From Oopsacas minuta (taxonomy: Eukaryota > Animalia > Porifera), in the NCBI GenBank assembly GCA_024704765.1, contig JAKMXF010000014.1, positions 35,242 through 99,241 on the forward strand: a stretch of DNA of 64,000 nucleotides, in the 5' to 3' direction. Below, one piece after another: positions 1 to 64,000 of this stretch; positions within the stretch are counted from its first letter, which is position 1; every line of letters starts with the position of its first letter. The notes under the pieces are model-generated. The model was not told the DNA's origin and searched no databases. It worked only from the letters and a program-made list of their open reading frames with translations. The translations under genes were made by a program, and so were the position numbers.

Positions 1-36
1 TTAACCACGCAAACTATTCAAAATGTTTTCTTTTAG

Positions 37-3000
37 GAAGCATTGGACAAACAACATGTGATGTATCAGCTAACGGCACATGCTACCTCTTTGTTAAGGA
101 GTCTGCAGATTGGCAAACTTCGGAGGACTATTGTGAGACATGGGGTGGTCACTTGGTTAGTATTCATAATGATGAAGAACTGGATGTAGTTAGTACGCTG
201 ACGAACGGATACTATATTTGGATCGGAATGACAGACAGTGCCACTGAAAGCGTTTGGGAGTGGGTTGACGGTTCCAACAATGCCTATAATCAGTTTACCC
301 GAGATCCTCCCTATGATTACTACGGTAATCAGGACTGTGCAATCATGTATTCTTATAGCTATGATTACTACTACTCATACTACTACTACTATATGCGCTC
401 TTACACGTATTTGTATTGGGATGATTCCTACTGTCATTACACCAGGTATTCTGTATGCAGTCAAGTTGGTGAGTTTTCTTTAATATTAATTAACCCGCTT
501 CGCTTGCTATGCCCCTCCGTGGCGGGAAATTGATGTTTGGTACTCTCGAATTTATCATGGTTCATCCAAAATAATTATTATGAGATGTTGTGTGATATTA
601 GAACTTCTACTTACCATTTAGTTATTGAACTTCGTACTTCATGCCTCAAGTATTGAGAAATTCTCAAAATTTTCAGTGTGTGAATTTTCGTCCAAGACTT
701 GGCTTTTCCGAGCAAGACCCAAAATATCCTTAAATTCCAAAGCCATAAGGGTCTTCAATAAATTCCTAACATATTTACATCCTAATATATTTTCCTGATA
801 ATACAAATATATTTGTTGCTAAGTTCTTTGAAAATAGCCATAAAATCTGAATACGTATATTAAGGATAATATTATATATTCTAATTTCGTTTAGTACCAA
901 TGCCATCTGAACCTCGTAGCCTTGAAGTAGCAAATGCAACCTCAACCAGTTTGACAATTAAATGGGAGGCTCCTCTTGAACATAACGATTCACTAACTCA
1001 GTATTCTGTTAAATATTACGGTCAAGAGCTTGACACTGAAGAGAGGGAGATAGTAATCACACAATCCTTACTTGAGAATCAAGTATTCACGATCTACGAT
1101 CTAGAGGAAGCTAATGAATATACTATATCTGTAGCAGCTTCTACTGCAGGAGGAGCTGGTAGTGCTTTAACCATCATGAATCAAATGACGTTGGAAGATG
1201 GTAAGTATGCTAATACCTTCGAATAATACTCTATAGTGATCTTTGTACAATTTTTCTATTTTCTATATACTTAACCGTTAAACCAAGGTTGATTGATCGA
1301 ACCAAATACTGAACTATTCTGTTGCGAATTGTGTACCTCCTTGCGAAATCGTGGAATTGTCCTTTACAATATTTATAAATTTTATTTGACAATGATTTCG
1401 ACATTAATCTACATCTTTCCTAATTTCTAGTTCCTTCTCTTGCACCTACTATTGAAGGTGCTTATTCATCTGTCGCAACTGAGATAGAGTTAACTTGGAA
1501 TCCACCAGAGCTTGAATATCGTAACGGTATAATAACTCAGTATACTATTAGCTATGAAGGGAGAACAAGAGACACTAATCTTCGTGAAATAACAAGAGAT
1601 GCAACTCTACCAAGAATGCTTACATTGACTAACTTAGAAGAATACAATCAGTATAAGATTGAGATTACAGCTAATACAGCTGTTGGAGCTGGACCTGCTG
1701 CTGCTTCGTTCGTTAGGACAGCTGCTGATGGTGAGTTAGTTTATTTAAAATATGATTAAAATAACAATAAGAAGTATGGGGATAAATAACAATAAGAAGT
1801 ATAGGGATAAATAACAATAAGAAGTATAGGGATAAATAACAATAAGAAGTATAGGGATAAATAACAATAAGAAGTATAGGGATAAATAACAAACAAGCAA
1901 ACATAGCATTTTCACATTTTACTATAATACCTCAAAGAGATATTTTTATATATATAATTATTTCAAATAGCTCCAAGTGCGCCAGTAACAAACCATACAG
2001 TATCACCTCTAACATCAACGGAATTATTCGTGTCATGGAATCCTCCAGCTCTGGAAGACAGAAATGGAGTTCTCAGCTATAAGATTAGCCATAAGGGTCC
2101 CTCGGCTAGCACCTACACGACTATAGGAGTTACTACAATGCTAACATTCAGTGTAACTGGATTAGAGGAAGCATATACTTATGATATACAGGTTACACCT
2201 GTATCTGTTGGATTGGATGGTCCTGAATCTGTAGTCAGTGGTACTACCTTGGAGGATGGTGAGTTTATGTTCATGTTATATAGTAGACTAATAGTGCTGA
2301 CAGCAAGCATCATTTCTAGTCTATGGACTGTTTTTCTAATTAATTCGATAGTATTTATTTGTATCATTACGTCATATATGTATTTCTCTATAGTTCCTCA
2401 TATGTCAGCTCGTAATATAATCCTCTCAAACAGTGCATATAATATGCTAACAGTAACATGGGATCCCCCTAGTAGTGAGAACCAGAATGGTGTTATCATC
2501 GAATACGTCATCATATTCTTTGGGGTGGGATTAGATGAACAAGAACGTATGGCTACTCTATCAACCTCTGTACCCAATTTTGTTACTTCATACACTGCTA
2601 CAAATCTAGAAGCAGATACTTCTTATACATTCTCTATCATCGCTTATACTTCAATAGGATCTGGACCTGCTATGACAGTGACTGGATTTACTACTGATAT
2701 AACTGGTTAGTCAAATCCTGTTATAATCAATTCATATATAACGAAACTGTTTATTAATAATGAAAATGTTAAATTTCTATACTAATAGTAAACATTTATA
2801 ATTACAATCTCCTATATCTAGCTCCCAGCAGTTCTCCCAATGACGTCACAGTAACAGCCACATCTTCCACTAGTCTACATGTCACCTGGTCTGAAGTAGA
2901 TCTGATAGATCGTAACGGTCCTATTTCCAGCTATACAGTATACTACACAGGTCTTAGACTACAACCTGAGACTAAAAGTATAACTGTATTATCTACTGTT

Positions 3001-6000
3001 TATGAGGCTATGATTGAGTCATTGGAAGAGAATAGTGAATACTCTGTTACTGTATCTGCTTCTACATCAGCGGGAGAGGGGCCTAAGAACCAAGCAGTAA
3101 CGGAAACTACATTTTCTGATAGTAAGTTCTTATACTTTTTATTGAAATAAAAGATTAAAATATTCCAACATTTTCAGTGAAAACATCATAGAATTTTTCT
3201 GCTAAAAATTCCTTAACTTAAAATTATTTTTTGACAGATTTATATAATTATCTTCTCCAGTACCTTCTGCTTCTGTATCCAATCTAAACGCAACGGCACA
3301 GAGCGCTGGATCAATCCTAGTAGAATTTGATGAGCTAGCTTATGCTGATAGAAACGGAGACCTAGCTGGTTACCAAATAATGTACTGGAGGAATGCAGAT
3401 GATTCTAGAATACATACTAAACTGGTACAATCAGCTGCAGAGACAGGGCGTGTATCTGTGTTAATTAGAAGTCTCATGCCTTACACTTCTTACAGAATAG
3501 AAGTAGCAGCCACTACTGTTATCGGTACTGGACAAGTATCAATGATACCATCAGTATACACACACGAAGATAGTAAGTTTATAGAATTTATCTTACGCAC
3601 TAACCCTTATCCGAGTTTTACTGTAGTTATAATTTCAATTCTCACGAGAAATTCCAATTTTCATGAGCTGTCACCTGAAGCTATTTTAACTCTCTTTTTA
3701 TAATTACGGATCTTATTGCCTTTATTAATAGTATATAAATTTCAAATTTTGATAAAGAACATTCATAATGAAAATATTCACAAAACTGATGGGAGTATCA
3801 AATATGAAATAACTACAAAACGAATTAATGAATAGCATATTCTCCCAAATTCAATTTGACTTTACCTTTCCTTCTCTCTCTCTCTAGTTCCAATAATTGA
3901 GATTTCTTCTACAACTGGATCTGCTACAGGTCCTCACACAGCTAGCCTATTCTGGAATAAACCTAATTGTGCTAATGAGACTCAAATAGCTAATACCTTA
4001 TACAATATAACCTACCGTTATACCGACCATCTGCAGATAGAACATACAGATTCCATTGTGACGTCAAATAACTTCATGCCAGTCGAAAGTCTATTACCTT
4101 ATACTGAGTATACATTTGATGTTACAACATTCACTGGAGCAGGAGTAGGATCAGTTGGGCCAAGGGAAGTCATCAGGACCAATCCTAAGGGTAAGATTTA
4201 TTTGAAAACTATATTAAGTGTAAATTTCACTAAGATTTTTGTAAGAAAATCCTTGAATTCTTCAAAAGAATTTTCATAGCAGTTCCCAAGATTATTGATA
4301 TTATTATAGGCAACATTTCCTATATATTATATTATACTTTATTCCCTATAGCTCCATCTATGTCAGCTAGCCAGGTTATCCTTGAGGCTATTAACTCTAC
4401 ATCAATCCGTGTAACATGTCATCCTCCAGCCCTCGATCATCAGAATGGCCTCCTACACTCCTATGCTATCTTCTATACAGGAAATTTGTTTGATACAAAT
4501 ATGCGAGAGGTTGTATTCGAATTGTCTGGCGTCACATTTCCCGAGAATAAATCTAGAGAATTCGTAATTACTGACTTGATGGAATATGAAGAGTATTCTA
4601 TTATGGTTAGAGTAAGTACTAGTGCAGGATACAGTCAGTATACTGATGCAGATATGGTCAGGACAGCTGAAGGAGGTTTGTATTATATTATACTAACTGT
4701 TTCCTCGAGTATTGGAAATTTGGAAGACAAAATATTGCAGGAATTTGAAACTTAAAGATTTGAGAAAAACTAAAGAAAATATCTAAATCGAATTTCTGTA
4801 AAATATTTTGAATCAGAAAAATATCATTTTTGAACTTATTTCGCCCTCTGTATGAATTTATCATATGATTAATCATCCTTCTCTCTACAGCTCCCACTGA
4901 AGCCCCCCAGGACGTAATGTCTGCAATTTCCAACTCAACTTGCATACAGATAGAATGGAGTCCTCCTCCAGTCACCTCTCAGAGAGGAGCTATAACCTCT
5001 TATACCATCAAGTACCAGGGAGTAGAACGTGATACATCTGTACAAACTGAAATGGTACCGGTAACTCCCAATTTCCCTGACATGAGTCATCAATCTCATT
5101 TGGTCTGTGATCTGATGGAAGATACTACCTACAAGGTTAATATTTTGTGTGAGAATTCTGCTGGAGCTAGTCGTTACAGTCTGGGTGTTAATTTTAAGAC
5201 AGAAGAAGCAGGTAATAATTGTATAAACACATTCTAACTTTATCATGGACATATAGGGCATCTTTGTATGATGAATAGTTCGAATAATAGCCAATTCGGA
5301 AATCCATGCGGAATACTATTTGCTAATAGGCAAACTCAATAATACTTCTAAATAATGCATACAATTAAAATATTTACACTCCCAAAGTTGTATAATGGTT
5401 TTTCCCGATTTCCTGCAACAAACTTCAAAAATATACTCAGTAGTATTATAATATATTTCTTTTAATAGCTCCAACTGAAGCTCCCTCTAACCTCGCAGTA
5501 ACATCACACACCCCTCAAATATCTACACTCACATGGACAGCTCCAGCTTCTGAACATCAGAACGGAATAATCACCTATTACAATATTCTACTATCAGAAG
5601 GAGGAAACTCTCCTTCCCTTATCATGGCTCCTTCTCTAAGCTTCGATCTTAAACCTCTCAAGGCTCATACTAGTTATACTGTTACTGTAGCAGCTGTGAC
5701 GTCAGCAGGAAGTGGTCCTTTTGCTTCCTTCACCTTCATGACTCCACAAGATGGTGAGTTTCAAAACTTTCATTAATTAGTACGCAAGGTTTGATAATAT
5801 CGATATCGATTAAATTCTGCGATATAAAATACCTGATAAGTTTCGATATTTTTTGGGAATTATTGTCAAAAATTTTCCAAACCTTTTAATACGTTTAATA
5901 ATCCTCTATACTTTATTTATTATTCTATTTCTTACAGTTCCTACTCATGGTGTATCTTCTCTAATGCTAACATCACGTACCGCTACCACACTATCCTTGA

Positions 6001-9000
6001 GCTGGATGGCTCCTCTCCTCTCTCAGAGAAGAGGTGTCCTACTACACTACAAATTGAGTTATTACGGATTCCAGATTGACACCAGCTTACACACAATAAT
6101 AGTAGAATTAGGTGATGTAGATGCTGTAACACAATACACTATTGAAGGATTGGAAGAGGCTACTAACTACACTGTAGAGGTTATGGTTGTTGGACAGATA
6201 GGCGATGGACCAGTTGCAAGACTTACCCACCTATGTACACTACCAATAGGTAATATATTAATTTTATTCGTATGTAATTACGAAATTAGAAGCTGAAATA
6301 TGAAAATACTTACAAACTATAAATTTCTGTATATAATACATTTTCTTGTTTATAGCCCCAACTGGTGCAGTCATTGACCTTGAGCTTGTATCTGTGACGT
6401 CACGTTACTCCATAATCAGCTGGATGCCTCCACTCCCCTCCGAGCATAACGGTCCCCTTGGAGACTACAAAATAACCGTGACCAGCAGCTCCGGGAATGT
6501 GATGTACACATCAACGCAGACCTCATATCGTATTGAAGATTTAATGGAACATACTATGTATACTGTATCTGTTGTTAGTAGTAATATGGAAGGAGATGGA
6601 CCTGAAGCTACCCTATCATTCACTACCCTTAAAAATGGTTAGTTCTTATGCATAACAAGCTTTATTTGACACAATACAGAATATGTAAACAGATAAACAA
6701 ATATTTAAACTAACAAGTAACAACAACAAACAAATAATCAAATACAGAAACGAATAAGTAACTTTGCGACAAATTAACAAAACAAACAAATCAACAAACA
6801 AAAATTACTTTATTGAATACAACAATTAATCAAACTTAGCAAAGATTAATCACCAAATTTCAATATTCCCAATACATTTATAATTCCCAATCATTTAGTA
6901 CCATCTGGTGCTCCTACAAACTTTACTGTATCAAACATCGATACAAACAGTCTACTAGCTCACTGGAGTCCCCCTGCCCCTGAGGATCGTAACGGAGATC
7001 TGACAGAATACCTATTGCTCTATATGGGAGAGATGATGGATACTTCAATGCGTAGTGTACGAATAATGGTAGCAGATGGTGAAGAAGAATTGGATCAGAG
7101 TTATCTACTAGAAGGATTAGAAGAATACACTAGTTATACTCTAGTGCTGTCAGTATTGAATGATAAGGGAGAGAGTCCTGTCGTGAGACTACAGAATGTT
7201 CAAACTCTCCCTATTGGTAAGAATATAACTTTAATAATGATAAAATATTTAGGATATAAGTTTCCGATTTGTTATTTTTCCGAAACTTCCAAAACAACTA
7301 CAAAATCAAACATATTTGGCTATAATTAATTATATTAAGCCATCAATAGCAATTTATGACGTCATACTACATTTCTATAGCTCCATCCAGTGCTGTATCA
7401 GGACTCAAAATCGACACACTCAGCTCTACAGATGCTCTTATCTCATGGACATCTCCTGAAGTTAGTACCATTAACGGAGCTGGTTTCCACTATAAAATCT
7501 ACCTATCAGCTGGTACATTGGATAGAACTAGAAGAGATAGCGAAGGGACTGTGATGACTACAGAAGGACATCATGTTATGCTAAAAGATCTCTCTCCTGC
7601 TACCTCTTACTCTCTGTCTGTAGAACCTAGTAATGATCAAGGAAATGGACCTTCTAGCATGCTGGATATTAATACTATGGAAGATGGTGAGTATTGTTAT
7701 ATGATCTTTATACTGATTGATAATTACCTTAACATTATTATTTACATCTCTCCTCCTATTCAGTTCCATCTGCACCAGTACAAAACGTTACACTAACCAG
7801 TATCACTGCTACCAGTTTGTCTGTTAGCTGGACAGCTCCCCCCGTAGCGGACCAGAACGGAGCTATCCTTCTCTACACAGTACAGGTATCAGCTGTAAAC
7901 TCAGCTTACATACAGTCAGTGACATCACAGGAATTGATCGCAGAAATAACAGGATTACATGCTGATACTCTCTATACTGTTGTGGTTACTCCAGAGACTA
8001 GTATGGGTTCCGGTGTGGATAGTACTCCTATTGAGTTTATTACAATGGAATCTGGTAAGTCTTTTTGGTGATTAATCATATTTCCACACAATTCTATGTA
8101 AAATTCAAAAAAGCCTGCTAGGCATATTTAGCAGATAAATATAACAAAATTTGATAATATTTATATATGATTATTCCTCCAGTGCCTGCTGCTTCCGTAA
8201 ATGACTTCAGTATAATACAACTCAACTCAACAGCTGTTCTAATAACCTGGACACCACTAGCATCTAACATGATGAATGGTGACATCACTCATTATTTTCT
8301 CTCTTACACATCTCATAAATTAGAGTCGACATTCACTCTGACAACAGAACAATTCTTCATATACATCTATACTCTGAATGCTACTGATGGTTATACATTT
8401 AGCTTGACTGCTTATAACAGTATGGGAGCAGGTCCTGAGGTTATTGAGACTATCTCTTATACTCCTAGTAAGTTAAATATTATTCTATTAAAATATTGAT
8501 AGTGATAGTGAAATTAGAAAGTTTCTTAAACAGTCCATCTCTTAATTGTAAGAAAATACAGCTGAACTTGGATAAGTTCTACACTGGCTTAATACATACT
8601 ACTTTCATCCTAACGAATATTTCCATGACCGTACACTAGGATAGAATTCTGAAATATTTTGGAAATACTTTTAGCTATGAAAATGAATGAAAATTATACT
8701 TTTGAGACAAAACTATTATGAGAAATTATCAGAATTAGACTAATAATAGTGTTTAACAGTATCTCCTTTATTCTATAGCTCCTGAACCAGCCTTCCAGTT
8801 CACAGATAAAGAGATGAGCTATACATTCAGTGGTGTACTTATCCTCGTTGTTTTACTGATGCTGATACTCATATTTAGCTGTGCTGTTGTTATTTGCTTC
8901 AAGAAACGTAGCAGCAAGAATATTAAAAGAGCTAATGTTAATCTAGAATTGGAATCTTGTACCAACCCCAGGAGCAGGGGGAATAGTGTTTACTCGGTAA

Positions 9001-9245
9001 TGCAGTCTGTGAGTGTGAAAGAGAAACAAGTACCAACTTATGATAATTTTCGTAAAGAATCTCAAGTCTTAGACACTAAAAGACAATCTCTATTAAAGTC
9101 ACCAGAGCTTATTGAAGGAGCTCCCCCTACCCCTAAGAATAACGATACTATCTATGTACTCCAAGAACAGATGGCAATCTCTGACAAAGAGGCTGAGACC
9201 TACGGGAATCCAATTGTTCTTGAGGAACCTGATAATTCCCCATAG
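37..9245 (+). CDS. 5'-truncated type I membrane receptor: C-type lectin + 16 fibronectin type III domains + TM + ~110 aa cytoplasmic tail (RPTP/usherin-like ectodomain, no phosphatase domain)
   Basis: Manually spliced exons, all AG/GT, all phase 1: 37-468 (CTL), FN3 exons 895-1200, 1431-1730, 1971-2258, 2394-2705, 2822-3121, 3261-3572, 3888-4190, 4352-4675, 4891-5211, 5469-5753, 5938-6249, 6356-6637, 6899-7216, 7381-7686, 7764-8054, 8183-8467, and last exon 8779-9245 (TM GVLILVVLLMLILIFSCAVVICF then KKR). FN3 motifs W.PP...NG.I..Y and L.....Y.V.V.A.T..G.GP recur in each exon. Confidence 0.9.
1761..1891. repeat. Intronic minisatellite, 25-bp unit x5 (ataacaataagaagtatagggataa)
   Basis: Five head-to-tail copies with one substitution in the first, plus a partial sixth; no spacers. 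Confidence 0.95.
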
Positions 9246-9499
9246 AAGCTAACATAAACTAATCTGCTTATTGCAGCGTGTGCTTTGTAATATATTTTCA
9301 TTTTGTAATAATTTCCTATTTTTGCATTAAATTTTTGTGTGGTTGTGTTTTATTATTAAATTTTGACTATAAAATCTTCCAAATTCCGTAAACCGAATAA
9401 TCCCTAACAAAGTTGGGTGCAAATACAAATACTACAAAGACAAGACGATATAATACGAGCGCCAAATTAAACCAAATTATCACATAAATATGAAAATTA

Positions 9500-9637
9500 C
9501 AGTTAACATCCAATAACTCGAACCTCCAAGATTAATATCTGTTCGAAAATCGAATGTTAGAGTAAAAGATGCTATAAGTACTAAAAATACAACGAAAGGA
9601 AGTGAATATATTCGTTCGAGTTACCGGATGTTGACTA
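9500..9637. mobile_element. MITE-like element with imperfect terminal inverted repeats (pogo/Tc1-type ends)
   Basis: cagttaacatccaataactcgaac ... gttcgagttaccggatgttgacta, preceded by TA. Confidence 0.55.
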
Positions 9638-11545
9638 TTATTAAAATGATTTCTATCATGTAATTACATAGAATAGCTATCACAATACAATTAGAAAAAC
9701 CGATTTATCATATTTCAATTGTAACTAATCCTTGTTGCATATCTAATTAATGAAATAAATAGCGAGCTATGAAATCTATTCACTGGTAATATATGAGCCA
9801 AACTAACTTGACTGAGATGGGAACAAGCCTGATTTACCGTAATTCTATACGATAGCGTGTACATAGCAGACGTATGTCATAACAAGCTGTGACCGGCCAC
9901 TGCATTAGGGGGGGGGCTTTCATAGACAAAATAGGGTATATATGTATATAATAGTTGACTCTAATTTATACTCATAGCTGTAGAAGATGATCGGTTGATT
10001 TCTACCTAACCAATAGTCATAGTGTTAATACTGTTGATTCGGGCCAAGCTACATCCTCGTATTATACCTTTGGACATCATAACAGTCCACAGTTAGGAGA
10101 GTTTCATTCCGATGTATCTATATATGCTATGTGTCACGATCTACGCTTGGCTAAATATTTCCTATAATATCAATAGTTCTTGGAATTGATTTAAATTGGA
10201 GAATAAAATGGTAGAAAAGAGAATGCAATTACGATTATCTGAACAGGAGAAAACATATTTAACTAATTTTCTCGAAAGTTGTGGTGAGGTTATGCACATT
10301 TTGTCAATTTCAAAAAAATTCTCATTTTGGTTAATTCTCAAGCAGTGAATGACCCCCCCGTCAAACGTTAATAACTCTTTTTGGGGCTAGGACCCATGCT
10401 TCATTCTAGTCCCGAAATTAGAACTACACACAAGATTAATATTTATAACAATTTATAGCTCTTAAGCAATACTCCTTCTTCAAAAGTAATTATGTGATAT
10501 GTCATAAACTTTAATGTTACGTCTATGGGAAGACATTTCCCCCTTTCTTGTCCTATTCGTAATACACACTAGATACATCGGGTTTTATTATTGTTAGGTC
10601 TTAGTTTGGTTAGTCCAACGAGGAGGGAAACATTAAACTTGTATAAAGTCATATACTTTAGAAAATCACCCATACCATAATACAAATTTCGCGGCAGGAC
10701 GCTGATGTGCTTTACATCAGCATAGAAAGTACAAGATAAAGATATGAAAAGGGCGGGCATTACAGTAATTTCTCAAAATATAGTTTCAATTAAATGATCA
10801 TTTGATAGGGACACTATTCCGGGATATTTGAGGTTTGGTAACTAGATAACAGCAGAGCATTAAAGGAGCCTGCTCCAAAGAGCGGTGCAGAAATTCTACC
10901 ATTTTCACCATTCAGCCAGACCCTTCTTCCACTATTACACCCTCATATAACTAGGTCCGAATGTGCTTAGTCAAATAATATAGTTAAAACTTTCTCAATG
11001 GTTTCAAGTTTCTCTCTGACACGGATTAATCCTATTATGCACAAGAATTGGGAAGAACATTCAAAAAGGGCAGATTTCCAAGAATATATATATATCAACA
11101 CCATCAACTTGCAGTTCTATTACTAAGCGCATTTTAATTGGGTATTCTACTTATTCTAAAATTTATGTCAGATCAAATACAAGATATATGTATATACTGA
11201 AGAATACCCACGAATACATGTAATACCATTTATGGGATGATAGTATGCCATAATCAATCAATATGCACATTTAGCAAATGTGGTGATAAAGTAATATCAT
11301 TTTTCTATGAATCAAGAATCTTTGATCCGTACGTATACGCATGTAGTTACATTAGATGCCGCATATATTTATTCGGTATATGCTAATGTATACTATTCGT
11401 TGTACATGTTTATTCAGCAATCCTGTTTCTTCTATCACTCATTCTTCTAATATCAATGATCGACATATGTATGGTGAAAATATAGACGCGCGAATATAAA
11501 GTATTGTGTTTGTTATCATAATTTGCATCATAAAATGATTAGGAA

Positions 11546-12316
11546 ATGTCTTCACTAAAAAGTTTCCCAATTGAAGATTCAAAGAAGAAAATACGTGACG
11601 AGTTGGATAAGTTAAAAGCTAAAGGATTGACAGAGCCGATCAGGTCACATCTTCATGATGTTGACTGTACTTGGAGATACGGTAGCAAGCCTGATTACAC
11701 AATAGCTGATTATGAGTTTATCACAGGAAAAACTCAAAATCACTCTGAAGGATCACTCGAGAAGATAGTTGAGGATCTGGTGAAGACATGGGAGATGGAA
11801 TCATCACATAAATCTGAAGTTAATGAATGGAAAACAATTGAGCAGGAAGATGGAGTTTATCACCTTTCCGCTAATAATTGGAAAAGTTATGACAAGAAAG
11901 AAGCAATAATAGCTGGAAACTATAACGTGCTAATGCATGGCTGTCCGAAGTCTATTTGGGATACAGAAAGCTACTCCTTTGAAGACTCACATCACCTCAT
12001 TAGAAACTCATTCAAGGCATTTCCATGGGAAGTTCTAAAGGTGCTATCACCACCACCGACTGTAACATTCACTTGGAGACACTGGGGGAAGTTCACAGGC
12101 AATTACAAAGGAAATGAAGGGAAAGGAGAATTATTGGAAATGTTTGGCTTTGCAATAGCTAGAGTCAGTCCTGATTTGAAAATTGAAGACATCAAGATAT
12201 TTTATGACCCAGATTCGTTTATACAAGCTCTTGAGGGTAAAACTGATGCAAAGGAATTGAGCTGTGCTAAGAAACTAATTGGAGATGTTTCATGTCCATT
12301 TATATCCAAATCATAG
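11546..12316 (+). CDS. Homolog of plant pathogen-related protein (barley PRPX type, SnoaL/NTF2-like C-terminus), single exon
   Basis: 256-aa ORF with recognisable motifs WRYGSKPDY, GSLEKIVEDLVKTWEME.SHK, GNYN, PWEVLKVLSPPPTVTFTWRHWGKFTG and FYDP, matching my recollection of the plant family. Confidence 0.75.
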   Translation: MSSLKSFPIEDSKKKIRDELDKLKAKGLTEPIRSHLHDVDCTWRYGSKPDYTIADYEFITGKTQNHSEGSLEKIVEDLVKTWEMESSHKSEVNEWKTIEQEDGVYHLSANNWKSYDKKEAIIAGNYNVLMHGCPKSIWDTESYSFEDSHHLIRNSFKAFPWEVLKVLSPPPTVTFTWRHWGKFTGNYKGNEGKGELLEMFGFAIARVSPDLKIEDIKIFYDPDSFIQALEGKTDAKELSCAKKLIGDVSCPFISKS

Positions 12317-12350
12317 ACACAACTTGAAAGTTTTGGGAACTTAAAACTTT

Positions 12351-12830
12351 ACGAGCCTTGGCTCGTCGCTCGCGATAAACTTGGCGCATTGCGCACTTTT
12401 GGATTAAAAATTTGTAATTTTATTGTTGTTTTTAGGATATGCATACAGGCTTGCTCTAAACGGCTACCCAGGGGTAACAAAGTACGCTGAATCCGGATTT
12501 CACATTATCAAGTTTCTCATATGTAAATTTATTGTTATTTTTATGAATATAAAGTAAACAAGTTTCAAAATTGTGGTAGAAAATGCTTTCAAAGACTATC
12601 CTTGGTTAATCGGATATGCTGAGTCTAAATATGATATTGTAAACAAAATTTTGAGAATATTTGTTTACTTTTAGGTACATAATGTAAACAAATTAAAGAC
12701 TATGGCAGTATCATCTTTGCTACGGTTAAGATTATGAGTTTATGTACTCGAGGGCTGTAGGCCCGAGTGTGGACACGAAATGTTGGCAACCGCGTAGTGG
12801 GAGCAAGCGAAGTGCGCTCGTTAGTTGTAT
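12351..12830. mobile_element. Copy of dispersed non-autonomous repeat family (Helitron/Helentron-like), composite
   Basis: acgagccttggctcgtcgct start shared with 30197 and 62455; 12450-12650 is the reverse complement of 62520-62720; 12740-12825 is the reverse complement of 33058-33150. Confidence 0.55.
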
Positions 12831-13382
12831 CTTGTAATTATTATTATTCAGCCGTGTTCTCTTATTAGCAATTTGTATAATAGCCAAATCCGCCTATTAG
12901 CATCATTTCTGAGGACATTAAGTGCATCTTTGTATTCGCATAATAGCAAATTCTCATATACAGTATTATCAAGGAAAATTCATGCACGATTTGCCAAGAG
13001 GCGAAAACCATGGCATGCGCTTTAGTCGCCGCTTCGCAGGGGTCAGCGTAGGGACGCCGAAAAATGTATTTACACTGAATGGGGAGCTGTCAACTTCCCA
13101 TAACTGGAAATATTTCCTTCCAGGTAGTTTGTTCCTAAGTAAGCAGGATGGAATGCATTTGTTAATTTCCAACCAGTTTAAAAATTATAAATTAGATATC
13201 TTATGGAGAATTATTTATAATAAAAATCAGAAATTTTAATACTACTAATGCGAAAAAATGTAAATTTTAACAGAATCAGAATTATGCCGCCTCTTAGAAG
13301 TCGCGGCTGAATTTTAAACGAGAATACAAATGTTGAATTTACGAAATATAGCAAGTACTAAAATGCCAGTTAACAAAAACAG

Positions 13383-14036
13383 CTAAGAAAGTATACAACC
13401 ATTCAGATCAGTCCGAGTGTTTATAGCAAATATTACTACGTCAGCTATCCACCAGGAACTAACAATAGAGAAAACAAAAAGTGATATACATAATACAACA
13501 ATAATAGCCATAACCCATGAAAGCTTTTTGCCCTCACTATCTGAGTTACTTTTCAGAGAACTCTCCAAACCACAATGTAATATTTCTCCTATTAGAGGGA
13601 AAATCAGTAAAACCATGAACAGGAATAATTGCCCTATTCCCAGGTCAATTCTCCCTATGTAGAAGTTAGCAGCACCTAGAACACCTATAAATATCTGTAA
13701 CAGCAGTGCAGTCAGCCGATTACGTGCTGTACTCTCACAGTGACCAAGACTGAATGAGTATTGATAGCATTGTGTATTGAGTACACACGAATCTGTGGAA
13801 TTGCTTGTGTTGCTATTGAATATGAAGCAGGTGGCGTCCTCACAGGTACAACGATTGGCTAAACATTTAACTGATTGATTGCTAGCATTAAAGTTAAGTA
13901 AAGTGCTAGTACAGTTCTGATCAGTATCACAGTCAGCTGATTGAGAATACACTATAAATAGTGTTAGCAACAAAAAGAATGATATATGAATAATATGCAT
14001 AGCTAATTTTAGAATATAAATATTACTGTATTGCAT
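13383..14036 (-). CDS. TM2 domain-containing membrane protein, single exon
   Basis: Signal-like N-terminus (MHIIHISFFLLLTLFIVYSQS, ATG at 14000), Cys-rich ectodomain, TM2 motif RNRLTALLLQIFIGVLGAANFYIG, further hydrophobic helices. Confidence 0.8.
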   Translation of the reverse strand: MQYSNIYILKLAMHIIHISFFLLLTLFIVYSQSADCDTDQNCTSTLLNFNASNQSVKCLANRCTCEDATCFIFNSNTSNSTDSCVLNTQCYQYSFSLGHCESTARNRLTALLLQIFIGVLGAANFYIGRIDLGIGQLFLFMVLLIFPLIGEILHCGLESSLKSNSDSEGKKLSWVMAIIVVLCISLFVFSIVSSWWIADVVIFAINTRTDLNGCILS

Positions 14037-14766
14037 TTACAGACGACAATCGTTAATTCGAACTCCTACGGCAAAAATTGATTCGAATTATTGAATATTG
14101 TATTCTAGTGAACATCTAGTATAATCTGGCAATTATAGATTATACTATATCTTCATTAGAAAAGTTGTTGAATTACTTGAAATATATTTTTCTATATATT
14201 TTGTGATATTTTCATATTTCCAGTGACAATCAAGTATCAGTCCTTAAAATTACTCTACCTGGGCTGAAACATCAATGAAATATCTAATGCGTTTACATTT
14301 TGTAGAAGTTAGAATTATCGAACGGAACTTATTTTAATACCATTCAAGGTAAATTCAAGTCTGTTCGAATCAACGGACGGATTTTGTATTGAATTTATGC
14401 GAGAGTTTCAAGGGAAAAATATTTCGAATTAATGGTAGTCGGCTGTAGTTTGTTTTTACTGTGCCGACTATATTTGTATTAAAGATTTGTTTCATTTGCC
14501 ATTATAAGATGAAAATTTTTACCTTAAAACGCAGTGGATATTTTTTAACCATTGTGTCAAATGATTAATTAAACGTGTAGAATAATCACCAGGTGGCCTC
14601 TCCCTTTTATATTCGATTGCGGATACCAAGTGCTATATTTAATTAGCTAAATGAAACAATAGTTAAACACACCATTGAATGGAATAACCCAATCGATAAA
14701 GTATTACACTTTATTGAAAGGAATGGAATAAATACAAAAAAAGGATAAATTAGAATAAGTAGAACA

Positions 14767-15696
14767 TTAGAATATCTGTAGACAACTCATACTAGCACAA
14801 CTTGCAACAATAATTCTGCCATTATAATCTACTGTAATTCCTGTTGGATAAGAAATAGAGATTTTATGGATACATTCATATTCAGAATTGAAAATAAGAA
14901 TAGAATCAGATCCATAATCTGTGATTAGAATATTACCAGAGTTGTCTAGAAAGAAGAACGAAGGAAATATCACTTGCTGTCCTTCTCCTCTAGAAATTAT
15001 ATTCTTTTGTAGAATTAGATCTTTGTCGAAAATGTGTAGACATGGGTTTGATGCATCCAGGATAAAAATTTTGTCTTTATTGAGTTTGATATCAATAGGT
15101 TTTGTGTCTCTAGCAAACTTCGACTTGAAATGAAGGTTTTCTGAGAGTATTTGAATGCGGTTGTTACTATAATCACAAATATAAACATCTCCATTTGATT
15201 CATCGATTGTTATACCCCAAGGATAATTAAACTCTAATTCTCCGTTTCCAAGTTTACCTATTTTAGAAACAAACTTTCCATCCAATTGATAGTTCATGAT
15301 ACAGTGATTATCTTGAGAAATAAGAACTCTATTTCTACAAATAGCTAAACATTTCGGGTAGCTCATATTACCATCATCGTTGCTGTCTCCGAATCTGAAT
15401 AAATACTTAGCAGTACTGTCAAATACTTTAACGCAATGATTGCATTGATCTGCTAAATAAATATTTCCCATTTGGTTATCTACTGTAATACCTAGTGGTG
15501 TGCCAAGTTGTCCATCCCCAATTCTTTCCTTACAAATACTCGCTAGAGGTTGTTTCTTGCTTGTATAATCAATTCCTCTCATTTTCTCCGCCAACTCTCC
15601 CAACTTGTTTACTTCACTAAATGTTTTTGATTTCAATTCCAACTCAAAATTATCTCTTCTATTCTCTTTCTCCCTCGGAGGATTAGCTGTAGCCAT
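14767..15696 (-). CDS. NHL-repeat beta-propeller protein (TRIM-NHL-like C-terminus, no RING/B-box), single exon
   Basis: 309 aa; repeated PxGIxVD...IYxxD...NxRIQ motifs. Confidence 0.85.
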   Translation of the reverse strand: MATANPPREKENRRDNFELELKSKTFSEVNKLGELAEKMRGIDYTSKKQPLASICKERIGDGQLGTPLGITVDNQMGNIYLADQCNHCVKVFDSTAKYLFRFGDSNDDGNMSYPKCLAICRNRVLISQDNHCIMNYQLDGKFVSKIGKLGNGELEFNYPWGITIDESNGDVYICDYSNNRIQILSENLHFKSKFARDTKPIDIKLNKDKIFILDASNPCLHIFDKDLILQKNIISRGEGQQVIFPSFFFLDNSGNILITDYGSDSILIFNSEYECIHKISISYPTGITVDYNGRIIVASCASMSCLQIF

Positions 15697-15887
15697 TTGA
15701 TTTATTTGTTCCAGTTATAACTTACAAATTGTTTATTAGAAATAATTCAATTCTACAATAATATTACACCTATTGTTATGACTAATGAGTTCGTAATTAT
15801 ATCATTGGATAATATTAATCCAGTATATCTACACAAATTCGCTATTTACAATTCCAACAAGAATAAAACGATTACATCACTTATAGT

Positions 15888-17051
15888 CTAAAAATATTTT
15901 CTATGTATAATGCAAGGACCCCATTCATCATACTCCCATATAGTAATAGATATATCTTTGAATGTAGAAAGAGAAGCTATTAAGGCTCCTCCCATCCATG
16001 CGAGGTATTTTCTCTCAGCTGGTGCTATCACTCTTACACTGGTAGTGCTAGGAGCAAGGAAAGATATCTCCTTCTCCAACCGCTCTCTGATCCCAGGGAA
16101 CATGCAATTACCACCTGACAGTACTATATTAGCATACAGGTGTTTACGTGTGTCCATATCACACATGTTTATAGAGGAGTATATGCTCTGATGAATACCA
16201 GAGGGGTCACATTTGGACAGGAGGAGGGAAGGTTGGAAGAGAGCTTCTGGACAGCTGAACAACTCTTTGTCTAGATAAATATACTTACCGTCAGGCAGCT
16301 CGTATCTCCTCCCTAGCTTCTCACAACTTGTAGCAGATGATGATGATGATGTCATAGCCATATCACGTTGATAATCTTGAGATACGTGAGTGAGTTCCTC
16401 TTTGATGTCACGAACAATATTTCTCTGATGGGAGTTACTGCATAATAACTGACCATAGCGTTCATCCAAAGACTGATAGAGGTAGTCAGTGAGTAGTGCT
16501 CCACATGTGTGTACAGGCTGTATAGCTTCTGGGATAGGGTTAGAATTAAATACAGGAATTGCCTGAGATACCGCGTGACCAGATTCTAAGACTATTCCAG
16601 TAGTACGACCTGTTCCAAAGAGAGAGAGTTTAGCACTACTAGACATACACAGTCTTGGTATGTTGTATGTTTCAAACATTATTTGAGCTATCTTCTCACG
16701 GTTGGCTTTAGAATTAATTTGTGTGTCAGTCAGTAAGACAGGATTTTCTTCAGGTGCTACACGTAGTCTGTAGAATGTATCCCACCATACAAGTTCCATA
16801 TCATCCCAGTTAGTTATAATCCCATTCTCGATTGGATTTTTGGTTCTAAGTATTCCATCTAGTTTGAGAGCTTCATAGCCCACTAAAGGTTTCAAACCAT
16901 TCACCATACATATATGTTTATACCGACCTATGATGCAGGGGATTTCCAAACAAGGAAGTTGATCTTTAGCAAATCCTGCTTTGATATGATCAGTACCATT
17001 ATCTAGTATAACTGGGGGTAGAGGATATTGATCCATCTGGTACCCAAACAT
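15888..17051 (-). CDS. Divergent actin / actin-related protein, single exon
   Basis: 387 aa colinear with actin: ILDNG...KAGFA, PIENGIITNWDDME, PEENPVLLT, ANREK, GRTTGIVL, YELPDG, CPEALFQPS, LYANIVLSGGNCMFPGI.ERL, PAERKY.AW.GG, IHRKYF. Confidence 0.9.
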   Translation of the reverse strand: MFGYQMDQYPLPPVILDNGTDHIKAGFAKDQLPCLEIPCIIGRYKHICMVNGLKPLVGYEALKLDGILRTKNPIENGIITNWDDMELVWWDTFYRLRVAPEENPVLLTDTQINSKANREKIAQIMFETYNIPRLCMSSSAKLSLFGTGRTTGIVLESGHAVSQAIPVFNSNPIPEAIQPVHTCGALLTDYLYQSLDERYGQLLCSNSHQRNIVRDIKEELTHVSQDYQRDMAMTSSSSSATSCEKLGRRYELPDGKYIYLDKELFSCPEALFQPSLLLSKCDPSGIHQSIYSSINMCDMDTRKHLYANIVLSGGNCMFPGIRERLEKEISFLAPSTTSVRVIAPAERKYLAWMGGALIASLSTFKDISITIWEYDEWGPCIIHRKYF

Positions 17052-17476
17052 TCATTTTTGTAATAATTAGTGTTATACTTATACTGTATGTATAGAAACG
17101 CCAACCTTTGTGAATAGCATATAAACTGCATGCCTGAACACAGAGCCGGGCTAATTTTGGATGCAAACTAATATATTAAGGTAGTATACTATATTTATAT
17201 GTTTCCTAAAAATATTGATTATAATAATTTAAAACACCAATCCGTATTGCGGGATAAGTAATTTCCAATTGGAGAGGATCAGTGTCTGAATATGCGAATA
17301 TTAATGTTATTGAAGGATTCATTTACACTAGTTCTGCATGCAAAATTACCTATACGACCTATTTGATTCCTCATTCATTCCGCACTGCGCATTATTAACA
17401 CTTTTCATAGCTCAGTTGGAGAAGATATTTTTAGAATATTGAGAATGATATAAAATAAAATCAGAGGAGTCCATAA

Positions 17477-19399
17477 TTAATTCTTGCTACTGTTTTTCTG
17501 AATTATTTCCATTCTTGTTATAGAATACATCTCCCTTATATTCCTATACACTATTCCCTCTCCATAACATAATTTTACAGATATCATTCCTCTCTCAATA
17601 TACTCCATTGCCTCTTCAATACAATCTAGTTGTAATAGAAGTTTAGCTAGTTTTACTGTGTTTATTACTACACAAGGGTAATTATTCGCTATTCCTATCT
17701 CTGTATACCATATTGAGAGTTTCTTGCCACTAACCATTGCTTCTTTCCAGTTGCCCAGTTCTATATGTGCGTCCATAATCTGCTCCAATATTCTGACTGT
17801 TTCATAATCTGCTTTTTGTTTACAATCAAACAAACTATTAGTTGTTTCTAGAATATTCTTCCATTCTAAAAGCTTTCTACTTTCTATTATCTCTCGTAAT
17901 AATATGCTATTCGTATTTGGCACCATTGGTCTGTCATATTCTTCTAGACACGTATTACACTCACATTTGAAAAGATAGCCTTTCAACAGTTCGTATCTTC
18001 TCTCTTCTATTCCCTGTATAATATCAATGTAGCTAACGGTTAATTCATCTCCTGCCGCTACTCTCTCTATTGCTCGGATTGTAATTTGTCTCCCAGAGAA
18101 ATGTTGTACACAGTTCGGCCTGCAGGAGTGGTTAAGAAGGGAAGCTACAGAGTATACCGCTACAGCTTTTGGGACTAATTCCTCTGTCAATACTGAAAAA
18201 GTATTTGTGTAAAGTTTCTCTAAAGCTCTGTACACCAGTTGAGAACTAAAATTGAATTTTCCATTCAATCTGACCATAACTAACTGCACATACTGCGAAA
18301 ACATCTCCTTAGTAATTTCCGGAATATTCTCTTGTGATCCCATGAGTTGTATCTCATCACAAAACGTATCTCCTTGTTGTCGTCTACTTTTAACAAAGTT
18401 TAGTAAAATAAATAATATTAGTAAAAAATCTCCGATGTCAATACAATATACCGAAAAATTACACGATACGACAATTTTGGTTCTACATTTCTATCAAGGC
18501 TGTGTTTATAGTACCGGTACAGGGAGCGAGGAAATCTTCATTACCAGTAAGGGCTAATGGTTTGAATCCCATTCAGTAACAAAATATTGCATCAAACACC
18601 CATAGTGACATCTAGGAGGTAGTAAAACAGCTGTGTACATTGAGGAGCATTATTGACATTATCCAATGTAAAAGTCTGAACTATACGAAAAATAGTGAGA
18701 TAAAATCCACCAATACGCAATACAAATCGAAGCAATATCTAACCTGATATCTCAATCAAGCAACGAAATATTACATCCAAAGTAACATAGGTGGAAGTGA
18801 AACGTCTGGACAACATACAGGAAATACTACCGAGATCTGTTAAATTTACTTAATGTCTTGGTACCGGTACTGTAGCCACAGAGACGTGGCCAGTGTATGG
18901 CACCTGCGGCTCCTGTACCCACTACTTTCCGCACCATCGAAACATGGGAAAATATGGAAATAGTCGAAAATATCGGGAAATATCTGAAAACAATATGATA
19001 AAACATTTCATTTGTATCACTACCATACCTTGATTTTAATATATTTTGATTCTTCTTCAATAATCTTATAAGCAATAACAGGAGGGTAGGTATATTCTTC
19101 TCTCCTGTAGCACTAAAACTTATATCACATTCTGCTGAATGTAGTGACCAATCTCTCTTCTGACATTCTCTATCACAATACCTTGCTCTCTTACAAACAG
19201 AACATTTCAACAAATCGTGTGGAGAACACATACATGAATAGCATGTAGACTGTTCATATTCTGGGATAACACAAATAGCTATAGCAGTGTCTTGAATTAT
19301 AACATCACCCGGATTTCTCTGATGTGTAGAAGTTAGTGATCTTCCTTTCTTCTCGTCTAACTCTATCATGATGAGCTTTTCCTTCAGCAACGTTTCCAT
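17477..19399 (-). CDS. SET and MYND domain protein lysine methyltransferase (SMYD family)
   Basis: Exon 1 19399-19029 (KGR, MYND finger CYSC...CSVCKRARYCDRECQKRDWSLHSAEC; donor AG|gtatgg); exon 2 from 18386 or 18383 to 17477 (LLNHSCRPNC, GDELTVSYID, YLFKCEC..C, TPR-like C-terminus). A two-exon model stays in frame. Confidence 0.85.
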
Positions 19400-20208
19400 T
19401 TGATATGTAAATCTAGTTTAGTTATACAAAAGTTAGAGGATGTCCGACCGGACTAGTTTTGGCAACCAAACTGAGCCGGTGTAGATTTTTTAATAATAGA
19501 GCAGATTCATCGAAAATTTTATCAAAAACTCCAAAACAAAGAGATACTGATACATCATTTCTGGTACGGTTACATTTGACATTAAGCCATAAAAATCAAC
19601 AATTCTAAAGGAAGGTAAACATCTGAGCGACAATTGTGCCTAGAAATAGAGCTACAGTGGTTAATGGTATCTCTTATAACAAACAATAACGGACAATGGG
19701 ACAATGGTTCTGATCCCAAAGTGTCCGTTGTTTAGAGGCTTATGATGGACTATTAAAACGTATAGGAGCTAGCTTTTTAATTAAATCTATAAAATCTGTA
19801 CAGACAACCCTAAAAGCCAAGTAAGCCTTTCCCCAGAAGTCCTCGGTAAAAACGGCCCCTGAGAATACAAGTTTGGGGCGTAGACCCTCGGGCCCCCAAA
19901 CACCAATCATTGTAAATCTAGAGTCTGCATAGATAGGTCCAAAATATTTACACGGACCGATTTAGCTAAAACTGGTTGGTGGAACAAATATGGCTAGCTA
20001 AAGAGGGACGTGGGAGACAGGCTCAGGTGACCAAAAGTCGTCCTGCCGAACCACATTAAGCCCAGAAAATTTGGCGTGACAGGGCAACTCTGAATAAGAA
20101 GATAATTGTAAAAAGTTATAAGAAATAGAATAAGAATAAAAGTTATACACGAATTGTATAAAGAAAATATTAGCTATGAATGAATGAATAATTACATGCA
20201 AGATAAGT

Positions 20209-21477
20209 TCAAAAGAATTGTAGACAATTAGTATTCTTCTGACAAACAACTATAATGTGTCCTGTGTTGTCTAGTGCTATTCCAAATGGGTAATAGAACT
20301 CCCCGATACCCTGACCTTCCTTACCAAACTTGTGTATCTGTTCTCCCCCCTGATTGAATACATACACACAGTGATTACTGTTGTCACTCACAATCATGTT
20401 ATAATCTCTGTCTATGTCGAAACAGAATGGATTGTTTGTTTGTTTGCCATCACCTCGAGTTATCAGTCTGTTGATTAGAACGTGATCCGAATTGAACACA
20501 AACATACACGGATCACTTCTATCTAGCACCAATACTCTGTCTCTTGTAACCTTTACGTCAAAAGGATCCTCAAACAAATCTATTCCTAGCATTGAATGGA
20601 ACTTGAGTTTTTGAGTTAAGATTTGAACTCTACGATTATAAAAATCACATACATACACATTGCTATTTCTATCAGAGACATCTAGTCCCTGTGGATTGTA
20701 GAACTGAGCTTCTCCATTCCCTTCCCTACCAACACTCTTGATTAGTTTCCCTCCTAGCTCGTACTTATTAATACAATGACCACAGTTTTGTGTAACAAAC
20801 ACATAATTGTGAGATATACAGATACCTACTGGTTTGTTCATCTTCTCACTGAACATGAAGAGATAGTCTCCGTTACTGCTAAATACCTGTACATGATGGT
20901 TGTTCATATCAGCTATGTATATGTTTCCAGTTTGGTAATGTATTGCTATAGCTCTAGGACAGTTCATTTCTCCTGGAGCTTTCTTGTCTGAATACTTACA
21001 GTAATAAGCAGTAGGCAGCTGTTTAGCCTTGTAGTCAGGTACAACAGGCTTCACTTGAGGAGGGAAGGTGTGGGTGGGAGATATGTTAGTCTGACTGTTA
21101 AGCTTAATACTCCCTAGCTGTTCTATGTCAGTCTCGAATTGATCGTTCCATTTAAACTCAATGCTACTGTCTGTCTCAGCTGTTAGTTCTGTTATCTTCT
21201 TTTCAATAGCTGATTGAATTATTTGTTGAATGTCAGTGAGTTTATTAGCGGAGAGAGTCTCTGTAGCTTGTGCCATTTCTTTGTTCAAAGCTTCGACCAA
21301 TGAATTCATTTCTTGAGTTTTGCTATTATAATCTTTCTCTATTTGATCAATACGAGAGAGGAGGATACTCTCTCTGAGTTGTAGAGCTTCATGCGACTTC
21401 TTGAAGCAGTCTCTAATCCTCATTCTAGACTCTTTTATCTGAGTTATGAAACTCAAATCAACTTCTGCAGTAGCCAT
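20209..21477 (-). CDS. Coiled-coil + NHL-repeat protein, paralog A, single exon, 422 aa
   Basis: ATG MATAEVDL at 21477 (the ORF-track start at 21531 is upstream of it); six NHL blades; near-identical to copies at 24237, 30749 and 46240. Confidence 0.9.
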   Translation of the reverse strand: MATAEVDLSFITQIKESRMRIRDCFKKSHEALQLRESILLSRIDQIEKDYNSKTQEMNSLVEALNKEMAQATETLSANKLTDIQQIIQSAIEKKITELTAETDSSIEFKWNDQFETDIEQLGSIKLNSQTNISPTHTFPPQVKPVVPDYKAKQLPTAYYCKYSDKKAPGEMNCPRAIAIHYQTGNIYIADMNNHHVQVFSSNGDYLFMFSEKMNKPVGICISHNYVFVTQNCGHCINKYELGGKLIKSVGREGNGEAQFYNPQGLDVSDRNSNVYVCDFYNRRVQILTQKLKFHSMLGIDLFEDPFDVKVTRDRVLVLDRSDPCMFVFNSDHVLINRLITRGDGKQTNNPFCFDIDRDYNMIVSDNSNHCVYVFNQGGEQIHKFGKEGQGIGEFYYPFGIALDNTGHIIVVCQKNTNCLQFF

Positions 21478-21715
21478 CTGGGTAGAAAAAATTCCTTTTG
21501 TGAAATGAGTGATAGTGAATATGCTAAACAATAGATACAGTAGAAACCTCTATAAGTGGGGGAGGCCGAAGGTGGGGCGCGAATCTCCTGATAACCCCCC
21601 ATTCCCCATTCATACTTCCAAATATAAATGTCCTTGACGACAGATATACGAGTCAAATGTATAGCAACTACACGGGTCAAGAAACGTGAACAAGTATTCT
21701 GTACAGTATTCCGTA

Positions 21716-21808
21716 GGGAATCCTGTTTCCCTAAACATCATTCATTAGTGAATAATGTTTGGGCGATCAATATTCACCAAGGGGAAACACTCAGAGAACA
21801 GGATTCCC
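21716..21808. mobile_element. Short MITE with 12-bp TIRs and TA flanks
   Basis: ta|gggaatcctgtt ... aacaggattccc|ta with an internal palindrome; related rearranged sequence at about 32290-32380. Confidence 0.65.
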
Positions 21809-21848
21809 TATGACACCGTCATTAATCGATCACCAAATTTATGATCCC

Positions 21849-21877
21849 ATCACGATCACGATCACGATCACGATCAT
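21849..21877. repeat. (CACGAT)n microsatellite
   Basis: Four tandem cacgat units plus a partial unit. Confidence 0.85.
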
Positions 21878-23220
21878 TAAAAAATGATCGAAGATCGTGA
21901 TTCGATCCTTTCGCCAAAAAAGGATTATGAACCTAACGCTATTACGTCCACTATCAGATTTCTAATCACTTTTCAGAAATTTATAAGCGGCTCCTATAGA
22001 GAAATGCGATATTACGCACGTCCGTTCGTTCGTGCGACCATGCGAAATCTACCAATCGCCATCAAATTAGTACAAGCCTACACATCGAAATCAGCCACGT
22101 ATATACCTACGTATTGCGTAACTAGCATTAAGGCAGAGGAAGCAATTGCCTCCTCGCTTTTTCGGGGCTCCCTTATCTCCTTATTGTAATCACCTCTATA
22201 TATTGAGGCAAATATTCATCCCTGCCTCCTCGCTCAGGGATTTCTAGTTACGCTCTAGCAATTAATTCAATTAGAGTGGTCTAATGAAATAATTATGTAC
22301 ACACTGCTAGAATAGGATAAAAATCTCAAATCATCGCCTGTGACCACGAAATTTCATTCAAGAAATTATACTGCCTTTTTGAATCTGTAAATTTCTACCG
22401 AATAATTTGGCTTAACATGAAGTCTCTATATTATAAATAACATTCTTGTCCCGTGATGGTTACGACAAGCGAAGTCTCTAACTGCAGTGTATAAATGCTA
22501 TACACATAAGCCTGTAATCGTAAGCTAATGACTATCTATCTAGTATATAGTATGTCACTGGATATAGCAAAAGTATAAACACTATTGAGATAGCCAACCA
22601 TTTAATGCTGAGCCTTTAGGGTGGCTGAACACGAATTGATCAGGTTTATGCTATCGGTCTGGACCGCCCTGTCCGGTCCATCAAATTCCCGGATCGCTGC
22701 AACACTGACATGTGTATGCTACGCTCCAGGATGTCTTACAAATAAGTACCTTATGTCCCGCTTTTCTGTTAAACCTGGTATTGTATCTGTTTCAAATCCA
22801 CAGGCGGATCTCCAGTGCAGTGGCTGGTAGAGTTGGGGGTGTGGGGGCTTACTCCCCAGAAAAAAATCACTTTTAAGCTGTTAAGTTAACCGCCAACCTG
22901 TCAGTTTAGAATATTCCAGGAAATCATAATAATATTAATGTTACCCTAATTCTTACATTCTGTAGGTGTAATCTGCTAGTCAATAAATATATTTTGAATT
23001 TACTGTATCCTAACAAATGCTATTACATTAGTATAGTGTCTCAGTTCTAAAATGGTTGACTTAGAATATACGTATTTATGTTTGTATGTTTTCGCTCTGC
23101 TGTTCACACCTTTAGAGATTAAGACACCAAATTCGGCATGTATACTCGTAGTGACATCTAGTTGTGTACCTGACATATGAAAAATTTATAATGTATACAT
23201 TTTCACACCTTTAGACACCT

Positions 23221-23791
23221 GGGGCCTTATTAACTAAAATTCTTAACTAAAATTCTTAGAATTTTGCTTAACTTTAAGTCAAATTCTTAGAATAATTCTA
23301 ACAATTCGAACAATTCTAAGAAAAATATTTAGTGAGGTAAAGAGGACACTTAACTTATAATTTATTCTACTTTTCTATGAAATGATAATCAATACGCATT
23401 TAATAATAAAGAAGATTGTTTATCGCTTAAGACAATATGTTTGATTATCATATCTACATGTGGTAATATCCGCTATTGGGTGGGGCAATTTATCTCATTA
23501 ATGATAAATGAAGTATACAAGTAGAAGGATATTATTTTCTACTATGAGCATATCTTCTCAAAAAGCGATTGAAGTCGAATGAATTGGCATAAATTTTATT
23601 AATCAATAACAAGAATCAATCAAGTAGAATTACCCAATTCTAAGAATTATTCTTAGAATCCGTTAAGTATAGCCAAGTTAAGAATTCTTAACGAAAACTA
23701 AGAATATTTCATGAATTCTTAGAATTATTCTTAGAAATACACTTAGAATTAAGTTAAGAATAATTCTTAGAATTTTAGTTAATAAGGCCCC
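23221..23791. mobile_element. About 570-bp foldback MITE with GGGGCC ends (possibly PIF/Harbinger-like)
   Basis: 23-bp TIR ggggccttattaactaaaattct ... agaattttagttaataaggcccc; many internal ttaagaat/attcttag subrepeats; a related end at about 35195. Confidence 0.75.
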
Positions 23792-24236
23792 TGTATTTTA
23801 ACAGAATCAAATTGTAGGTTTACAATTAAGCTTAAATGCATAAAATTAGTTCTGGTGGAGTTTATGTAATGTAATTAGCTCTGTAATGTATTTGTATTGA
23901 CCATAGACTGCAATTCTATTGGTCAATACATTCTATGAATATATATGTACATTTATCATATGATTAATCATTTCACACCTTTTTGGTGAACATTTCAAAA
24001 TTATCCTAGAGGTTAGGTTACACTTGTTAAATAGGAGTAAACAGGGATGTTAATTTCGATTTTATCTTTCTTTGGTAAAATGGATATTTTTAGTAGAAAA
24101 ATATAATTTCAATAATCCACTAAAATGAATTTGGGAAAATTAAAGTCGGCACAGAGAATGATTCAAGAGTTGTATGGTGAAAATCTAGAAATTGTATACA
24201 CGAATAATGTTGTTACTTGTTTGTAAGTCAAAAGAA

Positions 24237-25484
24237 TCAAAAGAATTGTAGACAATTAGTATTCTTCTGACACACAACTATAATGTGTCCTGTGTTGTTT
24301 AGTGTTATTCCCCATGGGTAACTGAACTCCCCGATACCCTGACCTTCCTTCCCAAACTTGTGTATCTGTTCTCCCTCCAGATTGAATACGTACACACAGT
24401 GATTATAGTAGTCACTCATAATGATGTTATAGTCTCTGTCTATGTCGAAACAGCATGGATTGTTTGTTTGTTTGCCAACACCTCTAGTTATCAGTCTGTT
24501 GGTTAGAATGTGATCCGAATTGAACACAAACATACACGGATGACTATCATCTAGCACCAATACTATATCTCTTGTAACCTTAACGTCACGTGGATACTTA
24601 AACAAATCTATTCCTAGCATGGAATGGAACTTGAGTACTTGAGTTAAGATTTGAACTCGGTTATTATTATAATCACATACGTACACATTGCGATTTCTAT
24701 CAGAGACATCTACTCCGTGTGGACAGTAGAACTGAGCTTCTCCATTCCCTTCACTACCAACACTCTTGATTAGTTTTCCTTCTAGCTCGTACTTATTAAT
24801 GCAATGACCATGATATTGTGTAACAAACACATAATTCTGAGATATACAGATACCTACTGGTTTGTTCATCTTCTCACTGAACATGAAGAGATAGTCTCCG
24901 TTACTGCTAAATACTTGTACACGATCGTTGGAATAATCTGCTATGTATATGTCTCCAGTTTGGTTAAGAACTGCTATACCTCTGGGACAGTTCAGTTCCC
25001 CTGGAACTTTCTTGTGTATATCATTCTTACAGCCACAAGCAATAGGCAGCTGTTTAGCCTTGTAGTCAGGTACAACAGGCTTCACTTGAGGAAGGAAGAA
25101 GTGGGTGGGAAATATTTTAGTCTGACTGTTAAGCTTAATACTCCCTAGCTGTTCTATGTCAGTCTCGAATTGATTGTCCCATTCAAACTCAATGCTACTG
25201 CCTGTCTCAGCTGTTAGTTCATTAATTTGTTTGTGAGTTTCAGCAAGTTTATTCGCGGAGAGAGTCTCTGTAGCTTGTGTCATTTCTTTGTTCAAAGCTT
25301 CGACCAATGAATTCATTTCTTGAGTTTTATTATTGTAATCATTCTCGATTTGATCAATACGAGAGAGGAGGATACTCTCTCTGAGCCTGAGTGCTTCATG
25401 CGACTGCTTGAAACAGTCTCTAATCTTCTTTCTACTCTCTTTTATCTGAGTTATGAAACTCAAATCAACTTCTACAGTAGCCAT
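24237..25484 (-). CDS. Coiled-coil + NHL-repeat protein, paralog B, single exon, 415 aa
   Basis: Intact ORF highly similar to paralog A, with a short deletion in the coiled-coil region. Confidence 0.9.
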   Translation of the reverse strand: MATVEVDLSFITQIKESRKKIRDCFKQSHEALRLRESILLSRIDQIENDYNNKTQEMNSLVEALNKEMTQATETLSANKLAETHKQINELTAETGSSIEFEWDNQFETDIEQLGSIKLNSQTKIFPTHFFLPQVKPVVPDYKAKQLPIACGCKNDIHKKVPGELNCPRGIAVLNQTGDIYIADYSNDRVQVFSSNGDYLFMFSEKMNKPVGICISQNYVFVTQYHGHCINKYELEGKLIKSVGSEGNGEAQFYCPHGVDVSDRNRNVYVCDYNNNRVQILTQVLKFHSMLGIDLFKYPRDVKVTRDIVLVLDDSHPCMFVFNSDHILTNRLITRGVGKQTNNPCCFDIDRDYNIIMSDYYNHCVYVFNLEGEQIHKFGKEGQGIGEFSYPWGITLNNTGHIIVVCQKNTNCLQFF

Positions 25485-26660
25485 TTGTGTAGAAATTTAT
25501 CTTTTGTTGAATTGAATGATAGTGACTATAGAATAGTTATAATTATATTAATTACTGAGAAACTACACAATCTATATTCATATAATTTGATGAAATTTAT
25601 ACCATGAGCTATTTGACTGTGCATGCTATAGATAAGCTAATACTAGTTATTCCATAACTAGAAGGGAAGCGGGGGTTCTTTTAGCACCATAAACCAGGCG
25701 CGGCACGTCTCTTCGAAAAGTGGTTCGGCGAGAAATTTACATTATTCGAATGTGCTCCGGCGACTCCGCACTAATTATAATATTAAGGCATGAATTAAAC
25801 CTGTCTACGATCTATTAAGTTATACATATATATTAGGGTGCATCAGTTGCCGCTTTCGCCTAAAAACTAACGTCGCTGACTACTCTTATGTTATCTATTC
25901 TGTATTGATTCATCATGCACAATTTCAATGAATCCATTAAGCTTTAGTAGTAATCACAATAGATTGTAATTTTGCTGGTGTTTATCGCTTTCTGTCCAGT
26001 ATTCGAAAAGTGTAGTTGGATCATGTCTGGATATCTGAAAACTTAGAATTGGGTAGTTTGGGGGTTAGTTCATGTCGGTGAATAACATTGTTCGGAAACC
26101 AATCTTGTAGTTTTGGAGAAATTAGCGAAAATAGTTGGAGTCGGTGCTGGTATGATAACTATCATCAGTTAAAGCCATTTTCACTAATATCTTCTAGTAC
26201 AAGATTGGTTATCAGTGTTTTATTGACCGACATAAAACCACCTCCAGACTACACAATTCCAATTTTTCAGATCTTTAGCCCTGATCAAACTTCTTTTTTT
26301 TCAACAAATTGGCTAGAAAATCGGACAAAAAGCACAAAAATCTAGTACCATTTCAAAATCAAATAAGTGCTATAATCTCGAATTGGGTGCGGGAATAGGT
26401 TAAAACTGAAGTGATAAAATTTAGTGTTCTTTTTGGTTACGAATATAACACCTCGGCAGTAATCGGTTAATGCTCTGGTAATTTGAAATTTATTTAGATA
26501 GATAAATAATATAAATCTGTTACGAATAATGAAAGGGTAATTAATTTGAGATTTTTAATTGAAAGGTTTGCGTCACATTATTCACGCTACATCCTGTACT
26601 GTACTCTGTAGTTATTTGTACTAGTAATTAAGTAGTATATGAAAATACTGGAATAAAGAT

Positions 26661-28706
26661 TTATAGCTTAGCAGGCTGTCCGAGGTATAATGTGTGCTGC
26701 ATTTGCATTAGAGACTCCTCAATACATTTAATCATACCAGCTGTAGAAGTAGTAGGACAGCTCCTGAATGTACTTACACAAATCCTGAACTCATTCTCTC
26801 TGGGATTATAACACACACCGTAACCATCTGGTACAACAGGACCGAAGCATAAAGTCAGTTGATGCTGTGATGGTACCTGACTGGTGGAGAGGGTAATGTG
26901 TAGACTGTGTGAGTATGTAGGATCGGAGAAGATCTCGGGAAGTAGAACACCCTTCTCCTTAGATATCAACTTCAGTCCCAACAGATGTCGATCAACACCC
27001 TGACCATTCACAGCCTCTATTGTGTAACTACGATGAGCTTCTACTGCCTGACGTAATAAATGTGCTAGCTTTTCATTAGACATTACATTCTGTGTAAAAG
27101 CCTGTACAAACTCGAGAGAAGCCATAGTAGCAGATCGGATAGTCTCAGTCCTGCCTTGATAGAATTTCCGTGTGGATCCGCTCTCATAAGTTGCTGGTGT
27201 CTTAGTATGCATTTTATAGTAAGCAAGTTGTAATGCTACCTGGAAGAAACTGTCTGGACTAAGCCTGTAGCTTTTGGGAAGATCTTTACCGAATTCTTTG
27301 AACAAAAAGCATTGGACATCTGTATCAGCGACAAGAGAATCCATCTCTTCTCTAGCTACAGCTATATGCTGCTGACTTACAGCAGAAATTTCCCAAAGCA
27401 GCTCTTCAGGATCTGCAAGTAGGGGGTCCTTACAAGCACATACGTCACTTGGTTCTTGAGAGGCAGCAATAGTCTTATCGAATAATTTAATTACCGGGGG
27501 AGCATCTGCATTAGAATGTTCGTAATTCATTCCAAAATATCCGTCTTTACCGACTAGGAACTGAACTCCTGAATCAAACCATCTGTTAGCAGAGTGTACA
27601 GAGCTTCCGTAACCGTGTAGTGTAATCCTAGAAGCTGTAGTCTCTGTGGGATCTGAAAGGTGTGAAATCTCTGAGGTAGACACGAGTGGAGTTGGATTAT
27701 CAATACACAGAGTGAATATAGCAGTTTCTATTTGTTCCAGTGTGGTTACGTTTGTTGGTGTATTGATTAACTCCTGTCTGGCTGTAACAAGCTTGTCTCT
27801 GTGTAGACTGGTGAGAATGCCAACTTTATCCTTACAGGGGGTATCACTCTGTCTTAGGATAGCCTCTATCTGTGAAGAAATAGCTTCACGTGTAGCTAGG
27901 ACACCCTCACGATTGAATACAGGGAGTTTGAAGAAGCGGCCCTGGTGTATAACTAGGATATGTCTGCTCTGTTCTCTACTCGGACGTCTTTGTGAATCAA
28001 TATCCTTCTCTGGGATACGAGTACTTGCTAGTATGTTACTGTACTGACTCATATCAAGAGCTACCGAACCCATGAGATCAGGAGGAAGTCTGTCTTCCAG
28101 CACGTCCAGATGGAACTCAAGAGCCGAGCGTACAACTTTAGAACAGAAGGAGACGAGCTGGTTCTGTGTAGAGAACTCTTGTTTGAAGGTTGATACACCA
28201 GGTGACGAGTGGACTACTACAGGGAGTCTGAATCCGAGATACGCACACTCTAACCACCACTGGTGCAGCCAGCTATCTCTTACTTTGGCTCTCTCCTGTA
28301 GAGCTTTTTGAAGGTCCGGGCCAGCCCCCGTTCTGAAGCCTTCCACTATTTTCTGAGTTTTAGAGAACTGATCTGGAGACAGGAGTGGTCTTACAACCTG
28401 TAAATACTTATCTAACGTCTCTTCTAGAGGAGGTACGGGGAGACGGGGTATACCAGACGAGGTAAAGAGAGCAGTAGTGCTAGCAGAGCGAGTACTCAGG
28501 AAGGGAAGAGCCATAGCACTAGCTGGGACATGTGAGAGGATAGGGGTAGATTGTTGTTTAGGAAAAGGTTTGTGTGACGTCATGCTATATGTTGACAATA
28601 TTCTGTTACTGGGAAAGGGTTTGTAAGGAAGTTGTAATGAATTCGTGAATATTCTGTTTGAACCAATCACAATGCGTGAGAATGCCATGAGCATACGTCC
28701 ACTCAA
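26661..28706 (-). CDS. CRAT: Carnitine O-acetyltransferase, single exon
   Basis: 681 aa; LPVPPLEETL, WL..WW...AYL..R.P..V.SSP, NRWFD, catalytic YEHS, PDSFFQVALQLAYY, TYESGSTRKF..GRTETIRS, G.GVDRHLLGL, STSQ, FGPVVPDGYGVCYNP; C-terminal AKL. Confidence 0.9.
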   Translation of the reverse strand: MSGRMLMAFSRIVIGSNRIFTNSLQLPYKPFPSNRILSTYSMTSHKPFPKQQSTPILSHVPASAMALPFLSTRSASTTALFTSSGIPRLPVPPLEETLDKYLQVVRPLLSPDQFSKTQKIVEGFRTGAGPDLQKALQERAKVRDSWLHQWWLECAYLGFRLPVVVHSSPGVSTFKQEFSTQNQLVSFCSKVVRSALEFHLDVLEDRLPPDLMGSVALDMSQYSNILASTRIPEKDIDSQRRPSREQSRHILVIHQGRFFKLPVFNREGVLATREAISSQIEAILRQSDTPCKDKVGILTSLHRDKLVTARQELINTPTNVTTLEQIETAIFTLCIDNPTPLVSTSEISHLSDPTETTASRITLHGYGSSVHSANRWFDSGVQFLVGKDGYFGMNYEHSNADAPPVIKLFDKTIAASQEPSDVCACKDPLLADPEELLWEISAVSQQHIAVAREEMDSLVADTDVQCFLFKEFGKDLPKSYRLSPDSFFQVALQLAYYKMHTKTPATYESGSTRKFYQGRTETIRSATMASLEFVQAFTQNVMSNEKLAHLLRQAVEAHRSYTIEAVNGQGVDRHLLGLKLISKEKGVLLPEIFSDPTYSHSLHITLSTSQVPSQHQLTLCFGPVVPDGYGVCYNPRENEFRICVSTFRSCPTTSTAGMIKCIEESLMQMQHTLYLGQPAKL

Positions 28707-30333
28707 TATATAGCTTACAAACTAAGATAATGTAACGTGTACGTTAAGGTGTGTCATGTGCTTCTATAAGAATTGCGTAATTATAATAAGTCTACGTAAT
28801 CAAACATTTTCTAATATATTAATAGAACGTACAAGGTTGTTATATGATTTTGTTTGCATTTTTAGGCAATGAAATAGGTGAATATTCTTTTACAATATCC
28901 TCCTCATACGTAGAAATTACATATTTACGAATTGCATATTTAGTTAGTGGGAGTACAATTATGGAGAAGTGGGCTAATGTGCAGGATATTGAAAGTTTAA
29001 AGAGAGCTATAATTAAGCTTGAGTTTACAAACAATTAATCCTATTTAATAGCTAGCATGGCAACTACGTAAATTCATAGGCGGCGTTGTGCTAATTGGAC
29101 TGTCCAGACCTGAATTTGCAAAAGTGGCCATAATAATAGACAAATTAACTAAACTAAGAATTCTCCTTAGTATTGCGAATCAATATTCTGACAATAATCT
29201 AAGTGTATTATAGTAACAATATCAATTCTTTAAGGAGGCTACATAACAGCATTCTGTCTTGTGGTTGTACCAGCTCTCTAATCTTGTATCAACTCAGGGG
29301 TAACTACGTGAAAACAATCGTATATTGGCCCCGCTCATGATTTGCTAGACAATATTAGAGGCGCCTATCACGGGCGGTATTTATGGTACGGCTGGCTCTG
29401 GTATGGCAGAGCTGCATTGGTACTGCGGCAAAATTTCGTGCCCCGGGGGATGCCTCTCCCTTGGTAAAGCATGCCACGTTGGTTCAAATCGCATCTTACC
29501 CTCAATATTTTTAATCTCACCAAAATATCTGCGGGGATATATCTCTTGTATTGATCTATATACCTGAATATTATTTTTCGAGTATTACCCTAATCAAATG
29601 TATCCATCTTATTAATATACGTAAAGCAAAAGTCAATCGGAAAAGTAATCCAAACAAAATTTGTATTATACAGTTATGAGAAATAGTTTAAGATTCAAAC
29701 TTACGTGACAGTAGAAAGGTAATTAATGTGGTAGCAATTATTACTTGTTATCCAGGACTTATTGATCCTCATCTAGTACTTGTTGCTCATCAGATTTAAT
29801 TTGTGCCACCCCCAGATTTCAAAGCCACACGACGCCACTACCCAGCTGGATAGTTATACCCAACTAGAAATTTATAGATCAGCCACTACATGCCTCCTGC
29901 TAAACCCGTGAAAACACCTTGTCTCACGTCCTGTCCCCCTTTGGTAATTCCTTCGCCCCACCCCCTAAGGGAAAATCCTGGCGACGTCCCTGACGCGGCC
30001 CCTGTAGGTTGCTAAACGTTTTCTTTATAAGGAACTTCCCAGCCTGAGATTAGATCTTTCAAGGTTATTAATGTTAACTTCTTCAAATTTCTGTCTGTGG
30101 TAAGTTTCAGTCATTTTAAGTATGAATAAATTACATTTTGGGTTTCAACCTTGATATTTACAAACTTACTGATAGATTAATCGCGTTTTAATGATTACGA
30201 GCTTTTGGCTCGTCGCTTCGCGATGAACTCGGCGCATTGCGCCTCGAGGTATCCATTTTTCTCCAAATTGACGGCCCCTTTGAGTATTATAATATAGATA
30301 TATTTAGAACAATGGAATTCACAAATATACGTA

Positions 30334-30518
30334 CAGTAGAACTCGGATAAGACGCACCCCTCGGGAAACAGAAATTAGTACGTCTTAACTGAGTGTACGT
30401 CTTATCCAAATATGTTTGCATTACAAATAATGATGACTGATATTTTGGGATATAAGAAATAGTACGTCTTAACCGAGTATACGTCTTAAGCCGAGTACGT
30501 CTTATCCGAGTTCTACTG
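30334..30518. mobile_element. pogo/Tigger-like MITE, 185 bp, TA target-site duplication
   Basis: ta|cagtagaactcggataagacg ... cgtcttatccgagttctactg|ta; internal repeats of gtacgtctta. Confidence 0.85.
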
Positions 30519-30748
30519 TATATGGCATTTATATTATTGAATTATTTTGTAACCTTTGTAGCCGTTGAGAGCAAGTATCTACGTATATTTTTAGATTTTG
30601 CGAATTTGTTTTTACTTTCAATAGCTCTTGGTATAAACTTCATCAAATGAAATGAATATAGATTGTATAGTCTCTCAGTAATTAATATAATTATAACTAT
30701 TCTATAGTCACTATTATTCAATTCAACAAAAGATAAATTTCTACACAA

Positions 30749-32017
30749 ATGGCTAATGCAGAAGTTGATTTGAATTTCATAGCTCAGATAAAAGAGAGTA
30801 GAAAGAAGATTAGAGACTGCTTCAAGAAGTCGCATGAAGCTCTCAGACTCAGATAGAGTATCCTCCTCTCACGTATTGATCAAATCGAGAAAAATTATAA
30901 TAGCAAAACTCAAGAGATGAATTCATTGGTCGAAGCTTTGAACAAAGAAATGGCACAAACTACAGAGACTCTCTCCGCTAATAAACTCACTGACGTTCAA
31001 CAAATAATTCAATCAGCTATTGAAAAGAAGATAACAGAACTAACAGCTGAGACAGACAGTAGCATTGAGTTTGAATGGAACAATCAATTCGAGACTGACA
31101 TAGAACAGTTAGGGAGTATTAAGCTTAACAATCAGATTAACACATCTCGCACCAGCACCTTCCCTCCTCAAGTGAAGCCTGCTGTACCTGATTACAAGGC
31201 TAAACAGCTGCCTACTGCTTACTGCTGTAAGTATTCAGAGAACAAAGCTCCAAGAGAACTGAACGGTCCCAGAGGTATAGCAGTACATTACCAAACTGGA
31301 AATATTTACATAGCTGATCTGTTTAACCATCGTGTACAAGTATTTACCAGTAACGGAGACTATCTCTTCATGTTCAGTGGGAAGATGAACCGGCCAGTAG
31401 GTATCTGTATATCTCAGAATAAAGTGTTTGTTACACAATGGAGTGGTCATTGCATTAATAAGTACGAGCTAGAAGGGAAACTAATCAAGAGTGTTGGTAG
31501 TAAAGGTTATGGAGAAGTTCAGTTGTACGGTCCACATGGACTAGATGTCTCTGATAGAAATAGCAATGTGTACGTCTGTGATTTGAATAATAACAGAGTT
31601 CAAATCTTAACTCAAGAACTCAATCTCCATTCCATGCTAGGGATAGATTTGTTTAAGAATCCATGTGATGTTAAGGTTACAAGAGACAGAGTATTGGTGC
31701 TAGATAGGAGTGATCCGTGTATGTTTGTGTTCAATTCGGATCACGTTCTAACCAACAGACTGATAACTAGAGGTGATGGCAAACAAACAAACGTGCCATT
31801 TTGTTTCGACATAGACAGAGATTATAACATCATTATGAGTGACTCCAGTAATCACTGTGTGTACGTATTCAATCATGAGGGAGAACAGATACACAAGTTT
31901 GGGAAGGAAGGACAGAGTATCGGAGAGTTCTATTACCCATTTGGAATAGCACTAGACAACACAGGACACATTATAGTTGTGTGTCAGAAGAATACTAATT
32001 GTCTACAATTCTTTTGA
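30749..32017 (+). pseudogene. Coiled-coil + NHL paralog C with a premature stop at codon 36
   Basis: ATG at 30749 (MANAEVDL); TAG at 30854-30856 where paralogs have GAG; the frame is otherwise open to 32017 and the same length as paralogs A and D; in-frame ATG at 30917. Confidence 0.8.
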
Positions 32018-33057
32018 ACTTATCTTGCATACATTCATTCATAGCTAATATTTTCTTTATACAATTCGTATATAACTTTTATTCTTATTCTATTTCCTTA
32101 TAACCTTTTACAACTATCTTCTTATACAGAGTTGCCTGTCACGCCAAATATTTCTGGGCTTAATGTGGTTCGGCTGGGCCACTTTTGGGCGCCTGAGCCT
32201 GCCCCCCACTTCCCCCTTTAGCTAGCCAAATTTGTTCTACCAGACCAGATTTAGCTTGAATCGGTCCGCGTAAATGTGTTGCTAAGTGTGCAAGGGGAAA
32301 CACTCGGAGAAACAGGGTTTCCTAGGGAATGATGTTTCCCTAAACATCATTCACTAGTAAATAATGTTCGGGGAACAGAATTACCTCTGACACTGGTACC
32401 CAAAAGTAACTTTGGGGAAAGGTAATATTACATAATTTATAAATATTAAAGACACTCGGGGATTTTATAGTTACGCTTAGTAATTGTGAACATAAGTGAC
32501 ATTTTCAAATGGCTAACTAATCTATTTTAATCCCATAAATCTAAATAATATCTAAAATAAACAGAACCACGTATATATATATTGATTATGTAATCAAACT
32601 GGAAGGAATTTATTTGTGGTCAAATACAAACAATAATGATAAATTCGATGGTTGCTGTAAAAGCATTCATATAATTGAATATATTCAGTAGCAATGCAAA
32701 GGGTGTGAAATATGATTAATCATATGATAAATCATTTTGATATAGATTGTAAAATGTCTAAATTGAATTCTACATGCTCGATTACCCCTTACTAGCAGTT
32801 AACTCATGTACGATCGCGTTTCTTGATTTTTGACAGGTTAGTTGCATTTTTTTGCAGATTTCGAATTTTACTACCAAATTATTTACTTTTTATGATATTT
32901 CTATATAAATGTAAGGAATTATATATCAATTGGAAGTTTTGGCCTGTACTAGAATATACTCATACTCTCTAGAAAAATCTCAGAATATTCTACGCTACTC
33001 ATTCAAATAGTTTTCGCACACAAGTGTAACAAATTTGAGTTGTTTGTGCAATTATCC

Positions 33058-33240
33058 AATACGAGCCGCTTCACTTGCTCGCGCTGTGTGGCTTGCGAAC
33101 ATTTTGTGTCCACATGGGACTCGGCACTTTGTGCCTCGAAATGGCAAAGTATAAATTTACAAAATGAATGAATTAATATATATTTCCACAATTTGTTTAC
33201 TTTATATTCATATAAAGTAAACAAAATACAAATTAACATT
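33058..33240 (+). mobile_element. Fragment of the dispersed Helitron/Helentron-like family
   Basis: acgagccgcttcacttgctc...gtgtccaca matches the reverse complement of 12740-12825; shares ttgtttactttatattcat with other copies. Confidence 0.5.
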
Positions 33241-33429
33241 TTTATGCCAAACTCAATCTATGTTAATGAAAAGTTCCACACAAATTCAACCTCTTAATAA
33301 ACTCAATAATATCATAAAGAAAATAGAATAACAAATGGCTGAGGTGTATACAGATTAGGAAGAAGCCATGGAAAGTGGGGCGGCTATGCCCTGCGTGTAT
33401 ATATTATAGATAATTGATATGCTACTTAG

Positions 33430-34791
33430 TCATGAAGGAGGAAAAAGTTTGGTGTAGACCTTCTTGAACGATTTTCTCAGCATCAGGATTGTACCATCTG
33501 GAAAAGTCAATAGTAACTCAGGAAGCAGACCACACCTCGACAATATATTCTGCACAACGAATAGAAAACTAGGTATATGATCTTCATAACTTCCAATCGA
33601 ATTACAATATTTGTCCTCAAGCGAGGTAATATTGGGAAATTTCGGAAAAATATCTTTGCATAAAATGTAATCGATCACTTTTCGAATCCAAGAATCGTGA
33701 ACAATAGCAGACCAGCCTAAAATGCTCCAATTCACGAATGTGAGAGGTATTATTATAATTGTGAAACAAATCAAGCGTTTTTCAAGATTACTCAACTTCA
33801 CTTTTTGCATAAAATGTTTGCGAAAACCAAGTGTTCTGTAATGCACAAGTAACAGGGTTAAAATTCCCATTGTAAACCCCATAGCGCCAGAAAGAAGTTC
33901 TAATATGGCATACGCTTGTAAGAAAACTTGATCGACTTCAGTATCAACAGAAATAAACTGTCTTTTATAAATAAAATATACCATTTGAGGCTGTTCGATC
34001 AATGTAAGGATTGGTATTATTCCTGAAAATATACAACAAATGACTATTTCCACTAACACGATTGTTATTTTAGTTTTTTTGCTGCTTCCTTTCATTAATC
34101 GTATTGGAAAGATGATAACAAGCATAATATTAAACAGACAAATGGACAGCATCGGTAAATTGAAAAGTACAACCGTTGTGAGCAATGTATTATACGCCAA
34201 ACCTCTATCTTTATATAGTATAGACACCTGTAGAATATTCAAGTCATCACGACCATTTGCGAAAAAGTATTTGGGTGGAAGCAAATCAGATAAAGTTAGA
34301 GATAAAGCAAGGCAAGTGATGGAGCATACCAAAAAGAAAATACAAATCCGGACGAAAGATGTATAAGCCTTTGTAATTATCCAAAACACTAGGTTAATAA
34401 TACTTAACAAACAGGTGAAACAGGAAAGTATCGATAGTAAGACTTGCTCAATAGTTTTACAAATCTCACCACATGGATGCCAATTAAACGGCATAATACA
34501 TAAAGACCCATAACTAATGTTATTGACTACACAACCAGGAATATATTGCGCTACTTCATCCAAAATCATAGTAGTTTGTCTGTCACGGATAGTTGAGTTT
34601 GCGTTTTCCGGCACTTGTACTTGGATAACATAAAGCGAGCGAATTCCGATAGCAAATATCCAATAAGCAACAAGAACTACAACAGATAAAACAGTGTAAA
34701 TAACTGTTTTAAATTTCAAAGGTATATTTAATCGTTTCCGAAAAATCACCGTTGAATTAATACAAAAATTTTTTCTACCAAAAGTAGTCAT
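33430..34791 (-). CDS. Frizzled/Smoothened-like (class F) 7TM protein lacking the cysteine-rich Wnt-binding domain, single exon
   Basis: First ATG at 34791; N-terminal hydrophobic segment, short Cys-containing linker, seven further hydrophobic helices; KLSNLEKRLICF resembles Fzd KLEKLM.RIGVF; SWIRKVIDYILC...C...PS resembles Smo EWERSFRDYVLC...C...PS. Confidence 0.6.
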   Translation of the reverse strand: MTTFGRKNFCINSTVIFRKRLNIPLKFKTVIYTVLSVVVLVAYWIFAIGIRSLYVIQVQVPENANSTIRDRQTTMILDEVAQYIPGCVVNNISYGSLCIMPFNWHPCGEICKTIEQVLLSILSCFTCLLSIINLVFWIITKAYTSFVRICIFFLVCSITCLALSLTLSDLLPPKYFFANGRDDLNILQVSILYKDRGLAYNTLLTTVVLFNLPMLSICLFNIMLVIIFPIRLMKGSSKKTKITIVLVEIVICCIFSGIIPILTLIEQPQMVYFIYKRQFISVDTEVDQVFLQAYAILELLSGAMGFTMGILTLLLVHYRTLGFRKHFMQKVKLSNLEKRLICFTIIIIPLTFVNWSILGWSAIVHDSWIRKVIDYILCKDIFPKFPNITSLEDKYCNSIGSYEDHIPSFLFVVQNILSRCGLLPELLLTFPDGTILMLRKSFKKVYTKLFPPS

Positions 34792-37168
34792 TATCAAAAT
34801 ACAAAATTCAAGTTAGCATAAATCGGGCAAACACACTTTTATAAGTGTTCAATGATTGATATATTCCTATTAAAATTATGTTGTCTATTCAAATGTGTAT
34901 TTGGCGTGAAACCTTCTGATAGCAATGCGTCACTATCGCCAAAAATCTGAATAAAGTGTATTGGAAAATATGGGAAATAATACAAGCCTTACTACTTGTG
35001 TGAATTCGATAAGAATTATAGGAGTGCGGATAATAAAATTTAAACTTAGATAGATAGATTGAATAATGATGTCTTACACCAGCTGTGCTTTATAGGGGCA
35101 CTGGTAAAGCTTGTATCATTTGTTGATTGGGTCAACAGGAATATGCAAAGAGTCTTTAAGTCCCAGTAATCGAGTTAAAATTTCCTGGCGTCACGGGGCC
35201 TTATTTACTAACAAAATTATTGCTTAAAGTTAAGGGAAACTCACAATATTCTAATTAGGTATTATTAACACTAAAGTTTTGCTAAGGTTTGGCAATAGTA
35301 CAGTCGCTTAAGTAGAAAAAGCTGCATGAACATTCATTTTACTCATAACTTCACACTTTCTGAGGTTGTTCCTCAACACAAATCATTCAATTTTGGAAAA
35401 TACAGTGAAAAATCCGTTAGTGAACACCTCTAAACAGCGAAAAAATTTCGGTCCCGAGAGTGATTACTATAGTAAGGTTTGACTGTATATATTGTACTTC
35501 CATGGTAGCAGGAAACGCTCCGGTTGGTTAGGTTAACCAGTCAATATTTGTACTGCTATTAGGAATAATTAGTCAATCGGGCCAATTTGGGGACTCAATA
35601 TATTTTGTATAGGTCAGTCAACCTGACCAATTGAAATCTGCTTAACTCGCTTGACTACAGTAGATTCCGCTATTCTGTTTAGGACGTAGGTCCTGACTTG
35701 GATTTAATACTTTTATCGAATAACTTCAAGCCCTTTCAAAACTTATTCGTTTTCTCGGCTTACAACGACGTACCGTGTATAACGAAATAAAACCTGATTC
35801 CAGAGTACTTTGTTTTAACTTTTAACCAAAGTTGAATTTAATATAATTTGAATTTTGATATTTGAATTCACATCTAGGGAAGAATAATACAATTTAGACT
35901 CTGTAATTAAGAATATTACAGGACCCGCGATACCAGTTCGGTTGCTCCGGTTTAACCGGAGAACTTTCTGGTGCAGTGAGTACTGAGTTACTCTACTTTA
36001 TCACTTTGGATAATGAGTAGAAATTTTAACGATTCTTGCTATCCTTATTGACAATTGTATAGTAAGACATTCCAAAATGTCAATTGGCGCTGTAAGCATG
36101 CTAGCAGACTAATTGTTAATAAATCCTTACCAGTGCTCGACAAATCTGGTGGTTCGATGGCTATAGCCACCAGACTTTTTCCTTAAACCAATAAAAAATC
36201 ATGTAATTTGGCTTTGTTATGCGAAGTGGTAGCTATGTTAGCCACCACAGAATTTCAATTTTGTCGAGGGCTGCTACTTATATACACAGATGTGAAAATC
36301 ATGAGCTATCTAGTGATTCATATTGACACTAATCTAAAAATAGATGTCACAATCATTTTAAAGACTATGTATATACATTTTGATCTCTTCCTTTACTCAT
36401 ACTTGCAAACTGTCCCAATTTTAGGCAGGAATCCATGTTCGGATAAGTGTTGAGGCTATTGTCCCGCCAAAATTTGCAAAGAACTTTAATCGTCCCGCCT
36501 TTTTGTAGTCCTGTCTAATGCAAATATGCTACATACCGCGAGTTCCCGCTATTTTCTGAATAACTATTCATAGAAGTTTTAAGCTGGAAATTTCTTTGAA
36601 ACATGAATTAAGACAAAAATTAAACAAATAATGATTTGTAAAAATCTATAAATAGAATATGTGAATATAGAATTAATCATAAATTAGTTTTAATTTCGTT
36701 TGATTTGGAATTATAATTATTTGGTATTATTCATGTATCAAATAATATCAAAGCTCAGTCAGGGGTAATAACCACGAATTCAGTATACATATTAATTCTG
36801 TACAAATATGAGTCTCAAGGTAGACACTTTGTGTTACTCATGCTGATGAACTGACACTTCTAAGTGCGGGCCAATTGACAAACACTTAGATAAATCCTAG
36901 AGTCAAATACGTATGTAGTAATGTCAAAGCTTAGCCAGCACAGAACTGTTAGTATCAGCATGCACCATGAGTAAGGGTACCAATCATTCGAAAATTGCAT
37001 GTAAATGGAAAAAACATGTGTAATATGTTATTAATTAATGAAAAGAAGTATAAAAATTATAAATATTTGTATAAACTATAAAATGAGAAAATAAGAAAAT
37101 GAAAAATGAGTAATATACTAATTGGATAAAGCAAGATTATAGGAAATACACTCAAAGTAAGGAAAATG

Positions 37169-38368
37169 TTAATATTTCTGGAAACAGCCTTTATCTTCAA
37201 TGCCGCTATTCACACATATAATATTATCTGAGTTATCGAATACAATATCGTATAAGTAAGAGAGATGTCCTCTACCCAGAATATGTTTCATCACTCCTTG
37301 AGGTGAGAAGATACGGATATCGTTAGCAGTACTGTCTGTGATTAAGAAGTTCCCCTTCTTATCAATCGTGAAGAAGAGAGATGCTATCATTGGCTGTTGC
37401 TGTCCAGTCAGCTGTATAATATTCTGGAGAGTATAGTCTCTGTTGTAGCAGTAGATGGAGTTGTTGTTTTGAGATAGGATGTAGATTCTGTCAGAGAATA
37501 CTGTAATGTCTCTTGGAAGTTTGAGTTCTCCGGAGCCGAACTCTTTAATGAAGTTAAGATTAGAATCAAATATTCGAATTCTTTGTATACTACAATCACA
37601 GACATATATTAACCCAGCTTCATGACACAATCCTGAGATAGTTTTAAATCGTCCTGCTGTATTGCCTCTTGAGCCTGTTTCCTTTAGGAATTTTCCTGCT
37701 AGGCTAAACTTCAAAATAGACTCTTTAGCTCTATCAGTAACGAATACTTCCTCTTTCGACAGACATATACCGAATGGCTCCTTCAAGTGGTCAGTCCCAA
37801 AAGAGCGTATATAATTTCCTTCGGTATTCAACACTTGAATACGACTGTTGCCTTTGTCACAAATATACAATTCATTACTTGCTCAATCTACTGCCATTCC
37901 TCGGGGATTATTCAACTCTCCATTTCCATTACCCCTATTACAAACTTTAAGAATAGGGTTTTCCCTCCTCACGTATTCAGGAATGATTTCAAACAAATCT
38001 ATTTCATCCATGGTTTTACGAATTTTATCAGAGTAACAACGGAATTCAATAAATTCCAAGTTATCCACTTTTACCTTTTCAGCCATTTTCATTTCGATGT
38101 TTCTATCTAGTGTTTGTTTCATTATGTCTAGTAATCCTCCTACCAAGTTGCTAGTCATTGTAGTTAGATTTTGATCTTTGCATATTCTTAACTGTTTTAT
38201 TGCTTCCTCCAATTCTACATTCTTGTCGTGTCCTTCCTTCATTTTAGCGAGTCTAGACAGAAGACTATTTCTGCGATCTGACAGATATTGGTAAAGTTCA
38301 TCAAAAGTTCTTATTATTTCCATCTTCAGAGCTTCTAGCTTTTGATCGACATTGAAAACTGCAGCCAT
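37169..38368 (-). pseudogene. Divergent coiled-coil + NHL gene interrupted by one in-frame TGA
   Basis: ORF-track entries 37883-38368 and 37169-37870 are in the same frame: RGMAVD*ASNELYICDKGNSRIQV (TGA at 37885-37883); NHL motifs continue on both sides. Confidence 0.75.
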
Positions 38369-40687
38369 TTCTGTTCTAGAAATTCAAAATATTTGTGTGT
38401 ATATTTCTTGGGAAAATTATAAAATATGTCCAGCTAGCTGTCATTTCATTATTCGTACAATTTGTTTTCATTAAAACACGAATTAAACAACTTAGTTAAT
38501 AACCAAAACGTATGAAAATTCTTAGCAAATGCACTTGGAAGCAGGATGATGTAATCAGGCTTGTATCCAGGAGCGAAATTATAAAAAATTGTGTAGTTAA
38601 GAGCAAGAATATTTTGGGAGTTAGGCGCATGTCACACGCCAATTTTGGCCAATAATGTAATAATGGTAACAATCATAAAAGTCAATTGAAATGTATTATT
38701 GTTTATGAGATTAATCAGTTGAATTCATTAATATTGTAAAATTATTCAAAAGGTAAACTGTGTATAATTACAGGGAGGAAGCTTGATAAATGATAAGTAG
38801 GTTGAGTCCTAATACTACTGGTATTACACCTCTGGAATGTAGTATTAACCGTAGAATATGTAATGGATGTATGGTTTGATTAAAATTGAACTTTGATGTT
38901 TCCAAAATTCAAATAGTCTAGGCGCGTAAGTGAAATCGAGAACTCATTTAGACGCGCTACATATAAAACCTGGAAGAACCCTGGATGAATATCCAAGTGA
39001 CAAGCCTAAGATATACGATGTTTGTATTTACGTATGTAATATCAAATTATCAAGTGTGAATTAATTAAGTAATTAAATACAAAATTACAAACAATCAAAG
39101 GTAACAAACTCACGAAAAATATGTTGTTGATATCAACTTTTGCAATTTGTTGTTGTTGATAGTGTTGAAATGTTGTTGCGTTGTTGATTGATAATATATC
39201 GTGTGAATTATCAAATCATCTACAGACTATATCTTAGCTATGTGGTTATACAATAATACTTTCACTATCATATTTCAATTCATTTACTGTGTTGATTACT
39301 ATTACTTGTATAGTGGCTCAGTTCTAACAGAACTTTGTACACTCAATGCCGGTTATAAGAACATCGCCGGGAACTGGACATAATGTTCTTATATCCGATA
39401 AAATTCAATGGAGTAAGATACAAAAGATTCGGTAAATCGAGTTATGGTTCGTATAACCGGTGTTCTGTATATTTGGTTGTTTTTGCACTTTTAAATATTT
39501 GTGTTGAGTCTATTGTGCTATTCAACACGGGTATGTTCAGGGATAGCGGTAAGTGAATTTCAAACCACAAAATAGCTCTTTTACAGATATAATTAAATCC
39601 AAATTGAAATCAGTAAGTATGCAGAATTGTAGATAATGTACGTAGCTTTCTTTTGATTATGAATAATGTAAATAATTCATAAGTGGATTACTTTTCAAAT
39701 ATTTCCTGAATTATTCACATTTTCTTCACAAAATTATGAAGTCGAAAAGTTCTACAATTCCACTCTATAAGCTATTTATTCTAGAAAAACAACTTCTAAC
39801 ACAGTTTCTGGCATAGAATTAGCATTACAAATTGAAAGATTTGTAAATCATTGTAGGCTCGATTAATCATAAAAAACCAAACTAGCTGAAAAATGGAGAA
39901 ATAAATATATTTTGAATAATTAATGAATGAATTAACAGTTAAAACATTGAGATGAGAATCTATATTTCGTGTGTGAGATAGGTCTAAGATGTATTGAATT
40001 TCAACAAATACGCTACACATCCTCTCTTATACGGACAGTTCCGACTGAAAGGTACCCTGAACTTAGAATATGCCAAATCTAATAAATTACCATAACTCAA
40101 TTGTAGTCACAACTCATGCGTTTCTATCAAAATTATAATTGTCCTTGTGAATTGCTTAAGTTGATCGAGATATGTTGAATTAATTTTGGACTGACACAAA
40201 AGGTGCCATCTTGAGGGAGAAGCCCGGACCTTGTAGACTAGATCTCCGATGTTCGACTGTAATTTTAACCAAAAGGGAGAACTTCCAGTAGAAGATGGAG
40301 AGTTTAACATAAATGTTTATTTATTATTCGTATAACTTATTTTCTAATTCCTTTTAAATGAACTAATATTTCCCCAAAAACACGAGTAATTCTTGACAAT
40401 ATTTTATCCTGAGAGTTTGAGCAAGTTCTATCCTCTAATTTACTCAAAATGAAATACTTTCATAAACAACAATGAAAATGAAATTAGACTTTCTAGTTAT
40501 TACAAGAAATACGAAATATAAATAAGCATTTTAGTATAATATTGAAACCGAAATCTAAATAAAAAGTAATTAAAAGAATTATAAGCAATAATATTTATAC
40601 TATACTCATCTACGTATGGATACAACCCACTATCTCACCAGTATATATAGCAGATTATTGACAGTGAAGTATATACAGCACAATTAA

Positions 40688-41746
40688 ATGGCTTATTATA
40701 GAAAGAATTATTCAGAAATTTCATCTTACCCAGCAAGTTCAGTAGCGTTAAAACAACAATTCAAAGAACAACTTGGTTTTTCGATCACTTCCATCCCTTC
40801 GAAAGATGTAACAGAAGCAATTAATCTATTCACAGAAGATTTGTCTAGTTTCTGTCAGGTAGCTGCTAAAGAACTCACAACTCTTATAAACTTGGCTATA
40901 TCCACGTGCAAAGCTACTCTTCCGGCTCCCTCCGGCAATACAAAACAAGTATGTCTTAAACTGCAGTTCCTCCCTAGCTCCTTCTCCTTCTCTTCTTCAC
41001 ATTCCATCGCTAGTAATACTTCTATACAGTCCAGTTTGTTCAGGCGTGATCAGCTGACTCTGCACGTGTCCAAGCTGATGAAGTTAGCCAGTGGATTACC
41101 TAAACATATAATCTACAAGAACGTTAGTATAAGCGCAGTTAAATGGGAGTATTGTACAGTGTTTGTGAACGTAGCATTGCCTGTGTTGCTGGGCTGTCTT
41201 GCTGTGAGAGGATATACATTCTCTCCCAAATGGAACGATACTGTCTACGAGAAACTGTTCAAGCATGCTCTTATCACTACAAGCTACAAACACGACAAGA
41301 TTGATCAAAGAATAAACGAATTGACTAACAAAAATGAATCTAGTGTGGGGATTAAACGAAACGTAACAAGGTCTAAACTGAGTTTGCCTACTGATCGTTC
41401 AGAAAGACTTTTCGTTGACGCAAAGCGTTCCATGAGTGTGAATATGACACAAGAACCCGCTGATTACACTGATAATGAACTATCGAACTTCAGTAAGAAG
41501 AATCTAACCATCTTACAGGGTGATGGAGCAGGATCTACATATCAAAACCCACAGAATGGTAGCAATATGGCTCTGATCGGTATGATGGAAATGCTAGGGT
41601 TTTCTATCAATAAAGAATCAATGAGAGTGAGAGAATCTCTGAAAGCAACTCTCTCTCTGCAAGAAGGAGAAGGATTAGAGTTCTGTTTAAAGTTCATTCA
41701 AAACTGCAAAAATGAACTACCAAAAAGAAAGGTCTCATCTGTATAA
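40688..41746 (+). CDS. Uncharacterised 352-aa protein, possible C-terminal UBA-like motif
   Basis: Long ORF with ATG start and a composition like neighbouring coding sequence; C-terminal MMEMLGFS...LEFCLKFI loosely resembles UBA; no family recognised. Confidence 0.55.
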   Translation: MAYYRKNYSEISSYPASSVALKQQFKEQLGFSITSIPSKDVTEAINLFTEDLSSFCQVAAKELTTLINLAISTCKATLPAPSGNTKQVCLKLQFLPSSFSFSSSHSIASNTSIQSSLFRRDQLTLHVSKLMKLASGLPKHIIYKNVSISAVKWEYCTVFVNVALPVLLGCLAVRGYTFSPKWNDTVYEKLFKHALITTSYKHDKIDQRINELTNKNESSVGIKRNVTRSKLSLPTDRSERLFVDAKRSMSVNMTQEPADYTDNELSNFSKKNLTILQGDGAGSTYQNPQNGSNMALIGMMEMLGFSINKESMRVRESLKATLSLQEGEGLEFCLKFIQNCKNELPKRKVSSV

Positions 41747-43369
41747 TAATTTAGTATTTTCGCCACTGCTTTATTTTAATTATATATTTACGCGCATTTG
41801 CTTTATAAATAAACACAATAGCTCAACTTTATCTATAATATTAAGATTATATTTAGATAATATTCAAGTACTATGGCCATACATACACTCTTCTATTAGT
41901 CTCTATGGAGAGAGAGAGAGAGAGTAGAATTATTTGTAGACCCATTGCCTCACCAACCCCACCCTCATTCACCCATTTATGAAGGCCAACAGTGGACCGA
42001 CGAAATTCCTACTCCTTATTACGTTTGAATAGGATTATCAAGTGTATATTAATCCCATTTTAGACTAGTTTGTTACCCATACTCGTATTGTATAAGTTCA
42101 ATCGTAGTTCAGTTAATTATGTAAAGATTCTAGGAATATGATGAGAGACATCCTTACAACCAACACATGATACTTATACTCCTAAACTTGTCCATATATA
42201 CAATACAGTATCTATCTACATCAAGGTACTTCCTCAGGAAGATAGAAAAGATTATTACGGATCAGATAATATTACCTATAATGACATCCTATTATTTCTG
42301 AAGTATTATACTAATAAATACACACGAGGATACACATGTTACTTATGAGTAATGTATTTCCATGAGTAGGCGTCCCAACATGAATTATTTTCATTTCAAA
42401 AACAAACCTACGCAGATGTATTAATTGGACAAATCTCTACATCGAATTACTGATCAGATTATAAATAAATTTTCGCAAAATTTCCCGTCTCTCATGTAAT
42501 TGGAGCCTCTTAAATATATTAATTTTGTTCTAAAAGGTTATTCTTACAACACATAGTTTCTACATCATTTAGGCGTTCAATCATGAGTCATATCAACCTG
42601 GCCTTATCTATGTATGAAGCATTTTCAGTATTGCAATATTACATCATTATGAAACATAAAATAATAGTTTGTTACTCGTATCAAGTATGTCATAAAGAAA
42701 GTATAACAGAAGCTGTTAATATTGCCATATCGAATATACGTATACCAAGTCATTCAATTGTTATTAGGTAAATGTATTATGCTGTAGTTATTCTAGTGGA
42801 AATCATGGTTATATCAGGTGAAATTTGGTTAGAAAGATATGAACGTGTATGATCCACCATCATAAGATTTATAGTTACCGATCTGTCGTAAGAACTATGA
42901 TAGTAATATTTAATCTTAATTCGTAACAATAGGAGGCCTATTGATTGAAATATATGGATACGGACCTGTTGCTGTACCAAAATCTTTTAGCTTCCGCCTT
43001 TCCTGTGATTGATAGTCATAGGATATTTTCTACAAATATCTCTATTAAAATAGTCATATAATTCATGAATCAAAATAAGAATTAAGAAAACGTAGCCTAT
43101 CACACATTTATATAGTGGAAGTAATACTGCAGAAAATCTATGCAAAAAATATAATTGAAGTTGGATATTTGGCTTGTCGGCAGGACGTGACTTTGTAGTA
43201 TTACGTACCAATCCTATGGCTTGGATATAATACTCAAATATGTTTAAAATTTAGAAAGCTAGTTAAAAGTGTGGTAGTATACGCATATACTATAGTACAC
43301 TAGAACTCAGAATAGAAGTACTCATTTTTATTCCCGAGGGGCACATCTTATCTGAGTTCTACAATATAT

Positions 43370-43535
43370 AGTAGAATTCGGATAAGAGGTAGCTTCGGTT
43401 AGTAGGTATTTTCTCAAAAACTGATCTTCAATTTTGTACTAATTGTATAGGAAAAATATTCGGACAAGACGTACATCGGTTAGTACGTACTATTTTTGTT
43501 TCCCAAGGGATATGTCTTATCCGAGTTCTACTGTA
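43370..43535. mobile_element. Degenerate copy of the 30334 MITE family
   Basis: gtagaattcggataagag ... tgtcttatccgagttctactgta; an adjacent shorter derivative at about 43300-43360. Confidence 0.6.
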
Positions 43536-44860
43536 CCTAGTTAGAAAGTATATAACCCAAATATTTTGCCTACAGTAGAAATGACGTATTTCATGTATAT
43601 TTGAGAACACTACTAAGCCTTCTAGGAGAACTATATCTTGATAAATGGGTGAGTTGAGAGTAGACATAATATTGAGATGAATAACGGACATCATAGATTG
43701 AATATTTCTACAGTGTATGAATCATCAAAATCAAAAGAATTGATTTGTCCTCCTGAATAAATACACATTTCCTAATTTAGACAATTCTTTATAGTTATAT
43801 TAATTAATGATTCATAAATAAGATATATTATTCATAAAAGCAGCATTGCTTCCAACGCAGCTTGCAAAACGCTTAGTATCAGGCCAAGGCCCCCTCTTGA
43901 CACTCCTTATTTAGCAATTATGCTATCATCACATGCATGATCGTAGATTGAGTTATTAGAAGATTTGATTACAATATAATTTTATTCCCCTAAGCAAATC
44001 TAGCCTCATGTAAGCATTAAGAATGAAAACAAACCTCAATGTAACTTTACGTTTAAAATATACTGAGCAAACACTGATGGGCTACAAAGTGAGCCAATAA
44101 ATAATGATGTAGAAATATTCAGTAGATGTCGGATATAAGAACATTGTGGTCAGTTCCCGACGATGTTCTTATAACCAGCATTGATTGTATTAAGATTGTC
44201 TGCCAATAATGCACTACTACACACAGAAGATTCAAATATCAGACTATGGAAGAGTGCAATTATCAGCTTTAAGGTTCATATCTCACTTACATTAGTAAAA
44301 TTGTATAATGATGCATTTTTCACTTCACCCAATAAACTGACGTAAGATGTAGAGGTGTTGTTTGCCTATCCACTAACTGTATGTTTGAGATGCTTTCACA
44401 TAATACTTTGCTATTGTACAAGGACTATTACACATTTATTCAGCTGAGTTATTTACTTAAGCAAAAAATCAACTTGCATTTACCAGTACAGCATATACGT
44501 ACTCTATCACAATGTTGATGTATCAGCATTACATAAGAGCTCCTCATTTTTTGAGCGCGCTCCTGGCCTGAAAAGGGAGCGGTGCCCCAACCTCCGCTCC
44601 TCACATAGAAAAGGACCGCAGTCCGGCTCCCGCTCCTTTCATACTCTGTGCATCACAAAAAGGCATAACTTCAGATCGTACAATTTCAAAATTTTATCGA
44701 AATATCAGAAATACGTACGAGAAGGAATATCAGTATCATTAAGTGTAGTTATGAAAGTATAATATCGGTATCTGTAGAATAGCATTTCAACAGATACTGA
44801 TATTAGTTGGGGAAAATAGTCAAGAAGTAAGCTAAAAATAATTGGTATTATTGCAAATAC

Positions 44861-45483
44861 TTATGATATTCTGCTCACATTCCATTTCTGCATCTCTTCA
44901 TTCCATTTATATTGAATTCTCTCTGCCATCATCAGCGAGTTAGATTGATAGAATTCGAATAGAGTAGGCTTCAGGGTGTACATCACCTGATCTTTTGGTC
45001 TTGGAATAGGTTTACCGGTGTATGCCATTATCAATTCCCTCCTCTTCTCGAATAACTCCTGTCTAGTTAATTCTTGATCCTTTTTGGATTCCACAGGCGT
45101 GACAGCGCATAATTGAAGCTCAATACCTATGTTTCCCAACATTTATCACTTAGTTCCTCAGTTAGTTCTACCCTTCCTTGTATCCGTATTTGTTGTTGGA
45201 ATGGTTCCCAATAGAAGCAACAAGAAGCTAAAGGATTTTCTCTTAATTCCACTGCCTTTTGACTTAGTCTGCTAGTAAAGAAAGACAATCCTTCATTTGA
45301 GAAAAGTCTCATAATTAACATTCTACAAGAAGAATGTCCATCCGAAGTAGAAGTAGCGAAACAGAATGCATCTGCTGTTTTTATGTCAGAATGAGATTTG
45401 GCTTTTGTGTGCCAATCTTTGAAGAGCTCGAAAGGATCACTTACTAAGGAAATAGCTTCATATACACTTGAGTTATCTGCCAT
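44861..45483 (-). pseudogene. PNPO: Pyridoxine/pyridoxamine 5'-phosphate oxidase-like gene with a 1-nt frameshift
   Basis: N-half DPFELFKDW, ATSTSDG..SCRML, FFTS..SQKA.EL.ENP.AS.CFYW...QQIRIQGRVE; C-half in the -1 frame with PRP, FEFYQ, R..Y, W...R; junction at about 45127-45135. Confidence 0.75.
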
Positions 45484-46239
45484 TCTGCTTATAAAAGATC
45501 AAAATATTTTATCCCATCATATTGCATTGGATTTGGCAAAACATAGACTCGTGAGTGATGCTAGTTGACCAAGGGCGGCGGAAGCACGGGGCTAGGAGGG
45601 CTATAGCCCCCTACTTTTGAGTCATAGAGTACATATGTCGCCCAAATGCTAACTCATTGTCGAATTATTACGTTATCATTACTGTACAAAAAATCAAGAA
45701 TTTCTTAATACTCGATGTTAGTGGTAATTACGTATATTGAAATGACGGAAAATTTGAAGAATCAAATTAAATTTTTCAATTTCTGGTAATCTACAGTCGA
45801 ACAAGTAAATGCAGGGGTGGGATGGATCCAAAAGAATTCACATACCCCAAGCTAAGAAATTGTATTCCGAAAAAGACCACTTCAATTATTCCGGATGGGT
45901 CCATATAGGTCCATCAGTTGTTGGCTACTTGTAAGGAAGATTTTCATTGGTAAATTCGAAACATATTAGTGTATTTTATGAAATCATCTTCCCCCACTAA
46001 CCAATATATTCAGAACAAGGCGAATGAATCTATGGAAGAGTACCTAAATCATAACAATACAATCATGTCAACAGTTTGGGGATTATTAGCATGGCAATAT
46101 GGCTAGAAACAGATACATGTTATTACGTTAATGATGGTTGGGATAAATTCTCAAATTTGTATGCTTATTCATCTCAAATTACTATTAAATATATAAGTGC
46201 ATTCTTATTTCAAAATGATCAAATTCGACTGACAAAGAA

Positions 46240-47508
46240 ATGGCTAGCGTAGCAGTGAAGAGAAACTTCATTGAACAAATAAAAGAGAGTAGAAGGAAGA
46301 TTAGAGACTGCTTCAAGAGGTCACATGAAGCTCTACAACTCAGAGAGAGTAGCCTCCTCTCTCGTATTGATCAAATAGAGAAAGATTATAATAGAAAAAC
46401 TCAAGAAATGCAAGAGTTATTGGAAGTTTTGAATAAATCAAAATCGTTTAATACAGACACTTTGACTTCTAATAAACTTAAAGCTACTCATCAAGGAATA
46501 GAATCACTAATAAATAAACAAATCGAGGAACTATCAGTCAATACAGACAGCAGTATTGTGTTTGAATGGAACAATCAATTCGAAGCTGACATAGAACAGC
46601 TAGGGAGTATTAAGCTTAACGGTCAGATTATCATATCTCCCACCCGCATCTTCCCTCCTCAAGTGAAGCCTGTTGTATCTAACTACAAGGCTAAACAGCT
46701 GCCTACTGCTTACTGCTGTAAGAATTCAGGCAAGAAAGCTCCAGGAGAACTGAACTGTCCCAGAGGTATAGCAATACATTACCAAACTGGAAACATATAC
46801 ATAGCGGATCGTAACAACAATCGTGTACAAGTATTTAGCTGTAACGGGGACTATCTCTTCATGTTCAGTGAGAAGATGAACAAACCTATATGTATCTGTA
46901 TATCTGAAAATGAAGTGTTTGTTACACAATGTGATGGTCATTGCATTAATAAGTACGAGCTAGAAGGGGAACTAATTAAGAGTGTTGGTTGTGAAGGGAA
47001 TGGAGAAGCTCAGTTCTACAATCCACGGGGTCTAGATCTCTCTGATAGAAATAGCACTGTGTATGTATGTGATTATAATAATAACCGAGTTCAAATCTTA
47101 ACTGAAGAACTCAAGTTCCATTCCATGCTAGGAATAGACTTGTTTAATCATCCACGTGACGTTAAGGTTACAAGAGACAGAGTATTGGTGCTAGATAAGA
47201 GTGATCCGTGTATGTTTGTGTTCAATTCAGATCACGTTCTAACCAACAGACTGATAACTAGAGGTGATGGCAAACAAACAAACGTGCCACTCTCTTTCGA
47301 CATAGACAAAGACTATAACATCATTATGAGTGACTTCTATAATCACTGTGTGTACGTATTCAATCAGGAGGGAAAACAGATACACAAGTTTGGGAAGAAA
47401 GGTCAGCGTATCGGGGAGTTCTATCTTCCTTACGGGATAGCGCTAGACAACACAGGACACATTATAGTTGTGTGTGAGAAGAATATTAATTGTCTACAAT
47501 TCTTCTAA
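46240..47508 (+). CDS. Coiled-coil + NHL-repeat protein, paralog D, single exon, 422 aa
   Basis: Intact ORF, highly similar to paralogs A-C. Confidence 0.9.
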   Translation: MASVAVKRNFIEQIKESRRKIRDCFKRSHEALQLRESSLLSRIDQIEKDYNRKTQEMQELLEVLNKSKSFNTDTLTSNKLKATHQGIESLINKQIEELSVNTDSSIVFEWNNQFEADIEQLGSIKLNGQIIISPTRIFPPQVKPVVSNYKAKQLPTAYCCKNSGKKAPGELNCPRGIAIHYQTGNIYIADRNNNRVQVFSCNGDYLFMFSEKMNKPICICISENEVFVTQCDGHCINKYELEGELIKSVGCEGNGEAQFYNPRGLDLSDRNSTVYVCDYNNNRVQILTEELKFHSMLGIDLFNHPRDVKVTRDRVLVLDKSDPCMFVFNSDHVLTNRLITRGDGKQTNVPLSFDIDKDYNIIMSDFYNHCVYVFNQEGKQIHKFGKKGQRIGEFYLPYGIALDNTGHIIVVCEKNINCLQFF

Positions 47509-48159
47509 CTGACTTTACTTGATTATTTAGAATTGGTTATTTGTGCTAATTAGTGTGCTAGATATAGACTACTTTGATAGTTCTTATTTTCTTTCAATTA
47601 TCGCGGTTTTCGTTATATAAATACGTTTTCACAGAAATATTTGCTATTTGATTTTAATATAAACAAACATCTATTATGATCACATGTATTGAGTTTGTAT
47701 CTGTCCCAATAACATTACACATAGCATCCCAACTCATATTGTCGAGATGTATTTGATATTTGGATAAAAGATAATTAATAAATTAAGTCTAGAAATGTAT
47801 TCGTAAAAGTAACATGTTTCGAGAAGAAGTTAAAGTATCACTTCTTCTTGCACAACACAATGTACTTATAAGCATTGCAGATCATCTCAGCCCAATGATA
47901 AGAAACGTTTTTCGATTGCGAAACAGCCAAGAAATATCATTTGCACACGTACTAAAACAGCAACAATTCTGAATGCTGCTGGTAATGCGACCTAAAAAGT
48001 CCCAAAAATCAGCCCTTATTTTAAAGAGCAGTTAGTTTCTATAATGCTTGATCATCCATTTTCCATGGCTATCGATGGTGGTCATGATTCTGGGTTAATA
48101 AAAATTAGCGCAAAATACCCCAGTATGCCAAAAATCAGCCCTGGGGGTCCTCCAGTCTT

Positions 48160-48458
48160 AGTTACCCCTTGCGTTTTGAGCAAGCCTATACTTTTACTTT
48201 GAGATTTGGATATTATGTTTTACTTTATATTCATAAAAAAACATTTACTGAATAATCCAAAAGTGTGAAAATCCGATTCAGCATGTTCGATATATTTAGT
48301 GAAGTTATATTGACTCCTATTTATTCCTTGATAAACACGATAAATAGTTATGCGACAATTTCAAAATTGGATTCCGTAAATCCTTTCCTTGACAACGGAC
48401 AAACAAACAAACAAACAATCAAACAATCATTGAGATTTAATAATACTAGATTATACAC
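48160..48458 (+). mobile_element. 3' part of the dispersed Helitron/Helentron-like family
   Basis: Colinear with 62715-62960; ends with an (aaac)n microsatellite then aatcattgagatttaataatactag. Confidence 0.55.
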
Positions 48459-48534
48459 ATAAGCGTGTATTATTATTTTAAAACTTTCTATAACATCCAT
48501 ATGTTGCATTGGATTTCAGTTTCTTAATCAAGTA

Positions 48535-48635
48535 CAGTGGAACCTCGTTAATACGAACGCCATCGGACGATCAAATTTTGTTCGCCTTGTCCGGAAATTC
48601 ATATTAAACGTGTTCGTATTAACGAGGTTCCACTG
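48535..48635. mobile_element. pogo/Tigger-like MITE, 101 bp
   Basis: Perfect 24-bp TIR cagtggaacctcgttaatacgaac ... gttcgtattaacgaggttccactg; TA on the left flank. Confidence 0.85.
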
Positions 48636-48877
48636 AAATTGAACATTTTTCATTGTGACAGGTTTCCTAGATTTGGATAATATCCCAAGCTAATACAGTG
48701 AAACTTGAGACGGGTGATGCACATATCAAAGTCATTCATCAGGCCCCGATGCTATCATTGATAATATAATGAATGTATTTGGCTCTGTTTATCCTCAGTA
48801 TTTAGCATTCCATATTTAAAATTTAAAACATGTAAACATATACAAACATTACACTGTATTACAATATTATTAATCAA

Positions 48878-49312
48878 TCAATAGTATTCATAGTGTTGTA
48901 TTTGACCCAGGGTATTAAAATAATTATAATGATAACGCCACTCATATCCTTCATAGAACTGTATTTCCCTTAATAAATTCAGTTCCTCTTCTTTCAACTC
49001 GTCTCTATCTTTCTCCAGCCTTTCGATCTCTTTTACATATCTTAATTCTTCCTTCTTCTTTTTATCGTTAAATCTCTTGGATGATAATCTATTCTTCTCC
49101 AAATATCTCATAATTTTTATACATTCAATTGATTTCTTACTAACTTTTCTATCTCTCTCAAGTTTCCTAATAATGTTTAAATACATTTTCTTGTTAAAAT
49201 GATCAATCCTCTCTCTTATGATATCAGAATTCTTTAATTCTATTTTATTGCTATTAGTCATATATTCTTCGTATATTTCATCTTTCAGTATATATTTCAG
49301 ATAATTATCCAT
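48878..49312 (-). CDS. Divergent bZIP-like protein, copy 1
   Basis: First ATG at 49312 (the ORF track starts at a TTG at 49360). Basic region YLEKNRLSSKRFNDKKKK followed by a heptad Y-L-L-L-Y zipper. The true 5' end is uncertain. Confidence 0.6.
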   Translation of the reverse strand: MDNYLKYILKDEIYEEYMTNSNKIELKNSDIIRERIDHFNKKMYLNIIRKLERDRKVSKKSIECIKIMRYLEKNRLSSKRFNDKKKKEELRYVKEIERLEKDRDELKEEELNLLREIQFYEGYEWRYHYNYFNTLGQIQHYEYY

Positions 49313-51099
49313 TAGTGCTAAATATTCTTTGTTGTGATTGTTTGTTAATTCAGAGTTCAAATCAACTCTTTTTATAGTATTGAGTTTATACCCCCCCGGA
49401 AACGAGAATTAATCAAGTACTGAAGAGTTTATTCCCTTGTACGTTGTTCGAGTTAGATGTCCCTTGTAATTAATAGGTAATGATGTCATAATATTAGAAT
49501 CGTATTTCAATTTGTACCCACATTGTTATTCATATTGAATTTCTCTAAGCAGTGAAATTAATTAGTTTGTAACTAAATACTCCAACAACCAGATGACTTT
49601 ATTTTGAGGAGTTTTGGGTCTTTCACGAACTATTCAGAATAGATAAACAATCAATCAACAGTTATAGAAATTGTTTAAAGAATATTTGTGTTGCAGTCTG
49701 AATATACATCAGTAGGATATACCCTGGTCAGGGCCGCCAAGAGGGGGGCAATTGCCCTAGGGCCCGGGAAGTTAGGGGGATCACATGGACTATATTCGCA
49801 GTGATAGAATAATGGATAAATCTGTAAAATAATAGCGGGAAAATAGAGATCGAATTGTTTCAACTCGTTTGTATGCATGCATACTCGTACTAACACATAT
49901 TTAGGATATTGTATAGTAGTATATTTGTAGATTGAATATTACTGGTTCAGTCGACAGACTGAGAATCAGCCCGTGTCATTTACCTGTTTTTTTAAGGGGA
50001 TTACGCCTCCCATCGACCGCGAATTAATTTCGGTCCCTGTGTCTGAGCATGATTTCAGGTTAATATACAATGCCTAGCGGCTAAATACAACAATCAGGGC
50101 TATAAGGTAGTAATACGTAGAGCAAATCCAACAAAATATCTGACCTTACGACACAAATTACGCTGTAAAAGATCTTACACAACCAGGGGTGTATTGCTAA
50201 GTATAAAAGTAAGGGAACATTCCCCTACACTAAATTTGTTGAAGGGGAGTGTTCCTTATGTTGTATAATCGTCCTCTTTTGATATCCTAGTTTTCCAGGC
50301 TTATCTACATCAACATCTTATGAAATACAAGATATTTGCACTAATTTTGGAAAATTCACAGTAAAAACGTGGATGCCATCATATTTAGTACTTTTTAGCT
50401 GAAACTCGAAGGAACATAAGCATTTACACCCCCCCATACACCCCTGAACACAACTCCAAGCAGGGCTGTATCCACGCTAATCCAACCGAAATCTGTTCAG
50501 GCAACTCTAATAGTCAATATTCCCTTGGGTATAATCTGTCCTAGGGCAGATTATACCCAGTATATTATAATGGGAAATCTTCTGTAAATCCGTTATTCTG
50601 TAAATAATACTTATAAATGTTGTGTAATTGTTTACTCATTCTTGAGATTTGTGAAAATCCCCAACCCACTAAAACTGTTGAGTCAATACTCAACAGAGAG
50701 TAATTACGTAACTACATACAGCAAGAATGTAATAATATTCAGTTATTGCTGAAATATGATTCTATATTTATTGAATAAACTGGCTAGAATATGTGTTAGG
50801 TTATACAAATAATGTATTATTTATTAAGTCGTAGCTATAGACATATGTAGATTATTAGGGTAATTTCTCCAAATTATACATTATACAATAAATATCGAGT
50901 AGCATCAAATATGATCAGAATTATCGTCCCATCAATAGCAATATAACGAAAATAAAAGAGTCGTTCATTCAAACGAATATTCAGAAGGGAAAATTCTAAA
51001 TTCACATTTCCTGAGAAGGAATATAAACTCAATACTACAAAAAGAGTTGATTTGAACTCTGAATTAACAAACAATCACAACAAAGAATATTTAGCACTA

Positions 51100-51534
51100 A
51101 TGGATAATTATCTGAAATATATACTGAAAGATGAAATATACGAAGAATATATGACTAATAGCAATAAAATAGAATTAAAGAATTCTGATATCATAAGAGA
51201 GAGGATTGATCATTTTAACAAGAAAATGTATTTAAACATTATTAGGAAACTTGAGAGAGATAGAAAAGTTAGTAAGAAATCAATTGAATGTATAAAAATT
51301 ATGAGATATTTGGAGAAGAATAGATTATCATCCAAGAGATTTAACGATAAAAAGAAGAAGGAAGAATTAAGATATGTAAAAGAGATCGAAAGGCTGGAGA
51401 AAGATAGAGACGAGTTGAAAGAAGAGGAACTGAATTTATTAAGGGAAATACAGTTCTATGAAGGATATGAGTGGCGTTATCATTATAATTATTTTAATAC
51501 CCTGGGTCAAATACAACACTATGAATACTATTGA
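51100..51534 (+). CDS. Divergent bZIP-like protein, copy 2 (identical to copy 1)
   Basis: Same translation as 48878-49312; the frame is open upstream to 50956, so an upstream exon is possible. Confidence 0.6.
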   Translation: MDNYLKYILKDEIYEEYMTNSNKIELKNSDIIRERIDHFNKKMYLNIIRKLERDRKVSKKSIECIKIMRYLEKNRLSSKRFNDKKKKEELRYVKEIERLEKDRDELKEEELNLLREIQFYEGYEWRYHYNYFNTLGQIQHYEYY

Positions 51535-51662
51535 TTGATTAATAATATTGTAATACTGTATGTAATACAGTGTAATGTTTGTATATGTTTACATGACTAA
51601 TATATTAAGAATAAACAAGGCCAAATATCTTCAATATATTATTAATGATAACTTCGGGAGGT

Positions 51663-51713
51663 GATGAATGAATTTGATATGTGCATCTCCCGTACATATC
51701 AAATTCATTCATC
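51663..51713. repeat. Perfect hairpin, 20-bp stem and 11-nt loop
   Basis: gatgaatgaatttgatatgt - gcatctcccgt - acatatcaaattcattcatc. Confidence 0.9.
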
Positions 51714-51985
51714 GGGTCCCAGATAGTGGGAAATTATCTCACTTCCTTTATATTACCAAGTTTGCAACGGAATAGTTCAATATTCGGTTCAACCGAATAT
51801 TATTTGGCGAATAGTTAGGTCTAGGTATTCGATTGGCCCAAACCGAATATCGTCAGTATTCGGTTAGGCTACCATACATAAATACTGGTATTGGGCTTAC
51901 CTATTATATAATGCAACGTCTTTATTTCAAAAATACAAAGATAATCAATTCAGTTCATTTACAAAGAACTCAACCATATAATCTA

Positions 51986-53137
51986 CTAAATGAGAATGCA
52001 GCGCCCTCTACGATTAACACGAGATCTAAATGCAATAGCCACTCTCATTGCTTCTTCAAATACTTGTGTAACTCCTATCTGTGTAAGAGCAGAACATTCA
52101 AAGTAACTAACAGCTCCAATATCTCTCATCATCTCCACACCCTGTGAGTAACTGATTGGAGCAAACTTCTCATTTTCCAGAAGGGTGGTTATCTCTCCGT
52201 CATCTCTCAGGTCTAGCTTAGTCCCCACAAGGATTTTAGGAGTATGAGGACAATAGTACATAACCTCAGGATTCCATTTTACTTTAACATTCTCAAAAGA
52301 GATATGATTTATTAGTGAAAATAAAATTAGTAAAACGTCTGTCTCTCGATATGATAACGGTTTCAGACGATAGGAATTTTCATGATCTTAAAGTGAACAT
52401 ATTCAAATATAAACTATGATAATTTGACTATTAATTAAGTGTTCTAAGTTCTAACCCACCAAAGGTATCCCAAAAAGAAAGACTAACATCTATTCCATCT
52501 ATGGTGTAATCTTCAACTCCCGACCAAAATCTAAGAAAATTCATATACAACTATACGTACAATTTTTCGAGGAGAAATAGAATCATAAATAGGTAACAAG
52601 AAATTTATCGTAGTCCACTTACGCAGGAGTATTGTCAGATGGGAATTTCTTGGTTGTGTAACTGATGAGCAGGGAAGATTTACCTACATCACTGTAAATA
52701 CAAACGAAAATGACAAGAAGACTACTGTAGATCTGAAACTTTAGTTGTATCATTACACGAAATAGTCGTGACCCATGCGCGTACCAGGCCATGTTTTGGG
52801 CCGGTTATTTCCAAGTAAGACAATTACTATTGCAAATACAATATTTTAACGGTAGTACAACTATGATAATCTTATTGGCTTCAACCCTGACCCTGTGCTA
52901 TGTAGTCCTGAAAAACACAAATCCTCGACCACCAAAATACAGTATGTATATATAGGGATAGCGGAGCCGGTACGGCAAGACTGTACAAACTTTGTGTATT
53001 CTCCCTTATATTTAGTTGTCGTCGGAACTCGCCAGACCTCTCACGGTACCAATATATATATTTTTCCAGATTTTCGGTAACGGTATTATTCATTTCGTGA
53101 CATACCTATCTCCAACTATGCAACTTTTTATATTCAT
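51986..53137 (-). CDS. Atypical Rac/Cdc42-like Rho GTPase, 4 exons, 190 aa
   Basis: Exons 53137-53106, 52691-52623, 52530-52460 and 52386-51986 (573 nt, all GT-AG). Protein MNIKSCIVGDSDVGKSSLLISYTT...WDTFDHENSYRLKPLSY.ETDV...LVGTKLDLR...ECSALTQ...RRGRCILI (CAAX). Confidence 0.85.
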
Positions 53138-54474
53138 TACTTGATTGTAGTTGATGTGTGCAGATTGTGGAATCCTAAACCTGTTAAGAAAGAGAAAAAA
53201 TAGATATTTACTGAATGTACCAAGTCTCAAAATCGTTCTCACCCAAAGGGCATTAAAGTAATTATCTACGTCAGCGAGTGTCACCCAGGCCCGCTGAAAC
53301 AAGTTTTTGGGGCCAGAGAAGACCGAATTTGTAGTTACCAAATTTTTCTACCTTGACAATAAATCTCAATTTCGTATTTTGCATAGAGCATTAATCGTTC
53401 CTCATTTTTTGGAGCGAGGTCTCGCTCCGCGGTCCCGCCTTGCAAAGGAACAGTACTCCTACCTTCCCTCCTTACTGAGAAAAAGAGCGCGCTCCTTCAA
53501 AAATGGAGTTGCAGTGCATACAAAAAATGTGTCAAATACGTATAAGCGTGATTACGTAGGTCAGGGTATAAGTAAATTTACATACGGGTTACAACCAAAA
53601 GAACAAATAGTAAGAAGAGTTGAAATTATGTTAATAAATTTGTCTATTTGATTACACAACCAAAGCGACGTAAGCAGACAGACAAGATGAACTTATAGCT
53701 AATATTTACAATTTTACAATATAGACAAAGATGTGAAACAGTAGAAGATTTATATATCAAAGGTACATATCTACACGCCAAAATGTATTCAAATGCCAAT
53801 TTTTTCAATCGGACTACTAGATTTCTCAGGAACGCAGGTACGGAGTTAAGCAAGTCGTACATCCTACATGCCAATAGAGAATCTGTCACGGTTTAACTGG
53901 TCCGGCCCCTGTAGTAGCCCCAGAATATCCTCGGGTATGTCTGGGCTTGTCTACTTCTTACCTAAGTATATTTGAGGACGTGGTATAATCTCGGCAGTTA
54001 CACAGGACCAGTTGTGGTCGCTATTACTGGTTTACCATTTGCAGAACGATCTTTCAGGATCAGCATTGGCGCCCACTAAACTACCAGTGAGTTATTTATG
54101 TCTATGCTTAAGTTCTAAGCCTAATAACGGAATGAACCTCCGGTAAGAGACCTCCCATTTAGCCGGACCAGTTATGGCCAGAGGGGACCAGCTATGGATG
54201 CTACACCTGGTCCCGAACGATTTGTGGCATCCATAACTGGTCCGACCGGAATATTACAGGTGTTATACTAAAAATTATACATTATGCATTGAAAGGTATT
54301 GAAAGCTCAATTAAGATATATTTACACACAAATATGACTCCAAAAACAGTAAATAGATACAAACTATTCATACAAATGTAAAATCTACAAACTATCGGGG
54401 AAATTAATACAATGTTATTAAAATCAGTAATATGAAGTTGGGGTGGTAAGAAAGGTATTCTTTACAGATTTTCT

Positions 54475-57400
54475 TTAGATTGCTTCATACGGATTATAAG
54501 GTGTACTACCGTATACTGGGTTATTCGAGATATGGTCAGATTCATTCTGTACACTTTCATCTTGGAAGAACAGCATATTAGTTCCGTATACTGGATTAGT
54601 GTTGACATCAATTACCAACCTAGTATTACTTACATCTTCATACATCGGGGGTGGATGATCTGGGATATCACTCGCATCACAATATATATTCGCCTTGTGA
54701 GTTGCTCCAAAAGCCCATTGTTTCTTTGATTTGGGTTCCTCAAAAATAGGAGCACCTTTTTTCATTGTATCCAAATCAGAATAGACACTCTCTTCAGTTT
54801 GAAACATGGATTGCTCAAAACCTAGAAATTAAATTCATACTCTTAACTTTTGAGGTTAATAATACTTCATAAACAGAAGCACATACGTGTATATATACTG
54901 TTTAACACCTAAAATGAAGTTTTTCCAAATGCTATTGAGAAATACTCACCAAAATTCGATGCTCCCTCAACGTCTAATTCCTTGGTCTTAACTCTCTCCA
55001 TTGTACTCTTTTCTCCAGCTGTTTTTCTGAACTTGCTACTCACTTGAGAACTACTTGTCGCTGAGGAGGACAAAGTACCACGAGTGCCAGTGGATGGATG
55101 TGTTGGTACTCCAATAGTCTTTCGTTTCTTTAGAATTCCATGAACTTCCCTATTTCTCAACACAACCACAAGCAAGAAAACCAAACCCATAAGACCGTTC
55201 AGAAATACAAATATATACTGGAGTGCTATGTGTCTGATTGTGATGTTAAGGAGTAGAAATAACCACGGGATTCCTAATACCGGAGTTAGTACCAGAGCAG
55301 TGATGAGTGCATCTTTCACTATATTTTTGTGTTCATTGTTTTTGTTTGCACATTTGGCATAAACAATCTTTATAATGGCTATCACAAGTAAGACTGCATT
55401 CACACTCAATATAATTAGTATTGGAGCGATGAATGCCCAAATGACTCCATCTTTATTGAGAAAGCAATGATCAGACTCATTTACATAATAGGAATGTGTA
55501 ATGCTAATGGTTATGGTTGGAATAACTAGTGGAAACAGCCAACCAAACACTATGAGATATGGATATATCTTCTTGGTAGACATCACACCTATAAAAGGAT
55601 AGTTTATACCAGTATCAGTTGATATAAACAGGCTCTAAGAACATTTTTCTAGAACTTTGTGACCATCTATATGATTTTTTGCCGGTTACAAGAACCATAT
55701 CTAGACAAACATTGTATCACGTTAAGTACAACCTTCTAGAAATATTTGTATAATTCACCCAATGATATATAGACTCTATTACTGGTTATATTAACATGTA
55801 GACAGATAGCTTAACTCACTTATAACAAGCTTGAACATTATCAATATTCCGAAACACAGTGTCCAAGTGAAAACTGCAAGCCATGTGTAGTGAAGCATGA
55901 AAGCTATGATCATACAAAGAATTCTATTGAATGTTCCTGTATCTATGCCAAACAAGAATATTCCAGTAGCTAACAGCATAGCAATACAGTAGTTGAAGTA
56001 AATGATGTTTGTCTCTACTTTGAAGAAAGCTTTCCCAGCAATGCAAAATAGGATAAATGATATTATTAGAGATATGAAGGAGACTAAAACTAGAATGTAG
56101 CTGAAGGAATCGAGTATAACTGCTGCTGTATCAGCTTGGGTATCGTATGGAGTAACGAAAACGGCGAAGCTCGTGAAATGGAATGATTGGCATAATGTCA
56201 CTTCAGCTGATTCTTTAACTGTGGTGAGACCGTCAGATACCCAGTTATCCCCATTCAAATATACACATTTATAATTGGAACCTTCAGAACTTGAATTTAC
56301 ATCAAAAGCCAATGTAACCTGTAAATTATATTTTGTATAAATCTCCCTATTACAAAAATTGTTAGTTAATATTTCTTGAATATTAGTTGTAAAAACAGTT
56401 AATAGTTATTCCATTGTAAAAATTAGAGTAGCAATTACCTGGGAACTTAAGTTAACCTTTCCAGTTATCCCTACTATTGTAATTGATAGAATATCACTTG
56501 CTTGATAAGATTGTCCATCATTGGGTGTATTAGCCTGCTGATCATGATATACTATTGATGTACTGATCTAGAGAGAGTAATCAATAAGTAAACTACATAA
56601 CTCAACCATGCCATGGGGCAAATTTATCTACACGGAGTGAGAAATGAAGAATTCTAACTAGATATTCACTAAAGGAAAGTATAAAGAATATATTTTCACA
56701 TTTGGCCACTACTATCTATATGATAAAAGCAGAGGTGTATTTCTAAGTATAAAACTATGGGAACGCTCCAAAGCACTGCCCCCCCCCCCCTCCTCCACTA
56801 AATTTGCGCCTCTTATGTAGTTTAACCGGTGCCTTTTTGATGTCCTAGTTTCAGGCCTTCATCTGGATATCTGGATGGTGATTATTCCGTATTTATTATT
56901 GCGCCAAAATTCAAAATTTCAAAATCCAATTTATTATCATTTGACACTAATTGATGCATGGCCGAGAGAAATATTGCAAAACTCATAGCACTTTAGTATC
57001 TCGACAAAGGTCATTATAATTTTCCGCTGTTTGTCAATTCGATGGGCGTTGTGCTGAATATATTCCGTCCCGGAGTTTTACCTGCCTGTATAGATAGGCT
57101 AATTCTAAGGCACAAAGTGCACTAGTCACTTGTAGTTGCTGCTTATATTTTCGTAATATTTTAGCTTGAACTATTCCCAATTTCCCATCTTATAACAATT
57201 TCCACACTCCTTCTTATCTTTTAGCCCCTCGTTTTTTTTTAACTTGCTTTCGACGTCCGCGGAATACGCTAAAATTACTTACCGCCAATCTTCCATTAAT
57301 TGCCAATTCTTGAGCAACATCAATTGGGAGTTTTAGTGAAACTGGATTATCATCACCTGTTGTTACAGGTAGATCGATTATCTCTTCAGAATCTGTACTA

Positions 57401-60400
57401 TTTGTCAAATCAACCACCTGACTTATAACAAGTAGATTTTCAGATTTTACAGTTATTACTCCATCTCCAGGATTCTCTAATAGTTGCTCACTAAGACGAG
57501 TTGCTAACTTTTCTAACGTTACTAATGCGATGACAGTAGCTGTTGATGCAGTAGAAACACTTCCAGCCTCCTGAACGCAGTAAATATAAATAGTAACCGA
57601 TTATAAATACGCATATCAATACTCATTGGTTTTTGGCTTTATTTGGTCTATCGGTCAGGTTGGTTGTACCCCCCCAACGGAGCCACTGGACCAAAGTATA
57701 CAAGGATCAGCCAGTCCGAAAATACAATCATTAAACTCAAATCTTTAATATATATTAAACGAAAAATAGTTTGTAAACGAACGCGTATTAGGTAATCGGT
57801 ATACAGTTGTATGCTTTGAATGTTAAAAATCTAAAACTAAACTATGTGCTTAAGGCAAAAAATATTTGTGATGGATCACAGCTCATCATCCTCAATTACA
57901 ACCCATACTGTTATCAAGGAAGACTTAAGACTACATTTTAATAGGGTTTATGGATTTGAGTGCAGAACTTAAGCCTAATCTGACTGTGTGTATGTGCCAT
58001 CGGGTATTATACGGTTAAACTGAATCTAGTTGTTTGTATGTTTGTATTGATTCGTAAAGCGATTCTAATACTACAAATTGATTGGCATAGGATAGGAGAA
58101 AATACGAATCATGTTTGCAAGGCAAGTAAGGTAAGTGTTTGCGAACGATACAGCGGAAGTGTTTCGAAGCTTGTTAGTATAAATAATCTAGTTTACTTAC
58201 CGTGTCAGGTTGTTCTAATTCATTGGCGGTGGTAATAACAGTACCCAAAGTATTAGTTATAGCCATCGTTGTTTCCTCGCTAAGTGTTCCTTCCGTTTTA
58301 TCAATAATCTGTTCCAGTATCATTGAGGTGGTTTCGAGTGCGTCCTCATCTACCATACCATCATCTAAACTAATTTCTACTGTTTCTTGCAGATTGCTAA
58401 TAAGGATGTTTGCAGATTCTTCTGTAATGGCTTCAGAATTATTAAGTTCATTCATTATACCAGCGAATACATCTTCTATCTCAATATCAGGAACATCATA
58501 GGTTACTGTGGTAATGGCTATTCCAACTGAATTCATTGCAACACAAGAGAATACAGTAACAATACCTATGAGATCTTCTGCGGTTATCGTCAGTGTTGAA
58601 GTTGACCCAATACGATCTTCAATATCTGTCGTAATGCTCCAATACACTTCTGGTTTTGGAATTCCTTCAGCAGTGCATTCATATGTATCACTTTCTATTG
58701 GTACCATTGTAACAGTAATTTCTTCAGTTGGTGACATAATATATGGCATTGTCATAACATTATATGTAAGTGTAACATAATCCATCCCTACTACACTCAC
58801 TGCAACACAGTAGAATACATTGACAGGTTCAGTGAGTAGAGTAGAGTCTAGCATAAGAAATGAATCAGACCCAATTTGATCTTCAATATTGGTAGTAGTA
58901 CTCCAGTATACTTCTGGTACTGGGTTTCCTTCACCAATACATTCCAAAGTTTCAGAGTAATCGTCAAGGCTATTTAAAGTTTCTCCAATGTCCTGAATTG
59001 GAGATGTTATTACAGGCATAATCTCTAGAAAATGCAACTACGAATAATTTGTTCACGTATAGATAACATATAAAATAATATAAATACAAGCCTAAGCATG
59101 AAAACAGAGATACTCAAAAGCAGACAACAGTGACGGTCCCAGGGGGAGCAAGCGGGGTATTTGACCAGAATTTGAAAATCCTGACCCTGGGTAAGCAACC
59201 CTGACACAGCCCCTGCAGCCAGACAGACAGAAAATAATTGAGCATAAATAACATTGATTAGAAGTCAAGCAAATCAATGGAGTAATTACCTGTTTCCATT
59301 ATAGCTGTATACATTTTGCTCAAACCTCCATTCTCAGTGACTTCACAACTGTAAGAACCTGGTTGAGTAGTGACAACCTGTATAGTACTAACTCCTGTAC
59401 TAGCATCAGTTGTAGAGGCGAGATCAGTTCTGATAACAGCTAGATCTACATAACTCCACATCACTTCTGGTGTATTCATATTCTCTGTAACACAGTAAAG
59501 AGTAGTGTCTGTTATTAGAATAGCATTGTCTGAAAGTGGTGATGGTGTTGATCCAATCATTTCACCAAATACGTTCACTAAGGAAATATTTTAAGAAATG
59601 AATGCATGCTATGCAAATGTGAATCTATTTCGTCAAGTATCAATTCAGGATTGTAAGAAAAGTGAAGTAATAAGTTGATATATGAGTAACAATCAATTTT
59701 CAGAAAGATCATTGTAATGTTCAAGAGTTATGTTTATACAATACAAATTATAATTATCTAACTATACTCTTACCGTGAGTACTACAGAAGTAGCACGTCA
59801 GAATGTCGGCGCATTCTTGATCATTCCAATTTGGATTTCCATAAGTGTGTACACAATCTTCATCACCCAAGTTATTGGGTTCGCCAGGGGCCCAATTCCT
59901 ATATATACTATCACTACCATCAGCCCAAATATATGTCCCTTCACCATTTATGTCATTTAGTCCTATCCAACAACTAGTTGAACCAGTTAATGTACCATAC
60001 ATCAATGTATTCTCTTCTGTGGATATTACTGTAGCTAGGTCATAACCACTTGAAACACACTGTACTCTAGCATCTGTCCAGTTAACACCAGTGCTAGTGA
60101 AATAACTGAAACATGTCCCTTCATTTGATATTGCATCACAACCAGTTGTTGGCACTACAGTTTAACATGAATAACCGTATTATAGGAAGACATTTTCCAT
60201 GCACCATTACATTCATCACACAGGACAACAGACAACAAATAGACACAAACTTACCTGTATACTCGTTTGTATCTGTCATTATTGCTGTATACATTCTACT
60301 AGTTCCTCCATCCTCAGTGACTTCACAACTGTAAGAACCTGGTTGAGTAGTGACAACCTGTATAGTACTAACTCCTGTACTAGCATCAGTTGTAGCAGTG

Positions 60401-63400
60401 AGATCAGTTCTGATACCAGATAAATCTACATAACTCCACATCACTTCTGGTGTATTCATATTCTCTGTAACACAGTAGAGAGTAGTGTCTGTTATTAGAA
60501 TAGCATTGTCTGAAAGTGGTGAGGGTGTTGATCCAATCATTTCACCAAACACGTTCACTAAGGAAATATTGTAATATATGAATGTATGCTATGTAAATGT
60601 GAATCTTATTTCAAGGATCTATTCAGATTTGTAAGAAATCTAAAGTAATAAGTTGATATATGAGTAACAATCAATTTTCAGAAAGATCATTGTAATGTTC
60701 AAGAGTTATGTTTATACAATACAAATTATAATTATCTAACTATACTCTTACCGTGAGTACTACAGAAGTAGCACGTCAGAATGTCGGCGCATTCTTGATC
60801 ATTCCAATTTGGATTTCCATAAGTGTGTACACAATCTTCATCACCCAAGTTATTGGGTTCGCCAGGGGCCCAATTCCTATATATACTATCACTACCATCA
60901 GCCCAAATATATGTCCCTTCACCATTTATGTCATTTAGTCCTATCCAACAACTAGTTGAACCAGTTAATGTACCATACATCAATGTATTCTCTTCTGTGG
61001 ATATTACTGTAGCTAGGTCATAACCACTTGAAACACACTGTACTCTAGCATCTGTCCAGTTAACACCAGTGCTAGTGAAATAACTGAAACATGTCCCTTC
61101 ATTTGATATTGCATCACAACCAGTTGTTGGCACTACAGTTTAACATGAATAACCGTATTATAGGAAGACATTTTCCATGCACCATTACATTCATCACACA
61201 GGACAACAGACAACAAATAGACACAAACTTACCTGTATACTCGTTTGTATCTGTCATTATTGCTGTATACGTTCTACTAGTTCCTCCATCTTCAGTGACT
61301 TCACAACTGTAAGAACCTGGTTGAGAAGTGACAACCTGTATAGTACTAACTCCTGTACTAGCATCAGTTGTAGCAGTGAGATCAGTTCTGATACCAGACA
61401 AATCTACATAACTCCACACCACTTCTGGTGTATTCATATTCTCTGTAACACAATAGAGAGTAGTGTCTGTTATTAGGATAGCATTGTCTGAAAGTGGTGA
61501 GGGTGTTGATCCAATCATTTCACCAAATACGTTCACTAAGGAAATATTTCAGTATAAAATGTACGAAATACAAATGTGAATCTTGTTTCAAGCATTGGTG
61601 CAGATATGCTGGGAATACAATGGTAGTAAATTTCTTTAGAATTACAAGAATAACAATCAAATTTAGATTGAAAGCCTTTGAGCTAAAAATTCAGTAATAC
61701 TTGCTAGATATGGAAATTTGGTATACAAACGTGTTTTAACAAATCAAACTAAACTACTCTTACCTCTAGTGCTACAGAAGTAGCAGCTAAAAGTAGCTGT
61801 GCATCGTCCATCATTCCATTCTGGGCGTCCCCAAGGGTATGCACAATCTTCATTGTCTCTATAATCATCAGGTTGACCAGAGTCCCAGTTCCTAAACGTA
61901 CTATTACTACCATCAGCCCAAACAAATGTGTCTTCATTGTTTCTATCATGTAGTCCTATCCAACAACTAGTTGAACCAGTTGCAGTGTTATACATTAACG
62001 TATTCTCTTCAATGGATGTTACTGTAGCTAGGTCGTAACCACTTGAAACACACTGTAGTCTAGCATCTTCCCAGTTTATACCAGAGCTTGTGAAGTAACT
62101 GAAACATGTCCCTTCATTTGATATTGCATCACAACCGCTTGTAGGCACTACAGTAGCAATTTGATATATTTGAACACATACAATATCCTACATACTAACT
62201 ATACAGGTCTGTATATGCGTGCGTCCCAGCAGTACTGAAAGATTCATTATTGTGTTTTAAAATATGGAAATCTGCGCAAAATACAGTGCATTCAGCAGGA
62301 GAATGAATGCATTTGCATGGGTGGTACAGGAATTCCCCTACGGGGGGTGGGGCTAAATATGAAGACAAAATTTCGGATCGCATGCAGATGATGTATTTAA
62401 TGGCTCTAATTTGTACAGGTTATACTTACAGTTACATTTCAAAATATATAAATAGGAGCCTTTGGCTCGTCGCTTTGCGCCTCGAGGTATTCAACGGACA
62501 AACAATAATTGAGATTTAATAATATTGATGTTGTTTACAATATTCAGACTCAGCATACTCGATTACCCCAGGATAGTCGTTGAAAGTATGATTCTACCAC
62601 AATTTTGAAATTTGTTTACTATATATTCATAAAAACAACAATAAATTTACATGAGAAACTTGAAAATACGAAATTCGGATTCAGCGTACCGTGTTACCCC
62701 TGGGTAGCCGCTGAGAGCAAGCCTGTACGTATATTTAGAGATTTGGCTAATTTGTTTACTATAGATTCATAAAAACAACAATAAAGTTACATATGATTAA
62801 TCCAAAAGTGTGAAAATCGGATTCAGCATGTTCGATATGTTTAGTTAAGTTTGATTGAATTCTGTTTAGTTCCTGTATAAACGCGATAAATACATAGTTA
62901 CGTGACAATTTCATAATTGCATACCGCATATCCTTTCCTTGACAACAGACAAACAGACATGAGCGTCGATCTTGACGAGGCCGGCGGGGCCGGCCCCGTT
63001 AGCATTTGAAACTGATGGGGCCAAACCCACCTGGCCCCATCAGGTTTTGGGCTATCAGACTTCGGAAGTTTTAATTATGTTTGTCAGGGTTAATTGATTT
63101 AACAAGGAAGCCATTAATTATTAATACAGTTTTCACGCTTTTCTATAACACCGATTATTTTGTGTTCAGAATCCTGACCCATGTTCACTAACTAGAGGTG
63201 TTCACTATTTTGGAGGTTTAACTGTACTTACATTCTCCACGGAAGCCATTAATTAATTAATTATTCATAGTTGTGTCTTCTTATAGTTTATGCTTTTGTT
63301 CAGTTTTGTTGGCTAAATTTAAATGTTTAAGACTTATTATACTAGACGGACTAGGGATGATTATGAATTTCGACGTAATGAACCCCGAAGCCTCGTGGGC

Positions 63401-64000
63401 CTGGTCCCGTTAGCTTTATTCCGAAATCTGAAAAGTTCGACGCCTATGCAAACAGACAAACAATCATTGTGATTTAATAATATAGATAGAAGTTATTCGA
63501 GATTTGAAATTCACCCAAAATTCAATGAAATATAAAATTAATAGCAATTTTACATTTTAGGTGCCAAAATTATAATTAAATACAGATAGTATTCTAATGT
63601 AAAAAGGTGGGAAAATACAGGCAAAATACAGGCAAAATACAGGCAGATGCCGGTATTTTCCCAGTTGTTCAAAATTAATTCTATGAATTAGCCATCTTTC
63701 AGTGGCAAATATCAACATGCACATCTATATCTTGGTGTATTGAATGTTGACAAAATAAGTAAATATGTTCAATACAGAATATATTGGAGAAGGAGTACTG
63801 AATCCCCTGAAAGCCTGAATATAAGGATTCTATCAAATTTCTGCAATGCGCACAATTGAGGTATCAACATACCTGTATTTTCATTTGTATCTGTCATTAT
63901 GGCTGTATACATTCTACTAGTTCCTCCATCCTCAGTGACTTCACAACTGTAAGAACCTGGTTGAGTAGTGACAACCTGTATAGTACTAACTCCTGTACTA
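54475..64000 (-). CDS. Adhesion GPCR, 5'-truncated: (Ig-CTL)n array + two Ig-like domains + GAIN/GPS + 7TM + Tyr-rich tail
   Basis: Exons in transcript order: >64000-63873 (Ig), 62147-61764 (CTL), 61535-61233 (Ig), 61132-60752 (CTL), 60557-60255 (Ig), 60154-59774 (CTL), 59577-59290 (Ig), 59024-58201, 57570-57283, 56567-56439, 56318-55820 (GPS HFTSFAVFV plus first TMs), 55588-54950 (GWLFP..IP, CFL....VIWAFIAP, LTPVLGIPW, NGLMG), 54821-54475. Phases are consistent throughout. Confidence 0.9.
59290..61550. repeat. Tandem duplication of an Ig-exon + CTL-exon unit, 978-bp period, about 2.3 copies including introns
   Basis: Exon boundaries 59774/60752, 60154/61132, 60255/61233 and 60557/61535 differ by exactly 978; the introns are near-identical. 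Confidence 0.95.
62455..63490 (+). mobile_element. Long composite copy of the Helitron/Helentron-like family in an adhesion GPCR intron
   Basis: Starts ggagcctttggctcgtcgct, has an internal duplication (ttgtttactata.attcataaaaacaacaataaa twice), reaches gacaaacagaca at about 62955, then about 490 bp of other sequence, and the family end aacaatcattgtgatttaataatatag resumes at about 63460. Confidence 0.5.
63607..63662. repeat. Short tandem repeat (aaaatacaggc x3) with an inverted partner
   Basis: tgggaaaatacaggc ... gccggtattttccca. Confidence 0.7.

Follow-up and report, generated by a model that had tools for sequence, protein, structure and literature searches.

The window, by which we mean the whole 64,000-nucleotide stretch of Oopsacas minuta DNA that we analysed, carries a single-exon gene on its reverse strand. 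The ATG lies at 34791, the first in-frame stop is found 7 codons 5' of it, and several further in-frame stops fall within the 150 nt preceding the ATG. The features of the gene and its protein (the target) are listed below, with the basis of each in brackets.

33430..34791, minus strand: complete single-exon CDS, 453 aa and stop (ORF list; upstream stop; dN/dS)
34720..34791, minus strand: short basic N-terminal tail, residues 1-24, predicted to be cytoplasmic (sequence; low pLDDT)
34621..34719, minus strand: TM0, the N-terminal membrane anchor helix, residues 25-57 (hydrophobicity; AF2)
34468..34620, minus strand: small ectodomain, residues 58-108, about 50 aa (sequence; AF2)
33508..34467, minus strand: seven-helix core, residues 109-428 (AF2, VIA-align, hhalign)
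Within the core, by target residue: TM1 109-140, TM2 146-170, TM3 194-227, TM4 238-266 with the conserved E248, ECL2 hairpin 270-281, TM5 284-327, TM6 335-384 as an unbroken 50-residue helix, TM7 409-428 (AF2)
33772..33786, minus strand: L-E-K-R-L motif at the ICL3/TM6 junction, residues 336-340 (paralogue conservation)
33604..33660, minus strand: top of the TM6 extension and ECL3, with the Cys pair C378/C396 and the sequon N387 (Cys co-loss)
33433..33507, minus strand: helix 8 and short tail, residues 429-453 (sequence; AF2 helix 434-449)

The ORF is a real gene on which purifying selection is acting. Orthologues in other assemblies are 59-62% identical to the target, and its intact orthologues are tandem genes in another assembly. 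Comparison with the orthologue in L048 gave a dN of 0.28; dS was saturated, and dN/dS is therefore given as an upper limit, at or below about 0.1. The tandem orthologue copies gave a dN/dS of 0.27. By contrast, the two nearest copies within the Oopsacas minuta genome are both dead, one (C317) being without the first 446 nt of the CDS and the other (C44) having 8 stops. The exact target protein was absent from a collection of 15 billion proteins and thus seems to be unannotated in its present form. These two observations, together with the 7 non-synonymous and 5 synonymous variants found at the locus within one sample, could be taken to indicate a decaying or non-expressed duplicate in a pseudogene-rich family. 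We consider this scarcely credible, because the frame is full-length and intact with every family motif present, because dN/dS against the intact tandem orthologues is at most about 0.1, and because the 7:5 ratio lies under the neutral expectation of about 3.4:1. Reads from the C317 copy may have inflated this ratio.

The locus was contained in four sequencing runs, all with DNA-like contigs and all from one sample. We rejected an intron as the source of a joint from 34342 to 35619 in the run contigs, which instead marks the edge of the deletion in the paralogous copy C317.

Layout and fold of the protein

The N-terminal tail differs in length among paralogues, reaching a maximum of about 200 aa. 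The TM0 that follows is strongly hydrophobic (Kyte-Doolittle 2.5 for residues 27-58), and its helix was modelled by AF2 with a pLDDT of 91-96. Its Trp, W44, reaches at least 90% conservation in the A2 alignment, and TM0 aligns by hhalign with coral and demosponge-type relatives (hex-cnid from column 30, hex-demo from column 37). The ectodomain comprises a helix (68-81) and a linker of class F type with cysteines at 87, 98, 107 and 111, and has N-glycosylation sequons at N65 and N91. A preliminary description, made by reading the sequence alone, had proposed an N-terminal hydrophobic anchor and a small ectodomain of about 60 aa, and both are borne out, at about 50 aa for the latter.

The same description held that the receptor has neither a CRD nor a KTxxxW motif, and our data agree. 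The ORF lacks a CRD, contig C14 contains no stretch coding for an Fz domain, and stops precede the ATG. Genome-wide, the Fz matches were FzdB on C11 and one weak match on C22, with no others, and all 23 of the 23 aligned family members begin with the tail and TM0 instead of a CRD. At the other end, the tail (...RKSFKKVYTKLFPPS, also given as ...LRKSFKKVYTKLFPPS) contains no KTxxxW motif on inspection, with no Trp past residue 368, and no recognisable PDZ ligand. W7.55 is likewise absent from the target, TM7 and helix 8 being without Trp.

The AF2 model (pLDDT 89.8, pTM 0.88) has a GPCR fold with helix 8. Its best structural match among 48,161 PDB representatives was FZD1, with a Z of 20.8 over 334 residues (VIA-align), and for the first model the top 22 rows of the structure search were all class F. 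However, lipid-type class A receptors were nearly equal at Z 19.8, so that this search does not separate the classes. Foldseek E-values do not separate GPCR classes either; a leaning to class F is seen solely in the aligned length and the TM-score. A feature and fold search of the ESM Atlas returned nematode serpentine, class A and chemoreceptor-like clusters, which we read as reflecting generic 7TM shape and AT-rich composition. We rejected a class A origin, as no sequence-profile method supports it (rhodopsin 1e-4 versus FZD 4e-16).

Sequence evidence for class F ancestry

Taken alone, the target protein matched no Pfam family even at E <= 10; PF01534 and PF01392 were unmatched, as was 7tm_2 (PF00002), and a PDB sequence search with the protein returned nothing. 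The HMM search proposed in the preliminary description, run on the single protein against the Pfam Frizzled domain, therefore failed, whereas a profile built from paralogues matched strongly, and the single-protein blank is accordingly no proof that homology is lacking. The best family member against PF01534 was paralogue L029, with 18.5 bits and E 1.3e-3 against a cut-off of 22.3.

Of 1.84 billion proteins searched, the family profile recovered 287 with E <= 1e-3. Its matches to PF01534-positive proteins ranged overall from 1e-30 to 1e-8, and those to PF01534-positive Fz-domain proteins of Oscarella and Amphimedon from 1e-30 to 1e-26. Oscarella P0062, at E 3.6e-30, itself has Pfam Frizzled at 35 bits and Fz at 30 bits, and an Amphimedon "FZ domain-containing protein" was matched at E 9e-26. 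Balamuthia "Frizzled-9/10" proteins, whose Pfam Frizzled scores are 56-88 bits, were also among the matches. In hhalign comparisons, the family matched FzdB plus Balamuthia with Prob 98.9 and E 9.8e-18, and Balamuthia Frizzled-like proteins alone with E 2.6e-21 over 335 columns, from the linker through TM7; the target linker was placed on the Frizzled-type "CP...C.P.C" linker. The match to orthologues of Oopsacas FzdB alone was weak (E 4.9e-5), and the 12-sequence profile gave no match to the single FzdB sequence. The TM7 of the target is not alignable to canonical Frizzled. The class F link, as traced through these profiles, runs via diverse amoebozoan and sponge Fz-domain proteins.

Against the PDB, 11 of the 12 matches of the A2 profile were Frizzled chains. 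The A5 profile of the wider clade matched human FZD3 at 4e-16, then FZD6, FZD4 and FZD1, down to SMO at 6e-9; among other classes it reached adhesion at 2e-5 and rhodopsin at 1e-4. This order does not support the earlier view that the receptor is most like Smoothened, since the profiles rank FZD3/6/4/1 over SMO and the structure comparison leaves FZD and SMO tied. A phmmer search of the PDB with residues 330-400, covering the TM6-ECL3 region for which Smoothened-likeness had been claimed, found no SMO.

The family was closer by hhalign to the 7tm_2 domains of Oopsacas adhesion receptors (Prob 96.3, E 1.7e-9) than to the FzdB orthologues, and relatives bear the UniRef label "GPCR family 2 profile 2". 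The family might on these grounds derive from, or be sister to, the adhesion/secretin receptors (class B, 7tm_2), with the Frizzled signal reflecting general class kinship, and 4 of 71 clade members indeed pass or approach the 7tm_2 threshold in Pfam. Yet 7 of the 71 match Frizzled, the 7tm_2 match spans just 160 columns (TM3-TM6), and true class F groups give an equal background against 7tm_2 (bal-tm2 4e-12, fzb-tm2 1.5e-7). Class F-type groups score at least 12 orders better, over 335 columns that include the linker, ECL3 and TM7; FZD and SMO rank 4-11 orders over adhesion in the profile search of the PDB; and the nearest sponge relatives have Fz domains, not GAIN/GPS. We therefore judge an adhesion-type ancestry very unlikely. 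At the level of the family profile, the 7TM core of the target reads as a class F homologue, nearer to class F than to other GPCR classes, in keeping with the class F-like 7TM first suggested.

Conserved cysteines, switch residues and the paralogue family

Cysteine losses among paralogues provided a second line of evidence on class F likeness. The family consensus retains the linker-domain Cys pattern (linker-linker and linker-ECL1). The third linker Cys and the ECL1 Cys were co-lost three independent times; the target's own clade is among the losers, with F in place of the former and A178 in place of the latter. The Cys at the top of TM3 and the ECL2 Cys are both present in paralogues L037 and L040 only, the TM3(3.25)-ECL2 pair being missing from the target and the remaining family. 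In ECL3, the pair C378/C396 was co-lost in four paralogues (L009, L010, L012 and L029), and both residues align with the two ECL3 cysteines of Balamuthia Frizzled-like proteins. From this co-variation we infer that the co-losses recover the class F linker-ECL1, TM3-ECL2 and ECL3 disulfides. The class F trait of an extended TM6 with an ECL3 Cys pair is present in the target, its disulfide being putative (AF2 model; co-loss). The disulfides predicted for the target are C87-C98 and C378-C396.

C98 and E248 are conserved in the family, as are W44, E337 and R339. The 12-sequence alignment shows no variation at E337 or R339, and in the 23-sequence alignment the conservation of R339 is 90% or more. 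By alignment, the counterpart of R339 in FZD6 is the R of "FMIRIGVFS", which is R416(6.32) according to published mutagenesis primers, and R/K6.32-W7.55 constitutes the class F molecular switch (PMC6368630). Half of the 6.32-7.55 switch thus appears to be retained, with R339 present and W7.55 gone.

In Oopsacas minuta we count about 21 full-length loci of the family, alongside fragments, and the family includes tandem pairs and pseudogenes. This count answers the earlier call for a paralogue census, and of the suggestion of a lineage-specific family it upholds the multigene part; strict confinement did not hold, given relatives in other sponges and a coral. These relatives, which have TM0 or a CRD, come from Oscarella, Corticium, Amphimedon and the coral Desmophyllum, and some members of the wider clade still have an Fz domain. 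The target carries the whole family motif set of tail, TM0 Trp, Cys linker and 7TM with the TM4 Glu and LEKR. By hhalign, the family aligned with coral and Logan groups from TM0 on, at E of about 2e-31.

In a tree built without human FZD and SMO and without Dictyostelium Fsl/Fsc sequences, the hexactinellid clade was monophyletic (SH-aLRT 98). The wider sponge and coral clade had an SH-aLRT of 99, was split from FzdB at 99, and was set apart from Balamuthia and Diphylleia Frizzled-like proteins at 99. On these sequence relationships, we read the glass-sponge family as a hexactinellid expansion of about 20 genes within a wider, unnamed clade of divergent Frizzled-like proteins from sponges and cnidarians.

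Proposed signalling without Wnt and comparison with known systems

The textbook example of an animal body plan formed in the absence of Wnt, Wntless and Dishevelled is that of the glass sponges. In Frizzled, the CRD binds Wnt, in Smoothened it binds sterols, and KTxxxW recruits Dishevelled. The Oopsacas minuta genome has been reported to lack wnt, wntless and dishevelled and to encode 8 G-alpha subunits (PMC10280926), and the absence of wnt, wls and dvl was also reported elsewhere (PMC5684314). The independence from Wnt and Dishevelled that the preliminary description had inferred follows from these reports, and the roughly 20 receptors must signal in another way. In the published inventory FzdB, regarded as a possible remnant, is the sole Frizzled.

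Our preferred reading is that the target is probably a functional, intron-free gene for a class F-derived eight-helix receptor in which TM0 replaces the signal peptide and CRD. TM0, predicted to be uncleaved, and a small linker ectodomain with two to four cysteines would precede a class F-derived seven-helix bundle. There is close to an even chance that this protein acts as a cell-surface receptor for a non-Wnt ligand, signalling through heterotrimeric G proteins instead of Dishevelled. Either the 7TM/ECL pocket or the small tethered ectodomain might bind the ligand, and with its R6.32-W7.55 lock half taken apart the receptor may be biased towards states that are constitutively active or competent for G proteins.

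The bundle could also be class F-derived and act without G proteins, in lipid or sterol handling, as a scaffold, or with an unknown partner at TM0 or helix 8. W7.55, KTxxxW and the TM3-ECL2 disulfide are gone, the extra conserved helix (W44) and the buried conserved E248 suggest a new intramembrane interface, and SMO contains a sterol tunnel. However, the most conserved intracellular features, R6.32 and LEKR, lie at the G-protein-facing end of TM6, the bundle is modelled as a full GPCR fold with helix 8, and the birth-and-death dynamics of the family, with its tandem pairs and pseudogenes, are typical of ligand-diversifying receptors. We therefore hold a role apart from G proteins to be unlikely.

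A wider proposal is more tentative than the class F-derived eight-helix receptor, and we offer it as a possibility. The TM0-anchored, CRD-less receptors would form an ancient non-bilaterian family, shared by sponges and cnidarians and missed by standard domain searches, and would have expanded in glass sponges, which lack Wnt and Dishevelled, into their main class F-type signalling system. Its members might be G-protein-biased sensors of lipids or small molecules, with the extra helix serving as a co-receptor or as a tether for a mini-ectodomain; with W7.55 lost and R6.32 kept, they may be constitutively primed.

These results change the picture of what became of class F signalling after the loss of Wnt. 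Beyond the listed FzdB, the genome holds about 20 divergent Frizzled-class 7TM genes and one further PF01534 gene, all without the Wnt-binding domain and the Dishevelled motif. They may serve as a natural experiment on the class F parts used in Wnt-independent signalling, in which R6.32 persists together with the linker and the ECL3 staple, and the CRD, KTxxxW and W7.55 are dispensable. They also point to an unannotated receptor family of sponges and corals whose members GPCR surveys by Pfam threshold would miss.

Canonical Frizzled and Smoothened receptors (PF01534 plus PF01392), FzdB included, share with the target a homologous 7TM core, the "CP...C.P.C" linker, a long protruding TM6, an ECL2 hairpin (in the AF2 model of the target) and R6.32; the linker-ECL1 and ECL3 disulfide pattern, deduced from co-variation, is probably common to them and the family. 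By contrast, the target has no CRD, signal peptide, KTxxxW or W7.55, and has an anchor helix instead. Most members have lost the TM3-ECL2 disulfide, and the target clade the linker-ECL1 pair as well; TM7 cannot be aligned to that of canonical Frizzled, and the target falls below Pfam detection. Within the same genome, LOD99_4979 (L016) resembles the target in having a class F 7TM in a single ORF without an Fz domain. Unlike the target, it scores 121.6 bits against PF01534, begins with a sequence resembling a signal peptide and clusters with FzdB, and it is distant from the target family (hhalign 1.5e-7).

Among Amoebozoa, the Dictyostelium Fsc ("Frizzled/Smoothened-like sans CRD") and amoebozoan Fsl receptors are lineage-specific expansions, and they are alike to the target family in their divergent class F-like 7TMs, repeated loss of CRD and KTxxxW, and frequently sub-threshold Pfam scores (PMC10445921). 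Of the named class F relatives from outside the animals, Balamuthia Frizzled-like proteins gave the best score (E 2.6e-21). The target clade differs in being independent, on the animal side and equipped with TM0, as placed by a tree whose amoebozoan sample was without Dictyostelium.

The nearest relatives are the sponge "FZ domain-containing" proteins (Amphimedon XP_019850181, Oscarella pearsei and Corticium) and Desmophyllum pertusum OS493_016095, with hhalign E-values of 6.6e-30 to 2.5e-31 and placement in one clade with the target at 99. The coral and Logan transcript groups have the same layout of TM0, linker and 7TM as the target, whereas the Oscarella and Amphimedon members retain an Fz domain where the target has TM0. 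The glass-sponge genes each consist of one exon, whereas the coral gene, which takes up 7.5 kb for 596 aa, is interrupted by introns.

The receptor gene and its predicted protein

We show that the product of the target gene is a receptor-like protein with eight helices that derives from class F and is under constraint, and that the multigene family to which it belongs is diversifying. Its ORF lies at window positions 33430-34791 (-), where the preliminary description had placed it, and encodes 453 amino acids from an ATG at 34791. An in-frame stop lies 7 codons upstream of this ATG and is preceded by further stops, so an in-frame N-terminal extension is impossible. The window has a G+C content of ~35%, and its contig (C14) belongs to an assembly of 61.46 Mb in 365 contigs. 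The protein has neither an Fz domain (CRD) nor, in a tail ending in KKVYTKLFPPS, a KTxxxW motif, both absences having been claimed beforehand. It also lacks the class F tryptophan W7.55, with no tryptophan at all beyond residue 368. Residues 27-58 are strongly hydrophobic, there are 17 cysteines, and all three N-glycosylation sequons (N65, N91 and N387) fall in predicted extracellular parts. By eye, the flanking ORFs at window positions 30917-32017 (+) and 37169-38368 (-) resemble beta-propeller genes of the NHL-repeat (TRIM-NHL-like) type; the upstream ORF is apparently divided in two, with the coiled coil separate from the repeats.

AF2 modelling gave a pLDDT of 70 from 12 sequences, and a pLDDT of 89.8 and a pTM of 0.88 from 71 sequences. 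Besides the seven TM helices, the AF2 model contained the following features.

Features of the AF2 model (target residues)
25-57: TM0, an extra N-terminal anchor helix
68-81: ectodomain helix
270-281: ECL2 hairpin
335-384: TM6, an unbroken 50-residue helix
434-449: helix 8

With VIA-align, the top 22 entries for the first model were all class F, aligned over 307-339 residues (SMO, Z 20.5; FZD3, FZD7, FZD4, FZD6 and FZD1, Z 18.7-19.9); the leading class A entry had a Z of 18.3 over 267 residues. For the better model, a Foldseek-independent search placed FZD1 first (Z 20.8 over 334 residues), with CB2 (Z 19.8 over 282) and SMO (Z 19.3 over 327) both inside the tie margin. Foldseek and ESM Atlas returned only a generic GPCR fold. 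The predicted structure proves the GPCR fold. The linker, together with ECL3 and the long TM6, makes it lean towards class F, although structure alone is not decisive for class.

Class F homology and relatives

Searched alone, the target protein matched no Pfam family at E <= 10, which was the HMM check proposed at the outset, and no PDB sequence. A 23-sequence family profile searched against 1.84 billion representative proteins yielded 287 matches at E <= 1e-3. Beyond the hexactinellid-type tier, these included three Oscarella pearsei proteins (best P0062, 3.6e-30), the Amphimedon "FZ domain-containing protein" XP_019850181 (9e-26), one Corticium protein, OS493_016095 of the coral Desmophyllum pertusum (2.8e-25), many Balamuthia mandrillaris proteins annotated as Frizzled-9/10 or "Fz Smo" (1e-16 to 1e-8) and one Diphylleia protein. 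In these outside matches, Pfam recognised Frizzled membrane regions, scoring 33-88 bits, as well as Fz domains.

In profile-profile comparisons, the family matched Balamuthia and Diphylleia alone at 2.6e-21 across 335 columns, from linker to TM7, and Balamuthia combined with orthologues of FzdB, the canonical Frizzled of O. minuta, at 9.8e-18 (Prob 98.9). Because direct similarity to the FzdB orthologues alone was weak (4.9e-5), class F membership of the target is argued by transitive, family-level evidence. As a control we used a 7tm_2 alignment of nine adhesion GPCRs from the O. minuta genome, which the family matched at 1.7e-9 across 160 columns; genuine class F groups matched it at 4e-12 (Balamuthia) and 1.5e-7 (FzdB), indicating that the family's match is at background level. 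Against PDB sequences, 11 of the 12 matches to the family profile were Frizzled chains (best E 0.002). When the wider clade was represented by a profile of 71 sequences, FZD3 (4e-16), FZD6 (2e-13), FZD4 (6e-11) and FZD1 (7e-10) ranked ahead of SMO (6e-9), with adhesion and rhodopsin entries at 2e-5 and 1e-4, respectively. The earlier suggestion of a greatest likeness to Smoothened therefore fails, since FZD3 and FZD6 outscore SMO; nor was SMO found when residues 330-400 alone were searched against PDB.

We built a quick IQ-TREE phylogeny (LG+C20 PMSF, 59 rows, several of them long-branch), in which the root was not inferred and human FZD or SMO and Dictyostelium sequences were not included. 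A split with SH-aLRT 99 separated FzdB, a second Frizzled gene on contig C302 (LOD99_4979, which grouped with FzdB) and the amoebozoan/Diphylleia Frizzled-likes from a 40-row clade of homoscleromorph Fz-domain proteins, an Amphimedon-containing group, a Desmophyllum-containing group and the hexactinellid family. This family was monophyletic (support 98), and within it the target clustered with three ENA orthologues (100), adjoining paralogues L005 and L006. Sponge contamination was ruled out as the source of the coral relative because that gene is multi-exon and lies on a 2.5-Mb scaffold. As the coral and Logan groups can be aligned with the family from TM0 onward, the TM0 architecture is older than the hexactinellids or has multiple origins. 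CRD loss is the derived state, since canonical Frizzleds, amoebozoan proteins and sponge Fz-domain relatives all bear a CRD.

The family keeps the class F-like linker cysteines ("CP...C.P.C"), as had been noticed beforehand, along with cysteine pairs of the linker-ECL1 and ECL3 types. Linker Cys3 and the ECL1 Cys vanish jointly in the target's clade and again, separately, in L005 and in L038/39, and the ECL3 pair vanishes jointly in L009, L010, L012 and L029. Such co-losses are the behaviour expected of disulfide partners, and the measured pairs agree with the class F disulfide map of SMO and FZD structures. The target has lost the TM3-ECL2 bridge and, with its own clade, the linker-ECL1 bridge. 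The TM3-top and ECL2 cysteines co-occur only in two paralogues:

G000:C354:752781-754061: L037
G000:C354:745193-746392: L040

Both branch close to the base of the hexactinellid family and have the appearance of transitional forms that link canonical class F to the derived family. New features are TM0, with a conserved Trp (W44), and a conserved Glu in TM4 (E248). R339, in a near-invariant L-E-K-R-L junction motif, aligns to the R of FZD6 "FMIRIGVFS", which mutagenesis primers identify as R416(6.32) (PMC6368630).

Paralogues, dead copies and selection

Searching the genome with the target protein, and next with a 12-sequence profile, revealed ~21 full-length single-ORF paralogues (440-640 aa), with tandem or inverted pairs on C255, C277, C33 and C354, and five or more fragments or pseudogenes. 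Of the paralogue ORFs, 18 were scanned against Pfam; none reached any gathering threshold, and L029 came closest, with PF01534 at 18.5 bits (E 1.3e-3). Divergence was distributed along the entire protein (mean pairwise identity 14-27% by region), with no pocket singled out. Neither of the genome's two clear PF01534 genes, FzdB (C11) and the CRD-less LOD99_4979 (C302), was retrieved by the family profile at E <= 0.01. LOD99_4979 has a signal-peptide-like start, ~85 aa ahead of TM1 and orthologues in other assemblies at 65-82% identity; its single ORF contains no Fz domain. A 1681-aa open frame (L017, G000:C3:15038-15514) scored 26 bits with PF01534 and 62.6 bits with 7tm_2; probably it encodes an adhesion GPCR with a 7TM that cross-matches the Frizzled model.

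The target's two closest copies in the genome, on C44 and C317, are both dead.

Second Frizzled gene and copies of the target
L016:1306-2751 (G000:C302:327976-328974 region) (-): LOD99_4979, 481 aa, Frizzled 121.6 bits
G000:C44:789409-790742: target-clade pseudogene (L003), DNA 80% identical along the entire CDS, 8 in-frame stops
G000:C317:338782-343964: segmental duplicate (L002, L064), receptor and NHL-repeat neighbour, 94-97% identity to window 32071-38398

The C317 copy belongs to a ~6.3-kb segmental duplicate of window 32071-38398, in which the NHL-like gene type was co-duplicated with the receptor. A 1.27-kb deletion (window 34346-35618) has removed the first 446 nt of its CDS and the upstream region. 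Window 37034-39460 has an additional copy, at 92%, in C317:326830-329265 (L063). Contigs from public runs covering the target locus behaved as DNA, from a single sample, and a joint in those aligned to the locus is due to the deletion boundary of the C317 copy. One contig of run X4 carried a 1-nt insertion at window 33447, six codons ahead of the stop (depth 148/468), which may represent a variant with a frameshifted C-terminus or reflect reads from the C317 copy.

Orthologue-grade proteins in ENA assemblies shared 59-62% identity with the target, and one contig carried two copies in tandem. Against these orthologues, dN was 0.28 with dS saturated, giving a dN/dS of at most ~0.1; the two tandem copies compared with each other gave 0.27. 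The low dN/dS against orthologues shows that the target gene is under purifying selection.

Predicted function and known systems

O. minuta is reported to have no wnt, wntless or dishevelled, and to have G-alpha genes that number eight (PMC10280926); a proper KTxxxW is missing from its FzdB (PMC5684314). The family receptors would thus be Wnt- and Dvl-independent, and probably couple to G proteins. In FZD6, disrupting either partner of the R6.32-W7.55 switch enhances coupling to G proteins, and signalling through DVL is abolished (PMC6368630); with the Trp partner gone and the Arg kept, the family receptors may be primed for such coupling. Because the ectodomain has only ~50 residues and is tethered at both ends, the putative ligand site is most likely the 7TM/ECL cavity, which would suit a candidate small or lipidic ligand.

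FzdB is the sole Frizzled listed in the genome and Wnt papers on O. minuta (PMC10280926, PMC5684314), and a 2025 GPCR survey including this species relied on Pfam-type HMMs for Frizzleds. Our literature search found nothing on a hexactinellid Frizzled-like family; the target's exact sequence was absent from a 15-billion-protein collection, and its paralogues are annotated as "hypothetical". We regard the target as an offshoot of class F with a putative function and an N-terminal architecture that is new, and as genuinely interesting for the evolution of GPCRs and for sponge evo-devo. Amphimedon had earlier been noted to have divergent "Frizzled-like" models (PMC4302439), and class F expansions lacking both CRD and KTxxxW are already known from Dictyostelium, as FscA-J (PMC10445921).

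Follow-up and report, generated by a model that had tools for sequence, protein, structure and literature searches.

Gene structure at the locus

The window, by which we mean the whole 64,000-nucleotide stretch of Oopsacas minuta DNA that was analysed, contains a Rac-like gene that runs on the minus strand from position 53137 to position 51986 and consists of four coding exons with GT-AG borders at all introns. The spliced coding sequence amounts to 573 nt and encodes a protein of 190 aa. In the mechanical list of open reading frames, merely the last 91 aa appear as an ATG-started frame, just as the first-pass annotation had reported. The individual features are given below.

53243..53253, minus strand: small annotated 5' exon encoding MPFG; its reality is uncertain, and it is absent from the model of the second gene copy
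53138..53180, minus strand: leader FRIPQSAHINYNQV, in frame 5' of the ATG at 53137; annotated as coding, may be 5' UTR
53106..53137, minus strand: coding exon 1, with the ATG at 53137, MNIKSCIVGD and 2 nt of codon 12 (sequence reading; the junction is that of the GenBank model)
52623..52691, minus strand: coding exon 2, 69 nt, with the P-loop (S)DVGKS and switch I up to NTP(A) (sequence reading, Pfam, tblastn)
52460..52530, minus strand: coding exon 3, with the effector loop FWSG, beta2-beta3, W56, D57, T58 and F59 (sequence reading, tblastn)
51986..52386, minus strand: coding exon 4, whose first part holds D60 (split codon), H61, switch II, TKLD and the Rho insert, and whose end holds CSAL, the polybasic tail, CILI and the stop codon at 51988-51986 (sequence reading)
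Three introns, minus strand, in order: GTATGT..CAG, GTAAGT..TAG, GTGGGT..AAG (sequence reading)

Similarity searches were run exon by exon, and the full-length protein was taken from GenBank record KAI6661353.1 (LOD99_10020, "hypothetical protein", 208 aa), which matches exon 4 with 100% identity and is encoded on contig JAKMXF010000014.1 of assembly GCA_024704765.1. When mapped on the locus, LOD99_10020 reproduced all three junctions of our manual splicing and added an N-terminal extension of 18 aa, made up of the exon at 53253-53243 and the in-frame leader at 53180-53138. The acceptor at 53181/53180 is used by both GenBank models, LOD99_10020 and LOD99_6469, the latter belonging to the second copy of the gene. 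Rho GTPases normally begin a few residues ahead of the first strand, and the ATG at 53137 seems a likelier start than the annotated one upstream. The gene annotated next beyond the stop codon is on the opposite strand. The O. minuta annotation comes from BRAKER1 and Augustus runs guided by RNA-seq hints (PMC10280926), and both junction use and expression of the Rac-like gene rest on this hinted BRAKER1 model, which is suggestive, but not proof, of transcription.

Family assignment and predicted fold

With regard to the domain content, exon 4 matched the Pfam Ras family (PF00071) above the curated cut-off (E = 1.7e-19), and exon 2 scored 17.7 bits (E = 0.0028) and thus stayed below the cut-off of 21.6 bits. 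Searched against the PDB, exon 4 found Rac3/Rac1 best (E = 8e-42), Rac2 next and Cdc42 after that; the HMMER ranking of PDB sequences fell in the same order from 196 bits for Rac3/Rac1 to 164 bits for Cdc42, and no Rnd chain occurred among the best 60 PDB sequences. An AlphaFold2 model built with an alignment of 16 sequences showed a Rho G-domain with a mean pLDDT of 74.5 and a pTM of 0.75, in which the Rho insert was modelled as a helix at residues 121-130 and the confidence dropped below 50 at residues 31-34 (switch I) and 59-68 (switch II). The best 50 Foldseek matches of this model in the PDB were all Rac1, Rac2 or Rac3, with TM scores of 0.77-0.89.

The Rac-like protein therewith belongs to the Rho family by its Ras-type G domain, an insert of approximately 13 residues that is predicted to be helical and a polybasic-CAAX C-terminus, and it sorts with Rac, not with Cdc42 or Rho, by the PDB ranking and by the trees described below. 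Its separation from Cdc42, RhoA, Rnd and RhoH rests on the PDB ranking and the domain features. The first-pass annotation had spoken of a Rac/Cdc42-like GTPase, and this holds in the narrower form of a Rac-derived Rho-family protein whose sequence ranking and fold both point to Rac first. As predicted from its CAAX box, the protein should be geranylgeranylated and located at a membrane.

Altered and retained motifs

Residues were called in Rac1 numbering after aligning the window protein to 14 Rac and RhoG proteins; in this alignment, residues 1-75 of Rac1 are near-invariant from fungi to vertebrates. It is in this part that the window protein deviates most: its identity to O. minuta Rac1 is 47% over residues 1-75 and 20% over switch I, compared with 77% over residues 76-122 and 53% overall. 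The P-loop reads GDSDVGKS (G12S, A13D, T17S), switch I is one residue short and its P34 is not followed by Thr or Ser, the effector loop reads FWSG (F37 retained; D38W, N39S, Y40G), and switch II reads DTFDH (A59F, G60D, Q61H). Y64, H103 and H104 of Rac1 are lost as well. The residue set of a canonical Rac (G12, T35, F37-D38-N39-Y40 and DTAGQ) is consequently not the one found here. Retained are G10, G15, K16, F28, W56, D57, T58, TKLD and CSAL, together with a polybasic stretch and a CAAX box ending in ..RSRVNRRGRCILI (CILI). The Rho insert aligns with Rac1 positions 123-135 without gaps, although just 2 of its 13 residues (15%) match Rac1.

The shortening of switch I can be traced to the exon lengths. 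Exon 2 measures 69 nt, compared with 72 nt in the two O. minuta paralogues LOD99_609 and LOD99_7561, and exon 3 is equally long in all three genes, from which it follows that a codon was deleted in exon 2; this fits a deletion of T35. The HMMER alignment places the gap at S41 instead and thereby turns the change into T35A, so that position 35 is not Thr in either alignment. All the substitutions that the first-pass annotation had listed, including the missing T35 and the exon 2 that is one codon short, were thus recovered by the alignment and the exon lengths, and so were the intact GKS of the P-loop, TKLD, CSAL and the polybasic-CAAX end; for the Rho insert, which it had also called intact, this applies to the length, with a sequence identity of 15%.

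The same annotation had named other exons restoring GDG, PT or DTAGQ as a finding that would overturn its reading. In a tblastn search of canonical O. minuta Rac1 against the whole 64-kb window, solely exons 2 (residues 14-34 of Rac1), 3 (residues 46-60) and 4 were registered, exon 1 being too short to appear. Alternative exons of this kind are ruled out by this window-wide search, and since it found no other Rac1 exons, the altered motifs cannot be repaired by splicing.

Paralogues and origin from Rac1

The first-pass annotation had missed that O. minuta has a small family of such genes, in which the switch motifs are lost to different degrees, and that the window gene, a member of this family, exists in two copies. 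The window protein is 64% identical to LOD99_609 and 56% identical to LOD99_7561. LOD99_609 has the P-loop GNSDVGKT and switch II DTADN, with N at position 61, and keeps T35, F37-D38 and A59. LOD99_7561 has the P-loop GDSAVGKT, in which A13 is kept, T35R and a switch II of DTLAPH with a one-residue insertion. All three genes are divided into four exons by introns in codons 12, 36 and 60, and they have in common G12S, the loss of Q61, a CAAX box ending in LI and C-terminal motifs. The only introns of canonical O. minuta Rac1 (LOD99_3558, KAI6653338.1) interrupt codon 12, in phase 2, and codon 60, in phase 1, and both of these are present in the window gene.

Two maximum-likelihood trees were calculated under LG+C20+F+G4 on a Rac set that left out Cdc42, RhoA, Rnd and RhoH sequences. 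The four atypical O. minuta sequences, with the second copy included, formed one clade (support 99/99 and 100/99 in the two trees), which was nested in a glass-sponge Rac1 clade (96/86 and 100/98) composed of O. minuta Rac1, Vazella Rac1 and one further relative. The Rac1 placement is independently supported by the shared motifs KWNPE, TPKIL and MM.DIGAV and by the codon-60 intron. Because the atypical clade is nested in glass-sponge Rac1 and shares both Rac1 introns, its origin from Rac1 is independent of Rnd, RhoH and RhoBTB, in line with the independent evolution that had been proposed at first reading. The branches of the atypical sequences are very long, and long-branch effects are possible in these trees.

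Within the clade, the branching order was (7561,(609,(window gene, copy 2))). A13D and G60D are common to the window gene and LOD99_609, and A59F, the T35 deletion and FWSG are limited to the window gene among the three; T35R of LOD99_7561 arose separately. This order implies a stepwise loss, in which G12S and the loss of Q61 would have come first, A13D and G60D second, and A59F, the loss of T35 and FWSG last. Judged by its motifs, the window gene is the most degenerate of the three atypical paralogues.

Orthologues outside O. minuta were not found: word searches with exon 4, LOD99_609 and LOD99_7561 returned canonical Rac1 proteins only, at 54-62% identity and among them canonical Rac1 of the glass sponge Vazella, and a profile search of 1.84 billion representatives gave no foreign orthologue and no single-stretch match above approximately 270 bits, canonical Rac1 again being the best that other species had to offer. 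The window gene is a functional, lineage-specific Rac1 paralogue in O. minuta and part of a small clade that arose by duplication of hexactinellid Rac1.

Second copy and selection

The second copy, LOD99_6469, is 98% identical, falls into the same 90% cluster as LOD99_10020 and lies at the end of contig JAKMXF010000317.1. Its GenBank model is a mis-modelled fusion of a Tc1-like transposase with copy 2 of the Rac-like gene. The duplicated part of the window is the following.

51869..55070, no strand assigned: duplicated segment with the 3' end of an adhesion GPCR gene, the intergenic region and the whole Rac-like gene (blastn)

The blastn identity to copy 2 was 92.5% over window positions 55070-53772 and 98.2% over 53775-51869, and copy 2 carries a Tc1-like insertion of 1.3 kb opposite window positions 53772-53775 (approximately). 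Of the 573 coding sites, a single one differs between the two copies (an F-to-I exchange), as opposed to 13 out of 579 sites in the introns and 17 out of 526 upstream. Fisher's test gives p = 0.0017 for coding sequence versus introns and 1e-4 for coding sequence versus all non-coding sites.

Over longer distances, exon 4 had a dN/dS of 0.27-0.33 relative to LOD99_609, at a dS of 0.55-0.67, and of 0.28-0.39 relative to LOD99_7561. Exons 1-3, which hold the unusual motifs, gave approximately 0.2-0.4, a noisy value from 54 codons. These paralogue values are averages over two lineages; a three-taxon split of the pairwise distances, done by hand, assigned approximately 0.3 to the window gene's own branch. 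In the comparison with canonical Rac1, synonymous sites were saturated (YN00). Very few synonymous differences exist among the paralogues in the 3' two-thirds of exon 4, which suggests gene conversion and may affect the dN/dS values.

Taken at face value, several features of the gene would also suit a young duplicate that is turning into a pseudogene and whose frame and splice sites are intact merely for lack of time. Neither word nor profile searches found an orthologue beyond O. minuta, the branches in the trees are very long, codon usage is AT-rich, and one copy adjoins a Tc1 insertion and is mis-modelled. However, a dS of 0.55-0.67 to the nearest paralogue means that there was ample time for frame breaks, the dN/dS over this distance is about 0.3, the copies differ about 9-fold less in exons than in introns, and frames, GT-AG sites and CAAX boxes are intact in all three paralogues. 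We therefore regard decay as quite unlikely. The data argue that the window gene is under purifying constraint and not in neutral decay, which is the outcome of the dN/dS check that had been recommended at first reading. Its GC3 of 0.30, compared with 0.50 in canonical Rac1, would be consistent with low expression.

Comparison with known Rho proteins

The closest match in sequence and fold is canonical Rac1 (LOD99_3558; human RAC1/RAC3), with which the window protein shares its length, the Rho insert, W56, TKLD, CSAL and the polybasic-CAAX end, whereas G12, T35, D38, Y40, A59, G60 and Q61 are all changed in the window protein. Among the atypical Rho proteins, Rnd1-3/RhoE possess neither Gly12 nor Q61; they are GTPase-deficient, are not bound by GDI and are set by their level and location (PMC13236570). 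The window protein resembles them in the absence of Gly12 and Q61, but it nests in Rac1 and not in Rnd. Rnd proteins keep T35 and G60, are constitutively GTP-bound and have N- and C-terminal extensions and a farnesylated CAAM box. None of the descent from the Rnd/Rho branch, the terminal extensions or CAAM is found in the window protein, which has 190 aa and ends in CILI.

A similar picture emerges for RhoH. Rnd and RhoH alike are GTPase-deficient and controlled by expression through loss of the G12 equivalent and changes in switch II, RhoH with G12S (GDS...) and loss of Q61 (PMC13236570). The window protein has G12S and has lost Q61 as well, but it also lacks T35 and G60 and originated inside glass-sponge Rac1. 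RhoH is, as far as is known, vertebrate-specific and haematopoietic; it carries Q61N with T35 and G60 intact, and has the P-loop GDSAVGKT, identical to that of LOD99_7561; absence of T35 and G60 and its occurrence in a sponge set the window gene apart. RhoBTB has an atypical Rho GTPase domain with altered G motifs (PMC7600811). Altered G motifs are found in the window protein too, but it ends at residue 190 with CILI, and the stop codon at 51988-51986 directly follows the CAAX box. RhoBTB proteins are large, contain two BTB domains, lack a CAAX box and have a switch II that starts with DTF.

PseudoGTPases (Stiegler and Boggon 2020, as cited in PMC13236570) have a G-domain fold in which catalytic or switch motifs are missing. 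By its motifs, the window protein falls into this category: G12, the Thr of G2 and the Gly and Gln of G3 are lost, and the G-domain fold is predicted to be kept.

Proposed mechanism

We consider it probable, at roughly 60%, that the gene encodes a prenylated, membrane-resident Rac derivative that would hold a nucleotide without hydrolysing it or switching, and that presents a new interaction surface. The Rac-like protein would still adopt the Rho G-domain fold, and guanine nucleotide would most likely still be bound, because G1 (GxxxxGKS), F28, D57, TKLD (G4) and CSAL (G5) are intact. Intrinsic and RhoGAP-assisted (arginine-finger) hydrolysis depend on G12 and Q61, and T35 and G60 provide the gamma-phosphate contacts of the "loaded spring" that drive the conformational change of switches I and II. 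Since all four are lost, neither appreciable GTP hydrolysis nor toggling between two conformations would be expected. D38 and Y40 are CRIB/effector-binding residues, and Y64, H103 and H104 are RhoGDI and GEF contacts; CRIB/effector residues and several RhoGDI/GEF contacts would thus be gone from the surface. With hydrolysis, switching and GDI/GEF contact residues lost, the protein would presumably be controlled by its abundance and location instead of by GEF, GAP and GDI, and it would act through its remodelled surface as Rnd and RhoH do, its origin being independent of theirs.

The phosphate/Mg2+ site is crowded by two acidic residues, D13 and D60, and a bulky one, F59, and this could go further and abolish nucleotide binding. 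The domain would then be a nucleotide-free pseudoGTPase, its sole role being that of a prenylated module for protein binding. The beta/gamma-phosphate and Mg2+ site is lined by five residues, three of which are changed, and the AlphaFold2 confidence is below 50 in both switches. However, G15, K16, S17, F28, D57, TKLD and CSAL are kept under purifying selection, and it is hard to explain why base-recognition motifs should survive when 53% of residues 1-75 have changed. For these reasons, a complete loss of nucleotide binding seems unlikely to us.

The opposite case would be a working GTPase of a non-canonical kind, in which H61 is catalytic and a dedicated partner supplies the missing groups. 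Rab GTPases normally have Ser at position 12, and in translational GTPases the catalytic position is taken by His; because both occur naturally, some residual or partner-assisted hydrolysis may take place. TBC GAPs supply missing catalytic groups to Rab proteins with Ser at position 12, and the P-loop GDSDVGKSSLL of the window protein resembles the Rab-type GDSGVGKS. Furthermore, the sequence is under constraint, and H61 is apparently also present in LOD99_7561, depending on how the one-residue insertion in its switch II is aligned. On the other hand, both gamma-phosphate contacts disappear with T35 and G60, and these two residues are, to our knowledge, near-universal in switching GTPases. In addition, Q61H in Ras is established to impair hydrolysis, and position 61 is N in LOD99_609. 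A dedicated non-canonical GTPase is accordingly a very unlikely outcome, and a nucleotide-holding protein that neither hydrolyses nor switches is the reading we prefer.

Significance

GTPase-deficient Rho proteins of the atypical kind (Rnd, RhoH, RhoBTB) have been described mostly in cnidarians and bilaterians. We found no paper on the Rho GTPases of glass sponges; a review of Rho GTPases in early-branching animals includes no glass sponge (PMC7600811), and neither Rho nor Rac is mentioned in the paper on the O. minuta genome (PMC10280926). In a representative sequence library, many Rho paralogues from scattered eukaryotes (a flatworm, a glomeromycete, a chytrid and Anaeramoeba) have changes in the P-loop and switch II, so that the phenomenon itself is not new and its wider significance is limited. 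Particular to the present case are the independent origin inside sponge Rac1, the joint loss of G12, T35, G60 and Q61, and the fact that one genome holds a graded series of paralogues. This series leads from a normal Rac1 to a protein that lacks all four hydrolysis and switch residues and is still under selection, and it could be used for asking which functions of the G domain outlast each loss. As a speculation to which we attach little weight, syncytial glass sponges might have dismantled the Rac switch step by step, the end product being a nucleotide-insensitive, membrane-anchored module that serves as a constitutive adaptor or a trap for Rac regulators that possibly acts together with the co-duplicated GPCR.

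Neighbouring adhesion GPCR gene

The adhesion GPCR gene, with Lectin_C, Ig, GPS and 7tm_2, extends to approximately position 54475 of the window. The annotated start of the Rac-like gene follows 1.2 kb downstream on the same strand, which bears out the arrangement described at first reading. Their adjacency was considered as evidence of a functional link and rejected: the paralogue loci LOD99_609 and LOD99_7561 are neighboured by NHL/LRR and carbonic-anhydrase genes and have no GPCR beside them, and in a genome as compact as this one, adjacency is no evidence of coupling. In copy 2, the 3' end of the GPCR gene was duplicated along with the Rac-like gene, and the homology between the copies ends 117 bp past the stop codon.

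Similarity of the last exons among the paralogues

In the last exon of the three paralogues (the window gene LOD99_10020, LOD99_609 and LOD99_7561), synonymous differences are nearly absent from the 3' two-thirds, and identical codons occur there in long runs; synonymous divergence is far higher in exons 1-3 and at the beginning of exon 4. At the DNA level, this 3' part is 84% identical over 303 nt (window 51986-52250 compared with L002:7270-7542, at the LOD99_609 locus, and with L003, the LOD99_7561 locus). Judged from the sequences, this part of the last exon looks like the product of gene conversion.

With regard to gene neighbourhoods, the window gene (L001:15746-17014) has NHL-repeat genes nearby, as does LOD99_609 (L002), and LOD99_7561 occupies the middle position within a group of three carbonic-anhydrase genes (L003:1-9285).

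The second copy and the flanks of the window gene

Features of the second copy of the window gene and of the sequence downstream of the latter include:

L005:1502-4428 (JAKMXF010000317.1): LOD99_6469 chimera, homologous to window 53775-51869
Window 48710-51693: large inverted repeat directly downstream of the Rac-like gene

The GenBank model LOD99_6469 (408 aa) is chimeric, fusing a Tc1-like transposase (HTH and DDE_3) to copy 2 of the Rac-like gene. Relative to the window copy, copy 2 carries a 1.3-kb transposon insertion approximately 0.5 kb upstream of the Rac-like gene. Its model has the acceptor at 53181/53180 in common with the window gene model and differs in the upstream exon; the 18-residue N-terminal extension annotated for the window gene (53138-53253) is supported by no homologue.

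On the downstream side, the segmental duplication ends at 51869, at a distance of 176 bp from the inverted repeat. One of the repeat's arm pairs, 48853-49390 / 51022-51559, is 100% complementary over 538 nt, with one of two 144-aa genes in each arm. Just past this breakpoint, the short palindromic motifs AATATTCGGTT / AACCGAATATT are repeated several times (window 51760-51870), and they may represent the end of a mobile element.

Rac-like genes elsewhere

A further Rac1-like gene was included in the tree:

L004:5638-6432: Rac1-like gene (ENA ERZ25069837, contig ctg27316, 37% GC)

This gene shares 84% identity with O. minuta Rac1, also possesses the codon-12 and codon-60 introns, and is altered at otherwise invariant sites (T35S, G48L, A59T, P69V and S71C). 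Its position in the tree, on a long branch as the partner of O. minuta Rac1, suggests that it may be a copy of Rac1 under relaxed constraint.

Among the proteins from the profile search (P0255-P0400), non-canonical P-loop and switch II motifs were found in many representatives near Rac, several of which consist of two to four Rho domains fused in tandem, such as a 1207-aa Macrostomum lignano protein named caspase-p10-containing.
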